This document shows, one piece after another, positions 1 to 31,782 of a stretch of DNA of 31,782 nt. The position numbers and the translations under genes were made by a program. Each line of letters opens with the position of its first letter. Within the stretch, counting starts at the first letter, position 1. The notes under the pieces are model-generated. The model was not told the DNA's origin and searched no databases. It worked only from the letters and a program-made list of their open reading frames with translations. This stretch comes from Rhizodiscina lignyota (taxonomy: Eukaryota): assembly GCA_010015805.1 (NCBI GenBank), contig ML978122.1, positions 558,001 to 589,782 on the forward strand. Reading direction: 5' to 3'.

Positions 1-632
1 GGGCGTTCGGGACGCACGAGTGATTGATCCTACTCGCAGTTGGGAAGACTGCCGCTCCCTGACCGTTGTCACCCCACGTCATTGCGTTGGTCATGAAGAC
101 GCTCATAGCAGTCTTCTCTGGCCCGGTGCGTGCATCATGCAGTTCCTGAATACGCTGCTTCTCGCGTTCAGGGATATTCGGGAAGATCTTGGACGGCCAG
201 AGTTCAGTTGGCTGGCCATGGGCAGAAGCGAGTGAAAAGAAGATCTCATGCTCGGCTGCCGTCTTGTCACAAAGAGCTTCCTCGATATCCTTCTTCAAGT
301 AGTGACCGAACGGAATGACGACCAGCGGGGACTCGGCAAGAATGCGCGTTCCGTAGGGGATATACTCTGTTGCGAACATACCGAGTCCGTGGTTTTCGGT
401 TTGGCGGATCTCGAAGACGGTGTTCGCGATCTTCATAGTTTCGAATTTTCTGCAAAGGTTAACTGAAGGCTCTATCATTGCGTTGGGCGCATATTCACTC
501 AGCATACTCTTTCTGCCACTCCGTAGGAGTGTCTCTGATGCGGAGTCTGTCCATTGTGGGACCAGCTTCACGCGCTACCTGCGCCAGGTACTCCATAGAT
601 TGAAGGTATTCATCGAGAGTAGGATCCATCAT
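1..632 (-). CDS. SET-domain (SMYD/Set5-like) lysine methyltransferase, 5' part; 3' end lies outside the window
   Basis: ATG at 632 (alternative 629) and an intron at 450..507 (GTATGC...TTAAC...CAG). The spliced frame reads ...EIRQTENHGLGMFATEYIPYGTRILAESPL...AVFPTASRINHSCVPNA, containing the SET motifs GxGxFA and RINHSCxPN. The ORF track misses it because it runs off the edge. Confidence 0.88.
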
Positions 633-1003
633 GAAAGGTAAATCGAGAGAGAGAGAAGCAGTGTCTTCCTCGGAAAGGAGAGTTGAAGGTGTGTGCTTGG
701 GAAGAGGTGGAAAGAGAATTTGAAGGTGAGGTGTTGAAAGTTTTTGCAGCCTGCAATTTACCTTGAGCAAAATTGCATCACATCCAAAAACGGAAAGCAC
801 GCGAGGAGCGGGACGCGAGATTGGCCACCATCATCACAACAACGGCCTACCACAAGAAAGTTACGCCAATTTCGAGCCATGCGCTTGACGGCCTACACAC
901 TGCTCTTTGATTTTACCCCGCTGTCTTGCCTGTGGAATCTATCCAGCCGTCTATTTGCCTACGCGTATTTGTGCCACTGCAGCTTCGGCCGGTCCGTGGG
1001 CCA

Positions 1004-3403
1004 TCAACCACCTGAGATAACCAGTTTCGCAGCCCTGATGAACGCCTGAATCTTTTCGATACTTTGCTGTCCATCCTCTTCAACACCACTGCTCACGTCC
1101 ACACCGGCTATCCTCGGCTCAAGGTCCCCAAGCTGTGCTAACACATCTCTTACATTACCTGGATTCAGGCCGCCAGCAAGCAGCACATTAACACCTTCAT
1201 CTTTCTTCAGCGCCTCTTTAACCATAGTAAGATTGAGAGATGTTCCCGTGCCGCCAATACCTGAGTCAAAGAGCGCAAGTGAATGATATCCTCTCAAGCC
1301 CATACCAGGTTCTCCTGGAGCGAACCTTCGGATGACCGGTACCGGAATAAGATTTGCCCATTCCACAGGTTCAGAGCCGTGCAGTTGGACGACATCGAGG
1401 TTCAGTAGTTTCTGCTGCTCCAGAATATACTCCAGCGGCTGATCCAGAAATACGCCGACCAGGACTGCCCGGTCTGGATGATGGAAGAAGTTACTGGCAG
1501 TATACACGTTCCAGTTCGACGCCACGCCTCGGGGATTACTCAAAGGTTTCAATTTGTTTGTGCGATGCGGTTTGGGAGTAGAGTGTACTGTCTCAGAGAT
1601 GGCAATGGCGACTTCTCTTGAGACGCAGCGCTTCCGTCCAGTGACAAGGATCATACCAATGGCATCTGCGCCAGCCTCTATAGCAGCTTTTGCTGCCGCT
1701 GGTGAACGAGTGCCACAAATCTTGACAAGCAGTTCCTGTCGTTGCTTTGTATCAGGTTTGGAGTCCCCACCAAGAAGCTCGTAGATGAATTGGGTCGTGT
1801 CTGCAGCCCGCATTAGAGCCTCTCCCACAAGCACAGCACCGACACCATTCTTCTGATAAGGTTCGACATCTTTCGGGCCGGAAATTCCACTCAAGGCGCA
1901 CACGACAGTGTCCTCCGGTACCAAGCTCATGAGGCGGCTGGTGGTATCAAGGTCTACCTCGAAGTTGGTCAAATTTCGATTGTTGACGCCGATGACTTTT
2001 GAGCCCAAATTTACGGCGATGCGCATTTCATCGACCGTGTTCACTTCAACTAACGGCTCCATGCCCAGAGCCTGAGAGTAGAGGTACAACGATTTCAGGG
2101 TTGCCTCGTCCAGCATCTTTACGATGAGGAGAACAGTGTCGGCTCCAGCAAGTCGTGCTTCCAGAATTTGGTATTCATCGAAGATGAATTCCTTCCTCAG
2201 AACTGCCGGCCTATTTCGCATTCCTTGCAGGCTTTGACGAACTGCCCGAAGGTCGTCGATGCTTCCTTTGAACCACTCAGGCTCCGTGAGGACAGAGATG
2301 ACACTGGCTCCTGCTAAAGCATACGTCCTTGCTTGTGCTGGAGCACATGCTGTGAGCGAGATGATGCCTTTTGAGGGAGATGCGCGCTTGATCTCAGCCA
2401 TTAGCGATAGCCGATAAGGTGACTGCTTCAAACGCTCAGGGAAGGATATTTGCGGAGGCGCAAGATTCAAGTCGTACGACGCTTGGAAATCCGACGGTCG
2501 TTGTGATGGGATTTGCTTCTGGGCTTCAACTGCGGCTCTGCGATGATCGTAAATGCGCTCCAGGATGGAGGTCTTCTTGTCGGAGGTACTGGACCCATTG
2601 GATTTAGTTGTGGCGCCATCGACTCCATTTGCTGCACTCGCAGATTTCGATGTCGCCTGATTCAAGCGCTCATTCTCGGCCCAGGTTCCGCCCTTCATTT
2701 TGAGAAAGTTCTTGAGCATTGTGCGCCCCTCAACCGTCAAGATACTCTCGGGGTGAAATTGGACACCTTCGACCAAAAGTTCTTTGTGACGGATGCCCAT
2801 AATAACGCCCTTACCGCCATCCGGACCCGCTGCTACCCAGGATGACACTTCTAAGCACTCCGGCAAGGTCGGATGCGTTCCTGCCAGAGAGTGATACCTC
2901 GTAACAGGGATGTCCTGTGGTATGCTCTCGTAGACGCCTTTTCCATCATGCCGGAGCGGAGATGTCTTGCCATGCAAAATCTCTCCGGTCACGTCCACAT
3001 TACCGCCAAAAACTTCATATATGCATTGTCTGGATATATAGTGAGACAAATAATCGAAGAAAGGGCTGTTGGAAAATACATACTGTCCCATGCAAACGCC
3101 GAAAACTGGAATCTTCCCGCTGAAGTGCGCAATTGCATCTTTGCTGATTCCCGCATCGGTTTCAGGATGGCCGGGACCTGGGCTAATGACAAGCTGAGTG
3201 GGTTTCAAGGCAATGAGTTCATCCAGAGTGATCTCATCGTTCCGGTATACGGATACTGTAGCTCCTTCGAGCACGAAGTATTGGTACACATTCCAGGTGA
3301 AGGAGTCATAATTGTCAATCAGCACAAGATTCGACGCAGTAGCGACCGGCGCTGCTGCAGTCGGTTGGACTGCAGTCTGGTCTATAAGGTCCAATGCCGG
3401 CAT
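1004..3403 (-). CDS. trpC: Trifunctional tryptophan biosynthesis protein (anthranilate synthase component II GATase + IGPS + PRAI), ~781 aa
   Basis: GATase motifs [31 protein letters not shown] motifs [35 protein letters not shown] motifs [24 protein letters not shown]. One 54-nt in-frame intron at 3030..3083. First ATG is at 3403 (MPALDLID). Confidence 0.97.
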
Positions 3404-3980
3404 TCTGATGGATGAACGACAGACTGAGAGGTTATGGCAAAAATGAGACGAGCAATGGAAGATCCCAAAGCTGTAAGGGGGCAATACTCATCGGGCTTGG
3501 CACGTTTAAAAAGACAAATTCAACTCGGCGACCGACTTTCCACCGCGGTTATTCCGACATCGATCCGACGCATGCAGGGGCAAGTGCGCCACTTCAAGCC
3601 CTGAAGCCACAGGTACATAAGCCCAACCATCAACCAGCCGTCTCTCATTAGGGTATTCATCACTCACTTACGTCCTGCCACGCAACATGCACGGCGTATG
3701 GCGGACGATTCCATACACCTGCCTTAGCTCATGCTGTCTGCAGCCGCCGGACAGGCGTAATCAGTGGGCTCGATCGGGAAGGTTAGAGTCGCTTCTTCCC
3801 AAATTTGTTCCGTCTGACGAGAGGCAGCTGTGGTAAGTTGCGAGATTGCAGATCGCGTAAGAGGAAAAACCCTGACATTCCTTTACTTCTACGTCTCGCT
3901 TACAAGTTCTCGTTCCCAATATTTCCGTCGTCAAGTTATCTTCTAAACTATAACTTGGTTGAAGGAAGTCTTTAATCGCC

Positions 3981-5156
3981 ATGCCGAAGCTCGCTTACAT
4001 GAAGAACGACCCATCGGTCCTCTTAACAGTCTCGCAGACAGAAGTGGATGATGATCTAATTGAACTGCTCACCAGTGCGGTTCAGAAATTCCCACCGAGT
4101 GACGCCTGGAAGTCAGTAAGAGTTGGTGTTGGTGGGATATACTGCGGTCGGACAGGAGTGGCGTATTTGTTCATGAATGTCGACAAAACAAGGCCCAATC
4201 TCGAAATCGAAGGAAAACGTCCAATCCAATGGGCCGCTGCATATTTGTCTGGCGACCGAGAGCCGGAGCCGATAACAACGTTGTCATGCGGGATCTTCAA
4301 CGAGGAACTCAGCTTCTGCGCTGTAGCCGCAGCCTTCTACAAAGACACTGCATATGTGCAGAAGCTTCTCAAATACCTAGATGAGATTGTTTCTTCGAAT
4401 GAGGGCGCATTTGAGTACTGTTATGGACGTGCTGGACTTCTCTACCTGCTTCGTTTGGTCCGGTCGTGGTTCCCCGAATCAGCAGAACTCGTTAACCCAG
4501 GGATGGACTCGGTAATTGAGAATATAATGGCGAATGGCCCACCATGGATTCTTGACATGGGAGGAACGAATGACTTCGGGACTGTACGGTACGATTTTGT
4601 CGGGCCAGGGCACGGTCGGATGGGCATAATCGTACAAATATTGCTGAGTAATTCTACGTACGCCTCGAAACTTGAATCGGCGCTCATTGAGCTGCTGGAT
4701 ATCCAACAGGAGGACGGAAACTGGCCAGACCAGTGGCCCGGATCTCAAGCGTCTGAAAAGAACCGGCACCTTGTCCAGTGGTGTCATGGAGCCCCAGGAA
4801 TGGTGCAGTGTCTCGTTGCCATTCGTGAGTTTTTCCCACACCTGCAATCGAGAATCGATGATTCGATTGCGGAAGGAAGACGAATTACTTGGGAGAAAGG
4901 GCTCTTGATCAAAGAGCCCAACTTTTGTCACGGGACTACTGGAAATGCCTTTGCATTTCCGCCTGGCGAGAAAAGAGACCATTTCTTGGCGCACACTACC
5001 GAGCAAAGAGTGCAAGAAGGATATGCCGCTGGAGCCATTGAGAATTGTGATTATGGTATAACGTGGAGTGTTGCTTTTGGAGGCATAAGCCGAGCAGTCG
5101 GCTGGCTGTGGAGGGATAAAGAGCGAGGCTGCTACCTTGGCTTTGATGACGTCTAA
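3981..5156 (+). CDS. Lanthionine synthetase C-like (LanCL) protein, 391 aa, intronless
   Basis: LanC-like GxxG barrel repeats: GIYCGRTGVAY, EYCYGRAGLLYLLR, GPGHGRMGI (catalytic His), QWCHGAPG and NFCHGTTGNA (Zn ligands Cys, Cys, His). Confidence 0.92.
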   Translation: MPKLAYMKNDPSVLLTVSQTEVDDDLIELLTSAVQKFPPSDAWKSVRVGVGGIYCGRTGVAYLFMNVDKTRPNLEIEGKRPIQWAAAYLSGDREPEPITTLSCGIFNEELSFCAVAAAFYKDTAYVQKLLKYLDEIVSSNEGAFEYCYGRAGLLYLLRLVRSWFPESAELVNPGMDSVIENIMANGPPWILDMGGTNDFGTVRYDFVGPGHGRMGIIVQILLSNSTYASKLESALIELLDIQQEDGNWPDQWPGSQASEKNRHLVQWCHGAPGMVQCLVAIREFFPHLQSRIDDSIAEGRRITWEKGLLIKEPNFCHGTTGNAFAFPPGEKRDHFLAHTTEQRVQEGYAAGAIENCDYGITWSVAFGGISRAVGWLWRDKERGCYLGFDDV

Positions 5157-6425
5157 TGCTGGAGCAGAACATTCATCCTGTATGGAAACAGTGCGGGCCC
5201 GTTCGGCGCTGGAGGGCGGAACGGCAATCCACCAGTCTCGAGCTGCATGAGGAAGACCACGTGCGGAAGCGCACCCAAGTAGTAATTGTCGAACTACCGC
5301 TCCGGCTACGGAGCGAGGACGGCTTCAGAGACTAGCGTTATCTCCATAAGAAGCTCGGTCGTCTTGCGCAAACATTATGGTTAATACAGAACATCTCCTT
5401 TGTGTCAGTTAGGACGTCCAACCGGCGCAATAAAGCACTCATATAGCTCAGTAGCTGAAAGATGACCTCGTCCCAGTTGATCGCTTCCATGGACTCCTCC
5501 GAGCCAACGAGTCTCTGCCAACCACTACACTAACATCGCCCTTCGTTACAAGATTATCTGTTCCGCGTAGCATTCCTGGACCCCCTCATAGGCTCAGAAC
5601 TCAAAGTTCGGGCTGACTATGCTCGTGAAATGGATCATATACTGCTTGATTTCCAGAGACTTGCTTTTGCAAAGGAGGTCATTGCAGAGACCACACCCAA
5701 TATTCATGAAAACGTAATTAAACGTCTCCGAAACTTGTAATCGGGAAAGGATAAATGGAGATATATCGAAATTTTGGAGATTGGCAGAATGGAGGAGGCT
5801 TGTAAGGTAAAGGAACATAAAGAAGGTCCAAAGAAAGTATAACAGCCGCGACTGAGAAGGGTTTAGCGTTGTGATCGACTTAAGATGCGCTTATGTCAGC
5901 GAGATCTTGAAACTTGACTCTGAAACTCTGTGCAACTTCGCCGGACGCATTCCAACTTTAAAATCACCCGCAGTCGCCTGACGGGCCTGCGCTCCGTATT
6001 ACATTCAACAACTTCTACAGCCCCTTCTAGCCTCGTTCTTGCTCCGCGCTTCCCGCAACAATGATGCTGAGATGTTTCCTTGTACAGTTCACGATTCCTG
6101 CTCTCTCCGACCCCTGATCAAAGGAATATTAGATGCGTGGAGAATACTGTTCTACTGGCCAACTTTATGTCAGGGTGGCGTGTCTAAAAGGGCACCCGAG
6201 CCAGTGACGATGCTATTACATTCGTCATCCGGGAGGTGTGATTCATGGTAGCCCCACTTCTATCCGTCCAGTGGGAGATGGATCATATGTCCGAAATTGG
6301 GCATATAGAGCCGGTAGTCACATGTCTGCGTACGATAAACATGTCCGTCGAGTTGAGGCAATTCGACAACGTTTTGTTGCTCGAATAATCGTCGATTGGT
6401 CGTCAACTCTCTTTTTTTAATCACA

Positions 6426-7598
6426 ATGGAGGGCCTCACGAGAACCCTTCCTGCTTCATGGTATCGCAGCGAGCCGCTGTATAAGCTCGAGCGGAGAGCT
6501 GTTTTCTTGAAGGTCTGCTTCTACTTCGCTTCCTCAGAGATGCGTTATAGTAGTATGCTAACTCAATGGTCCAGGCTTGGTACCTACTCGGACCCGTCAC
6601 GAAATTCACGAAAGTTGGAGAGGATGTTTCGTACGAGATGGCGCAGGTCAAGTTGACCGTTCGACGTTCTTCGGAGGATGTGAAGAGCATAAAGGTCTAT
6701 GCGGACGCCGATGTAGGTCTCTCTCGCGCCTAAGGGATAAAAGTGCAGGGCGATTGAGCTGTTATCGTAGGGTTCTGAGCTGCGGAGCCACTTGACGCGC
6801 ACCGGATTGCTCTTCTCTACCATTTCGGACGAAGCTGGACCCTTCGAGGAGTTCTTCCCGGACCTGGAGAAGCTTCTTGATCGCGTTGACTTCACAAAGC
6901 TTCCGCACAAGAGGAGCATCAAGTATCCAGGCGTCTTCAACTGGAAAACAATGTGAGTGTAGATGCATAGAACGTGAATCTCGCCGCTGACAGACGAAGG
7001 GTCGATGGATATCAGGAGTGCCTTCACTGCCAGTACACTCACCCAAGCTTTTCCGTGTACTACCCGCCGACAACGTATGCGGTAAAAGACTTCCAAAACT
7101 TTTCACAGCACATTGCAGATCCGGACAAGCCTGACGATGGATTGTTCTTGTACTTTTTCCCCAACTGTACTTTGAATGTGTACGGCGGCGGCATGTCCTC
7201 ATTCCGCGTCTGTCCAACCGAGGATCCCAATGTTACGCGGATGGAATTTGACTATTTCCATACGACGGACTCCCAAGAGGAGTTTGAGAAGTATTTTAAG
7301 TTCGTCCGGCAGGTCGCAATGGAAGACTTCGAGCTCTGCGAGAAAGCCCAAGAGAACCTACGAATTGGAATTTATACGGAAGGCATCCTGAACCCCAACA
7401 AAGAAAATGGCGTCTCTCGTACGTACACTAATTCGCTTGTGTGGACTCAACTGACTTCCGCATATAGACTATCAAAACAAAGTTCTCGAGCTCGTGACTG
7501 AGCAGTACAAGAAGGAAAAGGAGGCTGCGGAACCATCTATGCAAGCAGTTCCGCAGGAGATCCCCGTTCAGCCTGTTGTGGAACCTACAGGCGCATGA
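6426..7598 (+). CDS. Choline/carnitine monooxygenase-like Rieske oxygenase alpha-subunit homologue with catalytic domain only (no Rieske cluster motif), ~318 aa
   Basis: Exons 6426-6512, 6575-6712, 6771-6952, 7000-7418 and 7468-7598, all with GT-AG introns. Motifs LPASWY...LERRAVF, FNWKTMVDGYQECLHCQYTHP and EDFELCEKAQENL. There is no CxH...CxxH motif. Confidence 0.88.
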
Positions 7599-7979
7599 TA
7601 GCTGTCAACGTAGTGTTTGTGCCGTTGAGTCGATGATCCCGTGGTTCTTTCTAGTCCTTCATCCACGAGTCTGAGCATCTAATTTACGTTTCGTGCGACA
7701 GAAAATACTAGACCTTGTGGTGTTCCTGCTCTTCCTCCGCTCTCTGAATTTCCATCACGTACTTTATGGATCGCACTTCCAAATGCGGTATCCGTCTTGG
7801 CATGAGTAGTCAACAGGACCCTGGCTCAACGGTGGAGCTAAATTTGTCGATCGTATCCGCGAATCACACACTATCTTTACGTTATCTCCCACCATCTTTT
7901 TGTTTAAAGCATCTAGAAGCCTCTTTCCTACCCGCTTGTAGCTTTGTATTATCTTTCAGTTCCTGTCGATCCGCCCATC

Positions 7980-9464
7980 ATGTCGGACCTTATCGCCCTC
8001 CAGCCTCACATGATCTACATTCTCTTTGTTGTCTGCATCGCTTCAGTTTCATTGAACATCTACACGTATTTCGACAAGAAGAAAGCGAGTTCGCCTACAA
8101 ATACCACTCCACTTCTACCGCAGACCGACGATGTTGACGTTCACGTGACTAAAGAGCCAGAACTCCCATCAGGTTGGTGGAGAGATGAATCACAATTCCA
8201 ACTCGAGCGCCGCGCCATCTTCAGCAAGGTAGTGCGCCCGGTAAATTTGCCGTTGCTGCCACTGACCCATATAGACCTGGATTTGTGTCAGCCACCGTAG
8301 TCGCTTTGGAAAGCCCGGCGACTATGTCACCTTTGAGGTCGCGGGCTTCCCATTCTTTCTTATTCTCGGGAAGGATAGTGTTGTGCGAGCATTCCATAAC
8401 GTGTGCCGCCACCGAGCATACAGTGTAACCAAGAAGGCGGCTGGATCGTCTCTTGTGCTCGGCTGCAGATACCACGGCTGGAGTTACGATACAAGGGGCC
8501 GACTCACGAAGGCACCGGAGTTTGACAAAGTACCTGGCTTCGACAAGGCTCAGAACAGTTTATTCGAAATCCATGCGAGAGTCGACGCCCACGGTTTTGT
8601 CTATGTCAATTTGGACGCAAGCGAAGAAGCCGGTGACGGCGAATTGTGGGAAGTGACAAAAGTCGGCAAGCCGACAGAGATCAACCACGATTCTTGCTGG
8701 CTGCACTGCTGGGAGTTTAAAGGAAAGTTCAATTGGAAGGTTACAAGTAAGCAGAGAACCAAACTTTACTAGCTCTGGTCAACACTGATACGCAGGAAGC
8801 TCTTAATGTTGAGGGGAATACAGACGATGCATCACCTACGTTCGGTGGCCTTCCGACAAGTCGTTTCTTCCGAGCCCTTGAATCGTGTGGATACAGCATG
8901 ACAGGCCAGCTACGCTTCTTCCCTTTGGCCACGGTCTATACGAAGAACGGCAGTCCTTTTTGGTACAAGATAACCTTTTCCCCAGACTCACCAACGCAGA
9001 CAACCGTGTGGTGCGATGTGTACTCCACAAAATACACGAATGCATTCCGCTTCGAAGGCGCTGTCAAAGATGGCCTTGAGAAGGAGATGAAATCCAAGAT
9101 CCACGCCTTGGAGGAGCAATACGCAGAACTGGAAGCCTCGAACACGTTCCAGGAAGAGAGCGGTACGTTCTGTAATCAGCTGAAAGTGTCTTTGGAAGCC
9201 GCGCTAATTTCCTTTCCCTTCAGGGATCCAAGCAACGATCACTACCATGGTCAAAGAGCATTTGAAGAAGGAGAGAGCTGCAGGGGAGCAGATCCATCCC
9301 GCTGCCGTACAGCAGTGCAGGAGCTCTTCCTTTGCACAGGCAGAGAAGCGTAAGTGGAGCTTGCGAGATCCCCTCGGCACGTTACTAATTCCGTAATAGT
9401 ATGCCAGGAGCTTGATGCTGCTGGTGACAAATATCGACCGCGTGAAGACAGCTTGGCTTGGTAA
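7980..9464 (+). CDS. Rieske [2Fe-2S] oxygenase alpha-subunit homologue with N-terminal membrane anchor and degenerate catalytic domain, ~424 aa
   Basis: Exons 7980-8228, 8275-8746, ~8800-9162, 9224-9349 and 9400-9464; the second junction is uncertain (alternative intron 8740..8795). Motifs LERRAIFSK, FHNVCRHRA...GCRYHGWSY, FNWK, C-terminal LAW*. A hydrophobic stretch MIYILFVVCIASVSLNIYTYF lies near the N-terminus. Confidence 0.85.
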
Positions 9465-10576
9465 AGCTCCAGACATGCAGAGTAGTTTAAAGGAATTTCC
9501 TATGTTGCCAGCGTCTTCTTCTGGAGTTTACTAGACCTGCTCTTTTCGATGGCCAAGTCGGATGGTCATATGCCGCCTGCGGCCCCTTCAAGTGGACTTC
9601 GATTTATGAGTTTTGATGAACGGAATTGGACCGTTATTATCAATATCGAACCTTTACCATGGAGATATCGGACGAGAAAATGGAAATAGCTAAATAACAT
9701 TTCCGTTCCCTGGAATTTCCGTTCTAAGTGCGAGTCTGTTTCCTCTTTAAAGTGACTGCCGCCACGCCGGAGATCCGCCATGTTCTCAACTCCGGACCCT
9801 CCCACGCGTTCGTTTGGTCCACTTGTCGAACTCTCGAATAGCGCCACCGCTGCACTCAAATTCTTCCATGCTGTATTTTTGCTGCGCTTAGTAATCTCAA
9901 TTGGCACCTCGGTAGCATTTCTCCAAAGGCTACGGCTGAGCATGTCTTCAAGATAGCTTGGTGACATCAAGGAAGCGAACCGCATTCGGCAGTGGGCGCG
10001 CCCGCGATACCTCCTTTTGCCAGGACTCCGGTGCTCCAGCTTGGCAAAAGATAGAATAAATATGTTCTGATCTTGCTACTCGTATGACTAACGTATGTTC
10101 ACTCGTTTCGACCAATGGGGTGTATAGCGTTGCGACGGCGCAGCTGCACACCACTAACGCCTAGAATCTTTTTCTCCGATAGTGACATCACCGGGGTCAT
10201 GAGCTCCACAGCGCTCAGGCGAAGGCCTGAAAGCGTAGCAGCGGGCGAATCCTCCAATGATATCGCTTCTACCATCATCCAGCTGCAGTCGAAGTATCGG
10301 CTCATGCGAGTAGCTGTAAAGTCCGCCAGTCAAATTTGCACCCGCGGTACCACTGCACGGGCCTAAGACTGCTATGATACCAAATGATATAAAAGCAATA
10401 GGTTGACATCGTCCAGTGGGTCTCAACTTCCAAACACTCAAGCTCTCCTGCATATTTAAGTGCTTTCGATGTCCAAACTCCTCGAGAAGCTCCATCTCCA
10501 TCCAAAGCAGCACTCTAGTACCGATACACCCACATCAACTTCTCAGCCGACCTCATCCGAGCAATCTGAATCCGCA

Positions 10577-11828
10577 ATGGCATCCAATCTCCCAAAGACG
10601 TACAAGGCCGTCGTTATCGAAAAGGCCGGTGCCCCATGGACGATCAAAGATGTTGAACTCAAGATGCCGGAGCATGGCCAGATCCTCATCAAAGTTCACG
10701 CTTGTGGTGTCTGCCACAGCGATGCAGCTGCTCAAGCTGGTCATATGGGCCCTCGGTGAGTTAATGGCTCTCTAATTCTAAAGGCCCATTGTCCGTTTAG
10801 TTCTGCAAATTGTGAAAAGTCTCCAAGATATCATTAACATAGACTAACTTTTCATATTAGCACGAAATTCCCTCTCATTCCTGGGCACGAAGTCATTGGC
10901 ACTGTTGCCGCGGTTGGCCCCAATGAGCGTAAATGGAAAGAAGGCGAGCTCGTGGGTGGACCTTGGCATGGTGGTCACGACGGCATATGCAAGACTTGCA
11001 TGAGAGGCGATTACCAGATGTGCGACACCGAAGAAATCAACGGCGTTACAAGAGATGGCGGTTACGCACAGTACTGTATCCTTCGGTCTGAAGCTGTTGT
11101 TCGCCTACCTGAGGGAATTGACCCGGCTGAGTACGCTCCACTGCTCTGGTAAGCATCTCCAACCGTACGAAGACGAAAATGCGAAATGCTCATTGATTTT
11201 CAGTGCTGGTGTGACAGTCTTCAATGGTATACGCAAGCTCAACATCCGACAAGGTGGCACCATCGCGGTTCAAGGTCTCGGAGGTCTCGGCCACTTAGCC
11301 CTCCAATATTCACGCAAAATGGGTTACCGCACAGTGGCGCTTTCTTCCTCGGATGCGAAGCGTGACTTTGCCATGAAGTTGGGAGCCACGGACTACGTCG
11401 ATGGAAGCAAAGAGGATGCGGCAACAGCACTTCAGAAGCTTGGTGGAGCCGATCTAGTGGTTATTACCGCACCAAACCCGACGATTATGGGCCCATTGCT
11501 GAACGGCTGTGCACCAAGAGGGAAAGTTCTGATCCTTGCTCGTACGTATCTCCGATTTCCTTGATGCTAGCTTCGGTTCTATGAACTGACCATTGCTACA
11601 GCCGTCGGTGATGTTCCTGTCAGTACGATCGCAATGATTGGAAAAGGACTCTCAGTCCACGGGTGGCCGTCGGGTCATGCCGTCGATTCCGAGGATGCCA
11701 TTGCTATGGCGCAGGAACAAGGAATCAAGGTCATGATTGAGAAGTTCCCCTTAGAGAAGGTTGCCGATGCGGTGCAGCATATGCTGACCAGTAAGGTGCG
11801 ATTCCGGGCTGTTTTGACAATGGATTGA
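10577..11828 (+). CDS. Zn-dependent medium-chain alcohol dehydrogenase (CAD-like), ~343 aa; an upstream in-frame ATG at 10469 is possible
   Basis: Exons 10577-10755, 10861-11148, 11204-11541 and 11602-11828. Motifs CGVCHSD, PGHEVIG, DGICKTC...C, LLCAGVTVFN, GLGGLGH. Confidence 0.93.
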
Positions 11829-12331
11829 ACGTAGATGATAAACAGTAGAGACTGGTTGGAACTGGCGCTTGTGTCGATATACCAGTGATTCTAATGACGG
11901 GTTTCTTAAAACAACAGTTCTGGATTATTTTGCCTCTTCCTCTCATCTTACACTATATCAAACTCACGTGATTCGTTTCGGGAACTGAAATACCATCGCA
12001 GCCGGCGAAGATATGGAATAAAGCAAAATATCCGCGACCGACCAAGTTTAGAATGATCGCTAGCCGTTCAACCACTTGTATTGATGAATGCGATGCTTCT
12101 TCCCGCTTGCAATGTGGAGTTCCAGCTGAACAAGGCAATACTGCCATTGGATGCGCAATCCAAAACTTCTTATTGGCGAGGCTGCCGACATTGAGGCCCA
12201 AAATCAATTCAGGCTACCCATTGATAACTCAGTGATGAGTTTCTGAGGGAGGATAACAGTGTTACCACTCGCATGATGGGATTTTAACTTTCCTTCGAAC
12301 TGAACTTGAACGTGGATGGCACCATTTCGGG

Positions 12332-14025
12332 ATGAGCTCGGTGGTGAATGGCACAGGAGCTGTGAACTGCACTCGCGCAGCTTCGGTTGACATTGCGAGT
12401 TACGATTGCAATTGGTGGTGGGACGCTGATTGTCCATGTCCGGCATTGATTGCTAATTCGGATATTGCTGGGCCTGGTGTAAGTGCAATACTCCGCCTCG
12501 TTAGTGTGATAATATGACATGGGACTGTGTTGACCGATGCGTAGGTTATTATTTCCTTCGTTGTCACTGCATCCTTGACCCTTGCCACTGTCGCCTTACA
12601 CATCATTATTGCAGAGTTTGGACGAATGCCAAAGAACAAACTCGACGCGGCGATATGGCGCATGCTGAGATTCGATAACGACGCAAATCGTGCTCGCCGC
12701 ATATCCCATCGTCGCAGGCTCTGGAGCAATATCCTGGAGCAGATCGTAGTCAGTCTGAGCGATCAGCAGCTTGTGACAGGGCTCTCGATCCTCATTGTTG
12801 GGTGTTCCATGAACTCATACGGTACCATCGACGTTTACCATTTTGTCATTGTCACGGATCTCGCGTGGTTAAGCGCAAATACTCATGCGATGTCTCTTAT
12901 TCTAACGCGACGTTATCTGAGACAAGCCAGGAGAGACCCAAGAGACGATGATACATCAGATCATGACAGCATGTGCCTGTATGAGTCGGATCGTGCCGGT
13001 CATCGCTCCCTCATTGGTCTGACAGCATGGCGAATGCTGTGCATATATTCAACAGTAGCGATGCTGCTCTTTGGTCTCGTCGACACGACGTATGAAGATC
13101 TTTACGATTCGTTTGCGTGTCCAATAAGGTGCATGCCGCTCAATGATCCAGGCTCCACTTCATTGCGCGCGACGATTTTTCAAATTGCTTCCTTGACTTG
13201 GGGATATGGACGGATCCTCGCTGAGACCCTGGTATTGAGAATTCGCCTGCCGGAAAACGTGGTAACGGCAATAAAAAGGACGTGGATGGGCTGTTCCATT
13301 GTGAGAGGAATTGAATGGACCCTGATACTGCTTCTTTCGTCAACCTGGACAGTCTTTGAGCAGTTAGTTTGGTTCGGCATCGGAACATGGGTATTGTATT
13401 CGGACCTCAGTTGGGGCAGATCACTCTTGAGCAAAGAGCAGTTGCAGATAGAGAAGGAGTGGGGATTCGGACAATTGGTGCCGCTTCTCCTGCTGATGCT
13501 CCCATTTATGAATGCAGCACAGGCATACGTCGGTAAGCTTAATCTCAGCATCTGGAATCTCAATCTCTGACAAAGTCTCCAGGGCAAGCCCGAGAAGCAC
13601 CTTCTCCCCATGATACAGAATCACTCGGAGTAGATCAGCCTCCTAGATTTGAAAGAGCGGTGCGAACAACTGGAGCGATCCCAATGGAAGCTGTTCCAGC
13701 TGAGGCAGTTCCAACTGGAGCAGTCCGTACTGAAACCGTTTCCACAGAAGTAACACCAAATGAAGCAATTCCGACTGTGGAAGAGAAATCGACTGAGAAA
13801 GAAATCAAACCGAGAGGAGATTTTGCCACTGAAGAGCCTCGGAGGAAACGGATCTCAACAGAAGGAATATTCGGACATAACGAATCTTTTGTATCACAGG
13901 CATTAGATAACCAACAAGGTCCTGCATTTCATGTTGATTTTGCGGATGCTCAAAATGGTGATAGGGTGATTCGACAGCGACATACCCCTACAGGTATTGA
14001 AGAGAAACTTGTCTACGATATATAA
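12332..14025 (+). CDS. Uncharacterised fungal multi-pass membrane protein, ~525 aa
   Basis: Exons 12332-12478, 12545-13532 and 13583-14025 join in frame. Several hydrophobic helices. The motifs NSDIAGPGV.ISF, LSDQQLVTGLSIL, YHF.IV..LAW.S..TH and WGFGQLVPLLLL.LP match a common Pezizomycotina family of unknown function that I recall. Confidence 0.82.
13669..13773 (+). repeat. Degenerate 15-bp coding tandem repeat (7 units)
   Basis: Encodes TGAIP MEAVP AEAVP TGAVR TETVS TEVTP NEAIP in the C-terminal tail of the membrane protein. Confidence 0.7.
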
Positions 14026-14339
14026 TGAATACTGTCTATATCGATGTGTGGCATCAGCACTCGTCATGTAAGATAAGAACTTCGATGTTCTCCTTGATGG
14101 CACAGAAAATTCAATCTTACAGGCGACAGCGCTAGGACTATTTCGGTTGGCGGCCTTTATCGTATCCCTGGTTTGGGAAGAACGCTAATTGGCCACCCTA
14201 CCGAGATATCCTCCTTGTATATCTACCGCCTTGAACCTCAAACTCAGCCTCCGCTGTGACCCTACATATTGTCGAAGCTGCTCTGAAATCACCATGATAG
14301 CTTTCCTCTTCATGGTCGCTCCTTGGCAAAGGAGTAGCC

Positions 14340-16502
14340 ATGAACGAGAACTCTCATTTCAACCAGACATATGATTTGGACTCCTTTCATCTGTTAAGCC
14401 CTTCACTCTTAGATGCCCATCAGTTAAACTCGTCCCCCACGACGCAAGACCCATTTGGTATCGCCGCGGGTCTTCATGTTAGCTCATTCGAATTGCTTGA
14501 TGAGAGCTTTGTACCGGGATTAGCAGCTCCACCAGATGGCTCTCCGAGCCACGGCCCGCCAATCGCGTCTCAGTGGGAAAGCCTCAATTACATTGCCGCA
14601 TCTGCAGGGCATGAGGATGAGCGCAAAGAGGGTCTTAGGACTAACAGAGAAGAAAAGAACAATGAAGAAGTCGATACCGCAGTTCCATCTTCTGGAAACA
14701 ACAGTGGCCTTGCGAATCCGTCCCACGCACCAGGCCTGTCCCACTTCGACGATCTCTCCATCGATCCGAAGCTCACGCTCCTGGACGCAGAAACTGATGT
14801 ACTTGGTGGGACTTCTCTTAACAAACACAGCGACGGAGCAGCTCTCGAGCTGACTGTTGCGCTCCCCGCCCGCGAGAAGAACTGTGGAAAAATAGAACTA
14901 CCCAAAGGAGCAAAGACCAAGAAGCGTCGAAACAGGCTCCCAGAGAGAGCAAAGGATCAACTAAAAGCGTGGTTTGATGTTCATAGTGATTCTCCGTACC
15001 CCTCTACAAAAGAGGCTACAGAACTGGCGGATAGAACCGGTACCACCTTCCAGCAGGTGAAGACGTGGTTCAATAACACTAGGTCACGACTCATACCAAG
15101 ACGTACGTATTTTGTATATTAGTCCATACGCTTGCCATGGTAAGATAATAACAAAAGCGCTGCAGATAAGCCAGAGATACCCCAACATCCTGCGTTGACC
15201 TCTTCGGCTTTGGAGACCGTGTCAAAGGCATCGGGTAGCAACCACTCTCTGGATTCTATCAGACGGTTCCTACATGATCCACGGAATCCCGCCGAGATCG
15301 ATCTTGTGGAGAATTCTTCACTATCAGCGCTACCCGAGACAGACACGAGGCCTGCCCAGTTGAGCGAGCCGTCTTTGTGGCCTGCTGGTACCCAGCAAAC
15401 CAAGGCTATCTCTGTGGCCGACAGCGATCACCTCTCTATGTTTTCTCGCAAATCTGCATTTTCACGCAAATCTGCATTTTCAAGTAAGAGCAATATCTCT
15501 GGAAGATCTTACTTTTCCTGTAAATCTTGGATATCCTCCGGTTCCTGCCAGAGCGGAAAACTTTCTGTTGTGAGTGGCATTACTCGGCGAAGAGGAAAGC
15601 GCCAGTACTCCCGAACGATGTCTAAAGTCTCACGAAGTGCCTCCAAGTTTCCATGCACTTTTTGCTCGATCGGTTTCGATAACGAATGGAACTGGAAGCG
15701 CCACGAAAGCACTCATGTCCCCCTTGCTGATAAGTGGATTTGCATGCCCGACAACACTCCAATCGAAAATACGATCTGCCTCTTTTGCCACTTGGGCCCT
15801 ACGAGTCTCGATCCTTCTCATCTCGAGGAACACAATGTGAATTTCTGCTGCTCAAAGCCGCTTGGAGAGAGAACGTTTGGAAGAAAAGACCTACTCCAGC
15901 AACACATCGATCTCATCCATCGAAAGGGTAAGGGAAAGACGGTTAATAGTAAAGTTGTCAGCACACTCTTGGCTGGATGGCATCAAGAGGCAACACTATC
16001 TGAATTTCACGACATGCCAGACGCGTTGTGGTGTGGTTTCTGTCACAAATTCATCAACTCCTGGAAAGAACGATTGCGACACATTGAGAATCATTTTTGG
16101 AACGGACGATCAATAGAAGCATGGAAACCGCTTTTTACTGACCCAGGAAATGACCGAAGATACATCAGGTGGAATGACGCTCTCGAAGTTTTCACATGGG
16201 CATTCGATGTTGTCGAAGAAAGAATCCTAGATGAACTCAAATCTGCCGTTGCCTCAAATGATTTGTGCGATCTGAAGCCCCTGTGGAAGAGGCTTGAACA
16301 TATCCGCAACCTAATGCCTTGGGAAGATCTAAGTCATGTGCCCGAAACAACCTATCATTTCTGGGATGTACTCGAAACGATGGCTAACATTTCATATCCG
16401 CGACGCGCAGTCTGTTCTGAACTTCTCGGTTACGCGATTAGAATTTCTCCTAACCCAGGCATTTTAGAACACTGGAAACGAGAATTCGGCGGAACCTTGT
16501 AG
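14340..16502 (+). CDS. TALE-type homeobox plus C2H2 zinc-finger transcription factor, ~699 aa
   Basis: Intron 15103..15165 joins the two ORFs in frame. Homeodomain RRNRLP...LKAWF..H...PYPS...QVKTWFNNTRSR. Zinc fingers FPCTFC..F....NWKRHESTH, W.C...C..C...H...H, TF.RKD.L.QH...H and CGFC...W.ERL.HI..HF. Confidence 0.92.
15441..15482 (+). repeat. 18-bp coding tandem duplication (FSRKSA x2 plus a partial unit)
   Basis: ttttctcgcaaatctgca ttttcacgcaaatctgca ttttca. Confidence 0.8.
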
Positions 16503-17048
16503 CTCGGAGTAATACTTCAAGCCTATCTGTCAAATGCATATGCCATCATGATAATCTTTCTGTCTCATCTCGATCAGTTCATCGATAGAAAATATGCACA
16601 CGTAATTCGCAGTTCCGAGCTCTGACGTATGGAGCTGTAGGATTTTGACCAATGCCACACCCGTCTTTCGTGTCAATCAGGATTAAAACCCGTTGATTGG
16701 AGATCAAGTCTTTCTGTGAAAGGGTGGTACAAGTACAAGGCAAGGACTAGCCAACCCGCCGACATTCGTCAGCTCAGAAAAGACTGTCAGGAATTAGACA
16801 TAATCTTTCGAGGAACATATTTTATCAGTGGTACAGTATGCCCTGTCTGAAATACGGTATCATTCTCCCTTTGGCACACATGGTAGATGGTGCTACAGTT
16901 CTTCCATGTGAAGTTTGGTCTTAACTTGATTCATTCAGTTGTAAACCAGTAACGCCATGTGATATTCCGCCACACTGACAATCCCAATGCTCATTCTACC
17001 ATCCTAGCATAATCATTTCTTGCTTGATATCCGAACCGAAATGTTCCG

Positions 17049-17614
17049 CTATCCATTGAGTGGGTTCTCAGTCTCCTCCAAAATGCCCTCCTTCACCAAG
17101 GCATCCGGCTTCGGCCGGCTCTGCAAGTGCTTGTCCAAACTGTCCCTACGCATCTGCTTCTCGAGCTCTCGCTGGTTCGCAACAATTCCTGGTGCCGCAT
17201 TCGAGTCGGGGAGGATATTACCTGTTCGTAAAACGGTCAGCCTATGCATCCTCACAATCTCACATCCTCCTCCCACTCTCTCCCCCACCTCCAACTACTG
17301 GAATCAAACACCACAGGGGGAAAGAGGTGCAACTCACGCTCCACAAGCGTATCCCGGTCCATCCTCTTCTCCAGCCCCTTCTTCAAGTTATCCGTCGCGA
17401 GCTGCCGCTCCAGCTCAATCTGCTTGCTCTGCAGCGCGGGCGCGGCGCTCGTGTCGAGCAGGATATTGCGGTTCTTCAGGTCCTGCGCCTCGGGGCGGTG
17501 CTGCAGGTGCTTCTCCAGCGAGTACCGGCGCTGCATGCCCTCGCGGACGGGCGAGATGGGGCTCTCGTCGACGGCGGGCTCGGCGGTTGTGGAGATGGGG
17601 TCGGTGGAGGCCAT
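17049..17614 (-). CDS. Small RPEL-repeat protein, ~149 aa
   Basis: Exons 17614-17338 and 17221-17049 (intron GTGAGT...CTGAC...CAG). Three RPEL-like repeats: LEKHLQHRPEAQDLKNRNIL, LKKGLEKRMDRDTLVERNIL, LDKHLQSRPKPDALVKEGIL. Confidence 0.9.
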
Positions 17615-19118
17615 GATGTTAGAGTTTGGGGTGACTGTGGGGTTCTTGGAGGGTTGGTTGTTTGGAAATAAGCTGTGAGAGGACGGAGAGCTTGTTATGT
17701 TGGAGCTTCGGAGCTTGGTGGAGGGTCGAGTGGGAGCTTCGAGGGACAGCTGCACTCCGCAAAGGGAAGGCTGTGCTAGCGGGTATGACGCAGTAGCGCG
17801 GCCGTTGATCTCGTGGGGTGATCGTGCGGCTCGAACTTGGAACGATGACAACAGCGGCTTGTTCGATTCGACCAAGCTTTGAGAGCCGTGACGTTGTGCT
17901 TTCTCTCACAACTCAGCGGCACCAAGGACTTGAAGTTTACATATCAGATCACGCGCCTGAGTCGTTGCTTTGTTTCCCTCGTGCCAGTCGTGCATGCAGG
18001 GATTTGCGGGGCAACGAGCAACAACGCATAACGGGCAGGGATCAGGCGTAGTCAGGCACGACGAGTTGGTAAATTTAGAAGAGAAAATTCTGCAAGTGTC
18101 GAGCCAAATCTTATAGATACACTTGGAATTTCGTATTATCTCAAGGTGCCCAGTACGACTTCGCGGAAGAGGTTGTTGTTCAGGGGGAGAGTGTGCATTT
18201 CTGCGAACATTGGCGTACACACATCTAGAGTTGGGATAGAGGTTGCTTCTCCGATGCTTAAATGCTTACTCGGGAGCAGTTTGGGCTAGAGAAAGGGCTC
18301 TTTCGACTTGATGAGAATACGGAATGAAAATCTGCCATCCCTGCACATGGATCTCTATGCTTTGGACCGGCAATGTGCGGAGAGATTATATTTCACATTC
18401 CGGCCTGATATCATAACCTCTGCGGAGTGGTCATTGCCAAAATCTTCCATTTTTCAAAGCTCAGCCTGTTGGCTGGTGTATGGGATATCCAAAGCGCTGT
18501 TAGCCCAGCGTCGACGCTAGGCTTCCGCGATGCATGCATGATCGCTATGCAAGTTGACTACTAGAGTATAAAAAGGTAGGTGAGAAATTTTTAAATCTAA
18601 CTTCATTACGCCCAGACATGCTCATAGCTCATTACCCCAGCCGCTCTACGCCGTAGAGCTACACGCCGGCGCAGTGATGGTGGTCGCTGCCGAAGTGACG
18701 GTCTCGGAGCACTTCACGACGGGTCCGGCACCTTCGTTGACGGTCGTCAGAGCACAGCCCTTGCAGTCGGTGTAGCGAGGAACAGTATGAGTAGACTTGT
18801 AATGCGTGCAAGTGCCGTCCGCAATGTTCTGGAATGGAATGCGTTCGATAGCGGTGACCGTGCAAGTCGGGCTGGGAGAGCAGATGTCGACGGTTGCGGT
18901 GGCGATGCCGCGGACAGTGGTCTTCTCCTCGCAGGGCTACAAAATAATGTCAGTAACATTCCGACTTTAAGATGGCAGCGAGGAGGCTTACGATGCCAAC
19001 GCCGAGCTCGCGAGTGGTGAGAGCGCAGCCGCCGCAGTCGGTGAACTTGCTGAATGTGATGGTGGATGACAAGAAGGTGCAGTCCGTCTGGATCGGCGGC
19101 TGCTTAAGCAGGGTCTTT

Positions 19119-19126
19119 GTGCAGGT
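19119..19126. repeat. Target-site duplication GTGCAGGT (left copy; right copy at 22574-22581)
   Basis: Identical 8-mers directly abut both TIRs, and 8 bp is the hAT hallmark. Confidence 0.95.
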
Positions 19127-22100
19127 CAGCGTGGCGCTTCGACGCATCCAAACGCATCTAAACCGCGTCGGCGGGGGTCGCATCTAAATAGCGTCGGCTT
19201 ATAAATCATCGAATTGCATCGAGATTAATATATATTGAATAGATTTGCTACTGATAACAGATTCATATGGTGTTGAGCGCGCTTTGAGCGCGCTAGCGAG
19301 CGAAATTCGACGAAATTGCTGTAAATTCACTATAAATCTAAAAGCGAACAGTTAAGTTTAAACATTATAAATTAGATATTATCTATAGTAATTAGATAGT
19401 ACGAATTTGCACTGATTAGTATATCAATCCAGGTTATCGCCGTCATCTTCGCCTTCGCCTTCAGCACTCTCTAATTCTTCTTCCTTCGGATGCTAGTTCT
19501 CGAAAGGTTTAAGGCCAGCTTACTCCCAACTTCGAAGGCATTCGATCGCCTCAACTGTATGTTGTTTAAGCTTAGATCTCGCCTTAGTCACTATTCTACC
19601 GGCTGCACTAAAATGACGCTCAACATCTAATGACTATACTAGGATTCCGAGGTAGTCAACGGCTATTTTGCATAGGATCGGGTATTCGTCCTTGTTAGAT
19701 AGCTACTACTTGAGAATATCGATATTCTTTACAGGAATAAGGCGTTGTTCATAGCGTTCTAGCTCGCTACAAACGGTAGGTTGATCGGGCGCGAGTATAT
19801 CGAGATTATCGTGCTCTAGCTTAGCATATTTCGTAAAGTAGTGACTCTCGCGCTGCTGTGTACCTGTACTAGCTAGTGCTAGAGGAAGTTGCGAGTTATT
19901 AGCATCGTTAGATACTTGAGACTCTGGCCCGAATACTGCATAGTACTTCGCGTACTCCTTATTAATAAGGCTTCTAACAGTAGTTATCTAGATACTCTTC
20001 TCCTTCTAGTACTGTTTAAACTACTGTATACCGAAGCGAGGGTCTAGGAAGGTAGTAAGGCGGTATGCTAGTGTTCGATCGGAGAGAGCGTAGTACTTAT
20101 CGAGTTTCTTCTATATCGCCTCCACCACTTTTATAGCGAACCTAGAGCCCTTATCGCGCTGTATCTGCTCTTTCTTCTTCTCTAGTCTCTTAAGCATATA
20201 CTCTATAGTCGGTAGCTACACCGCTAGGCTTGCATTAGTGTAATTTCCTTCAGTATATTCGGTAGCGAAGGCGAAGGGTTCTAAGAGGGTTTTGATAACG
20301 GCGAGGTCGTGCCACTCATCTTGCGAGAGTATATCAAGAGCGAGATTATGCTTATCTCGCTTCTTAGACTTATCTCGAAGAGCGCGCTGGTAGTAAATAT
20401 CGATCGCATCGCGAAGTTTAAGGGCTATCCAAAATTAGCAAATAGTTAAAAAAGGCTTTCTATACGAAGAACTAGCTCTGACATTTTACTATATGAATTC
20501 ATATAGTGAAATGTCAGAGCTAGTTCCTCGGAGGGACTTCGGAGCGATAAAGATAAAAACTAATTGAAAAAAAGGGGTCGTCACGACTGACGGCGGCATT
20601 AATATTAACTACTACAAGTAGTATTATATCAATTATATACTAGTAGCCTAGGAGATACATCTTAGGCTTACTGTAAATTGAATATAAAGGCTTCCTATCG
20701 TTATTGTAGTACTGTATTAATAAGAGTGATCGGAGGTGACGAATTGTAGCCAGATCAGGCTTGTTTCGCAGTAATATTATAGCAATATAAACCTGAAACA
20801 TATAGCAACTTGTAAAGCAGTAATAAGAGCGAATTATAGAGTATGACTAACCTTTTTTAAGCATTGAATACGTACTGTTCTAGCGCGTGGCAACCTCTTT
20901 TACGACTATTAGAGTCTTATCTAGCTCTACTTCTTTCTCTAGCTAGAGGAAGGATTTGACGCGTTGACTAGAGGCTGTGATGTGAGTAAAGATATTCGCT
21001 ACCTTCCTAATCGCATAGAGTTTACGCCTGGCTACGAGGTGTTTCGGCTTATTAGAGAGTGCATTTCGCTACGCCTGTTCTGCTAGCTCTTCCAGGTTAT
21101 TATCATCAATCTCTTCTTGATCTTCCTTCTTGTAATTCATAAACAAGCCGGCCTTAACTGCTAGATTGATAATATGGCCTAAACAACGCAGTCTCTTTAT
21201 TATATAATCCCCTAGGCCTTTGTAGCGCTCGTGAAGCTCTTCTACAGCTGTATCGTTGTTGCCGGCGTTATCGAGTATATAGTAGCTAAGCATACTAGAG
21301 ATTCCGTAGCGCTTTACGGTTTGGTCAACATACTTAGCGATATTCTCGCCTAAATGCCGGCTAGGAACGTGAGGAAGGCCGATAAGGATGCTACGCCGTT
21401 CGTAGTAAGAAGTTACATAGTAAGCAATAATCCTACATAGAGAGAGGTGATTTCCGGAGCTCTATATATTAAAAGCTAGTATAATGAGTCCTTTAGTACT
21501 ATAGAGCTCAGTTCGAATAAGGCCGGCGTATAATGCTATAAACAGCAAGATAAGCTACTTAGCGATAGTATAGTAGTGACTTGGTGCGATCTGGAAGGTA
21601 TTAGGATTCGCAAGATTTAGAATTAAACGATATGACTAGTGTACTGATACTCGAAATGAGATGCAGTAGAGAACAACCTAGCGGCAGTAGTGTATAATAT
21701 ACTACTACTGATCGACTTTAGGATAAGCTGTATTAGTCGCCTGCTTTATTAGAGCGTCGATCTAGTGTACACTCCTTAGGTAATACGCTGAATTCGTAGT
21801 GCCTTAGAGTGAGAATTTGATGATATCGTGCATTTTACGCTTAGGATCGTGATTGAAATAGTAAGGGCATATCCAGAATCTCTTACAAGATTCACCTAGT
21901 AGCGGAGGAGGATCTTAACGCTCTTTGCCAACAATACCGTGGCTATAAATCCACGAGCGCTGCTGGCCACCTTTCGCTCCTAGTAGTGCTAGAGGAATAA
22001 GAATGAAATAGTCAAGGATCTTCTTATTGATTCGCACGCCGTAAAACAGTATAGTCGTTCGAGTATCTACTGAGCTAGCTAGACGCTTAGAAGGTTGCTG

Positions 22101-22573
22101 CTTCGAATAACTCGCGTTAGGATTCGACGCTGGAGTTATATTAGTTCGGGCGCTCGAAAGCTCGCTAGCGGTAGCAATTAACGGCGGTATATTGAAATAA
22201 TAGAAGCAAGAATGACAGATTAGCAAGAAAATAAAGAGATAATAAGGTAAAGAGCAAGGTGGTTGCCACAAACGAGAGATCCTTTGGGGTGCTGAACGAG
22301 ATGTCCGCCCGGAATAAAGTAAATCCGGCCTGAAACCCCCTCCCAAATACTCACCAGACCCACCCCTCTGGTTCGGCTCCAGCATCTCCGACGCTATATC
22401 TCAGCTGAACAGCTTAGGCGAATAAATTAAAAGAATATACAAAGCGTTTAGATGCATCTAGATATTATCTAAACGTCATTGAAAAGATCAGTCAGCTTCG
22501 ATGCGAATAGATTCGATGCAAATGGTTCAATATCTGAAGTCTACTCCGACCGTCGCGTCGGAGCGCCACGCTG
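19127..22573 (-). mobile_element. hAT-superfamily DNA transposon, full length (3447 bp), RIP-mutated; copy 1
   Basis: 19-bp TIR CAGCGTGGCGCT(T/C)CGACGC at both ends and an 8-bp TSD GTGCAGGT (19119-19126 and 22574-22581). It has a TpA-rich interior and a transposase remnant. Confidence 0.96.
19424..22190 (-). pseudogene. hAT transposase pseudogene (BED finger, DDE core, hATC dimerisation domain) with many TAG/TAA stops and a 427-nt intron
   Basis: Motifs SWIYSHG...FWIC...TTNSAY.L..VH, LDNAGNND, RLRCLGHIINLAVKA, VATR*NSTYSML and YPILCKIAVDYL...VERHFSAAG...RSKL...VEAIECLRSW. The probable start ATG is mutated to ATA (22190). Intron 20425..20851. Confidence 0.92.
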
Positions 22574-25150
22574 GTGCAGGTCGGGGCCGGTGAGACTAGT
22601 TGGATGGCACTGCCTGGGTTGATGGACAACGGGGTGGCCGTGGAGCAGACAGGTTTAATGGGTCCTTGGAGACTTGCGGATCTGGGATGATGTCAGCCGT
22701 GAGTTGCTCAATTAAATCGAAATGAAGAATTCGTAGGACACTTACGCGAACATGGCAGAGCTCAAGAGAGCAACGGCGACAGCGAAGGACTTCATTTTGA
22801 GTAGTTGCGATTATTGATTGTCCGACTTGAGAGTGGAAGGATGAAGTTAAAGGTGAGGCTAAGAAAGGCTTTAAGGACAGTTGTAGAATATTTAATAGAA
22901 TCCTCTGCAATGACGTGGGCTCGGTGGGAAATCTGTGCCTAGTGCAGAAATCAAATGCAATGCAGGTGGAGCAGCAGTCTTTATATCCTCCGACGTGATG
23001 TAAGAGGGTAGTAGGAGAGGATCCCCACAGCCAGCAGTCAGACAATGGAAGTAGGGCCAGGTACTCGGTCAAGTATGACAGGCAGCATCAGCAACGCTCT
23101 GCCCTATAAGATGGCAAGAACAGAGAAATTGAGATGACAGCATGGTCAAAGGGTTGCTGAAGGCAGTAAAAAAAAATTCGAGAATCTGGTTAGCCAGGGG
23201 TTGCACAAACACGAGTGCCACCAGAAAATGCTCCGGGGGAGGCTGGCTCACCCTGTCATCTTTCTAGCTGCAATTCGTAACCGGGATAATGGGTGTCTCC
23301 CTTTCTGCTCTGCCTCTTTGCATCGTGCACTACTGCCCTAACCACGTGGTGGGAACAGTGTGGAAAGTAGAGACCTAGAAACTCTTACCCAAGAGTTTCT
23401 GCGGTCCTCGGCCCCTGGCGGAAGATGTATTTTTAGCCATCCAATATGTATGCACAATAGGGTGCGGGGATGGTCAAGTACGCACATGTTCGGGCCGTGG
23501 CTTGGACACAACGACGAACCGGACGGCGAGGAGGACGTCCTCGTAGCTTTTGCGAGCTTCTAGAATCCTTCAGGGCCTGTGTCGTCGTGAAGAGGGCTCG
23601 GAAAGGTGAACAAGAACGCACAAGCTCTCGCTGGCATCGTGCTCAAGCTTTCAGCCTCCCGTGCGAGTGCCGTCTTACTGGCCCACTTCAACCGGCATCG
23701 CGCAGGCCACGGAAAACGCTCGCGCATGAGAGAAATGTCTTCCAGCCTGTCGATCCCTTCTCGTCAGACCGGCCATCTGTAGGCGTCTGCATCGTCGGTC
23801 AACCTCTTCGGTTACTACTGGATGTGGCAATCTTTCGCGCCCCGTGACGATTCCTCAATATCAGCTGTCACCTTTTTGAGTGCGTTTGCGCGTTGTTGGC
23901 AAAGCACTGGATGGGAGAAATCCCACTTCGCGCGCATATTGTTGTAGGATAGAGGGCGCAGCAGCCTCGCCGCTTTACCGTAGGATCTCACTTCTCTATG
24001 CACCCCGCAATTCAACTAATCAAATTGCCGAATTTTCTTGTCTTCCGGTGCATTTTTCTCACACGAAATATACGCTGACCACGGGGAGAAGTAGGTAAAT
24101 TCGCAGTGGAGAGAAGAGGAGCATCGCGCGTGCATGAAAGCGAAATTGATGTCTTGTACTGTTTTTGCGGCACACTTTCATCGACTGCAGATCGCAGTGC
24201 AAATCTCGCTTACCTAACAACTTATTTGAAAAGCTAGTCCTGGTAGACGATCTTGAAACAACGTCAGTCTCGACAAACGCATTGCTTGCTCACTGTCGGC
24301 CGCAGGTGTTCCGCATCGGCTTGTCCTGGTACTCATACTCGAAGAGAGAATTCCGCTTACTCTCAAATCAAGGTAGAGATTGTCTGATGAGGTCAGCAGC
24401 TTCATGTGTTCCTTATGTGGAGAAATGTCGCAGTTTATAACGGAAAAGGGTTATGAAGAGGCCTCGCGTCGGCTGGCACTTTTGAAATTGAAGAGTGAAT
24501 TTATCCAACAGAGATGAAAGGAGCCGATGGCTGGACCCCCGAAGCGATGCGCGCGTGGTTCCTGACGATCTGTTCCCGTAGAGCGCCAGAGATTGGATTC
24601 CGCATGCCTGGTTACTCGGAGACGATCTCTCAGGATCGGCTCGTTGTTCTGCATAGGGACATATGTAAAGGGAGCAAATACTTCCTTTTGCGGAAAAGAT
24701 GCAGCGTACAAATCTGTAAATTTCATCTGCATTTGGAGGGCATGAGCGACGATCGCAGCAATGGGGCGAATTTTTTCTCATCAGCAGTGGCTAAGACGTC
24801 GGTGTCTTCAACTGGGAACGATCGGCCACGTACGGCGTTAAGATTTTTGCTGAAACCAAATATTTAATGCACGACAGCTTTTACGGCTATTACTGCTATT
24901 GATTTTGAGTAAGTATTCATACACTCCAAGCCTGAACACCCCTTGAGAAGAGTAGTCATTAAGGGAGTGATTCCCTTAACCTCTCAACATCATGCATATT
25001 ATTCCATGCAAGAGTAGACCTAACAGGAAAGTCGATTCTCGCCCTTTCATCAATCCCACATCGCGTTTTGCGTTTCATTCTGTACCCTCATTGTTCATGT
25101 TTGCCTTGCAGAACTTGTCCATTCAAGGCGTGAATTTCGGTTGGCGACAT

Positions 25151-26322
25151 TTACGCGCCCTCGTCATCGTCACCGATACGAATGCGGCCCTCACTAGCAA
25201 GGCCCTGGCTCCAGAATCCGCCGAGCTCAACGTTCGTCTCTGGCATACGCGAGTGCGTGACGAGCAGCCAGATGCCGAAGATTGGCTTCGCGAGGATATC
25301 GAGAACGGCGTATGCGATGATCTCGCCGTCAACGCTGATGTGACGGCCACCATCGGCGACACCCCAGATACTGCCGGTTGTTAATCCCGAAGGTTATATA
25401 CACGGTCATACAAGAGGAGACTTACACAGGATATGCAGTCCAGACAATCAGGGTGAAGGCGGCAATGGAGATGAAGAACTTGGAGACATTGCTTCCCTTG
25501 GCAAGAGAAGCTGTACGGCCATTGAGGACGAGCTGGAAGATGATAACGAGGTAGGCAATGCAAGCAATGGCGTACCTGAAAAATGTTAATACCAGAATTG
25601 GATGCCACGCAAGGGGGTGAGTGGACAACTTACCAGCCCCACTTCTGGCCAGTGGTCTCAGATCCAAAAGCCGCAAAGAGACCGGTCAAGATCATGGTGA
25701 CGTCGGCCACGATGGCAATGAGAATGGTACCTCCATTCATGCCAGCCAGGAACGCGAGGTCCAACAGCAGCAGCGGAGTGGTCAAGGCCCAGTCCACATA
25801 GCGTGCCCAGTAGACCTGACGGTAGATATCACGTGTAGTATCGGGGAGGCCATGGTCATGTTGCTCTACGGCCTTGATGTGGTGCCATGTAACACCGTGG
25901 CCGGTGGCCATGGCAAAGTAGGAGATGGTAGCAATGATCGTAATGAGGGTAGTGAGGATATGGTAGAGGCGTTTGGACTGCCATGAAAGTTAGCGTATAT
26001 CTTTCAGAGTATCTCCTTGGAACGAGTACGTACAATTGGGATGCTCCATGACATTCCAGTGAAAATGATGGAGGCAACCAACATGATGACGAACACGACC
26101 CTGTAAACAAACAATTAGCAAACGGCGTGCCCATCAACAATATAGTGGTGCAGTATACCAAAGCGTAGTCTTGCCATCGTGGTGGACCTTCTGGAACTCT
26201 GGGAGATCAGGAATTACAGTTGGGAGGGGTGTAGCAGAGTGGTGTGATGATGCCGTGGACGTAGGCACCAGCAAGCTCTTGGTCTTCATGAGCATCGCAA
26301 CGGGATCAACAATGTTCGACAT
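25151..26322 (-). CDS. opsA: Fungal microbial rhodopsin, NOP-1/Leptosphaeria-rhodopsin clade, ~314 aa
   Basis: Exons 26322-26159, 26100-26034, 25977-25634, 25575-25426 and 25370-25151. Helix C reads WARYVDWALTTPLLLLD, helix F reads WTAYPV.WG, and helix G reads LDILAK (retinal-binding Lys). C-terminus GFWS.GL..EG.IRIGDDDEGA. Confidence 0.95.
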
Positions 26323-27246
26323 GATTTCGGCTTCCTGTGGCTCTCTCAAACCTTCCAAAATCCCAATGTAAAGGCAAATGATGGGGACCAAAGCTTTATG
26401 AAGGTTCAGGGCGGGGTCGGTGAAGAAGAGAAGAATTGTGCAGGCTGAGGGGAGATGAGTACGACTGATGTAACAAAGAGCTCAAGTACAACCCGGGACC
26501 GGGCCTGCAGCTGCACCATACGTCAGCGCTGGACCAACCACGACTCACGCACCCTCCACGCCGGCACACTGGCTAGGCCCGAAAGCGCCGTTGGCTTTGG
26601 TGGCTTGGCGGTACATCGAAATGCTGCATTCCATCACAAATGCCATGACTTTGTCTCTCAGCCTCGTATCAAGTTCTGTCTTGACTTTGTGGCTCCAGAC
26701 GCGCGTCTGGCTCTCCTCAATTCGTTGCAGGCGTTGCGACGTCACTAAATGCACCTGGGAGCTCTTTCTTTAGCTACTCGTCACAATGCTGTTGCCTGCG
26801 TCTGCTACAAATTTTCCCCGCATTCTGCTCCTGTCGCCTCTGGTCAGCCACATCGAGTTTCGACCTTGCAGATCCTGCGGCATCATGGGACTCGCGAGCA
26901 TGCGTGCAACTGCATTTCTCCAATCACCTGAGCAATGAGTACGCACCTTTCACAGCACTATACTGTTTCTCTTACTCGATGGCGTCTGCCGCTCCTTCCG
27001 CCATCAAGGTACTCCGCCGGTCAACTTTCTCGTTATGTACAAAGGTATTTCGGCTAGAAAAGGGAAAGTCCTTCCGCCGCTGAATGTCACTGTCCAAGAC
27101 TTTATGTAAACATGGGGTCGCACTGCAGGTGCGCCGGAACTGCCCATAATATACATATTCGCGCCTGCGAGGTCGCCGTGGAAAACATATCCTGAGCCGG
27201 TCCACTTTCGCTGAACGCCTCGTTCCACACTCATATCCGTCCATGT

Positions 27247-29949
27247 TCAATCGCTATCGCTCATATCACCGCAGAGATCAATGATTTCAAGCTTCCTCTT
27301 TACTCCTGCAACCTGAGGTGGCTGGTGTACATTCGCATGGTTTGAACTCACAGTGGAAAGCGGCGGATGCGCACTCTCGTCAATTCGTTCACGTCGCGAT
27401 TTCACACTGCCAATATCTTTAAGCAAAATCCACCTCTTGTAATCGTCGCCGAGAACATCCTTCATATGCGGAGACTGAAGGGAGTGAAACCATGTTTTGA
27501 ACGGTTCACATGAGCTCTTCCACTCGCGAAGGTCGTCTCGAAATTCTTGAGCTGTCTTCGTGATGATCAAGGTGTGAGATCTTCCACGTCGTTCCACGTC
27601 GATGAGGAAGGAACGCAGATTTAGCTGACTTAAAAGGTGCTTCTGTCTATCTTCTGTGAGTGGATGCCGAAAGATTGGCCTGTCTGGATCGCGCAGAAAC
27701 TTATTCAGCATTTGGCAATCGGAACAGCCGTCGCCCTTGATTGTCTTCCGTTCCCACCCCGTCGGAGCTTTCGGCTGTGCTCTCTTGGACTTTGCAAACG
27801 CTTCAACTACAGCTTTCAGTAACTGAATGTATATCGCGCGGACATGATTCATTGCGATATCATCCGTGTGGCCTTCGGTCCGGCAAACGAGACCCATGAT
27901 CAACTTAGAGATAAACGTCGTATGTGGCCCAATACGTTTGACAAGAAACGTCGCAGAAAGGAATTCTTGTGATGTCACTTCAATGAGCCGGTTGACCTCA
28001 GCGTATAAGTTTAAGGAAATACCCGCCTCGACCAGATGCAGGAACGTTTCGAGTCGAGCGTCCGGAGTCCCAATGCATGTGATTGAATCGAAAGCCGGTG
28101 CGTCATGTTGTCGGCAGAAGTCTTCCGCTTTCAGAGAGAAAGTCTCAGTATTTTGCAAGATGTGGCGGTAAGACTGAGTCAGGAAGGGTTCCAGAGATGG
28201 CTCCCCCTGGACAAAGTAGAACTCTCTAACTTTATCTAGGAGTTGATCCACTTGCAGATGTTGCACAAGCGACGGAAAAACTCTGCCATGATGTTAGTTC
28301 ACATGGCACTGGGCAGCTTTTTCTCAGCCCAAAGTCACTGTACTGCGTCTTATGCAGTTGGACAGCGATGAGGGCCATGAGAGCCATAGAGACATAGAAA
28401 CGGACTCTGAGAAAAAGGAAAGCCGACAAGCGTACTTTTTTGGACCCCATTCATGATCGCGCAAATTCAGCAACTTAACCATTGTGCGGATGTCCCAGAA
28501 GTCATAGCAGGTCACTTCCTCCAACCATTCGTCGAAAATTCGGTCAATCCAAGCTTCAAAGCTACGCTTAAGGTCCTCAGTTTGCAATTTTGAGCCGAGA
28601 ATTACACGACACTCATGGAAATCAATGAGTTGGTTGGAACTGAATTCGCTCATTTCGGAGACTATGTCCCCCAACCTGAAGCATGCGTTAGCCATTTATG
28701 TTTGTGGATATGAACTGGAAAGGTTGTATACCACTGTGCCCAGTCCCATGCGAATGGAGTAGTCGAATAACGCTGATGTATGAGCCCATAAACCGCGTCA
28801 AGCACTTCTGGCTGGCAGTAACCATTCCTGAAACTGGCTTTCAAGGCATTTTGGTAAGTTTCATGGGAGTCCAGCGCCACACTCCATTCGATCCCTTTGA
28901 CCAGTACAGCAGTTACAGATGTGTGGTTGCTTACGGTAGTAATACGATTGAGTAGTTTCAGGGCTGTCGTTCTCAGGCCTTCGTCGTTTGGCTGATCTAG
29001 AGCTTGCTGGCATGCAAAATCGAGCAAATTCCTGATTTCGGAGACCTCGTCGCCGAAAACTTCGTACAGTTTCTCTTTTGGCACAAGAAGCACAACCTGC
29101 TGAAGATAAGACACGAATTTAAGCAATAGGAGATGAGAGTCCAAACGGTGTAGTTGGCGGATATACATACATTCCATGCAAACCTGGCCCCCTTTTCATT
29201 ACCGCCATTTCTGAAAGGGCACTTTTGTAGTATTTGCTGGTCCTCGACGCGCACGGAATTTGCAATCTCGCATCCCTCAGGTGTGACGACAGAACGCAGA
29301 TCTAGTCGAGGACCTTCGTTGCCCGACATATCCCAACAGTCTTCGTGGGTTTCATCTATCATTTCCCGATGCATTTGTGTAAGGAACAGATAAAGGTTTT
29401 GTTCCCGACAAACTTCGCTCAACCGTTCTCCCACAACCCGATCCCTCTCTTTCAGGTTAAGCAGGGAAAGTTGTGTTTCGGCATACGATTGGTCAAGAAT
29501 GTAGATGTACATCAGACTGCAGTTAGGCCCATTGCGCCATTTTTCCAGAACCTTTTCCGAGACGTTCTTTCCGGGCGTAGAATCTTTGGGCAGAGGGCTT
29601 CGCAGAAGTGTCGCCCTTTTCTCTGACCAGGTTATATTCGATGGCGAGCCTATAACCAGATGTGATGGGTCTGGACTCTTGTGTCACATCCGAATACCAC
29701 GAGAGAATTGAAACATCGTACAGGGAAAAGGGTGCGAGCTCTACGACTCGATCGCCGCCAGCATACGACAAAGAGATCGCGCCGCCTTGATGTTGAGAGG
29801 GTAGAAACAATACGAGCTTGCCAAAAGTGCTGCAGCTCTCATCTCTTCCCGGGTTGAAGGATGCGTCGGGACCGTACAAGACTAGCCTATACGTTTCTGC
29901 AATTGCCGTACCTTCAATACCGAGACCTTCGATTGTACGACGGAGAACG
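27247..29949 (-). pseudogene. Large fungal protein with an N-terminal 2OG-Fe(II) oxygenase-like domain; frameshifted and interrupted by hAT copy 2; 5' part lies outside the window
   Basis: Motifs AETYRLVLY...FGKLVLFLPSQHQGG...WYSDVTQE.RPITSGYRLAIEYNL, YILDQSY...LS...LK..D and C-terminal C.DC..LN.FL.DP...HL...R.GR..TL.I.KT. Introns at ~29097..29170, 28676..28731 and 28283..28435. There is a +1 frameshift near 29551-29558. Confidence 0.8.
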
Positions 29950-31782
29950 CAGCGTGGCGCTCCGACGCGACGGTCGGAGTAGACTTCAGATATTGAACCA
30001 TTTGCATCGAATCTATTCGCATCGAAGCTGACTGATCTTTTCAATGACGTTTAGATAATATCTAGATGCATCTAAACGCTTTGTATATTCTTTTAATTTA
30101 TTCGCCTAAGCTGTTCAGCTGAGATATAGCGTCGGAGATGCTGGAGCCGAACCAGAGGGGTGGGTCTGGTGAGTATTTGGGAGGGGGTTTCAGGCCGGAT
30201 TTACTTTATTCCGGGCGGACATCTCGTTCAGCACCCCAAAGGATCTCTCGTTTGTGGCAACCACCTTGCTCTTTACCTTATTATCTCTTTATTTTCTTGC
30301 TAATCTGTCATTCTTGCTTCTATTATTTCAATATACCGCCGTTAATTGCTACCGCCAGCGAGCTTTCGAGCGCCCGAACTAATATAACTCCAGCGTCGAA
30401 TCCTAACGCGAGTTATTCGAAGCAGCAACCTTCTAAGCGTCTAGCCAGCTCAGTAGATACTCGAACGACTATACTATTTTACGGCGTGCGAATCAATAAG
30501 AAGATCCTTGACTATTTCATTCTTATTCCTCTAGCACTACTAGGAGCGAAAGGTGGCCAGCAGCGCTCGTGGATTTATAGCCACGGTATTGTTGGCAAAG
30601 AGCGTTAAGATCCTCCTCCGCCACTAGGTGAATCTTATAAGAGATTCTGGATATGCCCTCACTATTTCAATCACGATCCTAAGCGTAAAATGCACGATAT
30701 CATCAAATTCTCACTCCAAGGCACTACGAATTCAGCGTATCACCTAAGGAGTGTACACTAGATCGACGCTCTAATAAAGCAGGCGACTAATACAGCTTAT
30801 CCTAAAGTCGATCAGTAGTAGTATATTATACACTACTGCCGCTAGGTTGTTCTCTACTGCATCTCATTTCGAGTATCAGTACACTAGTCATATCGTTTAA
30901 TTCTAAATCTTGCGAATCCTAATACCTTCCAGATCGCACCAAGTCACTACTATACTATCGCCAAGTAGCTTATCTTGCTGTTTACAGCATTATACGCCGG
31001 CCTTATTCGAACTGAGCTCTATAGTACTAAAGGACTCATTATACTAGCTTTTAATATATAGAGCTCCGGAAATCACCTCTCTCTATGTAGGATTATTGCT
31101 TACTATGTAACTTCTTACTACGAACGGCGTAGCATCCTTATCGGCCTTCCTCACGTTCCTAGCCGGCATTTAGGCGAGAATATCGCTAAGTATGTTGACC
31201 AAACCGTAAAGCGCTACGGAATCTCTAGTATGCTTAGCTACTATATACTCGATAACGCCGGCAACAACGATACAGCTGTAGAAGAGCTTCACGAGCGCTA
31301 CAAAGGCCTAGGGGATTATATAATAAAGAGACTGCGTTGTTTAGGCCACATTATCAATCTAGCAGTTAAGGCCGGCTTGTTTATGAATTACAAGAAGGAA
31401 GATCAAGAAGAGATTAATAATAATAACCTAGAAGAGCTAGCAGAACAGGCGTAGCGAAATGCACTCTCTAATAAGCCGAAACACCTCGTAGCCAGGCGTA
31501 AACTCTATGCGATTAGGAAGGTAGCGAATATCTTTACTCACATCACAGCCTCTAGTCAACGCGTCAAATCCTTCCTCTAGCTAGAGAAAGAAGTAGAGCT
31601 AGATAAGACTCTAATAGTCGTAAAAGAGGTTGCCACGCGCTAGAACAGTACGTATTCAATGCTTAAAAAAGGTTAGTCATACTCTATAATTCGCTCTTAT
31701 TACTGCTTTACAAGTTGCTATATGTTTCAGGTTTATATTGCTATAATATTACTGCGAAACAAGCCTGATCTGGCTACAATTC
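29950..31782 (+). mobile_element. hAT transposon copy 2 (5' 1833 bp, truncated by the window edge), inverted relative to copy 1
   Basis: Begins with the TIR CAGCGTGGCGCTCCGACGC. It is the reverse complement of 20741..22573 with 14 substitutions counted by eye. Confidence 0.96.
30333..31671 (+). pseudogene. hAT transposase pseudogene, first coding exon in copy 2
   Basis: Same RIP-stopped frame as copy 1, running from ATA-CCG-CCG to ...NSTYSMLKK G|gttagt. Confidence 0.88.

Follow-up and report, generated by a model that had tools for sequence, protein, structure and literature searches.

The window analysed here, a stretch of 31,782 nucleotides, contains two adjacent forward-strand genes that each encode a Rieske oxygenase-type protein with one of the two metal sites. 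Gene A (6426-7598; 318 residues, five exons) is assigned the role of a cluster-less catalytic subunit on the basis of its splice model, its PF00848 match and its orthologues. Gene B (7980-9464; 424 or 416 residues, five exons) is assigned that of a cluster-bearing subunit devoid of an iron site, from its splice model, its PF00355 match and the fold of an orthologue. A spacer of 381 nt (7599-7979) separates the stop codon of A from the start codon of B. The short GT-AG introns, together with a trifunctional trpC gene in the same window (1007-3487), identify the DNA as fungal.

The exons of gene A (6426-6512, 6575-6712, 6771-6952, 7000-7418 and 7468-7598) form an open frame interrupted by four introns of 62, 58, 47 and 49 nt, all of the GT-AG type. 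Exon 4 matches the Pfam family Ring_hydroxyl_A (PF00848, E = 1.5e-14). The iron-site motif (7010-7042, forward strand) falls in residues 138-150, which read D138-G-Y-Q-E142-C-L-H145-C-Q-Y-T-H150. Using the coordinates of gene A itself and an orthologue aligned to CntA, with roles as described in excerpts of PMC7948474 and PMC10952381, we place Y140 at the position of the cation-pi Tyr, E142 at that of the bridging Glu, C143 and C146 at the group V Cys pair, and H145 and H150 at the iron ligands. The carboxylate ligand corresponds to D245 (7325-7327, forward strand), which occupies the CntA Asp323 position in the orthologue alignment, lies in an invariant column among aligned A-type proteins and belongs to an E244-D245 pair. 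Gene A thus keeps the mononuclear iron site and the bridging Glu, as the original prediction had it. The prediction that a cluster-binding subdomain of about 50 residues is missing from A also agrees with the measured lengths: the stretch from YEMAQ to TGLLF spans 37 residues in A versus 86 in the matching stretch of B, and the 49 residues absent from A are those holding all of the Rieske ligands. Intron 2 of gene A (6713-6770, forward strand) lies inside the site of this missing subdomain and, being only 58 nt long, cannot conceal 49 codons; a hidden Rieske exon is ruled out by size.

Gene B comprises exons 7980-8228, 8275-8746, 8800-9162, 9224-9349 and 9400-9464, separated by introns of 46, 53, 61 and 50 nt. 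An alternative intron 2 acceptor located 24 nt downstream (8824) is equally open and yields 416 instead of 424 residues, so that both models stand. A public B model (P0121) that uses another donor after FNWK and enters the last intron was rejected, since the donor position and the C-terminal Trp are conserved in orthologues. Exon 2 matches the Rieske domain (PF00355, E = 2.9e-18) and supplies the [2Fe-2S] ligands C127, H129, C147 and H150 (8404-8475, forward strand). Exon 3 (8800-9162, forward strand) has no Pfam match and is recognised as a catalytic-fold domain without iron ligands through a profile-profile alignment of A with B (276 columns, 98.9% probability), which includes the C-terminal domain of B. 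A database protein assigned to Rhizodiscina lignyota matches this exon at 98%. In place of the E-D ligand helix motif, B reads SKIHALEE (residues 339-346; 9093-9116, forward strand), and the motif [ED]xxHxxxxH is absent from all three forward frames of 24 B genes, that of the window included. The CxH...CxxH motif and the lack of ExxHxxxxH therefore both stand as predicted, and no such iron motif lies hidden in the forward frames of these genes.

Two further features distinguish the ends of B. A hydropathy of 2.04 over 19 residues predicts an N-terminal membrane helix at about residues 11-29 (8010-8066, forward strand). N-terminal hydropathy reaches at least 1.6 in 80 of 104 B-type proteins, several Pleosporales models having no such stretch, and the structure model of a B orthologue shows a long N-terminal helix (residues 8-39). 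At the other end, B terminates in Leu-Ala-Trp followed by the stop codon (9453-9464, forward strand), resembling the cytosolic Fe-S targeting tripeptide with a middle residue that departs from the strict consensus. According to excerpts of 10.1101/2023.05.19.541488, this C-terminal tripeptide (TCR) recruits cytosolic Fe-S delivery, has been reported for fungal choline monooxygenases and disappears where cluster ligands are lost. A C-terminal Trp or Phe is present in 81 of 106 B-type proteins versus 2 of 103 A-type proteins, and 41 of the 106 carry a strict [LIM]-[DES]-[WF] ending. The membrane helix, the C-terminal Trp and the head-to-head gene arrangement seen in other fungi (see below) had been overlooked in the earlier reading of this DNA.

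Both frames are open with canonical introns, and the two shared intron positions that had been proposed are indeed present. The first is a phase 0 intron after ERRAxFxK; the second is a phase 1 intron two codons upstream of a Gln, which falls in a single column when A, B and a canonical fungal relative are aligned. The genes differ by 2 nt in the placement of a third intron downstream of FNWK (+5 nt in A, +7 nt in B), the B position recurring in many orthologues.

Structure models of the Aspergillus niger orthologues (pLDDT 80.1 and 84.0) both match whole Rieske alpha subunits, that is, a Rieske domain plus a Bet v1-like catalytic domain. The B orthologue aligns over 306-308 residues with a Z-score of 29.8 and an r.m.s.d. 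of 2.5-2.6, and the A orthologue over 270 residues with a Z-score of 24.1 and an r.m.s.d. of 3.0. The top fold matches of both are CntA, stachydrine demethylase and 3n0q (Z-scores 29.8-28.1 for B and 24.1-22.8 for A), with salicylate 5-hydroxylase tied among those of A (Z-score 23.5). CntA is also the top PDB sequence match for both proteins, with fold-match Z-scores of 24.1 (A) and 29.2 (B). It differs from the fungal pair in being encoded by one gene, forming an alpha3 homotrimer and having a linked reductase, CntB, whereas A and B are two genes. As described in part of PMC7948474, the distance from the CntA cluster to the iron in the same chain is 44 Å, against 12.2 Å to that of the neighbouring subunit, with Glu205 bridging; the bridging Glu on the iron-bearing subunit serves cluster-to-iron transfer between subunits.

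The marks of group V enzymes, as defined from parts of PMC7948474 and PMC10952381, are a Cys pair beside the iron His and a cation-pi Tyr located two positions upstream of the bridging Glu; A carries them as Y140, E142, C143 and C146, and 102 of 103 A-type proteins show the pattern. By hand count on the orthologue alignment, A keeps CntA Tyr203, Glu205, Cys206, Cys209, Tyr225, Asn270 and Asp323, replaces Tyr295 and Tyr315 with Phe, and does not keep Phe258 and Phe319. With only five of the seven CntA pocket positions retained, the substrate would differ from that of CntA or bind in another way. The A and B orthologues score 42-101 bits against the curated GbcA model, far below its cut-off of 670, which places them outside the CntA/GbcA equivalog. 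The partly kept pocket fits an amine-type substrate without naming one; the likeliest candidate, at slightly less than an even chance, is a small amine, N-methylated or quaternary, whose oxidation would proceed by dealkylation.

To delineate the two families, we searched with exon 4 of A, which retrieved 270 proteins at E <= 1e-10, of which 120 were listed and 103 of these are shorter than 500 residues with PF00848 only. The B search retrieved 1429 proteins; among the 120 listed, 106 are new and shorter than 520 residues. Counts of A-type and B-type proteins given here thus refer to the top matches of each search and are not a census. The 103 listed A-type proteins come from Eurotiomycetes, Dothideomycetes, Leotiomycetes and Sordariomycetes and are 74-86% identical over exon 4; more distant A-type proteins are also found among yeasts (Priceomyces, Ascoidea, Ambrosiozyma). 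All 103 contain ExxHxxxxH and ED-x-x-LC. Among the 106 listed B-type proteins, 104 contain the Rieske motif and none contains ExxHxxxxH. Pfam detects a Rieske domain in none of 67 aligned A proteins and in all 70 aligned B proteins, 9 of the latter also giving a weak catalytic-domain match. The flank-to-flank spacing at the cluster subdomain is 35-50 residues in the 76 measurable A-type proteins of the 103 and 86 residues in 61 of the 62 measurable among the 106 B-type proteins. One apparent match of an A-type protein to the Rieske pattern (P0091) is spurious, as it sits in a C-terminal retained intron. A canonical alpha subunit carries cluster and iron site on one polypeptide; A lacks the former, B lacks the latter, and only the pair together holds both, in the manner of two genes with complementary metal-site motifs such as MpCAO1 and MpCAO2. 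In public databases, A is labelled 'choline monooxygenase, chloroplastic' or 'Bet v1-like protein', and B 'Rieske/ISP domain protein'.

Scanning metagenome DNA produced 77 loci, which fall into 53 groups at 95% identity; 35 groups are informative and 18 end too near A to tell. B adjoins A in 32 of the 35 informative groups, head-to-head in 14 and in tandem in 18 (one by partial match), and consecutive locus tags for A and B were found for four pairs. This speaks against independent, unlinked occurrence of the two forms, the co-occurrence and synteny of which had been proposed as a check. The other three groups belong to one lineage (L067, L071-L073, L077) and contain A with no B in the 4.7-8 kb that flank it on each side. 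No conserved third linked gene was found by Pfam analysis of 124 of 191 long ORFs from 22 loci or by all-against-all comparison, in which neighbours other than A and B are shared by close relatives only. Eight neighbouring ORFs of the window likewise have no match in any of the 77 metagenome loci. Because the 32 groups show B next to A in both orientations while the other neighbours change, the pair is held together through inversion as its surroundings are replaced. A weak lead comes from amino-acid permeases, which accompany the pair at 3 of the 22 loci. In one case (L075/L076) A and B have both decayed, and L053 lacks about 1.75 kb that is present in L028 and covers both 5' ends, which is either real or an assembly fault.

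Seventeen of the 120 listed A matches, from Eurotiales, Onygenales, Pleosporales and Venturiales, are joined A+B models of 587-820 residues, always with A first. Of the 17 tandem loci, 16 have a stop codon that ends the last exon of A ahead of B (the other is not resolved), and for this reason we interpret the joined models as most likely being annotation merges that record adjacency.

Selection also acts on both genes. Between species, dN/dS is 0.01-0.03 for the catalytic exon of A (three closest pairs), 0.17 for the Rieske exon of B (one unsaturated pair), and 0.17, 0.17 and 0.22 for the ligand-less domain of B, with three of nine pairs left out as saturated. A and B are thus under purifying selection between species, in line with the expectation of values below 1. 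For the ligand-less domain within one close group (L039/L047/L048), the values are 0.42-0.81, based on 5-7 synonymous changes, and an 80-codon piece yields about 1.

Phylogenetic analysis places both halves among fungal choline monooxygenase (CMO)-like proteins. The 13 A-type rows of the catalytic-domain tree (65 rows) form one clade (SH-aLRT 98) among these proteins, and the 16 B-type rows of the Rieske-region tree (56 rows) form one clade (100/100) within the fungal CMO-like group (100/99). The same fungal clade of two-domain proteins, to which Scheffersomyces stipitis Cmo1 is likened by description rather than by sequence comparison, appears in both trees. Its members share a conserved C-terminal Trp and differ from A and B in having both metal sites in a single chain. 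As excerpts of PMC6157903 and PMC5816127 have it, yeast Cmo1 is required for growth on choline as nitrogen source and is biochemically uncharacterised; fungal CMO-like proteins are described in part of PMC6157903 as uncharacterised and without three residues proposed for choline binding. A and B both stem, as judged from these trees, from fungal CMO-like ancestors. A single tandem duplication is no more than a proposal: in the joint tree (266 shared columns), B groups with canonical paralogues (96/98) and not with A. The canonical rows of that tree were picked by likeness to A, a possible bias, and a tree forced to join A and B still passes the AU test (p = 0.237). Loss of the Rieske domain recurs among CMO-like proteins, the catalytic-domain tree holding 15 such rows that force at least three changes, although some may be gene-model errors. 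A second complementary set consists of the cluster-less P0257 (Trichomonascus ciferrii) and P0259, which are placed together with the iron-less, Trp-ending P0322 (98/93).

Taken together, the exact complementarity of the two forms, their constant adjacency across filamentous ascomycetes, their joint loss, the invariant bridging Glu of A and the cluster-delivery Trp confined to B are most simply explained if A and B are complementary subunits of one group V (CntA/CMO-like) heteromeric Rieske oxygenase in which B passes electrons to A. We regard this reading as probable, and comparative evidence lends good support to the underlying division of labour. Loading of B with its [2Fe-2S] cluster would take place in the cytosol by way of the C-terminal Trp, and B would draw electrons from a reductase whose gene is unlinked, possibly at a membrane by means of its N-terminal helix. 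The cluster tip of B would then dock onto the catalytic domain of A, where E142 would relay electrons to the Fe(II) held by H145, H150 and D245. A lacks the cluster subdomain, which supplies one face of the contact between ring neighbours; a plain alpha3 ring would therefore be less likely than an AB dimer or a mixed-subunit ring. Several observations count against this reading: the A-only lineage, the incompletely kept CntA pocket, the raised dN/dS of the ligand-less domain in the close group, the separate placement of A and B in the joint tree, and the recurrence of cluster-less CMO-like proteins, including a bacterial one that lies 3 kb from a canonical alpha subunit and not from an iron-less one, so that other donors are possible.

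The last of these bears on a different arrangement, in which, in place of a stable A-B enzyme, B serves A as a dissociable carrier of the ferredoxin type, or each of the two proteins enters mixed rings with a third, canonical CMO-like subunit. Canonical CMO-like paralogues are known in the ascomycetes Fusarium, Colletotrichum and Leptodontidium, and the ligand-less domain of B changes far more quickly than A (31% versus 57% identity, averaged over columns). B nevertheless retains a whole alpha-subunit fold of 300 residues under purifying selection between species, beyond the needs of a carrier, and the constant neighbour of A is B, no canonical subunit having been found in the loci scanned; we consider this arrangement unlikely. 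Somewhat less likely still is that A works independently of B, with cytochrome b5 or a small reductant supplying its electrons, while B is co-regulated and has a separate function, for example as a membrane redox sensor; the linkage would then reflect nothing beyond common regulation. The three locus groups with A and no adjacent B would fit such independence, as would the cluster-less forms that recur in yeasts, basidiomycetes and monoblepharids, partnerless so far, and the common promoter region of head-to-head pairs. Against it, E142, whose position has a known role in cluster-to-iron transfer between subunits, is invariant in 67 aligned A sequences, and shared regulation explains neither the exact complementarity of the losses nor the joint decay.

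It is very improbable that A and B are fused by read-through splicing, as 21 public models joining them in a single chain with A always first might suggest, or that a canonical enzyme arises from the B Rieske exon spliced to the A catalytic exons. The stop codon closing A in nearly all tandem loci and the 14 locus groups with the genes on opposite strands argue against a fusion, Aspergillus niger is annotated both as joined and as separate, and cis-splicing of a canonical enzyme is impossible from an A-then-B exon order. Finally, the decay of two duplicates, or a fault of assembly or annotation, for which the one decayed pair (L075/L076) could be cited, is refuted by the orthologue data and has a negligible probability; the open frames, hundreds of conserved orthologues and between-species dN/dS far below 1 all speak against it.

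The predicted split into an electron-transfer and a catalytic subunit is therefore upheld insofar as the two forms are conserved, complementary, adjacent through rearrangements and under purifying selection, but the design is not unprecedented: the principle of splitting metal sites between genes is already known from Micromonas CAO1/CAO2 and from NdmC/NdmD. In Micromonas pusilla, according to excerpts of 10.1101/2025.02.10.637544 and PMC9615114, an iron-motif gene and a Rieske-cluster gene (MpCAO1/MpCAO2) are both required for activity. That system resembles A and B in carrying the two motifs on separate genes and has been explained by inter-subunit electron transfer; it belongs, however, to another Rieske oxygenase subfamily and is a green-algal plastid chlorophyllide a oxygenase of known substrate, whereas the fungal pair is CntA/CMO-like, presumably cytosolic and conserved in its gene linkage, and its cluster subunit bears a predicted membrane helix as well as a C-terminal Trp. 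In the methylxanthine N7-demethylase, as described in part of PMC10380055, NdmC has no cluster and uses the Rieske domain of NdmD, which again pairs a cluster-less catalytic subunit with a Rieske domain on another chain. There, the donor Rieske domain is fused to a reductase and the GST-like NdmE is needed, in contrast to B, a full-length, iron-site-dead paralogue with no reductase domain and no linked third gene. The literature searched, which covers few subscription journals, holds no description of the fungal A/B pair, and a 2025 review of Rieske oxygenases contains no word beginning with 'fung'.

More speculatively, fungal CMO-like oxygenases may have split more than once, in this pair and in the lineage of P0257, P0259 and P0322, with B of filamentous ascomycetes having become a membrane-anchored entry point for electrons that links a soluble A to an endoplasmic-reticulum reductase in a conserved, unrecognised step of amine metabolism; we hold this broader scenario to be doubtful, if somewhat less so than the alternatives above. 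The identity of 74-86% in A across four fungal classes, pocket included, points to one conserved substrate. The pairing gives a testable identity to two large fungal protein families that are now seen as unrelated, incomplete proteins, and it predicts that neither A nor B works alone, so that expression tests of single genes would fail and co-expression would be needed. B could serve to examine whether a C-terminal Trp directs cytosolic [2Fe-2S] delivery, a question left open in excerpts of 10.1101/2024.01.15.575444, and the pair as a whole offers a natural system for inter-subunit electron transfer in which the metal sites reside on separately mutable chains.

A second complementary set of halves emerged from the joint tree, in which P0322, an iron-site-less, Rieske-bearing protein with the C-terminal end L-A-W, clusters with the cluster-less proteins P0257 (from Trichomonascus ciferrii) and P0259 with 98/93 branch support. 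These three proteins probably represent a second, independent reciprocal split. Eleven additional cluster-less CMO-like proteins (P0264, P0273, P0277, P0279, P0288, P0300, P0308, P0310, P0319, P0330 and P0350), from monoblepharids, basidiomycetes and ascomycetes, are dispersed across the catalytic-domain tree. Some may be gene-model errors, since four of them retain the C-terminal Trp. A bacterial cluster-less CMO-like protein of 295 residues (L087:5001-5888, also in L078-L086) is hosted mostly by actinobacterial genome bins; upstream of it in L087, at a distance of 3 kb, lies the gene for a canonical Rieske alpha subunit (755-1942), and that locus showed no iron-less partner.

The window's B (7980-9464) groups with B proteins of Hypocreales and Coleophoma in the Rieske-region tree (98/97), whereas the best matches of its A, among those listed in the protein search, belong to Botryosphaeriales and Eurotiales. 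As the relatives of B differ from the best matches of A, transfer or hidden paralogy is possible.

The intron-free LanC-like gene between trpC and gene A (window 3963-5156; PF05147, E 7e-27) was not found adjoining the A-B pair in the other loci of our all-against-all comparison. The ordinary neighbours are trpC (1004-3487, minus strand), a zinc-binding alcohol dehydrogenase (10407-11564, plus), a KN-type homeobox gene followed downstream by a C2H2-like stretch (14301-16502, plus) and an RPEL-repeat ORF (17252-17905, minus). Amino-acid permease genes lie close to the pair in three of 22 loci (L043:5214-7022, L050:3020-4339 and L061:2582-3487), weakly hinting at amine or amino-acid metabolism.

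Five loci (L067, L071-L073 and L077) carry A at about 7900-9250 with no B within 4.7-8 kb. They form one intron-rich lineage, which provides a natural test case for A acting without B.
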